Shown: in pieces, positions 1-64,000 of the stretch | How positions within the stretch are numbered: the first letter of the stretch is position 1 | Layout of the letters: the number at the start of each line of letters is the position of its first letter | From: Eubacteriales bacterium | GTDB lineage: Bacteria > Bacillota > Clostridia > Oscillospirales > CAG-272 | Direction: 5' to 3' | Assembly (NCBI GenBank): GCA_045531965.1 | Contig: JAZSFA010000071.1 | Span: 2,315-66,314 of the forward strand | DNA: 64,000 bases | Made by a program: the position numbers and the translations under genes | Notes under the pieces: model-generated | The model's database searches: none | The model's input: the letters and a program-made list of their open reading frames with translations, nothing else | What the model was told of the DNA's origin: nothing

Positions 1-450
1 TTCGATGACGATCTGACCTTGCTCATTGATACCCTTGAGGATGCCTCGCCAAACCTTGCTGCCGTCCACGGGGGCAAAGAGGCGAAGCTCCACTTCGTCT
101 CCTGTGCAGACCTCGAAATGCTCAGGTCGGGTCAGATCCCGCTCGATACCGGGGGAGGAGACTTCCAAGAGGTAAGCGTCTTCAATGGGATCAGCTTCGT
201 CCAAAATGGGATCGATGGCACGGGTCATGCGCTCGCAGTCGTCAATGGTGATGCCGTCATCGGAGTCGATGGTCACACGGAGAATCATATCAGCGCCTTC
301 CTTGACGTATTCCACGTCCCAAAGAAAATATCCCAGCTCATCGGCTGTGGGGGTGATCAGTTCTCTGACCGTCTCTGCGATGCGGGATCGGCTCCCCGAG
401 GGGCGACGAACGGCGCGGAGCGGTTTGGTAGGGTTTTGATGTTCCGACAT
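1..450 (-). CDS. rimP: Ribosome maturation factor RimP (3' end runs off the window)
   Basis: Missing from the ORF track; manual translation from ATG at 450 gives MSEHQNP...LWDVEYVKEGADMILRVTIDSDDGITIDDCERMTRAIDPILDEADPIEDAYLLEVSSPGIER, with the RimP LEVSSPG motif; AAGGAG RBS upstream. Confidence 0.95.
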   Translation of the reverse strand, partial: MSEHQNPTKPLRAVRRPSGSRSRIAETVRELITPTADELGYFLWDVEYVKEGADMILRVTIDSDDGITIDDCERMTRAIDPILDEADPIEDAYLLEVSSPGIERDLTRPEHFEVCTGDEVELRLFAPVDGSKVWRGILKGINEQGQIVIE

Positions 451-479
451 AAGACTCCTTTCTTTCTGAGGCAAAAGTT

Positions 480-507
480 AAGAGTGGATTCGCCAAAACC
501 CACTCTT
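480..507 (-). promoter_or_regulatory. rimP leader hairpin (AAGAGTGGG...TCCACTCTT)
   Basis: Hairpin between the promoter and rimP, matching the conserved rimP/ylxS leader pattern. Confidence 0.75.
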
Positions 508-528
508 ACCATACTCTTCTACGCTAAC

Positions 529-557
529 AGTATAACACACTTTCCCTTGAAATGCAA
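529..557 (-). promoter_or_regulatory. Sigma-A promoter of rimP
   Basis: TTGCAT-17 nt-TATACT with extended TG on the minus strand. Confidence 0.75.
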
Positions 558-648
558 GAGGTTTTTTGAATTTTTGTTGAGAAAAATTCCCTCTGCTTTT
601 GCTTTTTTTTGGTCAACACCTACGAAAATGGGAGAAGACCGCCGAAAA

Positions 649-1125
649 TCAAAGGAAAGCCTTGAGCTTTTCGATGTGCGACTGCTCAAATTCTGTCAGA
701 TCCTTGGCAACGTTCAGCATTTCCTCGCAACCCTTTTGCCCCTCGAATCTGTGGCAGAGACGGGTGGATTCTGTGATCGCCATAGTGGAGCCTTCAATGA
801 GCATCTGCGCGATATGGCTGGAGGTGGCATCCATTGCCGTATTCATAGCGATACCCATACGGGCTGCCATGCGGGTCATCAGCGGCTCTTCCTTGGCAGC
901 CGCGTGATGTTCTTTTAAGAAAGCCTTGACTTTCCCTGCGGCTTTTTCATAATAACACATGGCAGCCGTCATAGAGGTCTTCATGCCGTTGTCCTTTACT
1001 TTGGGTAAAAGATGGATGACGGCATCTGACCCCATGGTGATGTTTTTGTATAGTTCGGTTGCCAGTTCAACAGCGGGGGACTTTTTTTCTTCTCCGACAG
1101 CGGAGGTTTTCCGTTGGTCTTCCAT
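649..1125 (-). CDS. Conserved clostridial helical (ferritin-like) protein, possibly sporulation related
   Basis: 158 aa ORF with RBS and SHIAQMLIEGS segment; upstream CATACT resembles a sporulation sigma -10 box (weak). Confidence 0.6.
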   Translation of the reverse strand: MEDQRKTSAVGEEKKSPAVELATELYKNITMGSDAVIHLLPKVKDNGMKTSMTAAMCYYEKAAGKVKAFLKEHHAAAKEEPLMTRMAARMGIAMNTAMDATSSHIAQMLIEGSTMAITESTRLCHRFEGQKGCEEMLNVAKDLTEFEQSHIEKLKAFL

Positions 1126-1214
1126 GAGTTCGTTCCTTTCTTTGTTGGGATGATCACAGTATGCGCCAATGCGGGCTTAATGTTGCATGAAATCGTAAAA
1201 TGTTTCGATGCAAC

Positions 1215-1243
1215 TTGACGAACGGGATCTTTTGTGCTATAAT
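1215..1243 (+). promoter_or_regulatory. Sigma-A promoter
   Basis: TTGACG-17 nt-TATAAT with extended TG. Confidence 0.8.
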
Positions 1244-1290
1244 ATAAAATTGGAATGATATTCTCGCTTGCGTAGGAAAGGAATCTTCAT

Positions 1291-2079
1291 ATGTCGGAAA
1301 AAAGCAAAAAACTGATTTATTTGATATACGGCATTCTGCAGTCAGTGCTATTGCTTATATGCGGCGCGTGTCTCATCGTGGCATGCCTTGATATTTATAA
1401 CGGTGGTAGTGGTACATTTTCCCGTGAGGCGGTCACGACTCAATTTGATCGGATTCTCCTGCCTGTAATTTTATGCCTTGGGGGCGTAATCGTCGGCTGC
1501 ATTTTAACCCTGCTTTTGCCACGCGAGCCTAAAAAAGTGAAGGGAGGCATGATGCCTTCCGATGCCATTCGACGTTTGTCGGCTCGTGTCGATTGGGGCA
1601 GCTGTCCTGCGGATGTGATCGCCGCTCGAAAGAAAGAGCGTGTTTTTCGGTTGATCCTGCGTATCATGGCGGGGGCTGTTTGTGTTGCCGTGGCGATCCC
1701 AAGCGTTTTGTACCTTTTGAATTTGTCCCATTTTGATGACATTGGAAACGGCTTGACCGAAGATATTGTGGCTGCCATGAAGCTGGTGCTTCCTGCCGCC
1801 GCGGTAGGACTTTCGGCATGGATCGTGGTGACCTTCGCTTGCCATTTCAGCGACAAACGGGAGTTGGCTGTTCTCAAGGACGCCTTGAAGGCGGCGCCTT
1901 TAAAAGGAAAAGCTTCCGTTAACTCCAAAGAAGGCGGTGCTTATGGGGTTTGGATCGTGCGGGGCGCGGTCTTGCTTGTGTCGGTTGTCCTGATCGTCTT
2001 GGGCATTGTCAACGGCGGTATGGAGGACGTCCTGCAAAAGGCGATCCGTATCTGCACCGAATGTATCGGTTTGGGTTAA
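1291..2079 (+). CDS. Multi-pass membrane protein with C-terminal CD1871A-type CxxC motif
   Basis: About 5 hydrophobic segments; ends KAIRICTECIGLG. Confidence 0.75.
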   Translation: MSEKSKKLIYLIYGILQSVLLLICGACLIVACLDIYNGGSGTFSREAVTTQFDRILLPVILCLGGVIVGCILTLLLPREPKKVKGGMMPSDAIRRLSARVDWGSCPADVIAARKKERVFRLILRIMAGAVCVAVAIPSVLYLLNLSHFDDIGNGLTEDIVAAMKLVLPAAAVGLSAWIVVTFACHFSDKRELAVLKDALKAAPLKGKASVNSKEGGAYGVWIVRGAVLLVSVVLIVLGIVNGGMEDVLQKAIRICTECIGLG

Positions 2080-2092
2080 GGGGGAGACGCAC

Positions 2093-3754
2093 ATGAAAAA
2101 GATCACAACATGGTTTAAAAACCACTTGCCCACCAAGCGCCGCTGGATCCAGCTGTATGCGGCGCTCCTGTTTAACGCCAACCTCAAGGGCTTTGGAAAC
2201 GGACAGATCTATAAAGGTCCTTTGAAGAACATTTGTACCCCCGGTCTCAATTGCTATTCCTGTCCGGGTGCTTCTGGCGCTTGCCCTCTGGGGGCGCTCC
2301 AGAATGCGTTGTCAGACAGCGGACACACCCTACCGTTTTACGTGTTTGGTGTGATCGCCCTGTATGGATTGCTCTTTGGTCGTTGGATTTGCGGTTTCCT
2401 CTGCCCCTTTGGCCTCATTCAAGAATGGTTACATAAGATTCCTACGCCAAAATTAAAAAAGAACAAGGTCACGCGGGTGCTGTCCTGGTTCAAATACGTC
2501 ATCCTTGTGGTGTTTGTGCTTATCCTGCCCGTGATGTATATGTTCCGTGACTTCCCTCTGCCCGCTTTCTGCAAGTATATTTGCCCCGCGGGGACGCTTG
2601 AAGGGGCAATGGGACTTTTGTCAAACAAGGTCAATGACAGCCTGTTTGGCATGCTTGGTCCGCTATTCACGTGGAAATTTCTTTTGATGGTCAGTTTTAT
2701 TGTCGCTTGCGTTTTCGTTTTCAGATGCTTCTGCCGTTTTATCTGTCCATTGGGCGCGCTTTACGGTCTCTTTAATAAGTTTGCGCTGGTAGGCGTGAAG
2801 GTGGAAAAGACCAAGTGTACCGATTGTGGTCTCTGCGTCGGTAAGTGCCGGATGGATATTCGCCGTGTAGGCGATCACGAATGCATCCATTGCGGCGAAT
2901 GTATCGAGGTTTGTCCCACCCAAGCCATCCAATGGAAGGGCTCAAAATGGGTGCTCCCTGCCAATGAGATCGACATTCCGGAGCAAGCGACCGAGGCAGA
3001 GCGTGAGACTGCCGAAGCCGCTTTGAAAGAGAAAAATCAAAAGATCGTTAAACGCAACCGCGCGGTCAAGACAGTGGTGGCTGTCCTCATGATCGCCACA
3101 TTGGCAGGTGCGTTGGTCTACTATAATTTCATCGACAGAGAAACACCTCCCGTGATACCGCCCGTGGAGAGTGACACCGAGCCGGAAGATACGTTGGAAG
3201 GGACTGTCCAACCGGATGCGCCTGAAAGACCTAAAAAGGGCACGGACGTAGGCAACGAGTGTTATGGGTGGTCACTGCCTTATATCATGGAAGACGGCGC
3301 GTTCAGCATCAAAGAAGGCAGAGGAACGATCACTGTTCTGAACTTCTGGGGAACTTGGTGCGGTCCGTGCAAAGCCGAACTGCCACACTTCAGCCAGATT
3401 GCTTCTGAGTATAAGGAGGATGTCCGTGTGGTGACGATTCACTCAGAATACGGTATGGATCAGTCTGAGGCGTATATTGCCGAGAATTATTCCACATCGG
3501 ATATGCTCTTTACCTATGACGAAAAAGATGCGTTCTACAACCTGTTAATCAAGGGTTCTTCATGGCCCACCACGGTGGTTTTGGACGAAAACGGTGTGAT
3601 CCTTTATAAGCGTGTAGGCAAGATGGAATACGATGAATTGAAGGCGGTGCTTGACACCATCCTTGCGTATGAATCAACAACAGATTTCATAGATTATGAC
3701 GAGCTGATTGCGGCTGTGGAAACGGCGGCGGAAGCGACCCGCGCTGCGGAATGA
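2093..3754 (+). CDS. Membrane 4Fe-4S binding protein (NapH/YccM-like) fused to a TlpA-like thioredoxin domain
   Basis: CxxxCP motifs (CGFLCP, CKYICP, CRFICP), 2x CxxCxxCxxxC ferredoxin motifs, then a TM helix and LNFWGTWCGPC; ATG at 2093 after GGAG. Confidence 0.85.
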   Translation: MKKITTWFKNHLPTKRRWIQLYAALLFNANLKGFGNGQIYKGPLKNICTPGLNCYSCPGASGACPLGALQNALSDSGHTLPFYVFGVIALYGLLFGRWICGFLCPFGLIQEWLHKIPTPKLKKNKVTRVLSWFKYVILVVFVLILPVMYMFRDFPLPAFCKYICPAGTLEGAMGLLSNKVNDSLFGMLGPLFTWKFLLMVSFIVACVFVFRCFCRFICPLGALYGLFNKFALVGVKVEKTKCTDCGLCVGKCRMDIRRVGDHECIHCGECIEVCPTQAIQWKGSKWVLPANEIDIPEQATEAERETAEAALKEKNQKIVKRNRAVKTVVAVLMIATLAGALVYYNFIDRETPPVIPPVESDTEPEDTLEGTVQPDAPERPKKGTDVGNECYGWSLPYIMEDGAFSIKEGRGTITVLNFWGTWCGPCKAELPHFSQIASEYKEDVRVVTIHSEYGMDQSEAYIAENYSTSDMLFTYDEKDAFYNLLIKGSSWPTTVVLDENGVILYKRVGKMEYDELKAVLDTILAYESTTDFIDYDELIAAVETAAEATRAAE

Positions 3755-3771
3755 TAGAAGGAGGAATGTGC

Positions 3772-5490
3772 ATGAAAAAGAATGTTTTGAAGTTGCTTAC
3801 CGTCTTTGGGGCGGTCATCCTTCTGCTTACCGCTTGCCAAGGCGTAAGCGAGCGGGAAACCGATCCTGCAACCGACACACCTACCCAAGCGATAACAGAT
3901 GGGTCTATGCAGGACAGCAACCCTGAGACAGAAACTCTTGAAACCGAAGGTGCGACCACGGAAGGAGAAGATATCGTGATCAAGGAACCTATCATCCCTA
4001 TTGTTTTTGAAGAGATCAAACCTGCCGAGGATCTTGAAAAGTTCATTGCCGAGGTGGATTATGCCGATGGTGCCCACGATAACGAAGCCAAGACTGTGGG
4101 GACCATAATCTCCCCCTACTTTACTATGACGGTCAATGACATTGCCGTGGATTGCTATGCGGTTCGTACGACTTATGGCGTCCATTCCTTTGCAATGATT
4201 GATGCAACCGATGCCAGCTTCCCCTTGGCGGTGGAAGTAGGCGTAAACGGTACGGTCAATAGGCGGATCGTTTTACCTGCTCATTATGGTGTTACGGCAG
4301 AGAAAACCGAAAAGGGCATCGCTGCGACCATTGAAGGCTATGGCAACTATACATTTGTCATCAACGAAGACAAGACGACTGCCGTGACGCTGTTTGTCCG
4401 TGCCCACGAAACCTATGTGGCTCCTGAAGGCTACGAGGTGATCAAGGTGGCTCCCGGCGTGCATAACGAGCAACTGACCTTCACGGGAGAAAAGCAGGTA
4501 TTGTATTTTGAGGCGGGTGTTCACGGCCTGAAGTATAATGTCAATTTCAAAAACAACACCGAGGTCTATTTGGAGCGTGGCGCGTTCATCTATGCAGAAA
4601 TGCCCGACAGACAGGAAAAGCCTTTCCTTGATCCCGCTTGGTCGGGCAAGACCCGCTGGCACGCTTTGTTTCAAGGCAACGGCGTATCCAATGTTCGTAT
4701 CAGCGGTCACGGCTATATAGATATGTCTCATCTGGATTGGCACGCCCGCTCGGTTGTGCAGTTTAACGAATCCAAAAACATCACGGTGGACGGCATCACC
4801 ATGAACAACAGCCCGGAATGGACTGTTTACTTTACCCAGTGCGAGGATATCACCGTCACCGACGTGATGCTCTTCGGTTATCGTCAGAATAGCGACGGTA
4901 TTGCTGTGGTAGACAGCCGCAATGCCCTTGTCAAGGATTGTTTTGCTCGCTCGGGAGACGACCTCTTTGAGGTCAAATCCATGTATGGCGGCTGTCAGAT
5001 CAAGATTGAGAATATCGTCTTTGACAACTGCAACGCCTGGCCCGACAAGGCGCGCGGCATAGGCATCATTGCCGAAACGACCAGAGATATGACCAATATC
5101 ACGTTTAAAAACTGTTCTGTCGGTTTTGCGTCTGCCGAGTGGATGGAAGATTTGGGTGCCTTGGTGGTGTACACCGAAGGCCCCGCAAAGATCACAAACG
5201 TGACCTTTGAAAACATTGAACTGCATGACAGCGCAAAGTATCCCATCAACGTCACCATAGGCAATAAGTCTAAGGCGCAGATCGAGGGCTTGACTTTCCG
5301 TAACGTGCTCATGAACGGTTCGCGCAAGGTGCGTATCTGCAACCGTTCCGAAGTGGGCGGCGCTATCAATGGGGTCACCTTTGAAAACTGTATCCGCAAC
5401 AACAAGAACATCACTTCCCAGAAAGTGCTGGGCGCTTCTGTGGAAAACGTGGATACATCCAAGATTTTTGTTGTCTGGAAAGAGAAATGA
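3772..5490 (+). CDS. Lipoprotein with pectin-lyase-fold beta-helix (GH28-like)
   Basis: Lipobox LLTAC; NSDG and GDD motifs; repeated NITFxN beta-helix pattern. Confidence 0.75.
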   Translation: MKKNVLKLLTVFGAVILLLTACQGVSERETDPATDTPTQAITDGSMQDSNPETETLETEGATTEGEDIVIKEPIIPIVFEEIKPAEDLEKFIAEVDYADGAHDNEAKTVGTIISPYFTMTVNDIAVDCYAVRTTYGVHSFAMIDATDASFPLAVEVGVNGTVNRRIVLPAHYGVTAEKTEKGIAATIEGYGNYTFVINEDKTTAVTLFVRAHETYVAPEGYEVIKVAPGVHNEQLTFTGEKQVLYFEAGVHGLKYNVNFKNNTEVYLERGAFIYAEMPDRQEKPFLDPAWSGKTRWHALFQGNGVSNVRISGHGYIDMSHLDWHARSVVQFNESKNITVDGITMNNSPEWTVYFTQCEDITVTDVMLFGYRQNSDGIAVVDSRNALVKDCFARSGDDLFEVKSMYGGCQIKIENIVFDNCNAWPDKARGIGIIAETTRDMTNITFKNCSVGFASAEWMEDLGALVVYTEGPAKITNVTFENIELHDSAKYPINVTIGNKSKAQIEGLTFRNVLMNGSRKVRICNRSEVGGAINGVTFENCIRNNKNITSQKVLGASVENVDTSKIFVVWKEK

Positions 5491-5593
5491 TCCAAGAAGT
5501 TTGATAGAATTTTGTCAAAATGCACGAAATTCATTCGTCTCGTTTGTTTCAAAGGTGCAAAACGGAGAAACTGAAAAAAATTCCCAAAAAGCC

Positions 5594-5622
5594 TTGCATT
5601 ATTTGGAAATTTGGGGTACAAT
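5594..5622 (+). promoter_or_regulatory. Sigma-A promoter of gap
   Basis: TTGCAT-17 nt-TACAAT. Confidence 0.7.
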
Positions 5623-5700
5623 ATATTCTTGGAAGAGAAGGGTTCTTCCAAATCACTGTATGTCAAAAATAAAAACTATATAAAATGGAGGATTTTTACC

Positions 5701-6717
5701 ATGTCTGTAAAAGTTGCTATCAATGGCTTTGGCCGTATCGGCCGTCTGGCTTTCCGTCAGATGTTCGGCGCTGAGGGTTATGAGATCGTTGCCATCAACG
5801 ACCTGACCAAGGCTTCTATGCTGGCTCACCTGCTCAAGTACGACACCGCTCAGGGTCGTTACGACGGTCACACCGTTGTCGCTGACGACGAGGCCGGTAC
5901 CATCACCGTTGACGGTAAGGTTCTGAAGATCTACGCTGAGAAGGACGCTGCTAACTGTCCTTGGGGCGAGCTGGGTGTTGACGTTGTTCTGGAGTGCACC
6001 GGCTTCTACTGCTCCACCGAGAAGTCCATGGCTCACATCAACGCCGGCGCTAAGAAGGTTGTTATCTCTGCTCCCGCAGGTAAGGATCTGAAGACCATCG
6101 TTTACGGCGTTAACGAGAAGACTCTGTCCGCTGAGGACACCATCATCTCCGCCGCTTCCTGCACCACCAACTGCCTGGCTCCCATGGCTAAGGCTCTGAA
6201 CGACGCATATCCCATCCAGTCCGGTATCATGACCACCGTTCACGCTTACACCGGTGACCAGATGATCCTGGACGGCCCCCACAGAAAGGGTGACCTCCGC
6301 CGCGCTCGCGCAGGTGCTCAGAACATCGTTCCCAACTCCACCGGTGCTGCTAAGGCTATCGGTCTGGTTATTCCCGAGCTGAACGGCAAGCTGATCGGTT
6401 CCGCTCAGCGCGTTCCCACCTGCACCGGCTCCACCACCATTCTGGTAGCCGTTGTTAAGGGCACTGACGTTACCGTTGACAGCATCAACGCTGCTATGAA
6501 GGCTCAGGCTTCCGCTTCCTTCGGCTACAACGAGGATCAGATCGTTTCCTCCGATATCATCGGTATCACCTACGGTTCTCTGTTCGACTCCACCCAGACC
6601 ATGGTGGCTAAGATCGACGACGACACCTACCAGGTTCAGGTTGTTTCTTGGTACGACAACGAGAACTCCTACACCAGCCAGATGGTCCGCACCATCAAGT
6701 ACTTCGCTGAGATCTAA
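5701..6717 (+). CDS. gap: Type I glyceraldehyde-3-phosphate dehydrogenase
   Basis: [21 protein letters not shown] motifs; GGAGG RBS; strongly biased codon usage. Confidence 0.99.
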
Positions 6718-6738
6718 TTCGGAACTCAATGAGAAATG

Positions 6739-6768
6739 CCCCGCCGTGGTTTCCACGGCGGGGTTTTT
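6739..6768 (+). terminator. Intrinsic terminator after gap
   Basis: 11-bp stem CCCCGCCGTGG/CCACGGCGGGG plus T-run. Confidence 0.9.
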
Positions 6769-6781
6769 CTCTCCCCCAATC

Positions 6782-6810
6782 TTGACAATCCCGCCTATGT
6801 ATGCTATACT
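6782..6810 (+). promoter_or_regulatory. Strong sigma-A promoter
   Basis: TTGACA-17 nt-TATACT with extended TG. Confidence 0.85.
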
Positions 6811-6816
6811 GAACCC

Positions 6817-7005
6817 ATCGCGCCCCGTGTGCGCTGAGAAAAGCTTTCTCAAAGTGACAGAAGGGAGATAGCGTGAAAGTTAAATGATCCAAAACCGAAG
6901 TTCACTGTTTCACGCACAATTCTCCCTAAAATGGGACCCACCCATTTTGTCGCATAAGCGACACGGTCGAATTTCATAATATTTTTGTGCCGCCGTTGGT
7001 GGCGA
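6817..7005 (+). ncRNA. Putative structured non-coding RNA or long leader (family unassigned; 6S-like size)
   Basis: Begins right after a consensus promoter; several stems (TGAGAAA/TTTCTCA, GGGAGA/TCTCCC, GCGTGAAA/TTTCACGC, AAAATGGG/CCCATTTT, GTCGC/GCGAC); 5' and 3' ends can pair. Confidence 0.5.
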
Positions 7006-7020
7006 AATGGATATATATAT

Positions 7021-7548
7021 ATGGCATACAAATACAGCGAGACCCGCAAGCACATCCTGACCCCCGAATTGGTTCTTAATGATCTGAAGGAAGATAACAA
7101 GGCAACCAAGGTCATCTCTATTTTCTTGCTGATCATTCCGCCCTTCGCGGCTTTGGTTTTTACAGTTATGATGTCCCTTGTCTCGGATGATATGGGGACT
7201 GTCCTCTACGGTATTCTCTGTGGTTTGGTCTGGCTTGGTGCCGTACTCCTGATGGCTGTTTCAGCAATGCTGTTGAAGGATAGCTGTAAAAAACTCAAGC
7301 CCTCGGACATCCACATCGTCAAGTGTCGGTTGGAGACCATTGCCCTTAACGAGGCGCAAAGAACGTGGAGACGAGACACCGTCTATCGCGACGTGTTCTA
7401 CCTTGAGGGCATGAGCAAGTATTTTCCCACCTCTACCCAAGTGGCGTTGGCCGAGGAGGGCGACGAATACTATGTCGTGACGCGCGGAGAAGGCTCCACT
7501 CACCCCATCCGCATTTACCGCGCCGATGCTTATATCTGGAACGGCTGA
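7021..7548 (+). CDS. Hypothetical membrane protein (2 TM)
   Basis: ORF with two hydrophobic helices; ATG at 7021, weak RBS. Confidence 0.7.
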   Translation: MAYKYSETRKHILTPELVLNDLKEDNKATKVISIFLLIIPPFAALVFTVMMSLVSDDMGTVLYGILCGLVWLGAVLLMAVSAMLLKDSCKKLKPSDIHIVKCRLETIALNEAQRTWRRDTVYRDVFYLEGMSKYFPTSTQVALAEEGDEYYVVTRGEGSTHPIRIYRADAYIWNG

Positions 7549-7620
7549 TCCGTACGGATACGGGGAAGAAAACTGCTTGCTTTGGATGGTTAAGACACAA
7601 AGAATATCACTTTATAACCA

Positions 7621-7659
7621 AAAAGGAACCGAACGTCACGCTCGGTTCCTTCTCTTTTT
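7621..7659. terminator. Bidirectional terminator
   Basis: AAGGAACCGA/TCGGTTCCTT stem with A-run and T-run between convergent genes. Confidence 0.8.
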
Positions 7660-9658
7660 AATCCTGAAGCTCTTCCAGCTCCTCGTACACCTCCATCAGC
7701 CGCTCCTCTTTTTGGGTCTTGAGGGTGTCAAGCTCAGCCACGCGGACGAAATCCGTGGCGGCCTCACCGTTCATCTCGGCGTCGATGTCGTCAATGGCCT
7801 GCTCCAAGGCCTCGGCCTCGGCGGTGAGCTTTTTGATGCGATTCTGCCGCTTTCGCTCGTCGGAGGCGGAGCGCTTTGCCTTCTCATAGTCCTCCTTGGC
7901 GGTGGAGGGGGTGGCGCTTTCCGTGACAGCCGCACCCATCCTGGAGGGGGAGATGCCGCCCGTGCGGCGATTCTCCATGAAGCGGCGGTACTCGGTGTAG
8001 CCCTCGCCGGGGCGATCCACGTGATAGTCGGTGAAGTCGGCCTCCCCCGTCACACCCGAGATGCCCGCGCCGGGGGTGATCTCAATCATGCGGGAGGCCA
8101 GCTTTTCGATGAAATAACGGTCGTGGGAAACGGCGATGATGGTGCCGTCGAAATCCTTGAGGGCGGTCTCCAAGGCCTCGCGGGAGTCGATGTCCAGGTG
8201 GTTGGTGGGCTCGTCCAACACCAAGAGGTTCATCTTGGAGAGGATCAGCTTGCACAGGGTCAGCCGCGCACGCTCGCCGCCCGAAAGGACGGACGCTTCC
8301 TTGTAAACGTCCTCCCCGATGAAGCGGAATTGCGCCAGACGGTTGCGGATCTCGGTCTCGGTCAGCTTGGGATAAGCACTCCACAGCTCCTCAAGGACGG
8401 TGTTTTCGGGGGTGAGATTCTGGTTTTCCTGGTCGTAGTAGCCAATTTCCACGTTGTAGCCCGCCTCTATGACACCTGACAGCGGCTCTAACTTGCCGAT
8501 GATCAGCTTGATCAGGGTGGACTTGCCGCAGCCGTTCTGTCCCAGGATGAACAGATGGTCGTCCTTCTTGACGAGAAAGCTCAAACGTGAGAACAGGACG
8601 CGGTCGCCAAAGCCCATGGTCACGTCACGAAGATCCAGCACCTCGTTGCCGCTCTGCCGCGAGGCGGTGAAGCGGAGCTTGATGGGCGTGGGGGCGTTTT
8701 CGGGCTTTTCCAGGCGGACGATGCGATCCAGCATTTTCTGACGGCTCTCGGCGGCGATGATGTTGCGCTCACGGTTCCATCTGCGCTGTTGGGCGATGTA
8801 GGCCTCCTGACGGGCGATCTCCTTCTGCTGATCCTTGTAGTGCTTCTCGGCCAGGGCACGGTCGATCTCCCGCTGCTCCATGCTTTGGGTGTAGCCGCCG
8901 TTGTAGAGCTTGGCCTTGTGGTTCTGAATGCACAGGGTCTTATTGGTCACACGGTCGAGGAAGTAACGGTCGTGGGAGATAATCATGACACAGCCCTTGT
9001 AGTCGGAAAGGTAATGCTCCAGCCATCCCAGGGTCTCAATGTCCAAATGGTTGGTGGGCTCGTCCAGCAGCAGGACGTCAGGCTCGCGGGAGAGCTGGAT
9101 ACCCAAGGCGAGACGGGTCTTCTGTCCTCCGCTCAAGTGACGGACGGGCATATTGACCAGCGCATCGTCAAAGCCGAGACGGCGCAAAATGCCCAGGCAA
9201 CGGCCGCGGAACTCGAGGCCCCCGTCGGCAATAAACCGCTCGTTGAGGGCGGTGAACTCACGGGTCAGGATGTCATAGGCCTCCTGACCGCCTGCGGCCT
9301 CTATGCCCTCGTTGAGCTTGCGCTCCAATTCAGCAAGGCGTGCTTCGTCACGGAGCAGGGCGGGGAAGGCGTGGTACATATGGTCGAGGGCGGATTCGTC
9401 CTCGCTGCCATCCTCGCTTTCGGCGGCAAAGGCACCCTCCTGGGTGAGGATCCCCAGGGTCTTGCCCTTGGACAGATACACCTCGCCCTCGGTGGGCTCG
9501 TATTCTCCCGTGATCATTTTGAACAGGGAGGACTTGCCGCTGCCGTTGACGCCGATGATGCCCAGCTTGTCTTTTTCGTCCAGCGAAAAGGAGATGTTTT
9601 CAAGTATGGTGGTGGTGCCGAACCTGAGTGTCAGGTCGGTGACGCTGATGATGATCAT
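7658..9658 (-). CDS. ABC-F family ATPase
   Basis: Two NBDs (GVNGSGKS/LSGGQ/DEPTNHLD; GQNGCGKS/LSGGE/DEPTNHLD), no TM, C-terminal coiled coil. Confidence 0.95.
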   Translation of the reverse strand: MIIISVTDLTLRFGTTTILENISFSLDEKDKLGIIGVNGSGKSSLFKMITGEYEPTEGEVYLSKGKTLGILTQEGAFAAESEDGSEDESALDHMYHAFPALLRDEARLAELERKLNEGIEAAGGQEAYDILTREFTALNERFIADGGLEFRGRCLGILRRLGFDDALVNMPVRHLSGGQKTRLALGIQLSREPDVLLLDEPTNHLDIETLGWLEHYLSDYKGCVMIISHDRYFLDRVTNKTLCIQNHKAKLYNGGYTQSMEQREIDRALAEKHYKDQQKEIARQEAYIAQQRRWNRERNIIAAESRQKMLDRIVRLEKPENAPTPIKLRFTASRQSGNEVLDLRDVTMGFGDRVLFSRLSFLVKKDDHLFILGQNGCGKSTLIKLIIGKLEPLSGVIEAGYNVEIGYYDQENQNLTPENTVLEELWSAYPKLTETEIRNRLAQFRFIGEDVYKEASVLSGGERARLTLCKLILSKMNLLVLDEPTNHLDIDSREALETALKDFDGTIIAVSHDRYFIEKLASRMIEITPGAGISGVTGEADFTDYHVDRPGEGYTEYRRFMENRRTGGISPSRMGAAVTESATPSTAKEDYEKAKRSASDERKRQNRIKKLTAEAEALEQAIDDIDAEMNGEAATDFVRVAELDTLKTQKEERLMEVYEELEELQD

Positions 9659-9680
9659 ATGGTTTTCCTTTGGGGAGAGC

Positions 9681-9747
9681 GCAAGGGAACCCGCACTGCA
9701 AGCAGTGCCTTGAAAGAAGGTTCCCTTGACCCTCCAAGAACTTTTAA
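9681..9747 (+). repeat. REP-like palindromic repeat, copy 1 (with nested GCACTGC-AA-GCAGTGC hairpin)
   Basis: CAAGGGAACC...GGTTCCCTTG plus tail ACCCTCCAAGAACTTTT. Confidence 0.8.
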
Positions 9748-9787
9748 TAAAATAATTGATGGGATAGAGATAAATTTTATCGAGGTA

Positions 9788-9816
9788 TTGACAGGATGAG
9801 GAAAACGTGCTATAAT
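9788..9816 (+). promoter_or_regulatory. Sigma-A promoter of antisense sRNA
   Basis: Perfect TTGACA-17 nt-TATAAT with extended TG, and no plus-strand CDS downstream. Confidence 0.9.
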
Positions 9817-9821
9817 ACTAA

Positions 9822-9908
9822 CGTAGAGCACCGATGACGGTTGCTCCCAAGTTGCAATTATAAGAAATAACCGCCTTATGTGAGAGTCAGGCGGGTATTT
9901 CTTTTTTT
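9822..9908 (+). ncRNA. Putative antitoxin sRNA (about 87 nt) convergent on the toxin gene
   Basis: Promoter, then terminator AAGAAATAACCGCCT/AGGCGGGTATTTCTT plus T-run abutting the toxin stop codon. Confidence 0.75.
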
Positions 9909-9993
9909 ATTTGTCTCGGCGATTTTGAAAATACTCGGCGAGAGCGATAATCAAGGATAATATCATCAGTAATTCTACCAATGTAATGTACAT
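9907..9993 (-). CDS. Small hydrophobic peptide, putative type I (holin-like) toxin MYITLVELLMILSLIIALAEYFQNRRDK
   Basis: 28 aa, one TM helix and charged tail; strong GGAGGTGG RBS; own promoter; below the ORF-track cutoff. Confidence 0.8.
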   Translation of the reverse strand: MYITLVELLMILSLIIALAEYFQNRRDK

Positions 9994-10111
9994 GGTTACC
10001 ACCTCCCTCCAACGAATTTGAAGGGAGAAAAAGAAATTTTCGCTCCCTTCTGTGTTCAGGGAGCAACCGCCACCGTATATGGTGCTCTACGGGTACTTGA
10101 GTACCGAAATT

Positions 10112-10140
10112 ATTATAGCATAATTGAAGAATTAAGTCAA
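10112..10140 (-). promoter_or_regulatory. Sigma-A promoter of the toxin mRNA
   Basis: TTGACT-17 nt-TATAAT with extended TG on the minus strand. Confidence 0.85.
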
Positions 10141-10197
10141 TATCATATTATGATTTTCGTACAACAAAGGCGAGCCGAGGGGCTCGCCTTATATATT

Positions 10198-10497
10198 TTA
10201 TCCTATGAGACTTCTAAATTCTTCGGAAGCCGCGAACTGTTGAGCTTCAGAAGCACGAACTGCCAGCAAAGGATGTTCGCTGTCCTTAGTCAGCAAAAAC
10301 TCCAACACCTTATTTACCTTGCTTTCATCTACGATTTGTTTGTAATCGGTTGCCTGCTCGATGAATAAATCTTTATTGATTTCAGAATCAATATGTGTTG
10401 TGCCTCCTGCAAGACGCATCATCGTTTCAATAACAGGGGTTGCACTTCCGCAACAAATTACAGCCACTCTGTCGGCTGAAAGTTCACTACATCTTCT
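10198..10497 (-). pseudogene. 3' fragment of an M48-family metallopeptidase
   Basis: Reads RRCSELSADRVAVICCG...MMRLAGG...HPLLAVRA; HExxH part absent; homology ends at repeat copy 2; own terminator near 10167-10190; AT-richer than flanks. Confidence 0.7.
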
Positions 10498-10555
10498 TTT
10501 AAAAGTTCTTGAAGGGGTTCAAGGGGGAACTTCTTTCAAGAAGTTCTCCCTTGGC
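10498..10555 (-). repeat. REP-like palindromic repeat, copy 2 (inverted relative to copy 1)
   Basis: AAAAGTTCTTGAAGGGGTTCAAGGGGGAACTTCTTTCAAGAAGTTCTCCCTTGG. Confidence 0.85.
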
Positions 10556-11627
10556 GTTCCCTCTTGCGTTCTCCCTCGTTCTCCCCCTTCTGCTCCGCCC
10601 GTCTGAGCTGACCGCAGGAGGCGTTGATGTCCGCGCCCAGCTTGCGGCGGACGGTGGCGCGGATGCCTCGCTTTTCCAGCACAGCCGCGAAGGCCTTCAC
10701 CGCCTCATCGCTGGAGCGGGAGAAGCCTGTCTCCTCCACCTCGTTGACGGGAATGAGGTTGACGTGGATGGGCATGGTGGTGGTGCGAGTGCGAAGGTGG
10801 CGGTTTAAGACGTTGGCCAGCTTGGAGGCACCCTCGGGGGTATCGTTTTTCCCTGCGATGAGGGTGTACTCGAAGGACAGGCGGCGGCCGGTCTTGTCGT
10901 AGTAATCCTTGCAGGCGGTGAGTAGCTCGTCCACACCCCAGCGGTTGTTCACGGGCATGATGGAGGAGCGGGTCTCGTCGTCGGGGGCGTGGAGGGAGAT
11001 GGACAGGGTGATGGGGAACTCCTCCTCGGCCAGTTTATAAATGCCCGACACCACCCCGCAGGTGGACAGGGAAATGTGGCGGTAGCCGATGTTCAGCCCG
11101 TCGGGATGAGCGACGAGACGGAGGAACTTCACTACGTTGTCGTAGTTGTCCAAAGGCTCGCCGATACCCATCATGACGATGTTGGAGATGCGCTCCCCCA
11201 TGTCCTTTTGGGCGGCGATCACCTGACCCAGCAGTTCCCCGGGAATGAGATCCCGCACCTTTCCGCCGATGGTGGAGGCGCAGAACTTGCACCCCATGCG
11301 ACAGCCCACTTGGGAGGAGATGCAGATGGTGTTGCCATGGTTGTAGCGCATGACCACCGATTCCACACAGTGACCGTCGGATAGTTCAAAAAGATATTTC
11401 ACGGTGCCGTCCAGGGCGCTGACCAGCTTGCGGCGTACCTTGGGCAGATGATAGGTGGCAACGGCGGCCAGCTTTTCGCGGGTCACCTTGCCGATGTTGG
11501 TCATTTCGGCGGGAGATAGTCCCTTGTGAAGCTGGGGAAACATTTGTTTCGCTCTGTATTTGGGTTCGCCCACCGATAGGAGCAGAGCTTCCAATTCTTC
11601 GGGGAGGCATGACAGGAGATCGTTCAT
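10536..11627 (-). CDS. rlmN: 23S rRNA (A2503-C2) methyltransferase RlmN
   Basis: CISSQVGCRMGCKFC radical-SAM motif, MGIGEP, ASCGQL. Confidence 0.97.
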   Translation of the reverse strand: MNDLLSCLPEELEALLLSVGEPKYRAKQMFPQLHKGLSPAEMTNIGKVTREKLAAVATYHLPKVRRKLVSALDGTVKYLFELSDGHCVESVVMRYNHGNTICISSQVGCRMGCKFCASTIGGKVRDLIPGELLGQVIAAQKDMGERISNIVMMGIGEPLDNYDNVVKFLRLVAHPDGLNIGYRHISLSTCGVVSGIYKLAEEEFPITLSISLHAPDDETRSSIMPVNNRWGVDELLTACKDYYDKTGRRLSFEYTLIAGKNDTPEGASKLANVLNRHLRTRTTTMPIHVNLIPVNEVEETGFSRSSDEAVKAFAAVLEKRGIRATVRRKLGADINASCGQLRRAEQKGENEGERKRERQGRTS

Positions 11628-11644
11628 AGGGTACTCCTTGTATA

Positions 11645-12331
11645 TCAGTCCTCGTAAGGGACGTATTGCTTGTATTTTTCTTCATCAAAGGCGATGCCCA
11701 GATGATCGAGAAGGCGTTGATGATAGGCGTCGGTTTTTAAATTGTATTTCAAGGACCACAAGCACCACGCGTAGTCCTCCCAAGGATCGCCCACCGTGAC
11801 CTGACCGAGATCAACAAAGCCGCTGACGCGACTGCGGTGAAGAATGATATTGGGAAGGCAGAAGTCGCCGTGGATGAGGGTCGTTCCCGCTTTATCGGTT
11901 GCGGCTGTCAAAGACGGACAACCCTCGTAGGAAAGACTGTGAAAGACCTGCAAACTTTCCGCTAAAAGGTCGCACAGACGTTCGGGGTCGTTGATATAGG
12001 GGGGAGATGATGCGGGTGTGCCGTGGACAGTAGAGGTCAGCAGATAAGCATAGGTCTTATTGTCAGCGGCATCAGTGACCTCATCATAAGCCCCAACGCG
12101 AGGGGTCGCGATCCCCCCGGGGAGCTTGCCCTCCAGCCAAATGTCAGTATCTCTTTCCCGACGAAGACCCTCAAGATCTGTAGAGACTTTCAGGTAAAGA
12201 TCCTTTCCCGCGGCATATACCCACTCGGCGTTTCGCCCGATGGTTCGTCGGATCAGGGTGCGGTCGCCTAAGATCCCCGAAATCACCGGGGGGAGGGTCA
12301 GTTTGACTCGGTTGGAGTTGTTCCTGTTCAT
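11645..12331 (-). CDS. APH(3')-like phosphotransferase, shortened
   Basis: YLK, HGDFCLPNII and DLG kinase motifs. Confidence 0.85.
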   Translation of the reverse strand: MNRNNSNRVKLTLPPVISGILGDRTLIRRTIGRNAEWVYAAGKDLYLKVSTDLEGLRRERDTDIWLEGKLPGGIATPRVGAYDEVTDAADNKTYAYLLTSTVHGTPASSPPYINDPERLCDLLAESLQVFHSLSYEGCPSLTAATDKAGTTLIHGDFCLPNIILHRSRVSGFVDLGQVTVGDPWEDYAWCLWSLKYNLKTDAYHQRLLDHLGIAFDEEKYKQYVPYED

Positions 12332-12336
12332 GTCAC

Positions 12337-13752
12337 TTATTCCTTTACTGTTCTTCTTAGCTTAGCGATGAAAAAACCGTCGGTACCGTGGCGGTGGGGG
12401 AGCAGCGTAACCATGCCCCGAGAGGATGTGATAGGGGGGGCAGATGCATCCGCGGCGGGGATGGTAAAGTCCTCATAGGTAAATTCGGGATGTCGTTGTA
12501 AAAAGTCGGTCACAATTTGCTCGTTTTCAGCGGGGAGGATGGTACAGGTAGAGTAGACCAGCGCGCCTCCTGTTTTTACGTACGCGGCGCTGGCGTTCAA
12601 AATATCTTTTTGAATGGCGGGAAGCCTTGCCGATTCGGTGAGATCCTTGTGACGAAGCTCCGGCTTTTTGGCGATGACACCAAGCCCCGAGCATGGGACG
12701 TCGCACAGCACACAGTCGGCCTTGCCAATAAGTGTGGGATCGGGATTTCGGGCGTCGCGGCGTGCAACGGAAAGGATAGACAGTCCCAAACGTTCGGCGT
12801 GGGTTTGGATGAGGGACAGCTTACTTTCATGGAGATCAAAGGCATGGATCTCTCCCTCGTTTTTCATGTCAATGCCGATACCGAAGGATTTTGACCCGGG
12901 GCAGGCGCAGGTATCCACGACCAGCGCTCCGGGGGGGGCATTCAGCACGTGAACACACAGCTGAGAAGCTTCATCTTGAATAAAGAAGTCTCCGCTATCA
13001 AAGCCGGGAAGGCGTGTCACATCGCCCGTGGAAGACAGGCGAAGGGCGGTGGGAAGGTATCGCCCGGGAAGGGGCTCGTGTCTTTCTGCCGTCAGGCGCG
13101 CCGCTAACTCCGATGCGGTGGTTTTCAAGGTGTTGACGCGCAACGTCGAAGGAGGCTTTTGGAGGAATGCCGCCAGCGCGGCACAGGCTTCGGTATACCC
13201 CAATGCGTTTTGAAAAGTTTCAAACATGGCAAGGGGAACACCCAAGGCTACCGTTTCAGGGGTATAGCCTTTAGCCTGCGTTTCTGGCTGTTTCAAATCG
13301 GGAAATCGATCCGCCCACGCTTCGGGGGAGGGAAGATATTTTTCTCTCGGGGTACCTTGAGGCAAGGTGCATTCATAGCGGAGATAAGCACGCAGGATGG
13401 CATTGGCATATCCGCGGGTCCGTTTGGGAAGCAGGCTGACCGTCTCGCCAACCGCAGCGTGATCGGGGATGCGGTCGAGAAAGATCAGCTGGTACAGACC
13501 CATACGCAAGGCCAGCCGAAGGGTTTCATCCAAGGTGTCGGCCGGGCGATCGGAAAAACGGTGGATCAGATAATCCAGCGTGACCTGTCGCTCGATAACG
13601 CCGTAAACCAATGCGGTAAACAAATGACGGTCGGCTTCGGTCAGCTCATGCCTGCGAAGAACGCTGTCAACGGCTAAATTGCCATATTTTCCGCGAATGA
13701 TGCCCCCAAGGGTGGAAAGCGCAAGGGCTCGGGGGTTGCTTGTATTTGTCAT
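12337..13752 (-). CDS. rsmB: 16S rRNA (C967-C5) methyltransferase RsmB/Sun
   Basis: N-terminal NusB-like domain, IQDEAS, CACPGSKS, DVPCSG, YSTCT, DGFF. Confidence 0.95.
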   Translation of the reverse strand: MTNTSNPRALALSTLGGIIRGKYGNLAVDSVLRRHELTEADRHLFTALVYGVIERQVTLDYLIHRFSDRPADTLDETLRLALRMGLYQLIFLDRIPDHAAVGETVSLLPKRTRGYANAILRAYLRYECTLPQGTPREKYLPSPEAWADRFPDLKQPETQAKGYTPETVALGVPLAMFETFQNALGYTEACAALAAFLQKPPSTLRVNTLKTTASELAARLTAERHEPLPGRYLPTALRLSSTGDVTRLPGFDSGDFFIQDEASQLCVHVLNAPPGALVVDTCACPGSKSFGIGIDMKNEGEIHAFDLHESKLSLIQTHAERLGLSILSVARRDARNPDPTLIGKADCVLCDVPCSGLGVIAKKPELRHKDLTESARLPAIQKDILNASAAYVKTGGALVYSTCTILPAENEQIVTDFLQRHPEFTYEDFTIPAADASAPPITSSRGMVTLLPHRHGTDGFFIAKLRRTVKE

Positions 13753-13825
13753 ATGAGACTCCAATCCTGTAGCCGGGAGGCGCAAAATTTTGAATCAGGC
13801 TGTCTCCGAAAAGACAGCCTGATGG

Positions 13826-14788
13826 TTAGTCAACGTCCTCGATGACTTGCTCGGGACGGCTTTGAAGTAGTTTGGGGTTTTCGGCGTAACGGCGCATCAG
13901 CTTGAAGGCGGATGCAAAGTAATAGCCGTCGCAGATACGCTCGTCAGTGACTACTTTCAGATCAATGAGACGGCGGGTCTTGAAGGTGCCGTCTGTTTGA
14001 GGCTCTTTGACGGTCCGTTTGATACCGTATGCGACAAAGATGGGTAGGTTGCCAAAGTTATAAATATGGTGGTAGATGGGCTTGATGCCAAGGCTTCCCA
14101 TGCTGGTAATGATAAGACTACCATGGAAGGGGCTGACGCCTGTCAGAAATTTTGGTAGCCAACCGTGGTAGTCCAGCCAGTTGAGAAAGCGAACGACACC
14201 GCGCAGAATGGGTCGGGGGAAAGCGGCAAGGCGATTGGCGGTTTTGTCGAAATCGCTGTCCAATTCAGCGTTTTCCTTTTCTTTGGCCACCACGGCGTTG
14301 AACTTGTGATAAATCTCCTCGATGGTATCATCGGGTTCAAAATACACTTTGATACAGGTATCGGGGGAGTCCACGGTCATTTCTTTTTTGATGGACATGA
14401 CCACTTCGATATTATTTCGGGCATAGATCCGCTGCCCGCTGATGAAGCGGTTGATTCCCGGCTTTTGGGAAACAGTGCGGACATAAGCCGCCAGCATGAT
14501 ATGCAAAAAGCTGAAATTGTCGTAGCCTGCCGCGAGCATATCTTTAATAAACACGTCAGCCCGTGTTACGTCCAACGTTTCTGCGAACGTATTGGTTGCA
14601 TCGCAACGCATGGGCATGATAAAGGGCATGAATTTATGCATGGCATCGATAGATCTCAAACGCCGACCGTCCTTTCGATCGCCCATACGCTTTTTTCGCT
14701 GAGTAGGGGTATAGGTGCGCGGCAGTTCTTGAATGCCCTCTTGAACAACGGAGGTTTCGGAGGTGGGGTCAATCACGGGTGTTTTCAT
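13826..14788 (-). CDS. 2-oxoacid dehydrogenase E2 catalytic-domain-like protein
   Basis: ITSMGSLG and DERICDG motifs; no lipoyl domain; ATG 14788 after AAGGAG. Confidence 0.75.
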   Translation of the reverse strand: MKTPVIDPTSETSVVQEGIQELPRTYTPTQRKKRMGDRKDGRRLRSIDAMHKFMPFIMPMRCDATNTFAETLDVTRADVFIKDMLAAGYDNFSFLHIMLAAYVRTVSQKPGINRFISGQRIYARNNIEVVMSIKKEMTVDSPDTCIKVYFEPDDTIEEIYHKFNAVVAKEKENAELDSDFDKTANRLAAFPRPILRGVVRFLNWLDYHGWLPKFLTGVSPFHGSLIITSMGSLGIKPIYHHIYNFGNLPIFVAYGIKRTVKEPQTDGTFKTRRLIDLKVVTDERICDGYYFASAFKLMRRYAENPKLLQSRPEQVIEDVD

Positions 14789-14899
14789 AACAATCTCCTT
14801 GCAGATAAAGTCAAAGGATTCTACCACTATTATAACGGATTTTTGTCGAAATCGCAAGAGGGGAATGTTAACTGAATGTAAAGTATTTTGTGGCTGACC

Positions 14900-14931
14900 A
14901 AAAACTCCTCCCTGAAAAGGGAGGAGTTTTT
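14900..14931 (-). terminator. Terminator after SBP gene
   Basis: AAAAACTCCTCCCT/AGGGAGGAGTTTTT stem. Confidence 0.85.
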
Positions 14932-14937
14932 CAAACA

Positions 14938-16437
14938 TCAATCCTTGGTGATCTTATCGAGGATGTTTTTGATCTGTCTGTCAAAACGCTTGGAGTTGGA
15001 TCCGTACTTGGAGGCAAAGTCGCCATTATTTGTGTAAACACAATCGGAGAACATGGAGGAGAAACCCAAATCTGTAAAGTACATAGCCATGTCGTAGGTA
15101 CGGTTCTGGAAAATCAAATCCAGCATCTCGGCAGAGTCGGGGTCGCGGACGTTACGGCTGGTGAGCATGGTGTCATAGTAGGCGGGCTTGACCAGCTTGT
15201 AGGAAAGGACGACGTAGGCTTCCAGTACTTCCTCGAACTGCTGCTTTTCAATTTCATCCACGATGGAGGTGGGGATGCTGAGGGTGGAACCGATATCATG
15301 GGTCCACGTGATATAATTTGCCTGTGCCTTGTCGAACTTAGGCACGGGAACCACGCCGTAATCGCCTTCCATGGTCTGATTCAGCGCACGGAGATAGCTG
15401 GCTGCCTCGCAGTAGAACAGGGCACGCTCTTCAACGAAGATATCTTTGGAGAGTGCCTCGTCACCGGCTTTGGCAACATAGGAGGAGTTGTTTTCATGTA
15501 CGATGGATCTTGCCTTTTCCAGTACCTGTGTGGCTTTTTCCAAAGAGTTGCTCAGTGCCAGCTCAGGGAAGTCCATTTCGCGGCTGTTGGCAACGTATTT
15601 CAGACCTGCGCCGTAGAAGAAGGTGTTACCGATAGAGCCGGGGGAGGAGAAGCCGTATACGTCCTTCTCATCCCAGGTGCCGTCACCATTCTCGGCGGAT
15701 ACGTCCTGAATAATGGAGTTGAAATAGTCCAGCGTCCATTCGCCGTTTCTGACGGTGGTGTAAGGATCGGGGATCTTGGCCTCTTGCTGAAGGGTCTTGT
15801 TGAACATGAACACGAAGGTAACGTCGTCGTCCACAATGTTGTGGGCGCCGTTCATGAAGAAAATATTGCCATCCAGGGAGAAATCCAGTGTACCGGGATC
15901 CCACCAGGGCTGCTCGTAGTCGATGTCCATATCCAGATAGTTGTAAAGATAGGCGGAAGTAGCCATTTTGGCAGTGATGGATGCGGGGGCAGAGATCAGA
16001 TCGAAATCGCCTGTGTTGGTCTGACATTCGGCATTGACCTCGGTGGTAACACCGGCGGTCGTGGTGGGCAAAGGAAGAAAGGTGAGATTGCATCGATCCT
16101 CCAGCAGGATGTTTCTCTCATAGACAGCGTCGTTGATGACGGCACTACTGGTCTGGTCAGTTGCTTCAGCTTCAGCCTCTACTTCCTCGGAATAACCGGC
16201 AATGTCGCTGACGAAAAGGATGCAGAAATCCTCGTCTCCCCAGTCGATATCGGTCAGTCTTTCAAGGGCTTCATCTGCGGGATCTGCTGTCTCGGGCTCG
16301 GTTTCTGCGGCACCATTGGATACGGCAGCGGTGTTCGCTTGGGTTTCTGCGGGATCGTCCGCCTCTCCGCAAGCGACAAGGGAACTGAATATCATTAGTG
16401 CGGCAAGGAGTAAACTCAGAATCTTACAAACTTTCAT
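14938..16437 (-). CDS. Extracellular solute-binding lipoprotein (paralog of 38780..40288)
   Basis: Lipobox SLVAC; PWWD, GEWTLD, YGVVPVPK motifs. Confidence 0.85.
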   Translation of the reverse strand: MKVCKILSLLLAALMIFSSLVACGEADDPAETQANTAAVSNGAAETEPETADPADEALERLTDIDWGDEDFCILFVSDIAGYSEEVEAEAEATDQTSSAVINDAVYERNILLEDRCNLTFLPLPTTTAGVTTEVNAECQTNTGDFDLISAPASITAKMATSAYLYNYLDMDIDYEQPWWDPGTLDFSLDGNIFFMNGAHNIVDDDVTFVFMFNKTLQQEAKIPDPYTTVRNGEWTLDYFNSIIQDVSAENGDGTWDEKDVYGFSSPGSIGNTFFYGAGLKYVANSREMDFPELALSNSLEKATQVLEKARSIVHENNSSYVAKAGDEALSKDIFVEERALFYCEAASYLRALNQTMEGDYGVVPVPKFDKAQANYITWTHDIGSTLSIPTSIVDEIEKQQFEEVLEAYVVLSYKLVKPAYYDTMLTSRNVRDPDSAEMLDLIFQNRTYDMAMYFTDLGFSSMFSDCVYTNNGDFASKYGSNSKRFDRQIKNILDKITKD

Positions 16438-16472
16438 TTTTCCTCCAAAATAAATAATAAAGGTTATCTTAT

Positions 16473-16501
16473 ATTATACACTTTAGCGACGCTTTCGTCA
16501 A
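16473..16501 (-). promoter_or_regulatory. Sigma-A promoter of SBP gene
   Basis: TTGACG-17 nt-TATAAT. Confidence 0.8.
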
Positions 16502-16614
16502 TAGTGTAAAAGGGATCAAGGCTGAAAATCGACGAAATGCACAACTGCTGTTTAGGGAATTTGTGCAAAGGAGCAAGGCAGAGGATGATATCTTCGTGAC
16601 AGAGGGGGTGAATT

Positions 16615-17364
16615 TTAGCTATGCTTGCAAAGATGACGCATGGGGCACGTGTTGCAGGCGGGACTTCTGGCTGTGCAGACGTCTCTGCCAAACTGCACGA
16701 TCCGATGGCAAAAATCACTTTGCTCGCGCGGCTCAATGAACTGCGACATGATGGCTTCAACCTTGCCGGGATCCTTTATCTCCTCGGGATAGAAGCCCAG
16801 GCGTCCGCAAATGCGGATGCAGTGGGTGTCCGCAACTACACCGGGGACACGGTAGATATCTCCCAAGAGCAGATTGGCAATCTTTCGACCTACGCCGGGA
16901 AGGGAAAGGAGAGCATCTGTGTCGCAGGGAACAATGCCGTTGTGCTGATCGACCAAAATGGCACAGGCTTCTTTGATGTGCTTCGCTTTGGTGTGATACA
17001 AACCGCAGGGACGGACGATGTGTTCGATTTCAAGAAGATCTCCCTCTGCGATAGAGCGCGGAGAAGGAAATGCGTTAAATAGCTCCTTACAAACGATATT
17101 CACCCGCGCATCCGTGCATTGTGCCGACAGCCGTCCCATGATCAGAAGCTTCCAACTTTGCTCCAGAAGTGTAGGAGAAGGGATGTAGCCTTCGTCCCGT
17201 GTCGGGCTTTCCGGTGTGGTGGTACGATCATTTTCGTCGCACCATTCCAAGGCGCAGACGGCGGTGGGGTAGAGGCGCTTTAATATTTCGACAGTCGCGG
17301 CGGCTTTTTCGAGGGCTGCTTTTTGAGATATATAGGCTTTCTTTTTTATGGCTTTGGCAGGCAT
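16615..17364 (-). CDS. nth: Endonuclease III
   Basis: LSAQCTD, HhH LPGVGRKIAN, DTH, C-terminal Cx6Cx2Cx5C FeS motif. Confidence 0.95.
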   Translation of the reverse strand: MPAKAIKKKAYISQKAALEKAAATVEILKRLYPTAVCALEWCDENDRTTTPESPTRDEGYIPSPTLLEQSWKLLIMGRLSAQCTDARVNIVCKELFNAFPSPRSIAEGDLLEIEHIVRPCGLYHTKAKHIKEACAILVDQHNGIVPCDTDALLSLPGVGRKIANLLLGDIYRVPGVVADTHCIRICGRLGFYPEEIKDPGKVEAIMSQFIEPREQSDFCHRIVQFGRDVCTARSPACNTCPMRHLCKHS

Positions 17365-17391
17365 GATCCGCTCCTTGTGTTTGGTGGCTTT

Positions 17392-17476
17392 ATTATAGCG
17401 CAAAAACATGAATTTGTCAATTAGACGGGATGAATTCTCAAACCCCGTTGACAATTCGTTCTGAAAGCAGTATAAT
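17392..17476. promoter_or_regulatory. Back-to-back sigma-A promoters (nth and GH78)
   Basis: TTGACA-17-TATAAT on both strands (17392-17420 minus; 17448-17476 plus). Confidence 0.85.
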
Positions 17477-17511
17477 ATAATCAACGCCTATCGTGTAAGA
17501 AAGGATATTTT

Positions 17512-19722
17512 ATGAGCTTGTGGATTTGCGCTGACGAAATCTGTCTTGAATCCCGTCTTTATGATTTTTCAAAAACCTTTACGGCTGCCGAAGGCGCGGT
17601 CCTTACCGCCCATGTGTGCGCCGACACCCGTTATCAGTTGTATATCAACGAAAAGATGGTCTGTGAGGGTCCCTGTCAGGGCTCCCAATACGTCCGTTAC
17701 TACGAGACGGTTGATCTAACACCCTATTTGAAAGCAGGAGAAAACACCCTCCGTGCCCGTGTTCTTCATGTGCAGGAAGGCTCCTTTATCTCCTTGTACC
17801 GCGGATCCAAAGCCGCCCTTTGGTTCCACGGCACCCTGACCCAAAACGGTGAGGAAACCCACCTTGGCTCTGACGAGACTTGGTCCTGTGTCCGTGATGA
17901 CAGCGTACGGATGTACCATTGGCCGGGGGTCCATACTTCGGTCGCGCCGTTGGAAGAGGTCTATGGCGATCCTGTTCTTGTGCCTCAGACGGTTAAAGGT
18001 ATGTACGAGCCCTTCCTCAATATGAGCGGCTACCGACATTTCGGTCTCCGTGAAAAGTATCCCATCGCACCTCGCCCCATTCCTCAAATGAAAGAGTTTC
18101 CCCGTAAGCCCATGACCGTTGTCAGACAGGGGAAGGGCTTTGTTGAGCTGGATGCAGGCGCGTACACCACAGCTAAAGTCACCTTGAATTTCAAGGCCAA
18201 AGCCGGGGCGGTTATCCGTGTGATCTATTCTGAATGCTACACGGTAGAAAACGAGGCAGGACAGCGTTACAAAGGGCGCCGTGATGCGTTCGACGATCCC
18301 ACTGCTCGCCTTGACGGAGTGGCTGACACCCTTCACGCTACCGGTATGGATCAGTCCTTCTCTCCTTTCTGGTATCGTTCCTTCCGTTTCATTCGTTTGG
18401 AGTATCCCGCTGACGTTGAATTTGAACTGACGGATATCAACTACGGAACCTACTTCTACCCCCTGGATGAGGCAGGCAGTTTTATCTGCTCTGACGATCG
18501 CTATAACGAGATGTGGAAGATCAGCCGAAACACCGTTCTCTGCTGTATGCACGAGATGTACGTGGACTGCCCCTTCTACGAGCAGCAACAGTATGACATG
18601 GACAGTGCCCTTGAGATGCTGTTCACTTTCCGTCTCGGCTCGGATACTCTTATGCCTTACAAGAGCGTGACGGATTTGGCACATTCCCAGCTCCATGACG
18701 GTATGCTTCAAGCCAACTATCCTTCGGTGGACGTACAGATCATCCCCGATTTCACCTTGTTCTGGGTGCTGATGCTCCGTGATTATCTCCGCTATACGGG
18801 CGAAAAAGACAAGACCAAAATCCTTATGGGAACGGTGGATAAGGCGTTGGAGGGCTTTGCCAATCTGATCAACGCCGACGGTCTCATTGCCCCCACGCCG
18901 TACTGGGCTTTTGTGGACTGGGTTCCTGCTTGGCCCTTTGGCACCCCTCCCGGCGGCAATGAAGAGCCCTTGACGGTGACTTGTCTCATGTACGCCGCCG
19001 CTCTTAAGGCTGCCGCCGAGCTGGCAGAAAAGATGGGCAGAGCCGAGCGTGCTGTTGAATATTCCCGCCGTGCCAACGAAATGATCGACAACGTCAACCG
19101 CCTGTGCTATGACGCGGAGGTTGGTCTTTATAAGAATACGCCTTCCCGTAAGGAATACAGCCAGCACACGACCCTTTGGGCGATCCTTTCCGGCGCTGTC
19201 AGGGGTGAGGCGGCGGGTCAACTGGTGGATCGTACCTTCAACGGAGCGATTCCTGTTTCGGTTTGCACCTTCTCCATGAACCACTATATGTTCCGCGCTT
19301 TGGAGCTGGCTGATCGCTACAACTATGCACCTAAGCTCTTTGCGGGCTGGGAGCACATGCTGGATCTCCACTGCACTACCTGGTGTGAGAATCCCGACAG
19401 CCCCCGCAGCGAGTGCCACGGTTGGAGCTCCGCACCTGCCTATGAGTTCTCGGCGATGGTGCTGGGTGTCTATCCCACCGAGGACGGTTATACCTCGGTG
19501 CGTATCAGACCTCATGTGGAGGATCTGGGATTGACCTTTGCCAAGGGAACGGTTCCTACGCCTTATGGTGTGATCTCCGTGGCTTGGGAAAAGGCTGACG
19601 GTGAACTGAAGGTCAGCGTGAACCTTCCCGAAAATGCACCCATGAAGGCGACCTTGGAGTTGCCCGATGGGCAGGTAACTGCCTTGAGCCAACCCCATAC
19701 CGAGGTTGTTTGTAAGCTTTAA
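17512..19722 (+). CDS. Alpha-L-rhamnosidase (GH78)
   Basis: ADTRYQLYIN N-domain, DCPFYEQ, WCE...SECHGWS, VPTPYG motifs. Confidence 0.9.
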   Translation: MSLWICADEICLESRLYDFSKTFTAAEGAVLTAHVCADTRYQLYINEKMVCEGPCQGSQYVRYYETVDLTPYLKAGENTLRARVLHVQEGSFISLYRGSKAALWFHGTLTQNGEETHLGSDETWSCVRDDSVRMYHWPGVHTSVAPLEEVYGDPVLVPQTVKGMYEPFLNMSGYRHFGLREKYPIAPRPIPQMKEFPRKPMTVVRQGKGFVELDAGAYTTAKVTLNFKAKAGAVIRVIYSECYTVENEAGQRYKGRRDAFDDPTARLDGVADTLHATGMDQSFSPFWYRSFRFIRLEYPADVEFELTDINYGTYFYPLDEAGSFICSDDRYNEMWKISRNTVLCCMHEMYVDCPFYEQQQYDMDSALEMLFTFRLGSDTLMPYKSVTDLAHSQLHDGMLQANYPSVDVQIIPDFTLFWVLMLRDYLRYTGEKDKTKILMGTVDKALEGFANLINADGLIAPTPYWAFVDWVPAWPFGTPPGGNEEPLTVTCLMYAAALKAAAELAEKMGRAERAVEYSRRANEMIDNVNRLCYDAEVGLYKNTPSRKEYSQHTTLWAILSGAVRGEAAGQLVDRTFNGAIPVSVCTFSMNHYMFRALELADRYNYAPKLFAGWEHMLDLHCTTWCENPDSPRSECHGWSSAPAYEFSAMVLGVYPTEDGYTSVRIRPHVEDLGLTFAKGTVPTPYGVISVAWEKADGELKVSVNLPENAPMKATLELPDGQVTALSQPHTEVVCKL

Positions 19723-19726
19723 TCAT

Positions 19727-19767
19727 AAAACTCCCCCTGACAGCGCGAGTCTGTTAGGGGGAGTTTT
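19727..19767. terminator. Bidirectional terminator
   Basis: AAAACTCCCCCTGACAG/CTGTTAGGGGGAGTTTT. Confidence 0.85.
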
Positions 19768-19789
19768 CGGTAGAGGGGGACTGCTGCAT

Positions 19790-20782
19790 TCAATAAATAA
19801 AGCTGATAACCACGCCCAAAAGCCAAAGAAGCACAGCACCTATGGCTTGGGGGGAGGCAAAGGTGTCTCGCAGGGCAAGGTGCCACCGATGGAGAGGCAC
19901 TGTGTTCAGACCGGGCGTTTCCAACGCCGCGGGATCGTCTAACAATCCACGTAGACTGCGTCGTTTCAGGATGCGAGCGACTTCTCCGCAGAAAAAGGCG
20001 GAAGACAGAAGCAGAAGGGCGATCAGCAGGATAACCAGAAGCCCGATGCTGCCCGTGTTACGGCAGTAGCCCGAAAGCCCTGCCTGAACGAAAATGCCAA
20101 ACAGGTTGTACCCCAAATGTACGATCATGGAGGCGATGGTGGATCGGGTCACGTAGCGTACCGCGGCAAGCACCAAACCTGCAAAAAGGTAGACTGGCAA
20201 GGCGGTCAGATCAAAATGAAGAAAGGCAAAAAACAGCGAGGACAGCAGAGAAGCGTAAAGAATACCCCGATTTTCATATTCGGCGCATAGGATGCTGCGG
20301 AACAGAAGCTCCTCACAAAAAGCAGGAAGGATTCCATATGCCAGCACCAAACGAACAGAGGCTTCCGCCGAACCGTCATGAATGGATGAGAAGGTGTCAT
20401 ACAGGGTAAAGGAAGGCTGGGCGTTCATCATGCCGCAGATGAGTGCCAAAAGGGTGCATCCGCAAATGAGCATGAGGATAGCCGATAAAATCAAAAACAA
20501 ATGAGACAGAGCAGGGAGACGTAACGCCAGCTTGCCGGAAAGTGCCTTTCCCCGAAGACGTATGTAAAGATAGGCGGGGATGGGGAAGATCAGCAGTTGG
20601 AGAAGAATGGTGCTGAGATATTGGTTCTCCTCTGTTAGGAAAAACGCGTCCACCAAACGGGAGAGCAGAAGCAGAGCGTACACCGAAAAGATCAGCCATG
20701 CGGCGTGCTTATGCTCTGTCAGATCTCCGCGAAAAAAAGCTTTGAACCCTGTTTTATTCGAGGGTGTCTCGGGGGTTACCAT
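19790..20782 (-). CDS. CPBP (CAAX/Abi) family intramembrane protease
   Basis: EELLFR, FAFLH, HLGYN motifs; multi-TM. Confidence 0.9.
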   Translation of the reverse strand: MVTPETPSNKTGFKAFFRGDLTEHKHAAWLIFSVYALLLLSRLVDAFFLTEENQYLSTILLQLLIFPIPAYLYIRLRGKALSGKLALRLPALSHLFLILSAILMLICGCTLLALICGMMNAQPSFTLYDTFSSIHDGSAEASVRLVLAYGILPAFCEELLFRSILCAEYENRGILYASLLSSLFFAFLHFDLTALPVYLFAGLVLAAVRYVTRSTIASMIVHLGYNLFGIFVQAGLSGYCRNTGSIGLLVILLIALLLLSSAFFCGEVARILKRRSLRGLLDDPAALETPGLNTVPLHRWHLALRDTFASPQAIGAVLLWLLGVVISFIY

Positions 20783-21395
20783 GGGCTTTGGTCAGCCTCC
20801 TTTCATCAAGGATCAAATGTACGGGTATATCGAAGGGACCGTGGGGTAAGTGTTTGGGGTGACAAGCGGCGAAAACCAATCCCACAGTGACAAAAGAAAT
20901 CCCTTCTGCTTTCAAGGATGCTAAAAAACGGTCGTAATAGCCTCCGCCATAGCCGAGGCGGTATCCTTCGTCGTCAAAGGCTAGCCCGGGAACGATGATC
21001 AGGGCATCGCGGAAGTCTTTGGGGGTCAGCACGGGGCAGTTCGGGGGAGGCTCGAGAATACCGTATCTTGCCGGGACAAGAGAGGCGAGAGTGTCATCCG
21101 GCAACCGACGGAAGATCATGCGTCCTTCCTGCTTGTCGGTGACGGTGACCGGCAAGGCGTAGGGCTTTCCCTGCTCAAAGGCCGCTCGGCGAAGGGGAGA
21201 CAGGTCGATCTCCCCACGCGTAGAGGCGTAACTGCAAATCAGGGAAGCGTTTTTCCATTCGGGCAAAGTGCACAAGGCAGAACGAATGGCAGATTCTGCT
21301 TCTGCTCGCACTTGCTGGGACAGCATTCCTCGTAGTTCGGCATACCGACGGCGTAGACTTGCCTTATCGGCGGGCATCTCAGGCACGGATACCAT
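20754..21395 (-). CDS. 5-formyltetrahydrofolate cyclo-ligase
   Basis: VPGLAFD..GYRLGYGGGYYDRFL signature. Confidence 0.95.
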   Translation of the reverse strand: MVSVPEMPADKASLRRRYAELRGMLSQQVRAEAESAIRSALCTLPEWKNASLICSYASTRGEIDLSPLRRAAFEQGKPYALPVTVTDKQEGRMIFRRLPDDTLASLVPARYGILEPPPNCPVLTPKDFRDALIIVPGLAFDDEGYRLGYGGGYYDRFLASLKAEGISFVTVGLVFAACHPKHLPHGPFDIPVHLILDERRLTKAHGNPRDTLE

Positions 21396-21924
21396 CTTTG
21401 ATTTTACCTGCGGTCTCGGGATCTTTCAGCACGCTGACCAACTCCAGACCAAATTCCAAAGCAACACCCATGCCGACAGCGGTAATGATCTTGCCGTCGC
21501 GGATGACCTTGCCGCCAATGTCGATCGCGCCTTTCAGCTCATCTTCAAAACCGGGATAACAAGTGGCTCGTTTGCCTTCCAACAGACCTCTGCGACCAAG
21601 CACCAAAGGGGCGGCACAAATGGCGCACAGGTAAGCATTGGCGGAGAGGGCTGTGCGAAGGGCATTGTCTACCACGGGGGAAGCGTCCAAATGCAAAGAT
21701 CCCGGCATACCGCCCGGAAGAATGACCATGTCGGGGGCGTGATCACGGAGCTCGGTGAAATCAGAGTCGGACATATCGGCGATGACGGTGATGCCGTGCG
21801 CGCCTGTGATTTGCATACCACCGATTCCAACCGTGCGAACATCTACGTTGGCTCGGCGCAGAAGATCCAAGGGACAGAGCGCCTCTACTTCTTCAAAGCC
21901 TTGGGCAAGGAACATATAGACCAT
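21379..21924 (-). CDS. DJ-1/YajL (ThiJ/PfpI) family protein
   Basis: GFEEVE, LPGG, AICAAP, ATCYPG; own TTGCAA-17-TATAAT promoter at 21956-21984. Confidence 0.93.
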   Translation of the reverse strand: MVYMFLAQGFEEVEALCPLDLLRRANVDVRTVGIGGMQITGAHGITVIADMSDSDFTELRDHAPDMVILPGGMPGSLHLDASPVVDNALRTALSANAYLCAICAAPLVLGRRGLLEGKRATCYPGFEDELKGAIDIGGKVIRDGKIITAVGMGVALEFGLELVSVLKDPETAGKIKDGIRA

Positions 21925-22005
21925 AAAAATTTCCTCCAATCGGGTTTTCATGTCTATTATATCATTCTTTGACACGCTTTGCAAGAGCTTTTTAACAGGT
22001 TCTCA

Positions 22006-22404
22006 TCATTTCTTCGGGTTGCGGGCTTTGCGGGTGTCAGTTCCTTGGGTGAAAAGGGTATATATACCTGTAGCAACGAGCATGCCGCCGAAGAGACGGC
22101 GCAAAAGGTCGGCGTTCAGGATATCCGCCAAAAAAACGCCGGGGATCACGCCCACAATAGCAAAGCAGACAAGATAACGGATCATCCACAGGGGAATGCG
22201 TCTGCCCGAGGCATGAAGGCAGAGAGACGCCCCTGCAGAGCAAAGATAAAAAATCAGATTCAGACCCTGCGCCTCGGTTTGCCCCATGCCTGCCAACGCG
22301 GTCAGATACAATACGAACAGCCCCGCACTGCCAAGTCCCATGCCCGAAAGGATACCGATCACCGCTGCCGCCGCGGCGATCACCCACGTAGACTCCCAGC
22401 TCAT
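22006..22404 (-). CDS. Sulfite exporter TauE/SafE family, half-size
   Basis: GILSGMGLGSAG, AQGLNL, LRRLFG. Confidence 0.8.
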   Translation of the reverse strand: MSWESTWVIAAAAAVIGILSGMGLGSAGLFVLYLTALAGMGQTEAQGLNLIFYLCSAGASLCLHASGRRIPLWMIRYLVCFAIVGVIPGVFLADILNADLLRRLFGGMLVATGIYTLFTQGTDTRKARNPKK

Positions 22405-22826
22405 GTCAGCACCATCCGAATCCCCGCCAGCAAAACTAAAACAGCGAAGATCTTACGAAGCGCCCTGCGGGGAATTTTTCGAAGCAACAAGGCGCCGATC
22501 AAGCCTCCCGCGGCGGCGGGGAGGGCTATCCATGCGGCGAGGGACAGCGAGGGTGTCATACCTCGAAGAAAGTACAGGACGGCGGACACGAGCGTAACGG
22601 GAAGCATGACGAACAAGCCTGTCACGAAAACATTTTTGCCGGTGGGCGGCGGGAGAGGAAGCTTTTTCTTTCCTGCGGGAAGCGGAGGCATCAGGGGAAG
22701 CAGGATCACCAAAAGAACCCCACCCGCAGCCCCAAGAAGTCCGTTGAGAAACCCCGCAAACAGTCCGAGCATTGCCCACAAAAAAAGGGGTAGGGCACGA
22801 TAAACGTTTTCTTTTTTGATACGCAT
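22401..22826 (-). CDS. Sulfite exporter TauE/SafE family, half-size
   Basis: GFLNGLLGAAGG, LRKIFA; 4-nt overlap with next gene. Confidence 0.8.
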   Translation of the reverse strand: MRIKKENVYRALPLFLWAMLGLFAGFLNGLLGAAGGVLLVILLPLMPPLPAGKKKLPLPPPTGKNVFVTGLFVMLPVTLVSAVLYFLRGMTPSLSLAAWIALPAAAGGLIGALLLRKIPRRALRKIFAVLVLLAGIRMVLT

Positions 22827-22884
22827 ATTGCTTTGATTCCTTTATGATCGAAACATTTGTGTGGATAATTCTTCTTTTTGCCTA

Positions 22885-22913
22885 TTGCAATTCCGAAAAC
22901 CATATGATATAAT
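22885..22913 (+). promoter_or_regulatory. Sigma-A promoter of ftsK
   Basis: TTGCAA-17 nt-TATAAT with extended TG. Confidence 0.8.
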
Positions 22914-23035
22914 AATATAATAAGCGTTTACAATGGCAAATTGCCGTTCCGGATACAGTCTGCCCGAATGGGTCGCTGTTTATGCGAAACCTTCGGCTCG
23001 TGCATTGCGAGATCAACTAAGGAAAGGAAAAAGAT

Positions 23036-26000
23036 ATGGCAAACGAAAAGAACAAGAAATCGACAAGCACATCATCCTCTGCCAAAAAGGGGACGAGCGC
23101 GCCTGCGAAAAAAGTGAAAACTGCCACTTCCACCAAGAAAACCCAACCTTCAAACAAAGATAAAGATAAGGAGAAGTCTGCACCCCGTCTGACTCGTGAG
23201 GAGCAACTCAAGCTTGCACAGATGCGAGATGATCGTCGCGCGGCGGCTGCGGAAAAGAAAAAGCGTTTTTCGGAACAGTATATGCCCTACGTATTGGGCG
23301 CACTGGGACTTTTGACACTTGTCTTCTTCGCGTCCTTCCTGTTTGGTCGTGACGTTGCCCCGGAGGATTATTGGATGGGGCCTGTGGGATATTGGGTCAG
23401 TTACTTCTTTTATGGTTTGTTTGGATGGCCTGCCCTTTGTATCCCGGTTCTCTTGATCTACCTTACCTTCTTTTGGCGCAAAAATTGCCGTGAAGACACT
23501 GTAGGACTGCGAATCGTTCTGTCTGTAGTGCTCATGGTAATGGTGTCGGGGGTGGTGCACGTGTTTGCATGTGCCGCGGATGAGCAATATGCGGCGATGA
23601 ACATCGGGATGTACTATCAGTCGGGTGCGACGTATGCTTCGGGTGGTGTGATTGGCGGTCTTTTAGGCTTTTTGCTGTTCCACGGCTTGAAGGTGTGGGG
23701 GACGGTGCTGATCTCAGTGCTGTTGTTCCCGCTGCTGATCATGTTCCTGATCGGCGTGACTCCCGCGTACGTGGCGTCTCGTATCAAAGCAAAGGTTGCC
23801 GCGTCCCGTGAAGCCAAAGAAGCGCGCGAGCTGGAAGAAGCCAGAGCGGCGCTGGCACAGGGTGACGAGCCTGTGCCAGCCAAAAAACGGGTGATCAAGG
23901 AAGCGCCCATGCCCGAGGATGCGGGGTCAGAGGACTACGTGCCGCCAAAACCCCGAAAAAGAAGCGCCGAGCCGGTAGCACCCGCTCGAAAAGATGCTGA
24001 CGCAGCCACACCTACTCCTGCGTCCCGCCGTGAAGAGGCACCTGCCGAGCCGCCACGCATTCTTCGCATGAATGCTGAAACGGGGGAAGTGTTGGAGGAT
24101 GCGGAAGAAGTAACGGCTCGCCGTATGCCGTCCAAAAGTAGCGCCGCTGAAGAGGAGGGCGTTTACATCCCTCCTCGCCGTAAGACTTCGGCGGTTTCTT
24201 CGGAAGATATATCCGCACGGGCAACCGCGGCAGACATTTCCCAAGAAGCTTTTACCGAGAATACCGCTCCGCGGGACGATGGTGATACAGAAGTCTCGGA
24301 TGGACAACATTATTCAGCGCCCACCGAAGGGACTGAAAAGGAGGAGGGCGGTGATGGACTGTACATTCCTACGCGCAGAATGTCCAAAGACCATTACGCA
24401 GACCGCCGAAACAACCGTATGAGTCGAAATACTTCCGGGTTTGATGAGCACGACGTGGACGATACCTTCGCCATTGACGATCTTCCGGAAAAAGTAGAAA
24501 CCTTGGAAATTTCTTGGGATGATGATGACGACGCTGAGAGTCCGGACACCTTCGGCTACCAAACGGCAGTCAATGAGGAAAAGCGGGATGTTGCTCGCGA
24601 AGATGCTGAGAAGATCGTGGTCGTAGTCAACCGCCAGGAGACGGCGGCTGTTACCGACACCACTGATCATCACGTGGAGGGATTGCCCGATGAGGAGATC
24701 GTTCTGCCCTCTGCCAAGGGGGAGGAAGTGCAGGAAGATCCTCGGGAATATGCGTTTCCCGCTATGGATCTTTTGATTCAAGGTCCCGCTCGTTATGAGG
24801 CAGACGAAAACGAAATTATTCGCAATACCCAAACACTAAGAAGTGTTTTGGAATCCTTCCACATCCGCGTCAAAGAGATCGCTTGCTCCTGTGGACCTAC
24901 CATTACTCGATATGAGGTCAAGCCCGATACGGGTGTTCGTGTCCGTTCTATTGCCAATCTGGTGGATGATATCGCACTGGGTCTTGCTAAATCGGGCGTC
25001 CGTATTGAGGCCCCCATTCCCGGTAAGGCTGCGGTGGGCATTGAGGTGCCCAACGACAAAGCCGCCAGCGTGGCGTTGCGTAATTTGATCGAAGCACCTG
25101 AGTTTGTCAACAGCAAGAGCCGTTTGACGGCTTGCTTGGGTGCTGACGTGGCGGGACGTCCTGTGATGATGGACATCAACAAAATGCCTCACCTGTTGGT
25201 GGCGGGTACCACCGGCTCGGGTAAGTCGGTTTGTATCAACTCCATCATTATGAGTATCCTCTACAAAGCGAAACCCGAAGAGGTCAAGCTGATTCTGATC
25301 GACCCCAAGAAGGTGGAATTTGCGGTCTACCGTGATTTACCGCATCTTTACTGTCCTCTGATCAGCGATCCCAAAAAGGCGGCAGGTGCCCTTAACTCCG
25401 CGGTGGTGGAGATGGAGCGCCGCTTTGAGCTGATTGAGGAAGTGGGCGTCCGCAACCTGGCAGGTTATAACGAACTGACCGCGGGAGACCCCGAGCGTCC
25501 TCCTCTGCCTCAAATGGTCATCATCATCGATGAACTGGCAGACCTGATGATGACGGCGTCCAACGAAGTGGAGACGGCGATCTGCCGTTTGGCACAGAAG
25601 GCAAGAGCTGCGGGTATCCACTTGATCCTGGGTACGCAGAGACCCTCTGTGGACGTTATCACGGGTCTGATCAAAGCCAACATTCCCTCCCGTATTGCCT
25701 TTACCGTGGCATCTGCGGTTGACTCCCGTACCATCATTGACATGGTGGGCGCCGAGAAGCTCATTGGCCGCGGTGATATGCTGTATTCCCCTGTCGGTTC
25801 TACAAAGCCCATGCGCGTGCAGGGTGCTTTCGTCAGTGACGGAGAAGTAGAGCGGGTGGTTACTTTCCTCCGTGAGCATAATGCCAAAACGGAATACGAC
25901 GAGTCCTTCATGCACCAGATTGAGGTGGAAGCTGCCAAGTGCGGGCAGGGCAAGAAGAAGGGCGGCGATGTGGGCAACATCGAGGACTTCAGCGCTCTCG

Positions 26001-26254
26001 GCGGTGACGACGAGGACGGCAAGTTCTGGGCGGCAGTGGAAGTGGCTGTGGATTCTCAGAAGATTTCCACGTCCCTGCTCCAGCGCCGTTTGAACCTTGG
26101 CTACGGCCGTGCTGCCAAGATCATCGACCGCATGGAAGAAATGGGCTTTGTGGGTCCTGCCGACGGCAACAAGCCCAGAAAGCTGCTCATCACCAAGCAG
26201 GATCTTGCCGAGATCCGCATCAGCGGACGGGCAGACGAGGCGAGCGAAGAGTAA
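23036..26254 (+). CDS. ftsK: DNA translocase FtsK/SpoIIIE
   Basis: N-terminal TMs, acidic linker, PHLLVAGTTGSGKS, IDELADLMM, gamma domain STSLLQRRLNLGYGRA. Confidence 0.97.
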   Translation: MANEKNKKSTSTSSSAKKGTSAPAKKVKTATSTKKTQPSNKDKDKEKSAPRLTREEQLKLAQMRDDRRAAAAEKKKRFSEQYMPYVLGALGLLTLVFFASFLFGRDVAPEDYWMGPVGYWVSYFFYGLFGWPALCIPVLLIYLTFFWRKNCREDTVGLRIVLSVVLMVMVSGVVHVFACAADEQYAAMNIGMYYQSGATYASGGVIGGLLGFLLFHGLKVWGTVLISVLLFPLLIMFLIGVTPAYVASRIKAKVAASREAKEARELEEARAALAQGDEPVPAKKRVIKEAPMPEDAGSEDYVPPKPRKRSAEPVAPARKDADAATPTPASRREEAPAEPPRILRMNAETGEVLEDAEEVTARRMPSKSSAAEEEGVYIPPRRKTSAVSSEDISARATAADISQEAFTENTAPRDDGDTEVSDGQHYSAPTEGTEKEEGGDGLYIPTRRMSKDHYADRRNNRMSRNTSGFDEHDVDDTFAIDDLPEKVETLEISWDDDDDAESPDTFGYQTAVNEEKRDVAREDAEKIVVVVNRQETAAVTDTTDHHVEGLPDEEIVLPSAKGEEVQEDPREYAFPAMDLLIQGPARYEADENEIIRNTQTLRSVLESFHIRVKEIACSCGPTITRYEVKPDTGVRVRSIANLVDDIALGLAKSGVRIEAPIPGKAAVGIEVPNDKAASVALRNLIEAPEFVNSKSRLTACLGADVAGRPVMMDINKMPHLLVAGTTGSGKSVCINSIIMSILYKAKPEEVKLILIDPKKVEFAVYRDLPHLYCPLISDPKKAAGALNSAVVEMERRFELIEEVGVRNLAGYNELTAGDPERPPLPQMVIIIDELADLMMTASNEVETAICRLAQKARAAGIHLILGTQRPSVDVITGLIKANIPSRIAFTVASAVDSRTIIDMVGAEKLIGRGDMLYSPVGSTKPMRVQGAFVSDGEVERVVTFLREHNAKTEYDESFMHQIEVEAAKCGQGKKKGGDVGNIEDFSALGGDDEDGKFWAAVEVAVDSQKISTSLLQRRLNLGYGRAAKIIDRMEEMGFVGPADGNKPRKLLITKQDLAEIRISGRADEASEE

Positions 26255-26265
26255 GTTTCCCCCAT

Positions 26266-26311
26266 AAACATAGACGCGGAGAGGTGAATTGCCTCTCCGC
26301 GTTTGTGTTTT
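26266..26311 (+). terminator. Terminator after ftsK
   Basis: GACGCGGAGAGG/CCTCTCCGCGTT stem plus T-rich tail. Confidence 0.85.
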
Positions 26312-26375
26312 GCCTAAAAAATAGTACCGTTTCATGGTTATAGTGCTGAAATTGAAAACAAACAAAAGATTTCGC

Positions 26376-26404
26376 TTGACAGTCCGATGACCGTGTGATA
26401 TAAT
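26376..26404 (+). promoter_or_regulatory. Sigma-A promoter of the moxR operon
   Basis: TTGACA-17 nt-TATAAT with extended TG. Confidence 0.85.
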
Positions 26405-26450
26405 AAAATCATAGTAAATGGCGTAAGTGTACGCCTCAAGGAGGTATATC

Positions 26451-27404
26451 ATGAACACCCCCCATAAGACCCAAACCCTCACCCAAAAACTGACCGATAA
26501 TATCAGCCGTGTTTTATATGGCAAAGAAGCGGTTATCAAAACATTTCTCTGTGCCTTTTTCAGCGGCGGTCACGTTCTCTTGGAGGACGTTCCGGGTACG
26601 GGTAAGACCAGCCTGGTACGCGCCCTGGCCGATTCCTTCGGCGGTGACTACAAGCGCGTGCAGTTTACCCCTGACCTGCTCCCCTCAGATATCACGGGTA
26701 TCAATTACTACCGTCAGCACACCGGGGAGTTCTCCCTCCGTAAAGGCCCCGTCTTTACCAATCTGTTTTTGGCGGACGAGATCAACCGCGCCACCCCCCG
26801 TACCCAATCCGCGCTGCTTGAGTGTATGGAGGAGCGGCAGGTGACCATCGATGGAGAGACTCTGCCCCTTTCGGATGTTTTTATGGTTATGGCGACCATG
26901 AATCCCTTGGAGTTTCAAGGCACATTCCCCCTACCCGAGGCGCAGGTGGACAGATTCATGATGAAGCTGCATCTGGGCTATCCCGATCTGGCGGGGGAGA
27001 CCCGCATCGTGGATAAGATCTGTACCGGCAACAAAGGAGATGCGGTTGAAACCGTTGCTAACATAGAGGACGTCCGTGCCGCGCGCGCTGAAATAGAGCA
27101 GGTACATATCAGTCCCGCCGTGGCAGACTACATGGTGCGCCTGATCCGTGCCACCCGAGAACATGAGAAGATCAAATTGGGCGTCAGCCCCCGCGGCGTG
27201 GTGGCTATGACCCGTGCCGTCCGTGCCTTTGCGGCTATGGAGGGGCGTGATCACGTTCTGCCCGATGATGTCAAAGCATTGGCGATTCCCGTATTGTCCC
27301 ATCGAATCATCACCCGCACCGGCAGCAGCCTCCAGCTCTCTCAGTCCGGCGAGGCATTGATCGAATATATGCTGACCAAGGTGCCTGTCGTCCTCGAAAA
27401 GTGA
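26451..27404 (+). CDS. MoxR-family AAA+ ATPase
   Basis: EDVPGTGKT, QFTPDLLPSD, DEINRA, LPEAQ.DRF. Confidence 0.95.
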   Translation: MNTPHKTQTLTQKLTDNISRVLYGKEAVIKTFLCAFFSGGHVLLEDVPGTGKTSLVRALADSFGGDYKRVQFTPDLLPSDITGINYYRQHTGEFSLRKGPVFTNLFLADEINRATPRTQSALLECMEERQVTIDGETLPLSDVFMVMATMNPLEFQGTFPLPEAQVDRFMMKLHLGYPDLAGETRIVDKICTGNKGDAVETVANIEDVRAARAEIEQVHISPAVADYMVRLIRATREHEKIKLGVSPRGVVAMTRAVRAFAAMEGRDHVLPDDVKALAIPVLSHRIITRTGSSLQLSQSGEALIEYMLTKVPVVLEK

Positions 27405-27414
27405 GGAGGAGGGT

Positions 27415-28647
27415 ATGAGTTGGTTCGTTATAGCCTTTCTCCTGGCGTTTACCATGGTGTACTTTCTGCAAAGAAAGCGTTGGCGTGCTGTCGTGGAGAA
27501 CGAGCTTTCTTACCGATTTGAATTCAGCACGGATGAAGTGTTTGCGGGAGAATATTTGTATCTTGATCAGGTTGTGATCAACAACAGCGACCGCTCCATT
27601 TCCTTTTTGAAGATGGAAACCCTGCTTCCCGAGGGGCTCAAAGTGGTATTGGCTGCCGAGGATGGAAAAGGAAGGGATGAAACCGTGCAATCGGTGCAGA
27701 GCGTGTTTCTTCTGCCACCTCATGGACAGGTCTCCCGCCGCTGGCGTATTGTCGCGGAGGTGCGCGGGCATTATACCGCACAAACCGTGCAGATGCACGT
27801 TATTTCCCATGATGCCATCGGTATGAGTACCTATTCCATGCGAATGCAACCCGAGGCATCGGTGAAAGACCGCTTGACCGTGTTGCCCATCGCCGCTGAA
27901 TGGTTGACACAAATGGCACTGTCTCCCTCCTTTGCGGGAGAGCGTACGACTTCAAAGGGACTGGTACAGGATCCCATGTCCATCTGCGGCGTTCGCGAGT
28001 ATGAGCCGTTTGATCCCCTCAATACGGTAGACTGGAAACAGACCGCCCGACTGGGACGCATGATGGTCAAAAAGCTGGAAGTCCAGCAGAACGATAGTTA
28101 CCATATCGTTTTGAATATGCAATCTGTCATTATTGAACCTGAGTTTCCTGAGATCAGCGCGCCTGCCTATGTGGAAAACTGTATTTCTTTGTGTGCCTCT
28201 CTTTTGGATAGCGCCATTCGCCGAAATATTCCTGTCCGCCTCATGGCGAACACCGAGCCTTGCGAGCTTTTGGGCGGCGGGCGTGTTCATGACGGGCCGC
28301 TCGGCTGTCATATCTTTGCCAGCGAGCAGTTTACCGATAAAAGCTCTGTCATGGAAGCTTACCGCATTCTTGCCAAACTGCCGATGAAGCTATCCCTTCC
28401 TACCGAGCGACTTCTTGAGGACATTATGGAGAATCCCTATCTGTATTCGCAGGGAGGTAATATCGTGTTTGTTACGCCTTTTGTGGATCAGCGCATGGTC
28501 AATTTTCATCGAGCCATGGCAGATCAGGGGGTCAACGTGATCTTCTACGTGATGACATCTTATCAGAACGCGTTAACTCTGCCGCCCGAGATGGAAGCCT
28601 ACTTCCGCTACAGTCATTGGAAGGGAGGTGTTGGATATGCGTCGTAA
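27415..28647 (+). CDS. DUF58 domain protein
   Basis: GVREY.P.DPL..VDWKQTAR motif; follows moxR. Confidence 0.9.
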   Translation: MSWFVIAFLLAFTMVYFLQRKRWRAVVENELSYRFEFSTDEVFAGEYLYLDQVVINNSDRSISFLKMETLLPEGLKVVLAAEDGKGRDETVQSVQSVFLLPPHGQVSRRWRIVAEVRGHYTAQTVQMHVISHDAIGMSTYSMRMQPEASVKDRLTVLPIAAEWLTQMALSPSFAGERTTSKGLVQDPMSICGVREYEPFDPLNTVDWKQTARLGRMMVKKLEVQQNDSYHIVLNMQSVIIEPEFPEISAPAYVENCISLCASLLDSAIRRNIPVRLMANTEPCELLGGGRVHDGPLGCHIFASEQFTDKSSVMEAYRILAKLPMKLSLPTERLLEDIMENPYLYSQGGNIVFVTPFVDQRMVNFHRAMADQGVNVIFYVMTSYQNALTLPPEMEAYFRYSHWKGGVGYAS

Positions 28648-30133
28648 AGGTGTTGCGCCGGCCCGATTGAAAAAGCCATCGCCTGCTAAGATGACAGGCT
28701 CTGTCAGATCGCGGATTACGGGACATAAACATATGCCCGCCACCGAAAAATGGCGGCGCCGTTGGCTGAAGCTCTACAAATTTCTTGCCTGCGTGGCGTT
28801 TTGCGCCATTATTATGCCTTATTTTGAAATTCTCGTGTCGATAGGCGCGGGACCGTACGCTACGGCTTTTACTTGGATCGCCTCCGCCCTGCTGTTTGCC
28901 GTAGGTTACGGGATTCATAAGGGAATTCGGTTTCTCTTTACCAAGGGCGATGAGGAGGAATTCAGCTTTTCCTTCGAAACTAAATGGCAGTTTTCGCCGC
29001 CCGCGATCATGATCCCTTCTCTTATTTTGGGGGCGGTGGCAGCCATTGCTTTCAGCTTTGTTTCGGGACAGATATTGGAAACGTTGCTCTATCCTTACTA
29101 TAATGCCGAAGTGGGCTTCCCACTCATGATGATTGCCTGTGTTGTTGCTTCGGTTCTTGGCAATCTTTTGGTTCCCTTCCAGTTCCATCAGCTCTGTTCT
29201 CTGAGAACATTGATCGAATGTTTGTTTGCTCTGGGTGTACCTTTTGGTATTGCTACTTGGTGGGGAAACGGCGTCAACGGACTATTTGTTGCGTGTGTGC
29301 TGGTCTATGCCCTGTGCCTGTTCGTGCTAATGAACCAAGAATATGTGATCAAGCCCTCTTATAGTTCCAAGACCTGCTATGCTACCAAAGAATTGCGCCT
29401 TTACGGTATGGGGAGAGCGGTAGGTTTGTGGCTGACGACGCTGCTGACTGCGATGGTTCTCCTCAGTCTTTTGGCGGTTTTGGTGATCCCTCTCCGCTTT
29501 TTCCTGACGCCAGATATGAGCTTGGTGTTGGATTTTCCTATCAAAGGTCTGCCCGGTTTGAATCTTATGCTGTTTTTTACGGGGCTTATCATCATCCCTG
29601 TACTGTCGGTGATGGGTATCCTGCGGTTTGTTCGTCCTCGCGGCTTGAAATACTGGGAGAAGATCATCGGGGAGCTTTTCAGAAAAATCATGGGCTTTTT
29701 CCTTCGCTTGCGCTTTTTCAAGAAAAAAGGAGCGGATGCTGATCTGGATTTCCGAGAAGTGGTAGGGGAGCGTCCAAAAAAGCAACACTACGTTGATACG
29801 GTGAGGGAACAAAAAACGGAGAGTACCGTCTTGCCGCGAGGCTACCGCGCGTTTCAGCGGCACATGAAAACGCTATCGGATATAAACGAACGTTATCGCT
29901 TTGCCTATGAGGTGCTGATCACAGAACTGTATGACGCGCACATTGGTATCGCCAAACATCAGACCCCCTTGGAAATGGCAGACGTAATCCGCCGCAAGAC
30001 CAATATCACCGAGATGGATCACTTGACAGCGACCTTTGCCAAGGTAACGTATGCTAAAGATGGCAAAGCGTCTCAAGGAGAATTGGATGTGATCTGTCGT
30101 ATACTTGAGGATCGATGGGGACGGCAGGGTTAA
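28637..30133 (+). CDS. Multi-pass membrane protein, probable C-terminal DUF4129-like domain
   Basis: Many TMs; TPLE...LT..F.KV.Y C-terminus; third gene of a moxR-DUF58 operon. Confidence 0.7.
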   Translation: MRRKGVAPARLKKPSPAKMTGSVRSRITGHKHMPATEKWRRRWLKLYKFLACVAFCAIIMPYFEILVSIGAGPYATAFTWIASALLFAVGYGIHKGIRFLFTKGDEEEFSFSFETKWQFSPPAIMIPSLILGAVAAIAFSFVSGQILETLLYPYYNAEVGFPLMMIACVVASVLGNLLVPFQFHQLCSLRTLIECLFALGVPFGIATWWGNGVNGLFVACVLVYALCLFVLMNQEYVIKPSYSSKTCYATKELRLYGMGRAVGLWLTTLLTAMVLLSLLAVLVIPLRFFLTPDMSLVLDFPIKGLPGLNLMLFFTGLIIIPVLSVMGILRFVRPRGLKYWEKIIGELFRKIMGFFLRLRFFKKKGADADLDFREVVGERPKKQHYVDTVREQKTESTVLPRGYRAFQRHMKTLSDINERYRFAYEVLITELYDAHIGIAKHQTPLEMADVIRRKTNITEMDHLTATFAKVTYAKDGKASQGELDVICRILEDRWGRQG

Positions 30134-30248
30134 GTTAACAAACGGTTCATGAACCGTTTGTTAATACTCCACATGTTGGTGGTATAATATACCCAAACCG
30201 CACGTTGATTCTGTCAACGACGCGATCAATCGCAAAGGAGAGATAACC

Positions 30249-31706
30249 ATGAAAAAAGTTTTTGTAGCAATTTTGGTTTTGTCGATGCTTTTGTCTTTGG
30301 CAATGGTGGGTACTTCCGCTCTGTCTTCCAACGTGGATGCTTCTACCTGGTCTACTGTGGAGCTTAAAGCGTTGTACGTTCAGTCCGGGTTGGATATCTA
30401 CTCGGATCTTGATGACGATTATTTCGAGTATTGGTGGGAGGATGAAGTGCCCGAGTCTGATGGCGACTGGCTTCAGGCTTGTACCATCAATATGCGTGGC
30501 TTTGCCATGTCCACCGACGGTCGCTATCTGTACATGGGTACCCTGAACGGCGGTACCGGTATCCGCGGCGTCGTGGTTTTCGACACACAGAAGTGTGTGG
30601 TCACCGATCTTTACTATCACTATGACGGCGAGGAAGCCGGTCTGCCCGGTTCTCCCTACTCTTATGCCAAGGGTATCGCTGCCGATGATCGCGGCTATGT
30701 GTACGTAGGCTTTGCTTTCTCCCAAAACTACAACCTCGTTAACCTTGGTATTGCCAAGCAGCTGGAGGACGGTACGCTGGAGGAGGTCGCGCTGGAGGCA
30801 GCCTATGAGTTTGGCGATCCCGGCGACCAGGGCGGCATCCACGTGGGTGTCAATGGTGTTGACGTGGTCAAGCTTGGCGACAACTACTACTGCTATGTGA
30901 TGGTCAACTATGATTACGATGCGCTCTACTGTTTTGACGTGACCGATCCCGCCAACCCCAAGTTGAACAAGGATTTCGGCGATAACGGTCTCATTAACTT
31001 CAGCGACGACGCTAACCCCGTCAAGGCTGACGGCTTTACCCTCAAGGAGGGTCAATATATGGACGTTGACGATGACGGTACCATTTGGTTGGTGGTCAAT
31101 GCCAACGAAGGTAAGGACGGCATTATGAAGATCGCACCCGACGGCTCTGCTTGTGCCGATGTCGTTGAGCTTTCCGGCGTATACTCTGTGGAGCATGAAG
31201 GCGGTTTCCTTCTGTGCGGTCTCAAGAGCGGTGCCTCTGTGGAGGTGTTGGATGATGCGTCCTATGAGAAGCTGGCATCCATTCCTCTGACTGCCGAGTA
31301 TGGCGACCGTGTTGTACGTATGCTCGTGATCAACGACGTGCTGTTCGTCGCCGATGCCGGTTCGGATACCACCAACTTTAACGCGGTCCATGCGGGGGCG
31401 CTATCCGCTGATGGTCAGGCATTCTTGGATTCTTTGGTAGAGAATATGGCAAAGTGGGGCGAGGAAGCCACCGAAGCGCCTACCGAGGAAGCTACCGAAG
31501 CACCTGTGGATGCAACTGAAGCTCCCGTGGATGAAACAAAGACTCCTGCAGATGAGACCGAAGCGCCCACGGATGCTGCTACCAAGGCGCCCTCCAACGA
31601 GGTCACCGAGCCCGCTGTTGAGAAAGGTTGCTCTTCTGTGATGGGTGCAAGTGCCGCGCTGATCATGATGGCTGTGGCAGCTGCCTTCATTCGCAAGAAG
31701 GACTGA
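30249..31706 (+). CDS. Secreted acidic beta-propeller-like protein with TEAP linker and C-terminal Cys-TM-basic tail
   Basis: Signal peptide; STDGRYLY, GIAADDRGYVYV blades; ends KGCSSVMGASAALIMMAVAAAFIRKKD. Confidence 0.8.
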   Translation: MKKVFVAILVLSMLLSLAMVGTSALSSNVDASTWSTVELKALYVQSGLDIYSDLDDDYFEYWWEDEVPESDGDWLQACTINMRGFAMSTDGRYLYMGTLNGGTGIRGVVVFDTQKCVVTDLYYHYDGEEAGLPGSPYSYAKGIAADDRGYVYVGFAFSQNYNLVNLGIAKQLEDGTLEEVALEAAYEFGDPGDQGGIHVGVNGVDVVKLGDNYYCYVMVNYDYDALYCFDVTDPANPKLNKDFGDNGLINFSDDANPVKADGFTLKEGQYMDVDDDGTIWLVVNANEGKDGIMKIAPDGSACADVVELSGVYSVEHEGGFLLCGLKSGASVEVLDDASYEKLASIPLTAEYGDRVVRMLVINDVLFVADAGSDTTNFNAVHAGALSADGQAFLDSLVENMAKWGEEATEAPTEEATEAPVDATEAPVDETKTPADETEAPTDAATKAPSNEVTEPAVEKGCSSVMGASAALIMMAVAAAFIRKKD

Positions 31707-31737
31707 TTTTTGCTTGCCAAATGTTGCATAATTATTC

Positions 31738-31776
31738 AAAACGGCGTGGAAATCTTCGGGTTTCCACGCCGTTTTT
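31738..31776 (+). terminator. Intrinsic terminator
   Basis: AAAACGGCGTGGAAA/TTTCCACGCCGTTTT stem with TTCG-containing loop. Confidence 0.85.
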
Positions 31777-31878
31777 ATCGAAAAATAAAAAAATATTTAA
31801 TTCGTGTTCATAATCATGCTGTATAATGAACGATATCTATGATTGGCATGACGATTTCTCGTTCGAAAGGAACGGTAT

Positions 31879-32736
31879 ATGTATAACAAAAAACTATTTC
31901 TTGATATGGATCTTTATAGCCTTCTCATGCTGGTAGGCGTGTTGGCTTGCCTGATCTTCATCCGCGTTCTTTCGGATCGCAGGAAGATGCGGGCTACTTG
32001 GCAGAACCTGGTGCTGTTCAATGCCGTGTTTGCTGTGCTTTTGGGATATGGTGGTGCCGTTTTGTTCCAAGCGTTTTATAATTTCATGGACACAGGTGTG
32101 TTCGAGATTGTGGAAAACACAGGTGCTACCTTCTATGGCGGGCTTATCGGCGGCACCGCGATGTTCATCATCATTTATTTTGTCGCCGGACATTTCTTGT
32201 TTAAAGACGGATATCACAAAACGCATTTTCGGGCTGTTTCGGATTTGGCTGTGCCTTGCATCACGGTAGCGCACGGCTTTGGACGCCTCGGCTGTCTGAT
32301 GGCGGGGTGCTGTCATGGCGCGCGCACAGATGCCTGGTACGGTGTGGCTATGGACATCCCCGATGACGGCACACACGAGCTGGTCAAGGTCATTCCCGTG
32401 CAGCTGTACGAGGCGATCTTTCTGCTCGCGTTAGCAGTCCTGACCTTCATGCTCTTTATGAAAGGGAAGAAGTATCTCATGCCTGCCTATATGGTTTCTT
32501 ATGGCATTTGGCGATTCATTGCCGAGTATCTCCGCGCGGATGACCGCGGTGCCACGGTGGTGGACTTCCTGTCACCCTCCCAGCTGATCTCGGTGCTTTT
32601 GATCTCGGGTGGCTTTGTTCTGCTTGCCATCGAGCTTTATTTGGATCATAAAAAAGCAAAGACCCTTCCTGTGCCTGCCGATAAATCCGAGGAAGACGCG
32701 CCGTCGGATGACGTGGCAGAAGAGACCGAGGTGTGA
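31879..32736 (+). CDS. lgt: Prolipoprotein diacylglyceryl transferase family protein
   Basis: FYGGLIGG, GRLGCLMAGCCHG, PVQLYE, RFIAEYLR motifs. Confidence 0.9.
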   Translation: MYNKKLFLDMDLYSLLMLVGVLACLIFIRVLSDRRKMRATWQNLVLFNAVFAVLLGYGGAVLFQAFYNFMDTGVFEIVENTGATFYGGLIGGTAMFIIIYFVAGHFLFKDGYHKTHFRAVSDLAVPCITVAHGFGRLGCLMAGCCHGARTDAWYGVAMDIPDDGTHELVKVIPVQLYEAIFLLALAVLTFMLFMKGKKYLMPAYMVSYGIWRFIAEYLRADDRGATVVDFLSPSQLISVLLISGGFVLLAIELYLDHKKAKTLPVPADKSEEDAPSDDVAEETEV

Positions 32737-32737
32737 T

Positions 32738-33589
32738 ATGCGGGATCCCATGTCTTCACCCGCATCCTCTCCCGATCCGACCACAACGGCTCCAAAACGG
32801 GACGTTCCCCGTTTGGTGGCAACCGCACTGACCTTTGTGGGTGTTGGTGTTTTGCTGTATTTTGAGGTGTTCAAGCCTGTTTTATCGGAAGATCCGACGC
32901 TGCAACGGCTATACACCATGACAGCCACCCGCGGCGTTGGTGCTGTCGTGTTTCTGGCGATTCTGCTCTCTATGGGATACCGCGTAATGAACCCGGTACG
33001 AAAACCTTTTGGGAAGGCTTTGCTGTTTTGTATCCCCGCGTTTATGGTGGTGGTGAACAATATGCCGATTTTGTCCATGATCAGCGGAGACGCGTACTTC
33101 GTTCATAGCGAACCTTGGTATCTGCTTTGGTTTGGACTGGAGTGCCTTGCCATTGGACTTTTTGAAGAAACCGCTTTTCGCGGCGTTGCGTTGCTGCTCA
33201 TTGCCGAAAAGAGGCGCGACACCAAAAAGGGGCTTTTCATGAGTATTGTGCTGTCGTCGGCGGTGTTTGGTATCATCCATCTCGCCAATATTCTGGCAGG
33301 TGCCTCTCCCGGTGCTGTGTTCCTCCAGATCGGCTATTCCTTCTTGATTGGCGCGATGTGTTCGGTGGTGCTGTTCAAGACCGCCAACATCTGGCTTTGT
33401 GTGATTTTGCACGCGGTTTATGATTTCAGCGGCAATCTGATGCCAACGTTGGGAGCCGGATCTTGGTGGGACGCGCCTACAGTGATCATTACCGCCGTGT
33501 TGGCGGTGGCAACCACGGCGTTCTACGTGATCATGTTTATTAAAATGGATCCCAAGGAAACCGAACGCTTGTATCGGTCAAATGAGTAA
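32738..33589 (+). CDS. CPBP (CAAX/Abi) family intramembrane protease
   Basis: EETAFRG, FGIIH, HAVYD motifs; starts 1 nt after the lgt stop. Confidence 0.9.
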   Translation: MRDPMSSPASSPDPTTTAPKRDVPRLVATALTFVGVGVLLYFEVFKPVLSEDPTLQRLYTMTATRGVGAVVFLAILLSMGYRVMNPVRKPFGKALLFCIPAFMVVVNNMPILSMISGDAYFVHSEPWYLLWFGLECLAIGLFEETAFRGVALLLIAEKRRDTKKGLFMSIVLSSAVFGIIHLANILAGASPGAVFLQIGYSFLIGAMCSVVLFKTANIWLCVILHAVYDFSGNLMPTLGAGSWWDAPTVIITAVLAVATTAFYVIMFIKMDPKETERLYRSNE

Positions 33590-33622
33590 GTATAAAATTT
33601 ATCATAAAAGAAAGGCTAACCC

Positions 33623-34933
33623 ATGGAAAATCGTTACTATCAACCCGAGTTCGAAACCATGCCTCTTGAGGAGATGCGAAAACTGCAGTCCGAGAAGCTG
33701 GTCAAGCAAGTCAAGCACGTCTATGACAATGTCCCTTATTACCGAGAACTAATGGATAAAAAGGGTGTGTCTCCCGATGACATCAAGGGAATTGAAGATC
33801 TGTACAAACTGCCGTTTATTACTAAGGATGATCTGCGCGATCAATATCCCAACGGATTTCTTGCTGTTCCTCAGTCTCAATGCGTGCGTATCCAGTCTAC
33901 TTCGGGTACGACGGGGCGCCGTGTGGTGGCATTCTATACCCAGCACGACGTTGATCTTTGGGAGGAATGCTGCGCTCGTGCGATTATGGCAGTGGGCGGG
34001 ACTAACGAAGACGTTTGTCAGGTCGCTTACGGTTACGGTTTATTCACAGGCGGTCCCGGTCTTAACGGCGGCTCTCATAAAGTGGGATGCCTGACGTTGC
34101 CCATGTCCTCGGGTAATACCGAGCGTCAGATCCAGTTCATGATGGATCTGGGTGCGACCATCCTTTGCTGCACCCCTTCCTACGCCGCTTATATCGGCGA
34201 GTCTTTGAAGGAGCGTGGCTATAAGCCCGAGGATAACAAGCTGAAGGCGGGTATTTTTGGTGCTGAGCCTTGGACGGAAGAGATGCGACGCGATATCGAA
34301 AAGTCCCTTGGTATCAAGGCATATGATATTTACGGTCTGACCGAGATCAGTGGTCCCGGCGTGTCCTTCGAATGCACCGCTCAGGCAGGTATGCATATCA
34401 ACGAGGACCACTTCCTCGCTGAGATCATTGATCCCGACACAGGCGAGGTTCTGCCCGAGGGCGAGAAGGGTGAGCTGGTTTTCACCTGCCTTGATAAGGA
34501 AGCCTTCCCCATGATGCGTTACCGTACCCGCGACATTTGCGTGCTGACCCGCGAAAAGTGTTCTTGCGGTCGTACCCTTGTCCGCATGAGAAAGCCCATG
34601 GGACGTTCCGATGATATGTTGATCATTCGCGGTGTCAACGTGTTCCCCTCCCAGATCGAGACGGTTCTCTTGCAGGAGGGCTACGCCCCTAACTACTTTA
34701 TCGAGGTGGATCGTGTGAACAATACCGACACGCTGGATATTTACGTTGAGTTGACAGAGGAACAGTTCTCGGACACCGTGAAAGCGGTGACCTCTGCCGA
34801 AAAGTCGCTGGCGAACGCCATTAAGACCATGCTGGGCATCAACCCCGCCGTCCATTTGGTGGCACCCAAGACCATTGCCCGTTCCGAGGGCAAGGCTGTC
34901 CGTGTCAAGGACAAGAGAAAGCTGCATGATTAA
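33623..34933 (+). CDS. paaK: Phenylacetate-CoA ligase
   Basis: STSGTTG, YGLFTGG, YGLTEISGPG, RYRTRD, GRSDDMLIIRGVNVFP. Confidence 0.95.
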   Translation: MENRYYQPEFETMPLEEMRKLQSEKLVKQVKHVYDNVPYYRELMDKKGVSPDDIKGIEDLYKLPFITKDDLRDQYPNGFLAVPQSQCVRIQSTSGTTGRRVVAFYTQHDVDLWEECCARAIMAVGGTNEDVCQVAYGYGLFTGGPGLNGGSHKVGCLTLPMSSGNTERQIQFMMDLGATILCCTPSYAAYIGESLKERGYKPEDNKLKAGIFGAEPWTEEMRRDIEKSLGIKAYDIYGLTEISGPGVSFECTAQAGMHINEDHFLAEIIDPDTGEVLPEGEKGELVFTCLDKEAFPMMRYRTRDICVLTREKCSCGRTLVRMRKPMGRSDDMLIIRGVNVFPSQIETVLLQEGYAPNYFIEVDRVNNTDTLDIYVELTEEQFSDTVKAVTSAEKSLANAIKTMLGINPAVHLVAPKTIARSEGKAVRVKDKRKLHD

Positions 34934-34950
34934 GGGGAGGGAGGAGTACA

Positions 34951-35000
34951 CAAGGGAAACTTTTGATAATCGTTCCCCTTGACCCCTCAAAACCTTTTAA
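34951..35000 (+). repeat. REP-like repeat copy (degenerate)
   Basis: CAAGGGAAACTTTTGATAATCGTTCCCCTTGACCCCTCAAAACCTTTT. Confidence 0.75.
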
Positions 35001-35112
35001 AAAAGAGCAAGGACACTCATTAAAAGATCAAAAGCTATAGGTTTAGCGAATCCGTAGAGGAAGGAATTGCTCCTCTCGACAAAAATCACTTCGACTGAAA
35101 GGAAATAATATC

Positions 35113-35550
35113 ATGGCAATCCGACAGATTTCCGTATTTGTACCCAACCAAAACGGCTCCCTTGAGAAATTGGTCAATATTCTGGCTGAGGCGCAGGTGG
35201 ATATGCGCGCCATGGCCATTGCCGATACGATGGAATTTGGCATACTTCGCATGATCGTGAAGGGTCACGACAAGGCTTGTGAAGCTCTCCGCGGAGCCGG
35301 GTATCTTGTATCCCAGAATGAGGTTACCGCCGTCGAGATCCCCGATCAGCCCGGCGGACTGGCTCGTGTAGTCAGCGTCCTGGCAAGCCACGGTGTCAAC
35401 ATTGAGTATACCTACGCCTTTATGACTCGCTCTCACGGTCACGCCTGCGTGGTGTTCCGTGTAGAGGACAACGAATTGGTGGAAAACATTTTGGCACAAA
35501 ACGATATCGTCTGCCTCAAGCATATTGGCAGTGACGAGACACCCTGGTAA
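35113..35550 (+). CDS. Tandem ACT domain protein (paaK-associated)
   Basis: QISVF..N..G.L, D.PGGLA, NIEYTYAF. Confidence 0.9.
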   Translation: MAIRQISVFVPNQNGSLEKLVNILAEAQVDMRAMAIADTMEFGILRMIVKGHDKACEALRGAGYLVSQNEVTAVEIPDQPGGLARVVSVLASHGVNIEYTYAFMTRSHGHACVVFRVEDNELVENILAQNDIVCLKHIGSDETPW

Positions 35551-35598
35551 TTTGATAAAGGAAACCGCTCTTTCACGGGGCGGTTTTCTCTCTTTACC

Positions 35599-35627
35599 TT
35601 GACAAATATCCCTGCCACGTGTATAAT
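35599..35627 (+). promoter_or_regulatory. Sigma-A promoter
   Basis: TTGACA-17 nt-TATAAT just after a terminator hairpin (35560-35594). Confidence 0.85.
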
Positions 35628-35660
35628 ATAGATACCAATATTTCTCAAAGGAGCGTTCCC

Positions 35661-36962
35661 ATGAAGTTGTCCCTAGCCACCACCTTTACCCAAAAACTGA
35701 CCTTGCCTCTGGAAAATACCCAAGCCGTAAAATTCAACCGATTCGTGCTGACTTATACCTCTTCTCACGCTTTGCGCGGAGTTATTGTTTATAAAGTGGA
35801 GGGAAGAGAAGTACAGGACCCCTTCTTCCTCGAGCCGGGTGAACATACTTTTTCTTGTGTGATCCTTGACTATTTGAAGGAAATCAACGCAGAATTCCCT
35901 TCCGCTTTGATCTTTGATGCCATCCCCGTGATGACAGGGGCGAATCCTGATACTTATGAAAGCCCCTCCGAAGTGACATTGACCGTGGATACGGTGGATT
36001 TTGAAGTCTATCCTGTTTATAATACCGCTGATAACACCTACTACATGGAGAATTGCCGCTACAAGCTGGGTATCCGCATGAATTGGGGTGGCGGCATCAA
36101 TTATATCGAGGACAATGAAAGCAAGCTCCCTGAGGTCAAGAACATCATCAATCAGTTCGACACGGGGCGACTTATCCAGCAGTCCTACTATGGCATCGGT
36201 GCCCATGGGGACTATCAGCCCGAGGTGTTCAACAACAGCCGTTGGGTCTATAACCCCGTGCAGGGCGGTGACCAGCATAACAACCACAGCCGCATCATTG
36301 ATATCGTGGTGAAGGAGCACGCCGTATACATCAAGTCCCAGCCCCAGGACTGGTCCATGAACGGGCGCATCACCCCCAGCTATATGGAGAATACCTATAC
36401 ACTGGATGGCGACTATATCCGCGTGGATAACCGCTTTACTGATTTTTCGGGTTGGCTTCATCCTTGTACCGCCCAGGAAGTCCCCGCCTTCTACACGGTA
36501 AGCTGCCTGGACAGATTTACTTGGTACGGCGGTATACATCCTTGGACGGGAGACGCGCTGTCAGTGCGGACAGACCTGAAATTCTGGGGCGACCCCAAGT
36601 ATGCGAGGGATTCCGCGTTCCACATTCGCGAGAGCAATACCGAGACCTGGTGTGCCTGGACCAACACCGATGCTGATTACGGCCTCGGTCTCTACGTCCC
36701 CAACACCGACTACTACACGGGCGGCCGCCATATGTACGATCATTCCCCTGACCCCATGAGTGCTTCCTGCAACTACGTCGCCCCCTTGGTGGCGGTGCAG
36801 ATCAAGCCCTTTACGCCTATTGAATATAGCTATCTCATGACGGCGGGCTCGGTTTCCGAGATCCGCGAAAGATTTACCAAGGCCAAGGATTTCGCCGACA
36901 ACGTATCCCTGAAGAACAACGGACGCTCCATGCGTGTCCCCGATGATTACCAAGAGCAGTAA
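35661..36962 (+). CDS. Hypothetical protein (aromatic-rich, beta-sheet; possibly carbohydrate-active)
   Basis: ORF with RBS; DTGRLIQQSYY and WVYNPVQGGD segments; no signal peptide. Confidence 0.7.
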   Translation: MKLSLATTFTQKLTLPLENTQAVKFNRFVLTYTSSHALRGVIVYKVEGREVQDPFFLEPGEHTFSCVILDYLKEINAEFPSALIFDAIPVMTGANPDTYESPSEVTLTVDTVDFEVYPVYNTADNTYYMENCRYKLGIRMNWGGGINYIEDNESKLPEVKNIINQFDTGRLIQQSYYGIGAHGDYQPEVFNNSRWVYNPVQGGDQHNNHSRIIDIVVKEHAVYIKSQPQDWSMNGRITPSYMENTYTLDGDYIRVDNRFTDFSGWLHPCTAQEVPAFYTVSCLDRFTWYGGIHPWTGDALSVRTDLKFWGDPKYARDSAFHIRESNTETWCAWTNTDADYGLGLYVPNTDYYTGGRHMYDHSPDPMSASCNYVAPLVAVQIKPFTPIEYSYLMTAGSVSEIRERFTKAKDFADNVSLKNNGRSMRVPDDYQEQ

Positions 36963-37011
36963 TATTTCCGGAAGTCGAGATTAAAAATTCATCCCCGAAA
37001 GGAGAAAAATC

Positions 37012-37815
37012 ATGAACATCAACGAGCTTTATTTCAACCCCAACGAAAAGCCCCTGGACAACATCTGCCGCGACGGCGGGTTCGTCGGCATTTTCCGCAC
37101 CATCGCCTGCGTGGGCGACAGCCTGTCCTCGGGCGAGTTCGAGACCCTGGACGAATCTACGGGCGTGCGCCATTACTACGATATGTTTGACTACTCCTGG
37201 GGTCAGTTCATCGGCCGTATGGCAGGGAGCAAGGTCTATAACTTCTCCCGCGGCGGCATGACCGCCTCCGAGTATTGCGACAGCTTTGCTGAGGCCATGG
37301 ACTACTGGAACCCCGACAAAAAGGCGCAGGCCTACATCATCGCCCTGGGTGTCAACGATCTGATCGGTGCCCGTCAGCCCTTGGGGGAGATGTCCGACAT
37401 CAACAAGGACGACCCCACACAGAACGCCAAGACCTTCACGGGTTATTACGCTCGCATCATCCAGACCTATCAGAAAATGGTGCCCGGCGCGAAATTCTTC
37501 CTGGTCACCATGCCTCACCAGGTCATGTATGAGTCCAACCCCGAAATGAGCGAGGTGGGGGATGCCCACGCCGCCCGTCTTCACGAGTTGGCCGCCTATT
37601 TCAAGGATACCTACGTGGTGGATCTCCGCGCGTACGCCCCCGCCCATGACGAGGAATTTACCAAGCGGTTCTACCTCCATGGCCATCTCAACGCCCTGGG
37701 TTACCGCCTGACCGCCGAGCAGATCGCTTCCTACATCGACTACATCATCCGTCACAACACCGACGACTTCACCTACGTTCCCTTCGTGACCTCCGAAACG
37801 CCCATGCTGTGCTGA
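37012..37815 (+). CDS. SGNH/GDSL hydrolase
   Basis: VGDSLS, LGVND, HLNALGY blocks. Confidence 0.9.
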   Translation: MNINELYFNPNEKPLDNICRDGGFVGIFRTIACVGDSLSSGEFETLDESTGVRHYYDMFDYSWGQFIGRMAGSKVYNFSRGGMTASEYCDSFAEAMDYWNPDKKAQAYIIALGVNDLIGARQPLGEMSDINKDDPTQNAKTFTGYYARIIQTYQKMVPGAKFFLVTMPHQVMYESNPEMSEVGDAHAARLHELAAYFKDTYVVDLRAYAPAHDEEFTKRFYLHGHLNALGYRLTAEQIASYIDYIIRHNTDDFTYVPFVTSETPMLC

Positions 37816-37918
37816 AAAAATTTTAATATTTTCGCCTTTCCTGTAAGATTTGGCCTCTTTTTGGTGCCTATATAAGTGAAGGGGTGTTTGTGCCCACACG
37901 CAAGAAAGGAGTATATTT

Positions 37919-38608
37919 ATGAAAGCTAAGATCGCGATCATTGTTTTGTCGGTGCTGTTGGCGTTGTCCATCCTTGCCTCGGTAGGGCTGTGCTTGTATC
38001 TGCCTTACCGTGCTGTTCACAACGCCGAACGGGTGTGGGATGAGTATCTGTTTTCTTGTGAATTCAGTGGCTATGATCCTGATTACCATTATACGGGCTC
38101 CGGTGCTCACACGACCCTGCGCTGTATGCACAGCGAATCCTTCGACCTTCCCCCCGAGAAAGAACTTGAGCAAGGACGGTACGGATCAAGCGGGGAATAC
38201 TTCTACGATCTTTTGATCTATCACGACGGAAGCGGTACCATCATCAAAAAGCAATATTTTCAAGTGGTTGTTGAGGTTCAACCCGGCGCAGAATGGAGAT
38301 CGGGCATGGAGTTGATCGAGGAGGTCGAGATTCCCTTGACAGCCGAGGAAGTGCAGAGTGTTTTAGAGGTTGTGGACGAATGTCATTTTGATTATGTGCC
38401 TACCCATGTCCCCGAGCTGTATTCCATGATGGACGGTCGCTATACCACCGTGATCATTGACGACGGCCTTGGCGATGTTCATATGATTGCGGCTTACAAC
38501 GCGGAGGAAGGCGATGCGGTCTATGACATTCGCATGGCCATCGAGGCGTTGATCGAGGCACATGACGGTGGCCGCCTCCCAAAGCCTCCGAAGTATTCCG
38601 AAAACTGA
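37919..38608 (+). CDS. Hypothetical protein with N-terminal membrane anchor
   Basis: RBS AAGGAG; hydrophobic N-terminus; acidic body. Confidence 0.7.
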   Translation: MKAKIAIIVLSVLLALSILASVGLCLYLPYRAVHNAERVWDEYLFSCEFSGYDPDYHYTGSGAHTTLRCMHSESFDLPPEKELEQGRYGSSGEYFYDLLIYHDGSGTIIKKQYFQVVVEVQPGAEWRSGMELIEEVEIPLTAEEVQSVLEVVDECHFDYVPTHVPELYSMMDGRYTTVIIDDGLGDVHMIAAYNAEEGDAVYDIRMAIEALIEAHDGGRLPKPPKYSEN

Positions 38609-38691
38609 AAGATTCTGTGTCAATCTGCATAATACCAAGATGGCGCTCTTGTGTTTTCCGCTGAAAATGCGCGGAAGGGCAAGGGTGCCTC

Positions 38692-38720
38692 TTGACTTCA
38701 TACAACTTTTGGTTTATAAT
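38692..38720 (+). promoter_or_regulatory. Sigma-A promoter of second SBP gene
   Basis: TTGACT-17 nt-TATAAT. Confidence 0.8.
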
Positions 38721-38779
38721 ATTCTTGATAAGGTGTATCCGGAGAGATTCACCTGAAATTTAGAGAGGAAAGAAAGATA

Positions 38780-40288
38780 ATGAAGAACACAATGTTAAAG
38801 CTTTTGGCTCTTCTGATGGCTTGTCTCATGGTCTTCTCGTGCTTTGTCGCTTGCGGCGAGAGCAGCGATAACCCTGCGGACTCCAAAGAGGGGGACAGCA
38901 AAAAGCCCGAAGATGCGGCGACGGAAGAAGATACCGTGGATGAGGTCTCCGAGGCGTTGAGCGCGCTTGACGAGATCGATTGGGGCGGCGAAGAATTTTC
39001 TATTCTGCACGCTGAGCGTTATGAGAGTGAGATCTGGGGCGAAAACAAGGTCGTCGATAAAGAAAACGGCGGAGACCAGCTCATCAACGACGCTGTGTAC
39101 GAGAGAAACACTCTGCTTGAAGATAAGTGTAAGCTGGTTTTCAATCACGTGGCTCAACCCGATGCGGCCATTCAGAAAACGGTGATCAATGAAGCTGCTG
39201 CGACCACCGGTGATTTTCATCTGATCACCAACAACGCAAGAGAGACTGCCACTTATGCAACCAGCGGTTATCTCCGCGATTTTGTCGATATGGGTATTGA
39301 TCTTGAGTATTCTTGGTGGGATGCCGGTACTGCCGATTTTGCGCTGGAGGGCAAGGTGTTCTTTATGAACGGCGCCCATAACTTTGCCGATGATAACGTG
39401 ACTTACGTTTTGATCTTCAATAAAGAGATGCAGGCAGAATTTGCCAATACCGTTCCCAATCCCTATGATACCGTTCTGAACTGGGAGTGGACGCTGGATT
39501 ACTTCAACAAGGTCATTCAGGGTGTCTCCTCCGACAGCAACGGTGACGGTACCTACGATGCACTGGATACATACGGCTTCCTGACAACTTGGGAATACGG
39601 TAACACCTTCTTTATGGGTTCCGACCTCCGTTACGTTCTCAATGACAAGGACTCTGTAGAGCCTACGCTGTTCCTGGACGGCGGTAAGATGGAAAAGGCG
39701 CTGAACGTGCTGCAGCTGGCAACAGCCATTTACCACGATAACGATGCTACCTTTATGTCCCCCGGCGGTCAGGAAGCGCTGGGTCTGGCTGCCTTTAAGG
39801 AAGGTCGCGGTTTGTTCTATGGCGAGGTTGCTCAATACCTGACAGCCTTGAACCGCGAGATGGAAGGTGACTATGGCGTTCTTCCTGTGCCGAAGTACGA
39901 CAAGGCTCAGGAGTTCTACCGCACCTGGACTCACGACAGCGGCTCTACCTTGTCTGTCACCGCCGCGATCCCCGATTCCAAGGCAGAGCTTGTGGGTGAC
40001 ATCATCCAGATGTATGCTATCCTTTCTTATCAGTACGTCAAGCCTAAGTTCTACGACGTGATGCTGTCCACCAAGAGCGTGCGTGACCCTCAGTCCCCCG
40101 TGATGCTGGACCTCATCTTCCAGAACCGTGTCTACGATATGGCGATGTACTTTGACCTTGGCTTCTACGAGCTGTTCAAAACCGACGTCAACAACAAGGA
40201 CGGCTCCTTCTCCTCCGGCTATGAGAAGAGCAGAAAGCGTTTTGACAAGAAGATCAATCAGATCCTTGACAAGCTGAGAAAAGAATAA
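38780..40288 (+). CDS. Extracellular solute-binding lipoprotein (paralog of 14938..16437)
   Basis: Lipobox CFVAC; shares INDAVYERN, FFMNGAHN, EWTLDYFN, REMEGDYG blocks (exact or near-exact) with the paralog. Confidence 0.85.
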   Translation: MKNTMLKLLALLMACLMVFSCFVACGESSDNPADSKEGDSKKPEDAATEEDTVDEVSEALSALDEIDWGGEEFSILHAERYESEIWGENKVVDKENGGDQLINDAVYERNTLLEDKCKLVFNHVAQPDAAIQKTVINEAAATTGDFHLITNNARETATYATSGYLRDFVDMGIDLEYSWWDAGTADFALEGKVFFMNGAHNFADDNVTYVLIFNKEMQAEFANTVPNPYDTVLNWEWTLDYFNKVIQGVSSDSNGDGTYDALDTYGFLTTWEYGNTFFMGSDLRYVLNDKDSVEPTLFLDGGKMEKALNVLQLATAIYHDNDATFMSPGGQEALGLAAFKEGRGLFYGEVAQYLTALNREMEGDYGVLPVPKYDKAQEFYRTWTHDSGSTLSVTAAIPDSKAELVGDIIQMYAILSYQYVKPKFYDVMLSTKSVRDPQSPVMLDLIFQNRVYDMAMYFDLGFYELFKTDVNNKDGSFSSGYEKSRKRFDKKINQILDKLRKE

Positions 40289-40291
40289 TCC

Positions 40292-40329
40292 AAGCCCGAC
40301 GGCAGACTGAACTGCCGTCGGGCTTTTTT
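40292..40329 (+). terminator. Intrinsic terminator
   Basis: AAGCCCGACGGCAG/CTGCCGTCGGGCTT plus T-run. Confidence 0.9.
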
Positions 40330-40547
40330 CGTGCAAAACAGGATGATCAGCCATCATTTTTTGAAAGTTGTTGGCGGATATTTTGATAAATCTTCCCGAT
40401 ACCTATTGATTATTTTGAAGCTCTGTGCTATAATTACAATGATATAGTATGGGCATTGCCAAGCAAGCCTTGTAGACTTGTATTTTGCCGGCAGAGCAGG
40501 GCGGTCGGGCACCGTCGGGGCGTTGTCGGGTTTTGGAGGTATAAATT

Positions 40548-41726
40548 TTGGAAACAACGATTGACATGGTCGAGGGACTGAATATCCCTCGGGTGACGGC
40601 GGAGGAGGCGGACAGAAGACGTTATCTGTCCCAAGCGCTCCTTGACCGAATGCATCTGTCACCCGTGGGAGATCCCGTGGCTTACGATGTGGCGGAAGAC
40701 GGTCAGGTGACCTATTATTTTGACCCCGCGAAAGTCACTGAAACACCCCCCGAAAAATGGTATCGCGGCACGGTGAAGAAGCCAGACGATACGGAGGAAG
40801 ACGGGGCAGAAGCACCTGTCGCGCCTCGCCCCTTGCGTGAGCCGATGACACTTCCTTCGGGGACGGTCATTGAAAAAATGGGCGCCAAACGTGCGGCATC
40901 CTTCGGTTACTACACCGAGGAACGGTTGGGTCAGTTGAATTATGACGTAGGTTCCGAGCCTGCCGCTTATAATACCAAAGCTGATGGAACTGTGGTATAC
41001 TTCTATGATAAGCGTGTGGCGATCCGCCGCCCGCTCAAGTGTGTCGTTTGTGGTCAGGACGTTCGCTATAAGCGGAAAATGTGCCGTGCTTGCTTTGAAA
41101 AGGATCTGGCGGTCCGCCGAGCCGAAGGAGATGCTTACCGCGCCAAACCCCGCCACATGGATCGACGCCGTGTCCTGTTTTTTGACCTTGAACTGACGGG
41201 GGTGTATGACCACGATGAGATCATCTCGGTATCCATTTGCGACGGTACAGGCGAAACTCTGATGGATACGCTGGTCAAGCCTCGCCACAAGAAAAAATGG
41301 AATCGCACCGAAAAGATCCATGGCATTTCCCCTGCCATGGTGCAAGATTCGCCCTATTTGGACGATCTGGTGCCCCGCATCAAGGCGCTTTTTGCAAATG
41401 CGGACAACATTGTGGCGTTCGGTGTGTCTACTGATTACAGCCACATCAAGTATATTTACGAAACCGAGCGCGAGCAGGAGGAGCTCCACAAAAAGGTGCG
41501 TTGTTGTGCCATTGAGTTTGTCAGATTCCAGAACGAGCATTATCCCGATAACAACCACGCGTCGCTGATTGATGCCATGGAAACGTTGGGGATCGCTTGG
41601 GACGGCATCCCCCATTCCTCTATGGCAGATACCATTGCCTGCATGAAGGTGTGGGAGGCTTTGTTCCCCCATTATTATGAGGATGCTGCGTTTGATGAGC
41701 CCGAAAAGGAGGAAAGCCATGTTTGA
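40548..41726 (+). CDS. DEDDh 3'-5' exonuclease with duplicated N-terminal module and zinc finger
   Basis: FFDLELTG, IHGI, PHSSMAD; CVVC...CRAC; TTG start after GGAGGT. Confidence 0.85.
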   Translation: METTIDMVEGLNIPRVTAEEADRRRYLSQALLDRMHLSPVGDPVAYDVAEDGQVTYYFDPAKVTETPPEKWYRGTVKKPDDTEEDGAEAPVAPRPLREPMTLPSGTVIEKMGAKRAASFGYYTEERLGQLNYDVGSEPAAYNTKADGTVVYFYDKRVAIRRPLKCVVCGQDVRYKRKMCRACFEKDLAVRRAEGDAYRAKPRHMDRRRVLFFDLELTGVYDHDEIISVSICDGTGETLMDTLVKPRHKKKWNRTEKIHGISPAMVQDSPYLDDLVPRIKALFANADNIVAFGVSTDYSHIKYIYETEREQEELHKKVRCCAIEFVRFQNEHYPDNNHASLIDAMETLGIAWDGIPHSSMADTIACMKVWEALFPHYYEDAAFDEPEKEESHV

Positions 41727-42048
41727 TATGTTTGGGTTGGAAAAAGACCACAAGATCGCTTACGGTGACGAGGTCGTTCATCTGACGACCGTGTATGACA
41801 TTGCTATGTTGGGTATGATCCGCGGACTTTTGGAAAGCGAAGATATTCCTTACTTGGTACATGAGCGCGCCACGGGTAGTGCTATGCGGATTATGACGGG
41901 CTTTTCCCTCTATGGAACCGACATTTTCGTTCCCAAAACCGCCGAAGAAACGGCGAGAGATCTGATCGCCGGGATTAACACCGACGGCGAGGGCACAGAG
42001 CCTGCGATGATTCTTGAAAATGATGAAACAGAAGGTGATCCCCAATGA
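41719..42048 (+). CDS. DUF2007-like protein
   Basis: MIRGLLESEDIPY...IFVP...E.A pattern. Confidence 0.75.
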   Translation: MFDMFGLEKDHKIAYGDEVVHLTTVYDIAMLGMIRGLLESEDIPYLVHERATGSAMRIMTGFSLYGTDIFVPKTAEETARDLIAGINTDGEGTEPAMILENDETEGDPQ

Positions 42049-43244
42049 AAGAAATCATTTTGTGTAAATATGGGGAGATCGTTCTGAAGGGCGCCAACCG
42101 TCGCTTCTTTGAGGACATGCTCTGCCGTCAACTTCGCCAAAAAGCCAAAGCTTGCGGTAATTTTGAGATCACCCGCGCGCAAAGCACGGTGTACATCGAG
42201 CCTTTGGATGATCATGCTGACATCGACGCCATGATGGCGGCGGCAGGTAAGGTCTTTGGCATTGTAGCGATTTGCCGCGCCGCTGTTTGCGAAAAGAATA
42301 TGGATAGTATTCTTGAAACGGTTAAAGCGTATATTCCACCGTACCTGGAAGGAAAACGGACGTTCAAGGTAGAATCCAAGCGTTCGGACAAGTGTTTTCC
42401 CTTGGATTCCATCGCCATTTCAGGCGAGGCGGGCGGTGCGATTCTGGAAGCCTGTCCCCGTATGCGGGTGGATGTGCACAACCCCGACGTTACGGTTAAA
42501 GTGGAGGTTCGTGAAACGGCTGCGTACATTCATCCGGGATCTGTGAAGGGCGCGGGCGGTATGCCTGTCAGCTCCAACGGACGCGGGATGCTTTTGCTCT
42601 CGGGTGGCATCGATTCCCCCGTAGCCGGCTATATGATGGCCAAAAGAGGACTGAAAATCGAGGCGATCCATTTTGAATCCTTCCCTTATACCAGTGAACT
42701 GGCAAGAGATAAAGTCCTTCGCTTGGCGCAGATTGTTTCTGAATATAACTGTGACGACATGCTCGTCCATGTGGTTTCTCTGACCCGTGTACAGGAAGAG
42801 CTGGTTAAGCATTGTCAGGAAGATTATTTTACGCTTCTGCTTCGCCGTTACATGATGGCGATCGCTGATAAGGTCGCCCATAAGTTCAAGTGTGGTGCGC
42901 TGATCACAGGAGAAAGCTTGGGTCAGGTCGCCTCTCAAACCACCGAGGCATTGGGCGTGACCAATCCCTTGGCAACATTACCTGTGTTCCGCCCTTGTAT
43001 CGGCATGGACAAAGAAGAGATCGTGGAGATCTCTCGCAAGATCGGTACCTTCGATACTTCCATCGAACCCTTTGAAGATTGCTGTACCGTATTTACCCCC
43101 CGTCATCCCCGTACCCGCCCCGATCTGAAAAAAGTGATGGCAGAGGAGCAAAAGTTGCCCTTTGATGAGTTGGTGGAAGAGGCGATTGCGGGTATGTACC
43201 GTGTCATCGTCCGACCAGACGGGTACGAGGTGCAGGAAAGATGA
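42045..43244 (+). CDS. thiI: tRNA 4-thiouridine synthase ThiI
   Basis: KYGEIVLKG.NR, THUMP, LLSGGIDSPVA, TGESLGQVASQT, DCC. Confidence 0.97.
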   Translation: MKEIILCKYGEIVLKGANRRFFEDMLCRQLRQKAKACGNFEITRAQSTVYIEPLDDHADIDAMMAAAGKVFGIVAICRAAVCEKNMDSILETVKAYIPPYLEGKRTFKVESKRSDKCFPLDSIAISGEAGGAILEACPRMRVDVHNPDVTVKVEVRETAAYIHPGSVKGAGGMPVSSNGRGMLLLSGGIDSPVAGYMMAKRGLKIEAIHFESFPYTSELARDKVLRLAQIVSEYNCDDMLVHVVSLTRVQEELVKHCQEDYFTLLLRRYMMAIADKVAHKFKCGALITGESLGQVASQTTEALGVTNPLATLPVFRPCIGMDKEEIVEISRKIGTFDTSIEPFEDCCTVFTPRHPRTRPDLKKVMAEEQKLPFDELVEEAIAGMYRVIVRPDGYEVQER

Positions 43245-44491
43245 AATACTTATTTATAGGCTTGGTACTGTTGGACTACCTTTGGAAGCTCTTTGAAGTC
43301 TTTCTGTCCGCCAAGCAGATGAAAAAACCGCTACCTGCTTGCGTACAAGGTATCTACGACGAACAGCAGTACAACCGCTGGGTAGCTTACACCCACGAGA
43401 GACGCCGTTTCAGTCTCATCAACGGGGCGATCAATACGGTGCTGATGGTGGCGATTCTCGCCTTCGACCTGTTGGCTGTGGTCTATAACGCGCTCGACAG
43501 CGTTATCGCGGTGAATGGTCTGCTGGATGACACCTTGATGGTAATCATCTTTTGCCTGTTCTTCTCGGCGGTGGATATCATTCCGGATTACATTTTCACC
43601 TTCCGTATAGAAGAAAAGTACGGCTTTAATAAGTCCACGAAGAAGACCTTCTGGGGAGACACGATCAAGAACACTATTCTGAATACGCTGCTCAACATAG
43701 GTCTTGCCAGTATTGCCGCAGTCTTCTATAATCTGGTGGGGCTGTGGCTCATGGTAGGCATCTTCGGATTTTTCCTCATCATGGTGTTGGTCGGCTCAGT
43801 TTTTGCCCTGCCGCTGCAAAAGCTCTTCCATCGCTTTGATCCCCTGGAGGACGGAAGCCTAAAGGACAGAATCAACGAACTGTTTGTTTCCAACGGATAC
43901 AAGGTGCGAAGTATTTACGTCATGAACGCCTCAAAGCGCACCACCCGTGCCAACGCGTTTTGCGCGGGTGTCGGCAAGGGCAAGAAGATTGCGCTGTACG
44001 ACAATCTGGTAAACAACTATTCAGAGGATGAGATCACCGCCGTCTTCGCCCACGAGCTGGGTCATGACAAGCACAAGGACACGACGGTTATGGCTGTTCT
44101 TCAAATTGTCATCTACGCTGTTGTCTCGGCTGTGATCGGTGTGACTGTGGCATTCCCTGCTGCCAGCGTTGCTATGGGTTTTGCCGAGGTCAACGCCGAA
44201 GCGATGGTGCTGGTTCTGTCCATGGCGGTGCTGGGTCCCCTTATGACCCTGCTTATGGTGCCCTTCAACATCATTTCCCGTCGTATGGAGCGTCACGCCG
44301 ACACCTTCGCTGCAAACTGCGGTCTGGGTCAACCTCTTATGGATGCCCTCAAGCGGCTTTCCCGCGATAATCTCAGCGACCTCAATCCCCATCCCTTCCT
44401 TGCCACTATAGGCTACTCTCATCCCACCATCGGCGAGCGTATCCAAGTGATCGAGAAGGCAATGAACAAGCATACCGAATCTTCTGACTGA
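43241..44491 (+). CDS. M48 metallopeptidase, Ste24-like
   Basis: NAFCAG, HELGH, ERHAD, YSHPT..ERI. Confidence 0.92.
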   Translation: MKYLFIGLVLLDYLWKLFEVFLSAKQMKKPLPACVQGIYDEQQYNRWVAYTHERRRFSLINGAINTVLMVAILAFDLLAVVYNALDSVIAVNGLLDDTLMVIIFCLFFSAVDIIPDYIFTFRIEEKYGFNKSTKKTFWGDTIKNTILNTLLNIGLASIAAVFYNLVGLWLMVGIFGFFLIMVLVGSVFALPLQKLFHRFDPLEDGSLKDRINELFVSNGYKVRSIYVMNASKRTTRANAFCAGVGKGKKIALYDNLVNNYSEDEITAVFAHELGHDKHKDTTVMAVLQIVIYAVVSAVIGVTVAFPAASVAMGFAEVNAEAMVLVLSMAVLGPLMTLLMVPFNIISRRMERHADTFAANCGLGQPLMDALKRLSRDNLSDLNPHPFLATIGYSHPTIGERIQVIEKAMNKHTESSD

Positions 44492-44508
44492 ACGAAAGGA
44501 TATAAATC

Positions 44509-45072
44509 ATGGAACAAATGTACTATAAGATGACCATCGCAGGCTGTGAGCGTGCCCTACCTTTGTGTCCCCTCAATGACCAATTGATGATCGGTGCTTT
44601 CGTTATTTTTGGTGATCCCGAATTGACCACTGCTTGTGCGGCAGAACTACTGAAAAAGGTCCCCGAGTACGATTACATGATCACCGCAGAGGCGAAGGGG
44701 ATTCCCCTGATCCATGAGATGGCGCGTCTTGCGGGCAACCAAAAGTATATGCTGGCGCGTAAAGGCACTAAGCTCTATATGAGAGACATCTTGGACGTGA
44801 AAGTCAACTCTATCACTACCAACCGCGAGCAGCATCTCTACTTGGACGGTAACGATGCCGCCCTTATGAAGGGCAAGCGCATTCTCATCGTGGATGACGT
44901 GGTCTCTCTCGGTGATTCCATGCACGCCCTGGAGCAGCTGGTGGAAGCCGCAGGCGGTATCGTTTGCGGTCGCGCTACCATTCTGGCAGAAGGCGATGCT
45001 GCTGACCGCAAGGATCTGGTGTATCTGGAGAAGCTTCCCCTGTTCCTAAAGGACGGTACGCCGCTGAATTGA
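44509..45072 (+). CDS. Adenine phosphoribosyltransferase-like PRTase
   Basis: TAEAKGIP and ILIVDDVVSLG PRPP motif. Confidence 0.88.
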   Translation: MEQMYYKMTIAGCERALPLCPLNDQLMIGAFVIFGDPELTTACAAELLKKVPEYDYMITAEAKGIPLIHEMARLAGNQKYMLARKGTKLYMRDILDVKVNSITTNREQHLYLDGNDAALMKGKRILIVDDVVSLGDSMHALEQLVEAAGGIVCGRATILAEGDAADRKDLVYLEKLPLFLKDGTPLN

Positions 45073-45075
45073 GAT

Positions 45076-45220
45076 TGTGGGGTTTCACCCCACACCCCTT
45101 TCTTGAAAGAAAGGTTTGACCAAAGAACTAAAAAAATAAAAATACGAGTGCGACCTGATCATGAAATTTACTTTTTGAAGGGTTCCAAGGGGAACTTTTT
45201 TCAAAAAGTTCCCCTTGGCG
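45076..45220. repeat. Inward-facing pair of REP-like repeats
   Basis: Left variant CCTTTCTTGAAAGAAAGG-TTTGACCAAAGAACT with an extra GTGGGG/CCCCAC hairpin; right TTTTTGAAGGGTTCCAAGGGGAACTTTTTTCAAAAAGTTCCCCTTGG. Confidence 0.8.
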
Positions 45221-45245
45221 CACCCACGGAAAGAAGGAAAATAAA

Positions 45246-47036
45246 ATGGCAGAACTTTTAACATCCCAAGACAAACGTACATGCCTGTGTGCAGAGCTGT
45301 CTGCCGCCAACGTAGGACAGGAAGTCTGCGTCATGGGTTGGGCACAGAAGCAGAGAGACCTGGGCGCCCTCATCTTCATCGACCTCCGAGACAGATCCGG
45401 TATCGTCCAGCTGGCCTTTGACGATGTTACCGACCGCGAGGTTTTCTCCAAGGCATTTACTGTTCGCGCCGAGTTCGTCCTCTGCGCCCACGGTACCGTC
45501 CGCCGCCGCGGCGAGGGCGCTGTGAACAAAAACATCCCCACGGGTGAGATTGAGATCGCTGTAAATGATCTGAAGATCCTCTCCTCCTCCCAGACTCCTC
45601 CCTTTGAGATTGTGGAGAACAGCCCCGTCAAGCCCGAGCTGAGACTCCAGCACCGCTACCTTGACCTGCGCCGTCCCGACATGGCTTACAACATCATGGC
45701 CCGCTCCAAGATCACCAAGCTGGCTCGCGACTACTACGCAGAGCATGGTTTTATCGACATCGAGACCCCCTGCCTCATCGCCCCCACCCCCGAGGGAGCC
45801 AGAGACTATCTCGTGCCTTCCCGTGTCCACCACGGTAAGTTCTACGCCCTGCCCCAGTCCCCCCAGCTCTACAAGCAGCTGCTCATGGTCTCGGGCTTTG
45901 ACCGTTACTTCCAGATCGCCCGCTGCTTCCGCGACGAGGACCTCCGCGCCGACCGCCAGCCCGAGTTCACCCAGATCGACACCGAGATGTCCTTCGTGAA
46001 CGAGGACGACGTCATGCGTATGCACGAGGGCTTCCTGAAGTTCATGTTCAAGGAGTTCTACAACATTGACCTCGGCGGCGACTTCATCCGTATGCCCTAC
46101 GCTGAGGCCATGGAGCGCTTCGGCTCGGATAAGCCCGATATCCGCTTCGGCTTCGAGCTGAAGAACCTGTCCGACATTCTGGCAGGCACCGAGTTCAAGG
46201 TTTTCGCGGGCGCCATCGCGGGCGGCGGCTCTGTCCGCGCCATCAACGTCAACGGCGGCGCATCCATGTCCCGTAAGGAGATCGACGCTCTGGTGGAGTT
46301 TGTCAAGACCTACAAGGCAAAAGGTCTCGCTTGGCTCAAGTGGGCAGAGAACGGGGATATTTCCTCCTCCTACGCCAAGTTCCTCACCGAGGCCGAGAAC
46401 GAAGCCATCAAGGCCCGCATGGAGGCAAAGCCCGGCGACCTGATCCTCATCGTGGCTGACAAGAACAGCGTTGTCTTCGACGCCCTGGGTGCCCTCCGTT
46501 GCCACTGCGCCAAGAAGATGGGTCTGTGCGACCCCAAGGACTTCAAGTTCCTGTGGGTCACCGAGTTCCCCCTGTTGGAGTACTCCGAGGAGGACGGTCG
46601 CTTCTACGCCAAGCACCACCCCTTCACCATGCCCATGGAGGAGGATCTGCAGTACATCGACACCGACCCCGGCCGCGTCCGCGCCAAGGCCTACGATATC
46701 GTGCTGAACGGCACCGAGCTGGGCGGCGGCTCCATCCGTATCCACTCGGGTGAGATCCAGTCCAAGATGTTCGAGGTGCTGGGCTTTACCCCCGAGGATG
46801 CCCAGGAGAAGTTCGGCTTCCTGCTGGAGGCCTTCAAGTACGGCGTGCCTCCTCACGGCGGTTTGGCCTTCGGTCTTGACCGTCTGGTGGCTCTCTCCAT
46901 CGGTCTGGAGGACATCCGCGACGTCATCGCCTTCCCCAAGGTGCAGAACGCCAGCGAGCTCATGACCAAGTGCCCCTCCCCCGCCGATCCCAAGGCTCTC
47001 GAAGAGCTGGCGATCGCGGTTGTAGAGGAAGAATAA
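45246..47036 (+). CDS. aspS: Aspartate-tRNA ligase
   Basis: FIDLRDR, PEGARDYLVP, FRDEDLRADRQPEFTQ, GGGSIRIH, PPHGG. Confidence 0.99.
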   Translation: MAELLTSQDKRTCLCAELSAANVGQEVCVMGWAQKQRDLGALIFIDLRDRSGIVQLAFDDVTDREVFSKAFTVRAEFVLCAHGTVRRRGEGAVNKNIPTGEIEIAVNDLKILSSSQTPPFEIVENSPVKPELRLQHRYLDLRRPDMAYNIMARSKITKLARDYYAEHGFIDIETPCLIAPTPEGARDYLVPSRVHHGKFYALPQSPQLYKQLLMVSGFDRYFQIARCFRDEDLRADRQPEFTQIDTEMSFVNEDDVMRMHEGFLKFMFKEFYNIDLGGDFIRMPYAEAMERFGSDKPDIRFGFELKNLSDILAGTEFKVFAGAIAGGGSVRAINVNGGASMSRKEIDALVEFVKTYKAKGLAWLKWAENGDISSSYAKFLTEAENEAIKARMEAKPGDLILIVADKNSVVFDALGALRCHCAKKMGLCDPKDFKFLWVTEFPLLEYSEEDGRFYAKHHPFTMPMEEDLQYIDTDPGRVRAKAYDIVLNGTELGGGSIRIHSGEIQSKMFEVLGFTPEDAQEKFGFLLEAFKYGVPPHGGLAFGLDRLVALSIGLEDIRDVIAFPKVQNASELMTKCPSPADPKALEELAIAVVEEE

Positions 47037-47042
47037 GAGTAC

Positions 47043-47097
47043 GCGAGGGGGAAACTTTTTAAAAAAAGTTTCCCCCTCGACCCCTTTCAAAAACTTC
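47043..47097 (+). repeat. REP-like repeat copy
   Basis: CGAGGGGGAAACTTTTTAAAAAAAGTTTCCCCCTCG-ACCCCTTTCAAAAACTT. Confidence 0.85.
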
Positions 47098-47113
47098 AAA
47101 AGGAGGATGATTT

Positions 47114-47779
47114 ATGAAACTACTGCTCAACGCTCTCGTAAAATTCATAGCAGGTCTCTTCATGGTCTCCCTTCTGCTTTTCCTCCCCGCGGGTACGATT
47201 CACTATCCCGGGGGCCTCTTGTTCCTTTGCCTGCTCTTTCTTCCCATGTTCATGATGGGCATTGTCATGATGATCCGCGCCCGTGATCTTCTTGCCAAGC
47301 GGTTGGACGTGAAGGAAAAGCAGGGCACCCAAAAGGGCGTGGTGGCCGTTATGGGTCTGATCTTTCTCGGCGGGTTCATCCTTGCGGGGCTGGACTTCCG
47401 CTTCGGCTGGTCCAAGGTCCCCCTGCCCGTGGTCATCGTCGCCTCGGTGCTGTTCCTCGTGGGCTACACCCTCTACGCCGAGGTCATGCGGGAGAACGCC
47501 TACCTGTCCCGCACCGTCAAGGTGGAAGAAGGGCAGACTGTCATCTCCACAGGTCTCTACGCCGTGGTGCGCCACCCCATGTATATGGCCTCCACGGTCA
47601 TGTTCCTGGCCCTGCCTCTTGTTCTCGGCTCCTGGTACGCCCTCATCCCCTTCGCCTTCTATCCCATCATTATGGTCGTCCGCATCCACGGGGAAGAGAA
47701 GCTTTTGACGGCGGAGCTTTTGGGATATGACGAGTATAAGAAAAAAGTCAAGTATCGCATGATCCCCTTTATTTGGTAA
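47114..47779 (+). CDS. Isoprenylcysteine carboxyl methyltransferase (ICMT/PEMT) family protein
   Basis: TGLYAVVRHPMY, EE..L, YRMIPFIW. Confidence 0.9.
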   Translation: MKLLLNALVKFIAGLFMVSLLLFLPAGTIHYPGGLLFLCLLFLPMFMMGIVMMIRARDLLAKRLDVKEKQGTQKGVVAVMGLIFLGGFILAGLDFRFGWSKVPLPVVIVASVLFLVGYTLYAEVMRENAYLSRTVKVEEGQTVISTGLYAVVRHPMYMASTVMFLALPLVLGSWYALIPFAFYPIIMVVRIHGEEKLLTAELLGYDEYKKKVKYRMIPFIW

Positions 47780-47811
47780 ACGGTTATCTTATCGCGTTGA
47801 AAGGAGTCCCT

Positions 47812-48627
47812 ATGTCTCCCTATTTTGACACCCACGCCCACTATTTCGACCGCAAATTCGCCGCCTTGGACGGCGGTGCTGAGGAACTGCTGTCCTCCCC
47901 CGACTTCCTCTCCAAGGTGCGCGCCGTCATTAACGTGGGCACCAACCTCCAAAACAGCCAAACCGCCGTGGACATGGCAGGGAAGTACCCCTTCATGTTC
48001 GCCGCTGTGGGCATCCATCCCGAGGACGCCCAAGGATTGCCCGATGGCGCACCCTTGGATCCCGGCACCACGCTGTCCACGCTGTATGATTGGGTCAGCG
48101 ATGCTGACCGCCGCAAGCGGGAGAAAATCGTCGCTATTGGGGAAATCGGTTTGGATTACTATTGGGAGCCCATGGACAAGGATCTTCAAAAAGTTTTTTT
48201 TGAGGGTCAGTTGGACATCGCCCGCCGCGTGGGTCTGCCCGTGATCATCCACGACCGCGAAGCCCATGGGGACTGTTTTGAGACGGTAATTAGATATCCC
48301 GACGTGAGAGGCGTATTCCACGGCTACAGCGGCTCGGCAGAGATGGCGCGTGAGCTTGTAAAGCGTGGCTGGTATATTGCTTTTGGTGGGACGGTCACCT
48401 TTAAAAATGCCCATAGGGTCAGGGAAGTGGCGGCTTCGATTCCTCTCGACCACCTGCTGGTGGAGACGGATTGCCCCTATATGGCACCTGTCCCACACCG
48501 TGGAAAGGTCTGCCATTCAGCCATGCTCCCCTATGTGGGCGAGGTGCTGGCAGGGCTTCACGGGGTCAGCACGGAGGAGATTTCAAGGGTGACCACCGAG
48601 AATGCCAAAAAACTGTTTGATCTATAA
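47812..48627 (+). CDS. TatD-family hydrolase
   Basis: DTHAH, GIHP, IGEIGLDY, HDREA, ETDCPY. Confidence 0.95.
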   Translation: MSPYFDTHAHYFDRKFAALDGGAEELLSSPDFLSKVRAVINVGTNLQNSQTAVDMAGKYPFMFAAVGIHPEDAQGLPDGAPLDPGTTLSTLYDWVSDADRRKREKIVAIGEIGLDYYWEPMDKDLQKVFFEGQLDIARRVGLPVIIHDREAHGDCFETVIRYPDVRGVFHGYSGSAEMARELVKRGWYIAFGGTVTFKNAHRVREVAASIPLDHLLVETDCPYMAPVPHRGKVCHSAMLPYVGEVLAGLHGVSTEEISRVTTENAKKLFDL

Positions 48628-48631
48628 CGTG

Positions 48632-48699
48632 AAAAGTCGGCTCATGAGAGCCGACTTTTTTGCTGAATAAAAGGAGAGCCTCCCGAGGAAGCTCTCCTT
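48632..48699. terminator. Two back-to-back terminators between convergent genes
   Basis: AAAAGTCGGCTC/GAGCCGACTTTT and AAGGAGAGC/GCTCTCCTT hairpins. Confidence 0.85.
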
Positions 48700-48711
48700 A
48701 AAAACTTTTTG

Positions 48712-49680
48712 TTACGCCCAGCTCATGGTGGTAGGCTTCTCCTCAAAGATGCAAACACCCTTCAAGAATGCCACAGCCTTATAGAGTCCTTCGTCAATGG
48801 TCATGATGCTGTCCTCATGCTCGATGGAGAGCACCTTGTCATAACCACAGAGGCGGAGGTTGGAGATCATGTCTCTCCAGTAGGTCTCGCCGTTGCCGTA
48901 GCCCACGGTGCGGAAGATCCAGGAGCGGTTCAGCTCGTCGGAGTAGTGTTTGGTGTCCAGCACGCCGTTGGCGGCGGTGTTGTACTTGTCGATCTTGGTG
49001 TCCTTGGCGTGGACGTGGTAGATGGCACCCTTCAGCTCGCGGATGGCAGCCACGGGATCCATGCCCTGCCAGACCAGGTGAGAGGGGTCGAAGTTGGCAC
49101 CGATCACGGGACCGACGGCCTCACGCAGGCGGAGCAGGGTAGCGGGGTTGTAGACACAGAAGCCGGGGTGCATCTCAAAGGCGATGTGGGGGACGTTGTG
49201 AGACACAGCGAAGGCACCGGCCTCCTTCCAGTAGGGAATGACCTTCTCGTTCCACTGCCAATCCAAGATGGCAAGGAAGTCTTCGGGCCAAGGGCAGGTG
49301 ACCCAGTTAGGGTACTTGGCACCCTCGTGATCGCCGGGACAGCCGGAGAAGGTGATGACGGTATCCACGCCCATTTTCTCTGCCAGCAGAACGGCGTTGC
49401 GGAAGTCCTTGTCGAACTGGGCGGCGATGGCCTTGTCAGGGTGGAGGGCGTTGCCATGGGCGGCCAGGGCACAGACCTCTACGTCGTACTTCTTCAGGGT
49501 GGCGATGAACTCGTCGTACTTGGCGGCATCGGCCAAAAGCTCCTCAGGGTTGCAGTGAGCTTTGCCGGGGTAACCGCCCGCGCCCAGTTCTACGGTGTGG
49601 ACGCCCATGCCGGTCAGGATCGAGAGGGTCTCGTCCAGGCTCTTGGAGCCGTACAGATTGGCTAAAACACTCAGTTTCAT
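48712..49680 (-). CDS. Sugar phosphate isomerase/epimerase-family TIM barrel
   Basis: EMHPG, NFDPSHL, HVHAKD, SIEHED. Confidence 0.9.
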   Translation of the reverse strand: MKLSVLANLYGSKSLDETLSILTGMGVHTVELGAGGYPGKAHCNPEELLADAAKYDEFIATLKKYDVEVCALAAHGNALHPDKAIAAQFDKDFRNAVLLAEKMGVDTVITFSGCPGDHEGAKYPNWVTCPWPEDFLAILDWQWNEKVIPYWKEAGAFAVSHNVPHIAFEMHPGFCVYNPATLLRLREAVGPVIGANFDPSHLVWQGMDPVAAIRELKGAIYHVHAKDTKIDKYNTAANGVLDTKHYSDELNRSWIFRTVGYGNGETYWRDMISNLRLCGYDKVLSIEHEDSIMTIDEGLYKAVAFLKGVCIFEEKPTTMSWA

Positions 49681-49707
49681 AGTGGTGATGTTCCTTTCAA
49701 TGGTAGA

Positions 49708-50799
49708 TCAGTCGAAGTAGTAGGGCTGTCCCGTCTTGGCGGATTCGTAGATGCCTTCCAAGATGCGGGTAACGGTGAAGGCCTGCTCGGGCAGCACGCA
49801 GGGGTCGGTGTCGGTGACCACGGCGTTGATCCATTGAGCGGCTTCCATGGCTGCAGGATCACCCGTGTTCACACCCTCGTAAAAGGCCGCGCCCTGGGGA
49901 TTAAGGGTGGGACGAAGGACATATTGGCTGTTATTGCGGATACCGTTGATGCGGACACCATCGTAGAGGTCAGCACCGGCCTTCGTACCGCAAATGCAGG
50001 TGGTCGCCTCGCGGACATCCAGCATATTGATGGCCCAAGCGGACTCCAGATTGATGGTTGCACCGTTCTCCATGACGATGAAGCCAAAGGCGGAGTCTTC
50101 TACCGTGAATTTGTCGGGATCCCAGTTGCCCCAGGCGTTACCCTGGTTGGTATCCTTGTTCAGCTTGTGGTAGGAGGTGCCCACGCAGTACTTGGGCTTG
50201 TAGTTATCCATGAGCCACAGGGTCAGATCAAGGGAGTGGGTACCAATATCGATCAAAGGACCACCACCCTGTTCGTACTCGTTGAGGAACACGCCCCAGG
50301 TGGGCACGGCTCTGCGGCGGAGAGCGGTTGCCTTTGCATAGTAGATCTCACCAAAGGTGCCGTCCAGGGCTTCTTTCTTAAGATACTGCGCGCCTGCAGC
50401 CTGACGAGACTGGTAGCCGATGGTCAGTTTTTTGCCGCTGCGCTTTTGGGCGTCCAGCATTTTCTGCGCCTCGGCTACGTTGATAGCCATGGGCTTTTCG
50501 CACATAACGTGCTTGCCTGCGTCCAGCGCATCCACAGTGATGAAGCTGTGGGAGCGGTTAGGGGTACAGACGTGAACTACCTCGATGGACTCGTCAGCCA
50601 AAAGATCCTTGTAATTCTCATAGACTTTAGCATCAGGAGTGCCGTACTTAGCCTTAGCGGCTTCGGCACGCTCCACGATGATGTCGCAGAAGGCGACCAA
50701 TTCCACGTTAGACAGCTTCTTAAGCGAGGGCATATGTTTGCCGTTGGCAATACCGCCGCAGCCGATGATACCGATGCGAACTGTTCTGTTGTTGGACAT
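49708..50799 (-). CDS. Gfo/Idh/MocA oxidoreductase
   Basis: GIIGCGGIA, CEKPMA, GGGPLIDIGTH. Confidence 0.95.
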   Translation of the reverse strand: MSNNRTVRIGIIGCGGIANGKHMPSLKKLSNVELVAFCDIIVERAEAAKAKYGTPDAKVYENYKDLLADESIEVVHVCTPNRSHSFITVDALDAGKHVMCEKPMAINVAEAQKMLDAQKRSGKKLTIGYQSRQAAGAQYLKKEALDGTFGEIYYAKATALRRRAVPTWGVFLNEYEQGGGPLIDIGTHSLDLTLWLMDNYKPKYCVGTSYHKLNKDTNQGNAWGNWDPDKFTVEDSAFGFIVMENGATINLESAWAINMLDVREATTCICGTKAGADLYDGVRINGIRNNSQYVLRPTLNPQGAAFYEGVNTGDPAAMEAAQWINAVVTDTDPCVLPEQAFTVTRILEGIYESAKTGQPYYFD

Positions 50800-50857
50800 T
50801 GTTGTATCTCCTTTTTTATCAAATCCAAAATTCCCCTTATAAATAAGAGTTAACCAT

Positions 50858-50886
50858 ATTTTACCTTATGACGGCTTATTTTTCAA
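50858..50886 (-). promoter_or_regulatory. Sigma-A promoter of the oxidoreductase operon
   Basis: TTGAAA-17 nt-TAAAAT on the minus strand. Confidence 0.65.
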
Positions 50887-51010
50887 TGCCTTTTGTAAAA
50901 CCTATGAAAATTCATGGATTTACACAATTTGTGATGAGAAATTTTGTGCAAAAATCAAGTGTGCTTTTATCAAAAAGCACAGCCTTCTCCAAGGAGAAGG
51001 CTGTAGGGAA

Positions 51011-53881
51011 TCATTTCTTCTTTTTGATTAGTGAGGGCAAGGCGATGATGGTATAAGCGCAAAGACCCAGCACTGCGCCTGTGACCACAATCATGATTTT
51101 GAGACGAGTAGAGTAGACATAGGTTTGAGGATCGTCCTTGGTGTTGGGAGCTGGCTCTGTCTCGCTGATGTGGGGGATGCTCTCCTCGGGGGTCGTGTCG
51201 GGGGTGGTTTCTTGCTCAGGACGCTCCATACCGGGCAGAGGCTCGGACTCCTTGCGTGCAGGCTCACTGCCGCCATCAGCCGTCAGAAGAATGTAAGTAT
51301 CGGTGGTCACAGCATCAGCACCCTGCCCCTCGGGGCAAACATACAGGTAAGCGTAACGGTCATTGGGGGCAGTGTCACCCAAATCCATAAATTCCATGAC
51401 TTCGCCGTTCTGAGTCGAGTTGTCCGCCCATTTGAAACTGAAGGTAGTTGCAGTACCCTTTACACCGATGGCAGACTTGGCAAGACGAATGACCATTTGA
51501 TTGCCGTCCACGGTGTAGAGTGCCTGACCGACATGACGACCCGCCCAGCCGTCAGCAAGGGTTTCCAAGGAGACATAGTGACTGTCTCTTGCGCGGTTGA
51601 GGGCGAAATCAAAGCCTTCCCAGCCCGTGGTGTGGTCATTGTCGATATCAACATACAGGTTCATCCAAGCAGAGCTATCGTCTACGATCACGTCCTCGGC
51701 GGTCTCGACCATAAAGTAAAGATACTGTGCGTCCTGGGATACCTTAGCAGAAACGAGATCGTTCCGTCCTGTACTGTTGACGTAGGTCAGGTTGTTGAAG
51801 AAGCCTGCCTCACTTCTCCAAGCGGTATCGCCCTTGTTGTCGCCATAGGCAGGGGTGACGGTCTCCCAGAGGGCGGCGTTACCCAGCGTAATGGAGGTTT
51901 GACCACCTGCCTCCGTGACCTTGCCCAAGCCCTTGAACTCTCGAATATAGGAGGCCATCTGGTAGTAGAAATTGTCACCAAAACCCACGGTGCCGCCATC
52001 GCGCAGACGCATAGGCTCGGCATCACGAGAGTATTCGGTATTGAACTGATCTACGAACTGATAACCGGGATCCGGGATGCCTGCGAAGGTCTCATAACCG
52101 CTACTGGAATGGTTTAGACCTGCAATCCACTCGTTCCAGCCTGTGATCACGACTATGTCGGGATCGTAGTGCTTGACAGCTTCAAACTGGAAAGCAAAGC
52201 CAAGTCCTGCGCCTGAATCTAAGGAGAAACCGAAGTCCTCGTTTGAAATTTCGGGGAACTGAGTATTGAGGTAAGAACGACCTTTGCTGGTGGTGGGATG
52301 ATGACCCACGCAAAGGGCAAGCTGCTCGAAATTGCCATTGATGTCACGGCCCGGACCGCCGTTGTAGTAGCGGAAGCTATTGTTGATCCGGCGGTATTCT
52401 TGGAGCCAGTTCCAACTGCCATCCTGATCTTTCCATGCCCAGCAGTCACGGACGGTGAAGGTGTCGTGGATCCAGTTTTCCAGCTCGCCTGCATTTTGTA
52501 CTGCGCTACAGAGGGTCAGAGGTTTGCCTTGGTATTGATAAAAGAGCTCACCGTACTTATCAAATCCCTCCTCAGAGTAGATACTGCCTCGGAGAGCGCC
52601 CATGACAGCGCCGTAAGAGCCCGCGCTGAACACACAGATATCGGGAGTACTGCCGCCTTTCTCGCGAATGGCAAGCCAAGTATCGAGAAGTGTTGTCAGC
52701 CCCTCAGGATAGTAGGCACCGTTGGTGAAATCAAGGAAAATGAAATCCACGCCTGCGGCTTCCAGCTGATAAGCGTGCTTGCGGAAGACCCATTCGTCGG
52801 TGTTCTTATAGTAGCCAAAATAGGGCTCGCTCCAGAAGTAGGAGCCGCTGTTCTCTGTATTGGACAGATGGGATTTCAGCCCGTCCAGACCGCTGTCAAG
52901 GAAGATTTTGGTGTTATCCTTGATGAACTCGCTGTCATCACCTGTCTGGCAGAGGAAGTAGAAGAGACCTACCTGCTTTTCTTCACGCACCTCCACGTTT
53001 GTGGGGGTGGTGCGGTCTCGGTCGTCGGTAGCCACCCAAGTGGTATAATCGATCTCGGAGGTGACACGCTCACCGTCGGTGCGGGTCAGGGTACTGTGGG
53101 TAAAGGACAAATTATCCAGCGTACCCTCCATGCTGTCGGCGTGGAGGGTGAAATAGCCGGCGGCTCTTACAGCGGTGCTGTCGATCGAACCCATGGTGTT
53201 GTTCTCAGCGGTTAACACCGCGAGCGCGCCATCATAGGCGTCATAGGTAACGATGCAGATCAAGGTGTCACCGTTATAGACCTTGATGTTCTCCACGTTG
53301 TCCTTGAAGGTCAGTTTGCCCATAGAAGTTACACCGTCCATGCTGACGGTGGTGGAGAAGCCGCTTTCGGGCTCAGTAACCGTCACGTTGCCTGTGCCGT
53401 CAAAGATAAACCAAATACCCCTGTGATCAGGAGAGGTGGCACTGCGTGAAAGGCGGAGTCCTACCGACAGTTTGCCGCCTGTGACGTTAGCATCCACGGA
53501 CATCTCGCCGCCCTTGATGCCGTAATCGTCACCAAGGAAGATGGCAGAACCGAAGGAGAAAGTTTTGCCTTCCGCGCAGGACAGGGTCTTGCCATCGAAG
53601 ATCATGTTTGTACGTAGAGAGGCGGTGGCAAGGTTTTCATCGCGGGAGTAGTCGGTGATCTCTGTTTTGGTAAAATCGTAGGTCAGGGTCTGTGTGTCTG
53701 TTTCGATCCAATGATAGTTTCTGCCATCGTGGGTGATACTCACAGCGGGTAGACTGACTGAGGGATCTCCTGCGCCGGCAGAGGGCAGAAGCGCTATACT
53801 CGATGCTGTCAAAAGCAGGGAAAGCATCAGCGCACCGCAGACGAGCTTTACCCTCGGCTTTCTATGGATGGTGTGCTTCAT
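51011..53881 (-). CDS. Large secreted, membrane-anchored protein with GH99/GH71-like catalytic domain
   Basis: Signal peptide; WSEPYFGYY, AGVDFIFLDFTN, ITGWNEW, EYSRDAEP; C-terminal TM plus KKKK. Confidence 0.7.
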   Translation of the reverse strand: MKHTIHRKPRVKLVCGALMLSLLLTASSIALLPSAGAGDPSVSLPAVSITHDGRNYHWIETDTQTLTYDFTKTEITDYSRDENLATASLRTNMIFDGKTLSCAEGKTFSFGSAIFLGDDYGIKGGEMSVDANVTGGKLSVGLRLSRSATSPDHRGIWFIFDGTGNVTVTEPESGFSTTVSMDGVTSMGKLTFKDNVENIKVYNGDTLICIVTYDAYDGALAVLTAENNTMGSIDSTAVRAAGYFTLHADSMEGTLDNLSFTHSTLTRTDGERVTSEIDYTTWVATDDRDRTTPTNVEVREEKQVGLFYFLCQTGDDSEFIKDNTKIFLDSGLDGLKSHLSNTENSGSYFWSEPYFGYYKNTDEWVFRKHAYQLEAAGVDFIFLDFTNGAYYPEGLTTLLDTWLAIREKGGSTPDICVFSAGSYGAVMGALRGSIYSEEGFDKYGELFYQYQGKPLTLCSAVQNAGELENWIHDTFTVRDCWAWKDQDGSWNWLQEYRRINNSFRYYNGGPGRDINGNFEQLALCVGHHPTTSKGRSYLNTQFPEISNEDFGFSLDSGAGLGFAFQFEAVKHYDPDIVVITGWNEWIAGLNHSSSGYETFAGIPDPGYQFVDQFNTEYSRDAEPMRLRDGGTVGFGDNFYYQMASYIREFKGLGKVTEAGGQTSITLGNAALWETVTPAYGDNKGDTAWRSEAGFFNNLTYVNSTGRNDLVSAKVSQDAQYLYFMVETAEDVIVDDSSAWMNLYVDIDNDHTTGWEGFDFALNRARDSHYVSLETLADGWAGRHVGQALYTVDGNQMVIRLAKSAIGVKGTATTFSFKWADNSTQNGEVMEFMDLGDTAPNDRYAYLYVCPEGQGADAVTTDTYILLTADGGSEPARKESEPLPGMERPEQETTPDTTPEESIPHISETEPAPNTKDDPQTYVYSTRLKIMIVVTGAVLGLCAYTIIALPSLIKKKK

Positions 53882-53888
53882 AACGCAC

Positions 53889-55001
53889 TCACTTTCTCAC
53901 CTTGACGGTGACGTAGCCTGCGGTGATACCCACGGCGACCAACATGACGGCAATGAGGATCCAGACAGCCAAGGAGTCGTTTATCACCTGTGGACCGGGC
54001 GTGACGGTAGGTGTGGTTTCGCCTTGAGTTCCAATGAATTCTTCAATGGTGGATTCGGCATCGGTCTGCTTTTCGGTGGGCGCTTCAGTAGGCGCGTCTG
54101 TGGGCGCTTCAGTAGGTGCTTCTGTGGGAGCCTCGGTAGGGGCTTCGGTTTCGACATGGGAAGTGTCACCCATGATCTTTACGTTATCCACAACAATGTT
54201 TGCCACGCGGGTAGCCCAGCCTATGGTAGAACCGTTGACCATGACCAAGGTGTCGTTATAGGAGGCAAGTTCGGTGCCATCAGCGGCGTATAAAGTGGCA
54301 TTGTCAAAACAGACTTCGCTGATGCCCAACTTGCCATAGCTTTTGCCGGGATTGGAGAAGAAAATTTTGCACATAAGGGTGTCAGCTACGTAAACGGCGA
54401 TCTCATCTGTACCGTTATCCTCTACGCGTAGGTTTACGTATTTACCGCTGTTAAAGGATACGCCCGCGGGGGGATTGAACCAATAAGTGTTGTTTTTCAC
54501 CTTTTCCGGCTGGGTTTCGTCATAGGTTTTGACGTTGATGCCCAAACCGTTACTGTTGGGATAGATCAGAAGACCGCTTCTGTTGATGGAGTTATCTGCG
54601 TCTCCGTCAGCTTCATAATAAGCAGCATTGTTCTTGGGGGTACGGACAAAAAAGCCGGCTTGCACCTTGCCTTGGGATTCCAGCACATCTACTGAGAAGG
54701 TGTACGCACCCTGAACGGGCTTTTTGGTGGCGATCTGAGTAAACACGTGGGACATGAGGTTCAGGTTGCCCGAGGTGTCCTCTTGAACTCTGATGAAGCC
54801 GTCACCGATGGTTTGCGCGTCCACTTCAAAAAACTCGGGCATAAGCGTGGACTTACCGTCCACATCTGCCTCGTATTCATCGAAATTTTCTTCAAATAAT
54901 ATGACCATATCGGAGGCATCAGCGGCGGATATGCCCAACATAGATATACAGCCAAGCAAGAGACAAGCAGTCAAAATAAGAACAGGAAGCTTTCTTTTCA
55001 T
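53889..55001 (-). CDS. Secreted beta-sandwich-like protein with TEAP repeats and C-terminal TM anchor
   Basis: Signal peptide, LFEENFD...VDNVKI, TEAP x5-6, TM plus VKVRK. Confidence 0.75.
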   Translation of the reverse strand: MKRKLPVLILTACLLLGCISMLGISAADASDMVILFEENFDEYEADVDGKSTLMPEFFEVDAQTIGDGFIRVQEDTSGNLNLMSHVFTQIATKKPVQGAYTFSVDVLESQGKVQAGFFVRTPKNNAAYYEADGDADNSINRSGLLIYPNSNGLGINVKTYDETQPEKVKNNTYWFNPPAGVSFNSGKYVNLRVEDNGTDEIAVYVADTLMCKIFFSNPGKSYGKLGISEVCFDNATLYAADGTELASYNDTLVMVNGSTIGWATRVANIVVDNVKIMGDTSHVETEAPTEAPTEAPTEAPTDAPTEAPTEKQTDAESTIEEFIGTQGETTPTVTPGPQVINDSLAVWILIAVMLVAVGITAGYVTVKVRK

Positions 55002-55113
55002 GGGAAACTCCTTTCAATAAAAAAGCCCGCGGTGTGCATTAGGAACCTTCGGGCGTGAAAAAATATGGGAAAGGGGCAAAAACTTCGGTGGCATAGCATG
55101 ACTTGTTGTTGTT

Positions 55114-55155
55114 AAAAAGCTTGAGTTGGGGAACTTCATTTAAGAAGTTCCCCAA
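55114..55155 (-). repeat. REP-like repeat copy (short)
   Basis: TTGGGGAACTTCATTTAAGAAGTTCCCCAA. Confidence 0.7.
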
Positions 55156-55163
55156 AATCGTAA

Positions 55164-56483
55164 TCAGAAAATGGGATATCCGGCTTTCTCGTGTGCCTCG
55201 ATCAGCTCGTCGCACATAGCAACGATCTCGTCGGTCGACAGTTCGGCGCCTGTGTGAGGCTCCATCATGGCAGCCTGATACAGGGTCTCGCGCTTACCCG
55301 TGTGAGCGGCCTCGATGGTTAACATCTGGGGGTAGATGTTGGAGGCGTTCATGGCGGCAAGCTGGAGGGGCAGCTCGCCCACGTGGGTGGGGGTGATGCC
55401 GTTGTTGTCCACAAGGCAGGGAACCTCAACGCAAGCGTCCCAGGGCAGGTTGGAGATGCAACCGTGGTTCAGCACGTTACCGCCGATCTTGTAGGGCGTG
55501 TTGGTGACGATAGCTTCCATGATATGAGAAGCGTATTCCAGGGAGCGGGTGTGCTGGACGTTGCCACCTGCCATCAGCTCTTCCTTCTGCTTTTGCCAGC
55601 CTGCAATCTGGTTCACACAACGGCGAGGATACTCGTCTAGCGGGATGTTGAATTTTTCGATCAGGTCGGGACGGTTGGGCTTAATATAGAAAGCATTGTA
55701 CTCGGCATTGTGCTCCGAGCTTTCTGTACAGTAATAACCGAGCTTATCAATGTAGTCGAAACGCACCATATCGTTGTGCTTTTCGGTGGCGTTCTTCTCC
55801 TTAGCGCGGCGTCGGATCTCGGGATAAAGGTCGTTGCCGTTCTTGTCCTTGATCTCAAGGAGCCAAGCCATATGGTTAATACCTGCGATCTTGGACTGGG
55901 AGCCCTCGATCAGCTCGGGCATACCCACACCGTGAAGGATGGCGGGGACGCAGACCTGTACGCTGTGGCAAAGACCGACGGTCTTGATGCCGGTGTGTCT
56001 CTGCATATAGCCGGCAAGGATCGCCATGGGGTTGGTATAGTTAAGGAACCATGCGTCGGGACAGACCTCTTCCATGTCACGGGCGAAACCCTTGAGGACA
56101 TGGATGGTTCTCATACCGCGCATGATACCGCCGATGCCCAAAGTGTCGGCGATGGTCTGACGGAGACCATACTTCTTGGGGATCTCAAAGTCAATAATGG
56201 TACAAGGATCGTAGAGACCTACCTGGATGGCGTCTACTACGAAGTTGGCGCCACGAAGAGCTTCTTTACGCTGTTCCACGCCAAGATACTTCTTGACGGT
56301 CGCGCGTCCCTGGTTGATGGAGTTGTTCATGGCGGTGATGAGGAGGTAAGACTCCTCGAGTCTCGCGGGATCAATGTCATACAACGCAATCTCTACGTCG
56401 TGGAACGCGGGGCAAAGCATGGTGTCGCCGAGGACGTTCTTGGAAAAAACGGTGCTACCTGCACCCATGAAGGTTACTTTCAT
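55164..56483 (-). CDS. melA: GH4 alpha-galactosidase/glucosidase
   Basis: GAGSTVF, DTLGIGG, NYTNP, GLCHSV, GINHMAW, ESSEH.AEY. Confidence 0.9.
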   Translation of the reverse strand: MKVTFMGAGSTVFSKNVLGDTMLCPAFHDVEIALYDIDPARLEESYLLITAMNNSINQGRATVKKYLGVEQRKEALRGANFVVDAIQVGLYDPCTIIDFEIPKKYGLRQTIADTLGIGGIMRGMRTIHVLKGFARDMEEVCPDAWFLNYTNPMAILAGYMQRHTGIKTVGLCHSVQVCVPAILHGVGMPELIEGSQSKIAGINHMAWLLEIKDKNGNDLYPEIRRRAKEKNATEKHNDMVRFDYIDKLGYYCTESSEHNAEYNAFYIKPNRPDLIEKFNIPLDEYPRRCVNQIAGWQKQKEELMAGGNVQHTRSLEYASHIMEAIVTNTPYKIGGNVLNHGCISNLPWDACVEVPCLVDNNGITPTHVGELPLQLAAMNASNIYPQMLTIEAAHTGKRETLYQAAMMEPHTGAELSTDEIVAMCDELIEAHEKAGYPIF

Positions 56484-56547
56484 GATGGACTCCTTTTCGT
56501 TTATGATTTTTAACGGGTCAACAGGGCAGTACCCTTGTATTTTTCCC

Positions 56548-58242
56548 TTATCTTACAATCTCAATGCCTTGAGGTGCTTCGATATTCACTACGGTCTTGC
56601 CCTCGGTATCCTTGAATGCCCAAACCTTGATTTCACCCTTGGGGGTGGGATAGGTGCCCTTGGCCCAATCCAGCCAAGCCAGGTCGGGCTTGACCTCGTA
56701 CTTACCGGGAGCCAAATTCTTCACGCCCAGTACGTAATTGGACAGGTAAGGACAGGGACCGGATGCCCAACCATGGCAGAGGGAGTGACGGAACTTGATA
56801 TAGCAGTAGTTGCCGTAGTCGCCATGGATGTCCACCTTACCCTCGGGAACCACCTCGTCGATGCGACCGGCGTTCTCCAGCCAGTTGAGGTCAAAGTCCT
56901 CCCAGAAGGTGGTCGCACCCATATCCAGCATACCGCCCCAGTATTCCTTCATATCGCGGAGTGCTCCGGCATGATCGCCTGCCATGGCTTTGGCGGCGAG
57001 GATATAGTAGCCCATGAAGGTGGAGTAGCCGTGGCCGCCGCCGGGAACCAGGATCTTTTCATTGACCTCCTTGGGGTCGGCAAGACCTGCCAGTACCATG
57101 AAGGCGTTGGCCTGCTTGGCGGTCGTGGATTCGGGCTTGTGCGCCTTCATACGCTCGGCAGATGCCTCGCAGAGGGCAGCGGTCTCATTCTCTCCCAACT
57201 CGCGGAGCAGGTAAGCGCCGTTGTCCAGCGCCAGCTTCAGCAGACCCTGGAAGCCCACGTGCTTGGCCACGGGATCGTCGTTGGTGGGCCAGTCCAGGAG
57301 TCGGCCCTCGGGCAGGGTCTCGCCGCCGTCCTCGTCCACGAAGGAGGCAAGGAGGGTCAGAAGACCGCGGAGGTAATCTCTCTGCTCCTCAAGGTATGCC
57401 TTGTTGCCGAAAGCACGGTACCAGTCGCAGTGGATGAGTAGCCACCAGATGGAGTAGGCAGAGATGCCGTTCATCCACGCGCCCACAGGAGTCTCGTCGC
57501 GGACTACGTCCAAGGAACGCGGCACGATATCATTGTAGCCGAAGGTGGCTAAAATGGTGTTGACCTCGGTGTGCATATCGCCGATCCAAATCAGGCGGTC
57601 GCGCTTGATGCCGTCCCACAGGTACTCCTGCATATTGACATGGGCGGTGTAGGCAGCGGTGTTCCAGATGCGGGTCAGCTTCTCGTCGGAGCACTCGAAG
57701 GAGCCCTTATAGTCCAGATCCAAATAGTGGAACACGCCTTGGATCGCTTTGAACGACACTACCGCATCGTCATCGATCAGCTCGACACAAACGAAGCGTT
57801 GACCCGACTCGTTGGTCTCGTTGGCAGAATAAAAGCCCACGTTCATGACGCGATCACGGATGGCATGGTCATTGGTGGTGTTCTTGACCTTGATGGGGGT
57901 CAGCGCCTCCATGACCGACTCACCGGTACGGACGATGATGTTGCAGCGGGCATCGTCGCCGCAACCTTTGGAACCTGCGCTCCAAATCATGAGGCGGATA
58001 GAGCCGGGGAACTCACAGCCGTAGTCCAGTACCAACTTGGCTTTGGGCTCGCCGGGCTTGTTGATAAGGGTGCAACATTCACCCACTCCCAGCGTGATCT
58101 GGTTGCTTCTCTCTTGCAGGAGGGACTCGGGATTGTTCACGTTGCCCTCGGTGTAGATCACCCGTTTGGGCGCGAGGTAGCGGCGGGTTCGGGGGTCGGT
58201 AATGTTGCCGTTCAAGGCTTGAAATTTCTCATTTACTTTCAT
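56548..58242 (-). CDS. Alpha-L-rhamnosidase (GH78), short form
   Basis: WDGIKRDRLIWIGD, GATTFWE, SLCHGWA. Confidence 0.9.
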   Translation of the reverse strand: MKVNEKFQALNGNITDPRTRRYLAPKRVIYTEGNVNNPESLLQERSNQITLGVGECCTLINKPGEPKAKLVLDYGCEFPGSIRLMIWSAGSKGCGDDARCNIIVRTGESVMEALTPIKVKNTTNDHAIRDRVMNVGFYSANETNESGQRFVCVELIDDDAVVSFKAIQGVFHYLDLDYKGSFECSDEKLTRIWNTAAYTAHVNMQEYLWDGIKRDRLIWIGDMHTEVNTILATFGYNDIVPRSLDVVRDETPVGAWMNGISAYSIWWLLIHCDWYRAFGNKAYLEEQRDYLRGLLTLLASFVDEDGGETLPEGRLLDWPTNDDPVAKHVGFQGLLKLALDNGAYLLRELGENETAALCEASAERMKAHKPESTTAKQANAFMVLAGLADPKEVNEKILVPGGGHGYSTFMGYYILAAKAMAGDHAGALRDMKEYWGGMLDMGATTFWEDFDLNWLENAGRIDEVVPEGKVDIHGDYGNYCYIKFRHSLCHGWASGPCPYLSNYVLGVKNLAPGKYEVKPDLAWLDWAKGTYPTPKGEIKVWAFKDTEGKTVVNIEAPQGIEIVR

Positions 58243-58325
58243 GATGGGGTCTCCTGTTTTATTGTTTTTGGATTATAAAATAACTAACTCGGGGGGTGCG
58301 TGCGATGGGAATCGTAACTATGGAT

Positions 58326-58478
58326 AATATACCATATTTTGCTTCTGCTGTCAATATATTTGTTTAATTTTAATATAAAAGAAGTCCTGTAGCCGGGACA
58401 ACAAAAAATGAAAAGATATTAAATTGCATCGCTTGACGCGCGCCTGCGGTTGACAAATCAAGCTTTTTGTGTTATCCT
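58326..58478. promoter_or_regulatory. Divergent sigma-A promoters
   Basis: Minus TTGACA-17-TATATT (58326-58354); plus TTGACA-17-TATCCT (58450-58478). Confidence 0.7.
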
Positions 58479-58513
58479 ATAGATATCAAGCAACAGACGG
58501 AGGTTAAAAGAGA

Positions 58514-59506
58514 ATGAAGCTTTTCAAAAAGGTTTTAAAGAAAGTTGCGCTGATTTTAGCGATCGTATTGGCCGTGTTGATTGTCCTCGTGCTTCTGATC
58601 AAAGCGGGAGAAAGGATTGTTTACAGCGGTTTTTACAGTAGAGCTGAAAAGGAGTTTACCATTCCCGGACTCAATGATAACTGCGTACCCCAAGGTTTTG
58701 ATTATATCGCCGAGAAGGAAGTGTTCCTGATGTGCGGTTATATGTCGGATGATACAGCCTCCCGTGTCTATGTCATTGACAAAGATGGTAAGGCAACCTA
58801 TACTTTGATGAAGGAAGCCGACGGTTCCGACCACACGGGTCATACCGGCGGTGTGTCCCACTTTGACAAATTCCTGTACGTTACGGATAGCGATGGACTG
58901 AACGTGTATGACCTGGAAGATCTTCTCTCGGGCAAGGACGAGCTTGTTGAGATCGGCACGGTTCCCACCTTCCTGGATCCTGCATGGTGCTATATCCATG
59001 AGGAGTATTTGCTTTGTGGATCTTTCTATGAGCCTGGCAGTAGCTATGATACTCCCAAGGATCAGCATTACAAGACCCCCGCAGGGGATCAAAACACATC
59101 CCTTGTGACAGTATTCCGTTTGGATGCTACCCAGCCCTTGGGCGTTGATCCCACCCCCGTGGCGGCTATCTCCACACCCGACCGTGTCCAGGGCTTCTGT
59201 GTTACCGATACGGGCGAGGTTGCCTTGTCTACTTCTTGGAGCATCAATTCTTCCATGCTGTATCTCTATGATGCCGAAAAGCTGACCGCTCAGGGAACGC
59301 ATACCGTTAATGGGGTGGAAGTGCCGCTGGTCTATATGGACAGCGCGTCTCTGACCCGCACCGTCAAGGCACCGCCCATGGCAGAGGGTATCCTTTGCAT
59401 CGACGGCCGTCTGCACGTGCTGAATGAGTCTGCTTGCAACAAGTATATCTTTGGTAAGCTGCTCAGCGGTTACGGGCTGTATAGCTATGATCTGAAGGAA
59501 GATTAA
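58514..59506 (+). CDS. Membrane-anchored beta-propeller-like hypothetical protein
   Basis: N-terminal TM; repeated PQG, HTGG, VQG, AEG blade motifs. Confidence 0.7.
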   Translation: MKLFKKVLKKVALILAIVLAVLIVLVLLIKAGERIVYSGFYSRAEKEFTIPGLNDNCVPQGFDYIAEKEVFLMCGYMSDDTASRVYVIDKDGKATYTLMKEADGSDHTGHTGGVSHFDKFLYVTDSDGLNVYDLEDLLSGKDELVEIGTVPTFLDPAWCYIHEEYLLCGSFYEPGSSYDTPKDQHYKTPAGDQNTSLVTVFRLDATQPLGVDPTPVAAISTPDRVQGFCVTDTGEVALSTSWSINSSMLYLYDAEKLTAQGTHTVNGVEVPLVYMDSASLTRTVKAPPMAEGILCIDGRLHVLNESACNKYIFGKLLSGYGLYSYDLKED

Positions 59507-59510
59507 AACA

Positions 59511-59710
59511 CAAGGGGGAACTTTTTGAAAAAAGTTCCCCCTCTTTGACCCCTCTCAAAAACCTTTGAAAATCATTTGCTTTGAGTGGGGAATCATATAT
59601 TTATTTTTTTAGTAAAAACTTTTGAATTTCCGCGCGGGATTTTCCAAAGAAGCCCATATTAAAAATTTTTGAAGGGGTTCGGGGGGACTTTTTATAAAAA
59701 GTCCCCCCGA
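59511..59710. repeat. Inward-facing pair of REP-like repeats (degenerate third copy between them)
   Basis: AGGGGGAACTTTTTGAAAAAAGTTCCCCCT-TTTGACCCCTCTCAAAAAC and TTTTTGAAGGGGTTCGGGGGGACTTTTTATAAAAAGTCCCCCCGA. Confidence 0.85.
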
Positions 59711-59721
59711 AGTTATTCTCC

Positions 59722-60564
59722 TTATTGATATTCAATCACACACCCCTGCCCGTCGGTGGGGGCTTTTTCGTACACGATCTCCCCGATGCTGTCAGCCTTG
59801 ATGTGACCCGAGGCAGGGCTTTTCACGCTATGGATATGTCCCTTGACGGTGGCCTCCACCGAGCTGTTCTCAAAGGAAAGATCACAGCCTTCGGTGGTAC
59901 AATCCACGAGGGTCAGGTTCTTGCAGTAGCAGAGGGGCTGAGTGCCGACGATGTGGCAGTTTACAAGGGTCAGATCTTCGGAATACCAGCCAAGATATTC
60001 ACCCTTGACCGTACTGTTTCTGACGGTCACGCCCTTGCTGTGCCAAAAGGCATCCTTGGTGTCCAGCACCGAGTTTTCTATGGTCACGTTCTCCACGTAC
60101 TGGAAGGAGTATTTCCCTTTCATTTGCAGGTCCTCAATGGTGAGGCCCTTGGTGCCGAAAAAGGCGTACTCCGCAGTCAGTTGGGAGCCAAGAAGGGTGA
60201 TATCGCGGCATAGCCAGCCAAACTCGGCGGAATTGATGTCGCATTCGGTGAGGATCATACGGTCGCACTCGCGGAGTGCCTTGATACCGCCGAGGATGGA
60301 TTTTTCAATGGTCATATCGGAGGTGTACCACAAGGCGGCGCGGCAGGTCTCGGTCATGTCACAGCCCTCCATGCGCCCGCCGATCACGTGCCAAAGGGGA
60401 TAGCGAAGACGGAAATGACAATTTTTGAGGATGTTGTTTTTGCTCTCCTTGAGGGCGGATTCGCCGTCGGCGGGGCCATCGAAGGTGCAGTTTTCTACCA
60501 TGCTGTCCGCGAGCGCGTAAAGGGCGCGCTCCTCGTCCAGGATCAGATCACGAATGGTATCCAT
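59722..60564 (-). CDS. DUF3737 family beta-helix protein
   Basis: ERALY, GESALKES, LRYPLWH, TKDAFW, GEYLGW, QPLCY. Confidence 0.9.
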   Translation of the reverse strand: MDTIRDLILDEERALYALADSMVENCTFDGPADGESALKESKNNILKNCHFRLRYPLWHVIGGRMEGCDMTETCRAALWYTSDMTIEKSILGGIKALRECDRMILTECDINSAEFGWLCRDITLLGSQLTAEYAFFGTKGLTIEDLQMKGKYSFQYVENVTIENSVLDTKDAFWHSKGVTVRNSTVKGEYLGWYSEDLTLVNCHIVGTQPLCYCKNLTLVDCTTEGCDLSFENSSVEATVKGHIHSVKSPASGHIKADSIGEIVYEKAPTDGQGCVIEYQ

Positions 60565-60573
60565 GGAGCCTCC

Positions 60574-61215
60574 TTATGTATTTGCGCCGAAAAAGTGGTT
60601 CTCCGCGGCGGCGCAAAGATAGTGATAAATGGGCAGATGGTATTCCTGCACTCGATAGGTGTCCCCCGCGGGGGCTTTGATCGTCACGTCACAGAGACGT
60701 GACAGCTCGGAGTCCTGCTCCCCGGTCAGAGCCAGAGTGAATAACCCTTTGGCGCGGGCGGTCTTGGCGGCAAGTACCACGTTTTTGGAATTGCCCGAGG
60801 TGGAGAGACATATGAGCAGATCTCCCGTCTTGCCTTGCGCCCATACCAGTTGGGCGTAGACCAATGCGGGGTCTACGTCATTGCAAAAAGCAGATACCAA
60901 GGCGGTCTGTGAAGGGAGAGACAGGGCGGGCAGTCCCCCTTGGAGCTTGTTGGCAAGACGAACCGCGTCGGGATCGTCGGGGTTGGCGACTGCCAGGGCT
61001 TGTCTTTCATCCTCTGTTAGGCGGCGGCGGAACATAAATCCCTTGAGCAGCTCGCCTGTGATATGGTCACAATCAGCGCAGGAACCGCCGTTGCCGCAAA
61101 GAAGCAGACGACCGCCATGCTCATACGTATGGATGATGAGATCCCGCGCGGCCTCAATATCTCTTTGGCAGGCAACAAGCGCAGGGTGATTGTTCAGCAG
61201 AGTGTTAATGGTCAT
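60574..61215 (-). CDS. SIS-domain protein (GmhA/phosphoheptose isomerase-like)
   Basis: CGNGGS.AD.DH, STSGNS.NV, QEYHL. Confidence 0.9.
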   Translation of the reverse strand: MTINTLLNNHPALVACQRDIEAARDLIIHTYEHGGRLLLCGNGGSCADCDHITGELLKGFMFRRRLTEDERQALAVANPDDPDAVRLANKLQGGLPALSLPSQTALVSAFCNDVDPALVYAQLVWAQGKTGDLLICLSTSGNSKNVVLAAKTARAKGLFTLALTGEQDSELSRLCDVTIKAPAGDTYRVQEYHLPIYHYLCAAAENHFFGANT

Positions 61216-61230
61216 GAGTGAGTCCTTTCT

Positions 61231-61821
61231 TTATGATTTGGACATGAGGGAGCGCACGAGAGCTGCTTCCTCAAGGGTCAGAGACATATGGAAGGCGATG
61301 GAGAGGGTTGTGCTTTCCATGTTTTTCAGCACCTTCTGTGCTGTTTTTGAACCGCACTCATCGGTGATGGCGGAGGCTTTGACCCTGAAATGCACCTCGT
61401 AGGAGGTGGCTTCGGCTTGCTGTCCCGCAGGGTGGGAAACAAGCACCAATGCCGACCACGGAATGACGTTGACGTGTACCAAAGTGGAGAAAGCAAACAA
61501 ATTGAGCATGAGATATGTGTCTTCAATGCCGCGTTCCGTGACGGTGGCGGCGGGACGCTTGCCTGCGATCATGGGGAGTAAGATCCACAGCATTCGGATA
61601 CATCCAAAGGCTACCAATGCGGCAACTGCCGAGATGATCAGCTTCATGGCAGCGGACATGGGCTCGCCCGGTGCGGTATCGCTACCACCTACTGTCACGT
61701 CAATCATCCACAGATAAACAGCGGCAATGGCGAGAAAAACGCCGATGATGCCAAATAAGACGACTTTGATCTTGGCTTGAGTCGATGCGCGGGCTTTGAT
61801 AGGGAGAGTTGGGGTAGACAT
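61231..61821 (-). CDS. Hypothetical membrane protein
   Basis: Two TM helices; AAGGAG RBS. Confidence 0.7.
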   Translation of the reverse strand: MSTPTLPIKARASTQAKIKVVLFGIIGVFLAIAAVYLWMIDVTVGGSDTAPGEPMSAAMKLIISAVAALVAFGCIRMLWILLPMIAGKRPAATVTERGIEDTYLMLNLFAFSTLVHVNVIPWSALVLVSHPAGQQAEATSYEVHFRVKASAITDECGSKTAQKVLKNMESTTLSIAFHMSLTLEEAALVRSLMSKS

Positions 61822-61851
61822 AGCGACTCCTTTGTTATGTTTGTTGGAATG

Positions 61852-62024
61852 ATAAATTGTTGTTTACGGGGGTACGGCCAAGGGGAACATTTTGCAAAAA
61901 GTTTCCCCTGTAAACCTTCACAAAGCTCTAAAAAGAATCATTATTTAAAGGTTCTTGGAGGGGGTCTGGGGGGCACTTCTTTCAAGAAGGGCACTCCCAG
62001 GCGTACTCCTAAACAACAATTTAT
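61852..62024. mobile_element. MITE/REPIN-like element: 15-bp perfect terminal inverted repeats around an inverted REP-like pair
   Basis: ATAAATTGTTGTTTA (61852-61866) and TAAACAACAATTTAT (62010-62024); two palindromic repeat copies inside; no ORF. Confidence 0.6.
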
Positions 62025-62052
62025 AGCATTTACATTCTCTCGCCTTCCTATT

Positions 62053-63999
62053 TTATTCGGTCTTCTCCTCCACGTCCATCATACCCAGCTGATCGCCCAG
62101 AATGATCAGCTTGCCGTCATGATCCTTTACATAATAATAGCTCGTGCCGCCGTGGACGTTGGGCTGCTTTTCATTGAGGTACTGATAATGCCGCTCCATA
62201 CCGTCCTCCATGGGCATATACCCCTCGCCCGTGCCCTTGTAGGACACAAGATCATAGATGCGGATATCCTCGTAGGAGGTGACGTAGGTGATGATGCGGA
62301 CAAGACCGATACCGGGGGCGAAATAGTAGTCCTTGTCGGTGTTCTGATAGGTGATGCCGGGAGCTTCGTTCTGGCTGGTACGGGCGCGGATGCGGAGGCA
62401 GTTTTCAAAGGTGCCGAGGGTGGTGGTTACCGTCTCGCCGCTGTATACACGGCCGTAGCCGATAAATTCCTTGCCCTGATCCCAGCGTGCGGGGCGGTGG
62501 AACTGAAACTCCTCGTCTTTGTCTGCATAGTTCAACCATGCGGGATCCCACAAAGCCCCCAAGCCGTTTTGCAGAATGTCATAGATAAAATTGAGAAGGG
62601 TGGCAAAGCAGCCGTTGCGGGTGTTCTTCCACTCAAATTCATAGGTGCGGTCTCCGCTGGAGATCGTGAACTTTTCCCCAACTTGGGTAACGGGACAGTA
62701 GGTCAAGAAATTCCACACGCCTTCCTGTTTCGCGTTGGGATTTGCATCTGTATCACTTTGGAAAATGCGGTTCATGACGTTGCGGGATACCTCTGCCACC
62801 TTCTTCTCCCAAGGAGTTTGTGCCAAGGCCACGGCGCGGTCATGGTAGGCGGACACGTCCAGCGCCACTTGATCGCTATAGTAGTTGTTGCGGGCGTACA
62901 GGAGGTTGTCTCGCCAGGAGTTCTCGTCGAAGGGCGTGCCGATGACATAGTAGCGATAGGAGAGATAGGCCTTGTTGTCCATCGTAGCCGTGACGGTGGT
63001 ACGGAAAGTGTGCTCATATTCCAACTCTTGGGCGGTGTAGCTCCAGAAATTTCCCTCACAGAGGGGGATCCACCCGTGACCGCCGTAGATCTTGTACTCA
63101 CGCAGGGTGATCATTCCGAACACCTCGCCGTCCGGCTCCTTCCATCCGAATGCCACCAGACCGATATTGGGCTTATACCATGCCACGAAGATGGGGGCGG
63201 GGTACCTATCCCGGATGGGATTGTAGGTGTGCATCTCCACACAGCCGTGGAAATCTCCGCAGGCGGTGGACACCGTGACGTCGGTGGACACACAGGTGAG
63301 GGTGATCTTGCCCTCGCTGTCGGCCACGCTGTCACCGACCTTCATGGTCTCGTCCAGAATCAGACCGTCCGCACGGGAGGCGATCCAAAACGCGGAACCT
63401 GCCCACTTAACGTATGACGGAACATCCATGTAGCGCCGATCAAAGCCCGGCTGTTGACTAAAATACAGCTTGTTTCCGCGAATGATCAGCTCCTCAGCGG
63501 TACATTCAAGCAGAAATTTGCTCCTGTCGGACAGCAGCTCCCCCACGCCGTCCATGCCCTCCAAGGTGGACTTGGTGAGTGCGATATACAGGGGATTCTC
63601 CGCACCTGTCTCCAGCGCCAAGGCAAACTCCTTGCGGGCGTTGTCATAATCTTTGGCCTGAAAATAATCGTAGCCCAGCCAGTAGTGATGGTAGGCCACC
63701 TCCCCGGGGATGTCGTACTTCAATAGCTCGGGGATGACGGTGTTGTAAACGTAGTCCACCTTTTCCTTACCCGAGTATTTGTCCTTTCCAAATCCGATGC
63801 ACAGGGCCAGCACCTCTTTGTTGTTGCCCTTGATGGCCGCCTCCTTGAGCTTTGCCCGCATCTCGTCGGTCTTGCCGTCGGAGAGATACCAGTAGCCCAG
63901 CTTGAGCACGTCGGCCATGGCGTAAAATTTCTTTTCGGAGTCGGGGAGACTCTCCACTTGAGACAAAACGTCCTTGTAGTCCTCCTCAAATCCGATCTT
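62053..63999 (-). CDS. Large hypothetical protein with a TPR and two copies of a beta-rich module (5' end beyond the window)
   Basis: Frame stays open to the window edge (KIGFEEDYKDVLSQ...); TPR-like YWLGYDYFQAKDYDNARKEFALAL; duplicated GxF..C...YxPxIGLV module. Confidence 0.75.
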   Translation of the reverse strand, partial: KIGFEEDYKDVLSQVESLPDSEKKFYAMADVLKLGYWYLSDGKTDEMRAKLKEAAIKGNNKEVLALCIGFGKDKYSGKEKVDYVYNTVIPELLKYDIPGEVAYHHYWLGYDYFQAKDYDNARKEFALALETGAENPLYIALTKSTLEGMDGVGELLSDRSKFLLECTAEELIIRGNKLYFSQQPGFDRRYMDVPSYVKWAGSAFWIASRADGLILDETMKVGDSVADSEGKITLTCVSTDVTVSTACGDFHGCVEMHTYNPIRDRYPAPIFVAWYKPNIGLVAFGWKEPDGEVFGMITLREYKIYGGHGWIPLCEGNFWSYTAQELEYEHTFRTTVTATMDNKAYLSYRYYVIGTPFDENSWRDNLLYARNNYYSDQVALDVSAYHDRAVALAQTPWEKKVAEVSRNVMNRIFQSDTDANPNAKQEGVWNFLTYCPVTQVGEKFTISSGDRTYEFEWKNTRNGCFATLLNFIYDILQNGLGALWDPAWLNYADKDEEFQFHRPARWDQGKEFIGYGRVYSGETVTTTLGTFENCLRIRARTSQNEAPGITYQNTDKDYYFAPGIGLVRIITYVTSYEDIRIYDLVSYKGTGEGYMPMEDGMERHYQYLNEKQPNVHGGTSYYYVKDHDGKLIILGDQLGMMDVEEKTE

Positions 64000-64000
64000 G

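Follow-up and report, generated by a model that had tools for sequence, protein, structure and literature searches.

A type I toxin-antitoxin-like locus of an Eubacteriales bacterium with a predicted 5'-3' fold-back in its toxin mRNA

Architecture of the locus and its peptide

The window is the whole 64,000-nucleotide stretch of DNA analysed here, and the locus within it consists of two convergent genes that meet at a terminator hairpin (Table 1). The first-pass annotation had named two convergent near-consensus promoters, and both were borne out. A promoter scan of positions 9000-11000 returned 6 promoter-like sites, against 1.2±1.1 in shuffled sequence, and the sRNA promoter is present in most relatives of the locus. 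The annotated plus-strand RNA ending at the terminator is also present, with its two ends inferred from the promoter and the U-tract. This sRNA folds at z=-3.7 and scores 76.5 bits on the family's own covariance model. The terminator is absent from the terminator-scan list because its loop exceeds the 8-nt limit of that scan.

Table 1. Coordinates of the predicted features of the locus
Feature	Position	Strand	Remarks
Antisense-RNA promoter, sigma70/sigmaA-type	9788..9816	+	TTGACA-17-TATAAT, extended TG; 12/12 consensus match
Antitoxin RNA, predicted, ~85 nt	9822..9908	+	5' hairpin, linker, terminator
Blocks 1 and 2, sRNA copy	block 1 9822-9832; block 2 9838-9848	+	arms of the sRNA 5' hairpin (9826-9846)
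Intrinsic-terminator hairpin	9862..9908; arms 9862-9876 and 9889-9903	both directions	overlaps toxin stop codon
Peptide gene, putative toxin	9907..9993	-	28 aa from ATG, single-TM, Hol_Tox/PepG1-like
Shine-Dalgarno (SD) sequence GGGAGGT	10001..10007	-	conserved in relatives
Hairpin C, predicted anti-SD/SD hairpin	10003..10027; 10027-10018 paired with 10012-10003	-	OFF fold; from folding
Hairpin B, predicted SD-releasing	10020..10050	-	ON fold; forms when SD is held open
Hairpin A	10040..10066	-	block 2 paired with 5' arm of hairpin B; OFF fold, short or nascent mRNA
Blocks 1 and 2, mRNA 5' copy	10059..10091; inverted, 10091-10081 and 10069-10059	-	5' strand of the fold-back helix
Small 5'-terminal hairpin	10092..10105	-	at predicted mRNA start (~10105); from folding
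Toxin-mRNA promoter	10112..10140	-	TTGACT-17-TATAAT; 11/12 consensus match

The annotated gene for a transmembrane peptide with a strong SD was confirmed; a GTG start at 10002 was discarded since it overlaps the SD. The peptide has a best 19-residue hydropathy of 2.43 and the C-terminal sequence RRDK. It is a small hydrophobic single-TM peptide with a charged C-terminus, as in the TxpA/SprG/BsrE-G-H group. Searches of Pfam, NCBIfam and PHROGs gave no convincing match, and Hol_Tox (PF16935) was not matched at its 23.3-bit cut-off. Weak matches to SHP (E 0.049, for a 31-aa form) and phrog_2798 (E 0.014) were discarded. Against a 38-member family HMM from which the peptide and its nearest match had been withheld, it scores 33 bits; 0 of 2000 shuffles reach that score.

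Its relatives are more readily placed. Hol_Tox is matched by 18 of 40 aligned peptides and NCBIfam PepG1 by 6 of 40, both at E<=0.1, and the curated Hol_Tox cut-off is exceeded by 6 of 16 relatives tested, including the paralogue L032 of the same genome (28.3 bits). The Fst family is absent from the Pfam matches of the 40 peptides. The first-pass annotation had pointed to Hol_Tox and Fst as families to search: the window peptide itself matches neither, whereas relatives pass Hol_Tox. The family profile also finds PDB 7ns1 (E 3.3e-5), which we take to be SprG1-31. In the family alignment, five T columns that follow the Thr codon are invariant and fall at second codon positions, as expected of a translated hydrophobic helix. 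From its sequence, the window peptide appears to belong with the Hol_Tox-passing homologues of the same locus family. The NCBIfam competence inhibitor ComI is matched by 7 of the 40 peptides of alignment A1 (best E 2.4e-4), a hint at non-lethal roles in the peptide superfamily.

Family and genomic setting

A search with sRNA-only patterns gave 111 unique matches; in 92 of them a hydrophobic ORF runs convergently and stops at the terminator, which lends computational support to the first-pass reading of a type I toxin-antitoxin-like locus. These 92 yield 68 distinct peptides, a few spurious calls included. The patterns drew gut metagenome, viral and genome contigs; the genome-contig pattern was too loose and its matches were mostly due to chance. 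Titled records among the matches comprise Ruminococcus sp. UNK.MGS-30 and unclassified Clostridia and Eubacteriales.

By DNA search, 20 of 28 genus members match at E<=0.01, some through the promoter only. The covariance model matches 35 of 150 other genomes of the same taxonomic family (16 at 50 bits or more) and, mostly weakly, 16 of 150 genomes of the phylum; its low-scoring matches often cover the terminator alone. The full architecture was found in one other taxonomic family (L320, L337), and the exact pattern in 0 of 400 other genomes across the class. The distribution is patchy. Within the window, Rfam gives no match at gathering score and its sub-threshold matches are unrelated, so the covariance-model search suggested at first pass assigns the sRNA to no Rfam antitoxin family. 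Neither the 50,697 phage records nor the 72,556 plasmid records searched with blastn gave a match.

The module sits between rlmN, which scores above its NCBIfam cut-off, and an ABC-F ATPase gene (7658-9658, minus strand; 453 bits on NCBIfam ribo_prot_ABC_F, cut-off 380). The ATPase passes none of the named resistance models, is conserved in the genus and is probably a housekeeping protein. A full RNA-model match occurs at this site in 0 of 9 relatives' loci, 7 of which span both flanking genes, so the module is probably a recent insertion. In the closest relative the site holds a gap of ~240 bp, and another relative carries different cargo. Palindromic REP-like repeats in inverted orientation (9682-9747 and 10498-10580; 21 and 106 blast matches genome-wide) flank the module together with an 89-aa ORF (10198-10467, minus strand). 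This ORF is single-copy in the genome, has no family match above chance and is possibly a gene remnant; a hairpin after it (10167-10190) would insulate the toxin promoter.

The same genome holds one paralogue on contig C91 (G000:C91:2216-2305, L032/L290), a complete second module whose block 1 differs in sequence and whose peptide passes Hol_Tox. Variants of the layout occur elsewhere. In a leader-ORF subgroup (L003, L181, L182, L190, L198, L218, L219; also L207, L292, L297), a strong SD precedes a +1-frame ORF whose start lies 31-34 nt ahead of the toxin ATG, and the toxin ATG lacks a properly spaced SD of its own. The leader ORF stays open for 43-51 codons beyond the toxin stop in 7 of 7 scored loci. 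This layout resembles mok/hok coupling or a frameshift, and the literature search found nothing on such a subgroup. Orphan antitoxin-like RNA genes (the second copies of L004 and L005, L307, L336 and L002) have no adjacent toxin ORF or, at L002, one that is missing both start and leader; they could give immunity to incoming modules. Simple-type modules, in which block 2 itself is the anti-SD, occur in multiple and tandem copies (the L153-L288 set), also on viral contigs; L155, L157, L158 and L159 lie on one 58-kb contig, and L193, L285 and L287 are further examples.

Fold-back helix, read-through and the Shine-Dalgarno site

The first-pass annotation had described sequence blocks shared, in inverted orientation, by the 5' ends of both RNAs, and these lie where it placed them. 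When at most 2 mismatches are tolerated in each block, the 3.47-Mb genome holds 3 copies of the two-block pattern, 2 of them inside this locus. Folding of a read-through toxin mRNA gives z=-9.3, and its final ~28 nt pair with the 5' blocks. The resulting fold-back helix of ~27 bp joins 10059-10091 with 9821-9848 on the minus strand, where 9822-9848 forms the 3' strand. On this reading the likeness of the two RNA starts is accounted for: the mRNA tail can pair with the mRNA 5' end, and the sRNA in turn is complementary to that tail. A 5' hairpin of variable sequence, like that at the predicted start of the window's mRNA, recurs in relay-type relatives, in which block 2 is predicted to act on the SD with the help of further hairpins.

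Among 20 aligned mRNAs, the two fold-back helices pair in 95-98% of cells versus 36-59% in slid controls, and fold-back and terminator together pair in 96.4% of cells, which is matched by 0 of 500 shuffles. Compensatory change is seen in block 1, where 9 of 11 pairs changed on both sides. Invariance of the block-2 core is uninformative because that core was part of the search pattern; loci found later by the covariance model carry block-2 variants, and the UTR copy changes along with them. Block 1 is free to vary among loci and matched inside each one, with the cognate duplex at -48.3 vs -38.5 kcal/mol. The helix ends within -5 to +1 of the sRNA start in 32 of 32 loci. This covariation is evidence of selection on the helix, with the loci related and the counts therefore overstating independence.

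The differences between sRNA and UTR copies are mostly of the kind that leaves G·U pairs on the mRNA strand. Changes of the type A>G/C>T number 88 against 9 of the type G>A/T>C (40 others), or 32 against 9 when family-wide positions are left out; as distinct events, 20 run toward G·U on the mRNA strand and 7 in the opposite direction. Part of this polarity could come from the sRNA end being constrained on both strands. Taken together, these comparisons suggest that the shared blocks are best explained by a 5'-3' helix in a read-through toxin mRNA. Covariation and folding thus back the first-pass proposal that the mRNA 3' end folds back onto the 5' end, while folding and co-folding with the sRNA agree with its proposal that the sRNA competes for that 3' end.

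The first-pass annotation was too strict in allowing the terminator a U-tail in the sRNA direction only. Beyond the GC core, the next 12 nt are GTATTTCTTTTT on the sRNA side and TTATTTCTTATA on the mRNA side, and family means over 32 loci are 9.8 U per 12 nt on the sRNA side versus 7.3 on the mRNA side. The latter U-tract is weaker but usable, which counts against the model. Its read-through mRNA nevertheless gains computational support from helix covariation and from hairpins embedded in the promoters of relatives. In 13 of 32 loci the sRNA promoter is spanned by a terminator-like hairpin on the mRNA strand (-10 kcal/mol or better, with a U-tract on that strand), versus 1 of 32 at the mirror position. 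These hairpins are mostly built around the -35 box of the sRNA promoter, 38-65 nt beyond the helix, and the sequence of the inverted repeat varies among loci while the U-tract stays on the toxin strand (L005, L006, L007, L012, L016, L026, L042, L065, L072, L185, L192, L195, L267). The repeat is likely a terminator hidden inside the antitoxin promoter; a role as an operator is conceivable. The hairpins would offer independent support for read-through.

No strong promoter-embedded hairpin was found in the window or in 18 other loci of the 32. The window's long mRNA could instead owe its end to trimming as far as the helix, or to the palindromic repeat around 9682-9747. The A fraction at the promoter discriminator is 0.58 versus 0.45, the idea being that the helix base and an A-rich discriminator might together make a U-tract. 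Three gut metatranscriptome runs contained 12-22% of locus words. Their contigs cover 9806-10085 in part and leave 10088-10180 bare; short ones span the sRNA -10 box, and one runs into the promoter of a relative. All were left out of the evidence because they are unstranded, come from relatives mostly 88-97% alike, and lack a DNA control.

Accessibility of the SD was calculated for loci with both promoters. From 65 such loci, 6 were removed for bad ORF or start calls (L021, L121, L189, L238, L262, L282), and the others were collapsed at 80% identity to 32 non-redundant loci, 28 of the relay and 4 of the simple type. Adding the tail lowers the median SD opening energy from 10.9 to 6.3 kcal/mol in the relay loci and from 12.2 to 5.9 kcal/mol in the simple loci, all energies being equilibrium predictions on related sequences. 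The drop exceeds 1 kcal/mol in 28 of 32 loci, compared with 1 of 32 for shuffled tails; the gain is at most 1 kcal/mol in the other 4, and the energy rises in none. Masking the tail's complement of block 2 cancels the effect in 30 of 32 loci, masking block 1 in 0 of 32. The covariance model later gave 31 further hits, 12 of them scorable; 2 repeat earlier loci, and a drop is seen in 8 of the 10 others. Co-folding with the sRNA raises the opening energy again in 27 of 32 loci (median 6.15 to 10.95 kcal/mol).

In the window, the SD opening energy falls from 12.4 kcal/mol in the short form to 5.9 with the tail, and sRNA binding raises it from 7.4 to 13.6 kcal/mol in silico. The minimum-energy fold of the long form keeps the SD hidden (unpaired probability <0.06 per base), so activation would be only partial. 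In relay loci, block 2 either holds hairpin A so that hairpin C hides the SD, or pairs with the SD around hairpin B. The fold-back is thus predicted to release the SD and antitoxin binding to restore the lock. A second detail of the first-pass annotation needs correcting besides the U-tail. Its "anti-SD hairpin" at 10020-10050 exists and does not contain the SD, being the competitor of the SD-hiding pairing of 10027-10018 with 10012-10003; its fold-back model has computational support, and what it missed is the predicted release of the SD by the fold-back.

The locus is very probably a real, conserved type I toxin-antitoxin-like module, its anatomy, its conservation in the family and the covariation being directly observed. 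A putative convergent antisense RNA with its own promoter and terminator overlaps the 3' side of the toxin gene, and the SD is predicted to be sequestered in the toxin mRNA (12.4 kcal/mol in the short form), both as in type I systems. An activating fold-back in the toxin mRNA, for which the folds and energies are predictions, is likely. In nascent or terminator-stopped mRNA, block 2 would be free and the SD hidden, either directly by block 2 or through a relay of hairpins A and C. A toxin mRNA that reads through the whole antitoxin gene would pair its 3' tail with its own 5' end. This tail would capture blocks 1 and 2 in the ~27-bp helix and pull the anti-SD block away, after which hairpin B could form and the SD would be cheaper to open. 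The 85-nt RNA, as the exact complement of terminator and tail, would strip the tail from the 5' end and re-lock the SD, and its pairing with the mRNA would give a long duplex for RNase III. Toxicity, RNase III cleavage and read-through in vivo would follow by analogy with homologues in B. subtilis and S. aureus.

Three other explanations were weighed against an activating fold-back. The helix might be inert, stabilising the read-through mRNA and blocking exonucleases, with the sRNA acting only through RNase III decay, as reported for RatA and SR5, and the SD hidden at all times. The mostly paired SD of the window's long form fits this account, as does the absence of an SD change with RatA and SR5 in the available part of one report (PMC6562991). 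It is nonetheless unlikely, since opening energies fall consistently and in one direction, and the effect depends specifically on block 2; in simple loci this block is the anti-SD itself, and in several relay loci it surrounds hairpin B. Pairing in trans is a good deal harder to reconcile with the data. Here the mRNA would end at the shared terminator, and the sRNA would kiss the terminator loop while its block-2 copy paired with the SD or the hairpin-B arm, as in SprA1AS- or par-like systems. Such an arrangement is very improbable: the UTR follows changes in block 1 and in the bases beyond block 2 although these have no partner at the SD, the G·U polarity is of the kind expected for the mRNA strand, the sRNA hides block 2 in a hairpin of its own, and terminator-like hairpins lie beyond the sRNA start. 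The U-tract on the mRNA side of the terminator speaks for it, as do a YUNR motif in 30 of 32 sRNA-side loops, that of the window lacking one, and predicted sRNA-SD duplexes of -12 to -34 kcal/mol, which are far weaker than the cis pairing (median -92 kcal/mol).

The least probable account, and a very slight prospect, dispenses with the fold-back. The blocks would be a shared protein-binding or stability hairpin, or the relic of an inverted duplication kept alike by conversion, and the peptide may be a non-toxic membrane regulator. Blocks 1 and 2 do form a hairpin in each RNA, some relatives match ComI (7 of 40), and YhzE-2 of a similar locus is non-toxic according to the available text of PMC2887945. 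Yet block 1 varies among loci and still matches within each locus (-48.3 vs -38.5 kcal/mol), and conversion does not produce the G·U polarity.

It is possible, if rather doubtful, that the sRNAs form a distinct, undescribed antitoxin family of gut Clostridia, with transcriptional read-through as the gate on toxin output. If so, the SD-unlocking tail would be made solely by polymerases that run past the antitoxin terminator and on across the entire antitoxin gene, and in many loci they would stop at a terminator within the antitoxin promoter. Toxin output would then follow termination efficiency and head-on promoter interference rather than antitoxin decay alone, and the anti-SD relays of two depths and the mok-like leader-ORF subgroup would be interchangeable versions of one switch. 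The analysis also supplies a covariance model for an antitoxin RNA missing from Rfam.

Comparison with known systems

The locus is probably a toxin-antitoxin module of the Hol_Tox/PepG1/BsrG kind that works like bsrG/SR4 of B. subtilis, and it introduces no new class of system. In the available parts of the bsrG/SR4 study (Jahn & Brantl 2013, PMC3834814), mRNA nucleotides 1-35 pair with nucleotides 232-262 in helix P1, SR4 covers the 3' arm of P1, and the freed 5' nucleotides refold so that SD sequestration grows from 4 to 8 bp. A bsrG construct mimicking the 4-bp state could not be established, and first contact involves the antitoxin terminator loop. SR4 has four stem-loops, of which SL1 is not complementary to the mRNA. 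Because this fold-back SD mechanism is published, the locus is less novel than the first-pass annotation implied. The sequence shared by antitoxin and mRNA 5' end would itself follow from the bsrG/SR4 geometry.

Set against those parts of the study, the present locus shares convergent genes, a 5'-3' helix with the antitoxin lying over its 3' arm (here from covariation and folding) and a strengthening of SD sequestration on antitoxin binding (here in silico, 27 of 32 loci). The two systems differ in several respects. Unlike SR4, the predicted RNA has 85 nt and two stem-loops, and would lie wholly inside the mRNA and start at the helix base; Rfam has no match for it. An mRNA terminator directly behind the helix is missing from the window; in 13 of 32 relatives one lies 38-65 nt farther along, and where present it is built into the antitoxin promoter. 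Most loci also have the A/B/C relay. The locus is thus probably a compact variant in which the antitoxin is nested, the SD is controlled by a relay and the antitoxin promoter often contains a terminator. It would extend the stripping of a 3' arm and re-locking of the SD, probed in one Bacillus locus, to a widespread family of uncultured gut Clostridia.

TxpA-like peptides have already been noted in Clostridiales in the accessible part of Fozo 2010 (PMC2887945). A full-text literature search, with most subscription journals outside its scope, returned no paper on this RNA or toxin family; the loci may be in the supplementary tables of Fozo or T1TAdb. SprG/SprF of S. aureus has a related peptide, PepG1, and a convergent antitoxin that acts in cis through 3' overlap (PMC6393307, PMC4885055), with SprG2/3 overlaps of 57-97 nt and SprF as the cis-acting RNA (PMC6393307). 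The available parts of these two reports describe no activating 5'-3' helix or shared 5' blocks.

The systems txpA/RatA and bsrE/SR5 have toxins of the same superfamily, a 3'-overlap layout, a strong SD held in a stem and RNase III decay, and bsrE is said to fold like bsrG (PMC3531473, PMC6562991, as far as their available text goes). Their antitoxins are longer and overlap only partially, and the same text gives no SD change on binding of RatA or SR5 (PMC6562991). In the accessible portion of the T1TAdb report (PMC8594479), Gram-positive antitoxins overlap the mRNA only partly, whereas the present RNA would be nested in it. Fst/par loci likewise have convergent genes meeting at a terminator hairpin. 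Their direct repeats let RNA II pair with the mRNA 5' region (PMC3834814, available part), whereas the repeats here are inverted and the 40 peptides have no Fst match, so the contrast with Fst/par drawn at first pass was well founded.

In hok/Sok and aapA/IsoA, long-distance 5'-3' pairing also controls translation (PMC8167048, PMC3834814), and the antitoxin lies fully inside the mRNA span (T1TAdb, PMC8594479). Sok lies 5' of its ORF, whereas the antitoxin here is on the 3' side. In the parts of PMC8167048 and PMC3834814 that are available, fold-back in hok and aapA inhibits translation and 3' trimming activates it, whereas the fold-back here is predicted to activate. The locus would then be a compact natural switch of ~330 bp whose 3' tail turns translation on, opposite to the inhibitory fold-backs of hok and aapA.

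Follow-up and report, generated by a model that had tools for sequence, protein, structure and literature searches.

A candidate C-terminal Cys sorting tag and an adjacent Lgt-CPBP gene pair in monoderm Clostridia

About 50 secreted proteins encoded by one gut clostridial genome end in the same tail, in which a GCxS motif is followed by a hydrophobic helix and basic residues. We consider it reasonably likely that this tail is a C-terminal sorting signal and that an adjacent gene pair, encoding an Lgt-family transferase and a CPBP protease, processes it. The tail and its Cys are conserved, tail and pair co-occur across genomes in a kept gene order, and both enzymes have the folds and retain catalytic residues of their families. 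Tail and pair together probably constitute a new Cys-CTERM system of the myxosortase-like kind, hosted by monoderm Clostridia, in which the Lgt would be the dedicated lipidating enzyme. The first-pass annotation of this DNA had proposed that the Lgt lipidates the C-terminal Cys and that the CPBP removes the helix. Its interpretation was supported overall, and we obtained none of the computable results that it had named as refuting.

Results

The tagged protein and its tail

The tagged gene lies in the window, i.e. the whole analysed stretch of 64,000 nucleotides (Table 1). It encodes a protein with a hydrophobic signal-like segment at the N-terminus and no LPxTG. The C-terminus was described correctly in the first-pass annotation, which reported a T/E/A/P linker, KGCSS, a helix and RKKD. 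No Pfam or NCBIfam family matched the protein above cut-off. As a lead from a language model, its body may be beta-propeller-like, since SGL/NHL propeller clusters were matched in the Atlas at 0.91 with 163 shared features. The cautioned terminator between the tagged gene and lgt is also there: none of 200 shuffles equalled the hairpin (-27.5 kcal/mol, z -6.7), and a simple terminator scan made no call at this position.

Table 1. Features of the tagged gene, the gene pair and their flanks.
Feature	Positions	Strand	Remarks
Sigma-70-like promoter match	30161..30188	+	upstream of tagged gene; 10/12 consensus bases, TG preceding -10 box; consensus match only, regional site count same as in shuffles
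Secreted 485-aa protein ORF	30249..31706	+	signal-like N-terminus, acidic body, linker, Cys tag
Thr/Glu/Ala/Pro-rich low-complexity linker	31461..31619	+	residues 405-457 of the 485-aa protein
Tripartite C-terminal tag (candidate sorting signal)	31623..31703	+	K459-G-C461-S-S, hydrophobic helix, RKKD-stop; Cys codon 31629-31631
Intrinsic terminator-like 17-bp hairpin and T run	31738..31779 (hairpin 31738-31775)	+	between tagged gene and lgt-CPBP
Second Lgt-family transferase, N146C/GCC type	31879..32736	+	Pfam LGT match; stop codon 32734-32736
CPBP/Rce1-like intramembrane protease, candidate sorting protease	32738..33589	+	PF02517 match

The host genome was searched with a pattern that demanded G and C and left S at +2 free. 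After four of the 50 matches were removed by eye as non-tags, 46 secreted proteins remained that close with a GCxS-helix-KKK tail, and four xCxS variants were found in addition. Ser was present at +2 in 43 of the 46 and in 19 of 20 tags from other genomes. None of the 20 tags excised from five other genomes lacked the Cys. Restriction of the tag to a single protein and a non-conserved Cys, either of which was to speak against the proposal, were therefore not observed. We also collected ORFs irrespective of Cys (at least 300 aa, signal-like N-terminus, no internal helix, C-terminal helix and basic tail). GC lies directly before the helix in 46 of these 58 ORFs and xCxS in four more and, since this makes 50 of 58, the tail is not a product of chance.

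All 46 tagged proteins have a signal-like N-terminus (by a hydrophobicity rule), and an N-terminal lipobox was found in none of them. The 40 residues preceding the tag consist of 20% T, 19% E, 11% A and 11% P. The bodies fall into 14 BLAST groups, with glycosidases, CBMs, GDPD and NAGPA among them. The tag thus has the features described for tripartite signals (bioRxiv 2023.06.07.544157): a C-terminal site, many copies per genome, a motif, helix and basic cluster with about three nearly invariant signature residues, clients with signal peptides that are otherwise unrelated, and a co-occurring or adjacent cognate protease, the last with kinship uncontrolled.

The Lgt and CPBP enzymes

The second Lgt scored 116 bits against Pfam LGT (PF01790, cut-off 24.9). 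It stayed below the canonical TIGR00544 model (86.5 vs 118.9 bits) and has Cys at the N146 position, within the signature GRLGCLMAGCCHG. Its residues Y13, R136, G147, Y208, R212, E216 and R219 correspond to E. coli Y26, R143, G154, Y235, R239, E243 and R246, and the essential positions Y26, R143, G154, Y235, R239 and R246 are invariant within the clade (one row incomplete). The clade has an SH-aLRT support of 99 (43 rows, quick tree); its boundary was drawn once the tree and a gap in the scores (298 vs 243 bits) were known. Predicted with a pLDDT of 83, the structure resembles that of E. coli Lgt 5AZB (E 5e-7, TM 0.59). At the E. coli H103 position the clade has Tyr, as does Firmicutes Lgt according to PMC13251419. 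The same source already describes N146C variants and attributes to them an activity that is poor or presumed low.

All 43 clade members carry C139, C144 and C145 in place of E. coli N146, E151 and L152. The GRxGC..GCC variant reported in the first-pass annotation is thus present. We rejected it as a marker special to the system, since it occurs in many tail-less Clostridia and is a known widespread Lgt variant. A canonical lgt, which the annotation had suggested looking for, exists elsewhere in the host genome (190 bits against TIGR00544); it and LspA are encoded by separate genes.

The possible start of CPBP (ATG 32738) lies one base after the lgt stop, in the arrangement first annotated. The protein scored 58.7 bits against PF02517 (cut-off 22.4), and the host genome has four other CPBPs. 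E139-E140-x3-R144, F173-x3-H177 and H221 (numbered from M at 32750) are invariant. These are the residues of EExxxR, FxxxH and HxxxN, which we take to be the catalytic motifs of CPBP/Rce1-like proteases; they are invariant in 14 sequences, with D or N at the last position. The best PDB matches of the model (pLDDT 87) were MmRce1 4CAD chains, with a probability of 1.0 and an E of only 0.01. Searching PDB sequences with a CPBP profile gave no match.

A single 575-codon frame that looked like an Lgt-CPBP fusion (G401) runs through about 100 N bases, therefore it is no evidence of fusion. As weak negatives, the CPBP profile matched none of the proteins of 507-2000 aa, and 19 of 20 matches of the Lgt profile among those of 551-2000 aa were galactokinase fusions, none with both domains.

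Co-occurrence and gene order

In a family sample of 130 genomes, the CPBP orthologue was found in 24, all of them tagged, and in none of the 104 untagged genomes; these counts ignore kinship, a single clade may account for all 24 (15 genera), and Fisher p-values overstate the association. Tag-rich genomes were expected to carry the orthologue, and 24 of 26 tagged genomes do. Two edits underlie these numbers: G425 was removed (its match lay in a 39-codon frame with no tag on translation) and G483 was added (E 1.7e-4, a real GC tag). Before these edits, with the E<=1e-4 chosen beforehand, 23/24 CPBP-positive and 3/106 CPBP-negative genomes counted as tagged. The Lgt clade was present in 23 family genomes, every one tagged, and directly upstream of CPBP in each. 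The pairing, whose conservation the first-pass annotation had suggested testing, is therefore kept in 23 of the 24 CPBP-positive genomes, and the remaining one is cut by contig ends.

The order sample (n=150) contained tag, CPBP and Lgt clade together in the same two genomes and none of the three in the other 148. In the class sample (n=250, at most 31 candidates scored per genome) the CPBP orthologue was limited to two genomes, the only ones whose Cys tags proved genuine; 10 of the 12 tag matches were judged to be non-Cys tails, four after translation and six by matched range only. Tag and CPBP also coincide outside the host family, in G141, G215 and Scatosoma-like genomes. The family of G141 comprises only 20 genomes and added little.

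In 10 of the 24 family genomes the gene immediately preceding lgt is a tagged one. At least five unrelated tagged protein families, including that of the 485-aa protein, occupy this position, and the pair is kept while neighbourhoods change. In Scatosoma-like genomes lgt and CPBP are unlinked and both are retained (3/5).

Several genomes depart from this pattern. G141 (94% complete) has at least 16 tags and CPBP without the clade Lgt; its Lgts are a canonical enzyme and a distantly related one of the GCC type. G530 (85%), from the same genus, is tagged and lacks both CPBP and the clade Lgt. Tags without the lgt-CPBP pair were also found in G416 (8% contaminated), G499 (90%) and G534 (one tag). 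Seven untagged genomes have Lgts of a sister clade (196-243 bits), and many further ones have more distant GCC-type Lgts. G215 (99%) yielded a single Lgt, which is GCC-type and adjoins LspA, therefore GCC-type enzymes may serve ordinary lipoproteins.

Sortases

We found no sortase (PF04203) and no credible LPxTG-like client in the host genome (97.9% complete). Sortases are present in 9/26 tagged vs 27/36 untagged family genomes, the latter being those shown in earlier tables, a non-random draw. A strict exclusion of sortase from tagged genomes was thus rejected. The sortase independence suggested in the first-pass annotation agrees with the host, which is without a detectable sortase; across tagged genomes it weakens to sortase depletion.

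Discussion

Proposed mechanism and alternatives

In our model, Sec would export the protein, and the tail helix would stay in the membrane with its lysines inside and the Cys at the outer face. The second Lgt would move a diacylglyceryl from phosphatidylglycerol onto the Cys thiol. The residues following the Cys (G/A/S at +1, S at +2, aliphatic at +3) resemble a lipobox read backwards, a pattern that would be in keeping with an Lgt adapted to an inverted topology; a strict reversed lipobox fits only 18 of the 46 own tags. CPBP would then clip the helix off the tail. In the end a C-terminal lipid would hold the protein on the monoderm membrane, extended via the T/E/A/P linker and without sortase, and N-terminal lipoproteins would remain with canonical Lgt and LspA. 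We infer the lipidation of the Cys, the cleavage and its site, and the sequence of the two steps from the tag and the gene pair.

We lean slightly towards the view that monoderms possess a full 'reverse lipoprotein' pathway independent of sortase, with an Lgt paralogue that has evolved to read a mirror-image C-terminal lipobox and a coupled Rce1-like protease that acts as LspA. If this is true, the paralogue would be the first enzyme identified as lipidating a Cys-CTERM signal of any kind, and several lineages of uncultured gut Clostridia would rely on the pathway as their main means of displaying carbohydrate-active enzymes at the surface.

It is also conceivable, if unlikely, that CPBP is the true sorting protease and that the Cys is lipidated by the canonical or any GCC-type Lgt, the paralogue being a general second Lgt kept by linkage. 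G141, with its tags and CPBP, and the sole Lgt of G215 would fit this, as would the processing of its tag by MrtX in E. coli, where no dedicated partner is present (PMC11980579), and the tag is tracked slightly better by CPBP than by Lgt. However, the clade Lgt is absent from all 104 untagged family genomes and all 148 untagged order-sample genomes, the two genes persist together in changing neighbourhoods and also when unlinked, and the host already has a canonical Lgt.

A different chemistry is improbable. Here the three invariant Cys of Lgt would carry an acyl group and form a thioester, or CPBP would cut first or without lipid and release the protein. The replacement of three E. coli residues by Cys throughout the clade is suggestive, and anchor chemistry has been established for no Cys-CTERM system (bioRxiv 2023.06.07.544157). 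Yet untagged genomes have these three Cys as well, in their Lgts of the sister clade and of the distant GCC type, a structural disulfide was proposed for the N146C Lgt of Leptospira (PMC13251419), and the phosphatidylglycerol-binding arginines are kept.

That the pair tailors ordinary N-terminal lipoproteins, with the tail as a plain anchor and the co-occurrence due to shared ancestry, is very improbable: the host has 135 candidate lipoproteins (rough pattern), CPBP-like LnsB of Staphylococcus offers a precedent, the terminator stands between tagged gene and pair, and kinship was uncontrolled, but the CPBP catalytic motifs invariant here are missing from LnsB (both points from PMC7387801), a plain anchor needs no invariant Cys-x-Ser, other families, too, have tag and CPBP together, and five unrelated tagged families lie upstream of the pair.

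Significance

Under the preferred reading, a tail processed by the adjacent pair, monoderm Clostridia join the hosts of Cys-CTERM sorting, and dozens of surface enzymes so far unannotated come to light in each genome of these abundant, uncultured gut bacteria. For MYXO-CTERM-type tags, published work names no enzyme that lipidates the Cys; it offers Lgt only as a guess and treats the inverted topology as an open problem (PMC11980579; bioRxiv 2023.06.07.544157). A specific Lgt clade linked to a Cys tag by gene order and distribution is a concrete candidate; therefore the lipidation question can be put to a direct test in E. coli or B. subtilis with two genes and a 27-residue tail. An S-diacylglyceryl-Cys at the C-terminus, if that is the product, would represent a new lipoprotein class missed by lipobox predictors.

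Comparison with known systems

Our literature search found no published description of a GCxS-CTERM/Lgt/CPBP system. One of the closest known systems is MYXO-CTERM (TIGR03901) with MrtX/MrtC/MrtP (NF040914), hosted by Myxococcota and Bradymonadales. There a CPBP myxosortase cleaves the tag in a Cys-dependent manner, and an Lgt-like enzyme was proposed as its unidentified lipidating partner (PMC11980579). Both systems have a tripartite tail with an invariant Cys, dozens of clients per genome and a single-copy CPBP of matching distribution, and lipidation followed by cleavage is proposed for both (bioRxiv 2023.06.07.544157; PMC11980579). In contrast to MYXO-CTERM, the motif here is GCxS, the tail is Lys-rich rather than Arg-rich, the candidate lipidating enzyme is encoded beside the protease and, since Clostridia are monoderm, there is no outer membrane to cross. 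CPBP stayed under the cut-offs of the myxosortase models Mrt_core, MrtJ, MrtP, MrtC and MrtS (Mrt_core 23/100, MrtJ 19.6/75, MrtP 16.9/250 bits). For 14 CPBP members the best E against subfamily models was 3e-8, with 0.002 as the best for MrtS.

Synerg-CTERM/MrtS, JDVT-CTERM/MrtJ and CGP-CTERM/MrtA likewise pair a Cys-bearing tripartite tag with a CPBP subfamily by profile and neighbourhood, and in JDVT-CTERM a client gene is often beside the protease locus, as here. They differ in lineage and motif, and no Lgt partner is described for them. None of 40 full-length tagged proteins matched the curated MYXO/Synerg/JDVT/CGP-CTERM HMMs (E<=0.05-0.1).

With the Lgt/LspA pathway (TIGR00544, 5AZB) the system shares the Lgt fold, most essential residues, the resemblance of the reversed tag to a lipobox (PMC4728403) and, as predicted, a Cys lipid followed by removal of the membrane helix by an intramembrane protease. 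It differs by the opposite chain polarity, CPBP in place of LspA, the N146C/GCC signature and the score below TIGR00544. The predicted order also recalls eukaryotic CAAX processing, where Cys prenylation precedes cleavage by Rce1; here the Cys is about 25 residues from the end, precedes a membrane helix and faces outside, and the predicted lipid donor is a phospholipid.

Sortase/LPxTG systems (including Rumino_NPXTG, NF033846) have the same succession of signal peptide, linker, motif, helix and basic tail and also display carbohydrate-active proteins on monoderm surfaces, whereas the predicted anchor here is a membrane lipid and not peptidoglycan. The Cys-tag models fitted the tag peptides no better than LPXTG-type models did: among the 25 families listed of 32, the 48 peptides gave 2 weak matches to MYXO-CTERM, 4 to Synerg and 2 to JDVT, vs 13-14 to LPXTG/NPXTG models.

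The tagged locus and its neighbourhood

Re-reading the window sequence bore out the coordinates of all features noted in the first-pass annotation. The 485-aa secreted protein closes with a T/E/A/P linker followed by KGCSS, then a hydrophobic helix and finally RKKD. The gene downstream of the terminator-like hairpin belongs to the Lgt family, and the ATG of the CPBP protease gene (32738) lies one base past the lgt stop. The same gene order was found in the nearest named records, which are Clostridia, Oscillospiraceae or Eubacteriales MAGs. Since the class is Clostridia, we infer a monoderm host. In several relatives FtsK stands immediately upstream of the lgt-CPBP pair, therefore the MoxR block and the tagged gene of the window look inserted. 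The PaaK-like ligase and the 145-aa gene, whose product we take to be ACT-like, follow CPBP in the closest relatives only and are probably unrelated to the tag system.

Features located in the window, in its source genome (G000) and in two other sampled genomes
Feature	Location	Strand	Remarks
Tagged gene	window 30249-31706	+	tag Cys C461
Terminator-like hairpin	window		stem 17 bp
lgt	window 31879-32736	+	
CPBP gene	window 32738-33589	+	
FtsK/SpoIIIE, MoxR AAA, DUF58, membrane protein	window 23036-30133	+	in this order; membrane protein has weak DUF4129 match
PaaK-like CoA ligase, 145-aa protein	window 33623-35550	+	3' of CPBP; ligase under TIGR02155 cut-off
Second CPBP gene	window 19790-20782	-	unrelated; not matched by the profile of lgt-adjacent CPBPs
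Candidate N-terminal lipoprotein	window 38780-40288		rough pattern
Giant tagged protein	G000:C44:26873-44509		5878 aa
Giant tagged protein	G000:C107:65973-79370		4465 aa
Giant tagged protein	G000:C167:2378-14515		4045 aa
Strong tag match	G000:C148:2704-2802		60-codon open frame
Strong tag match	G000:C152:38274-38351		60-codon open frame
Tandem secreted proteins	L088, G086:C98:13300-16400		acidic linker, (E/P)TG-helix-KK, no Cys
Tandem secreted proteins	G114:C28		as in L088

A C-terminal Cys tag in the source genome

The tag proved to have many carriers. A pattern search of the genome gave 50 matches, 46 of them retained as GC tags, and a tag HMM brought in xCxS variants. When ORFs were selected blind to the Cys, 58 of secreted type had the helix and basic tail (46 GC, 4 xCxS). 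Signal-like N-termini were present in all 46 tagged proteins and an N-terminal lipobox in none. Their bodies sort into 14 BLAST groups, and the 39 scanned for domains contained GH2, CBM, F5/8, GDPD, NAGPA, NPCBM and Ig-like domains. The tag frames of just 60 codons may be pieces of tagged genes that are broken or mis-assembled. By a rough pattern the genome also encodes about 135 candidate N-terminal lipoproteins, many beside about 50 C-terminally tagged proteins.

The 20 best tag matches, taken from five other genomes with the window-type Lgt, all read GCx(S/G)-helix-basic. Position +1 after the Cys is G/A/S in 34/46 own and 16/20 foreign tags, +2 is S/A/T in 44/46 and 19/20, and +3 is mostly aliphatic. 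Helices often begin with small residues, so the likeness of the tag to a reversed lipobox, counted post hoc, is suggestive only. Read backwards, the strict lipobox (as defined in PMC4728403) fits 18/46 own and 9/20 foreign tags.

Co-occurrence of the tag with the lgt-CPBP pair

We used profiles of 20 Lgts chosen by similarity (A1), 14 adjacent CPBPs (A2) and 48 tags from six genomes (A4). The CPBP orthologue was present in 24 of the 130 family genomes, always at 198 bits or more, with the next score at 59. Tags were found in 26 (after dropping G425 and adding G483), tag and CPBP together in 24 and neither in 104. The expected co-occurrence was thus observed; the 24 genomes represent 15 genera and may be a single clade. 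Conservation of the pairing was likewise confirmed, as the Lgt clade stood immediately upstream of CPBP in 23/24; in the remaining genome, G479, contig ends cut both genes. In the order sample (n=150) two genomes (G319, G352) had tag, Lgt and CPBP, and the other 148 had none of the three. In the class sample (n=250) only G141 and G215 had true tags and the CPBP orthologue.

Of 19 named loci, 13 had lgt and CPBP side by side; in six Scatosoma-like records lgt stood apart. CPBP was elsewhere in the genome in 3/5 Scatosoma-like genomes tested, and tags were present in 2/2. At six such loci (L053, L055-L059) a separate galactokinase-like ORF follows lgt, and 19/20 longer homologues of the Lgt clade (~640-655 aa; P0001-P0019) are galactokinase fusions.

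A tagged gene lies immediately upstream of lgt in 10/24 family genomes. Together with that of the window, these genes form at least five non-homologous families; L185 was left out of that BLAST comparison. The terminator had been raised as a caveat to the link between tag and pair. The hairpin is real; given such changing upstream genes, it is no argument against the link. Judged by gene order, the pair behaves as a putative housekeeping unit beside changing clients.

The enzymes and their proposed roles

The Lgt model (pLDDT 83) matched only E. coli Lgt. Equivalents of Y26, R143, G154, Y235, R239, E243 and R246 are retained across the 43-member clade. H103 is replaced by Tyr in the clade and in the canonical Lgt of the source genome, as generally in Firmicutes Lgts, and N146 by Cys in the clade. 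According to PMC13251419, which also covers the Firmicutes Tyr, this variant is known from Leptospira Lgt, which rescued E. coli viability poorly, and from MSMEG_5408, whose activity is presumed low. The CPBP retains the catalytic motifs; its model best matched MmRce1, weakly by E-value, and it scored far under every myxosortase cut-off.

The tag is very probably a sorting signal served by the window-type CPBP. We favour, at somewhat better than even, the course proposed in the first-pass annotation: the tagged protein would be exported, the window Lgt would lipidate the tag Cys, CPBP would then cleave, and the product would be a surface protein anchored by a C-terminal lipid. We are less sure of the Lgt step. 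The lipidating Lgt might instead not be dedicated to the tag, which we consider unlikely. Several results count against the favoured course. G141 has at least 16 tags and CPBP without the window-type Lgt clade. In G215 (99% complete; L082, L085) the sole Lgt found, on a long unresolved branch of a quick tree, is GCC-type (GRxGC..GCC motif), LspA is present, and there are three verified tags and a CPBP orthologue that is not linked; a single enzyme may act there on N-terminal as well as C-terminal Cys. Members of a sister Lgt clade were found in seven untagged genomes and, as second copies, in two tagged ones, and 17 more distant Lgt matches in the order sample (92-140 bits) are likewise GCC-type. 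Tags without the pair were found in G416, G499, G530 and G534; the first three are no more than 90% complete or 8% contaminated; G534 carries one tag and is 93% complete.

Some other chemistry on the tag is rather improbable; N146C is compatible with it and the retained Lgt residues tell against it. Least credible is that the pair tailors N-terminal lipoproteins and is co-inherited with the tag by chance. The source genome has one LspA and a second, canonical Lgt (190 bits; window Lgt 86.5). Of its five CPBPs, only the lgt neighbour matches the profile of lgt-adjacent CPBPs. No sortase was found in this 97.9% complete genome; sortases occur in 9/26 tagged family genomes, more rarely than in untagged ones.

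In the mostly open-access literature searched, the tag and pair were nowhere described, and no NCBIfam model (June 2026) matched the system. A term search of the main text of bioRxiv 2023.06.07.544157 gave no mention of Lgt, Firmicutes, Clostrid-, Bacillota or lipoprotein. The tag and pair are a real, undescribed Cys-CTERM/CPBP system with an extra part absent from known ones.

Many untagged Clostridia have GCC-type Lgt paralogues, set among unrelated neighbours (L110-L126, L154-L162); at L115 one lies in a 731-codon frame with a peptidase-like gene that stands separate in L123. The (E/P)TG-helix-KK ends of the tandem secreted proteins, four per genome, may represent a variant of the sortase route or a further sorting signal at the C-terminus.
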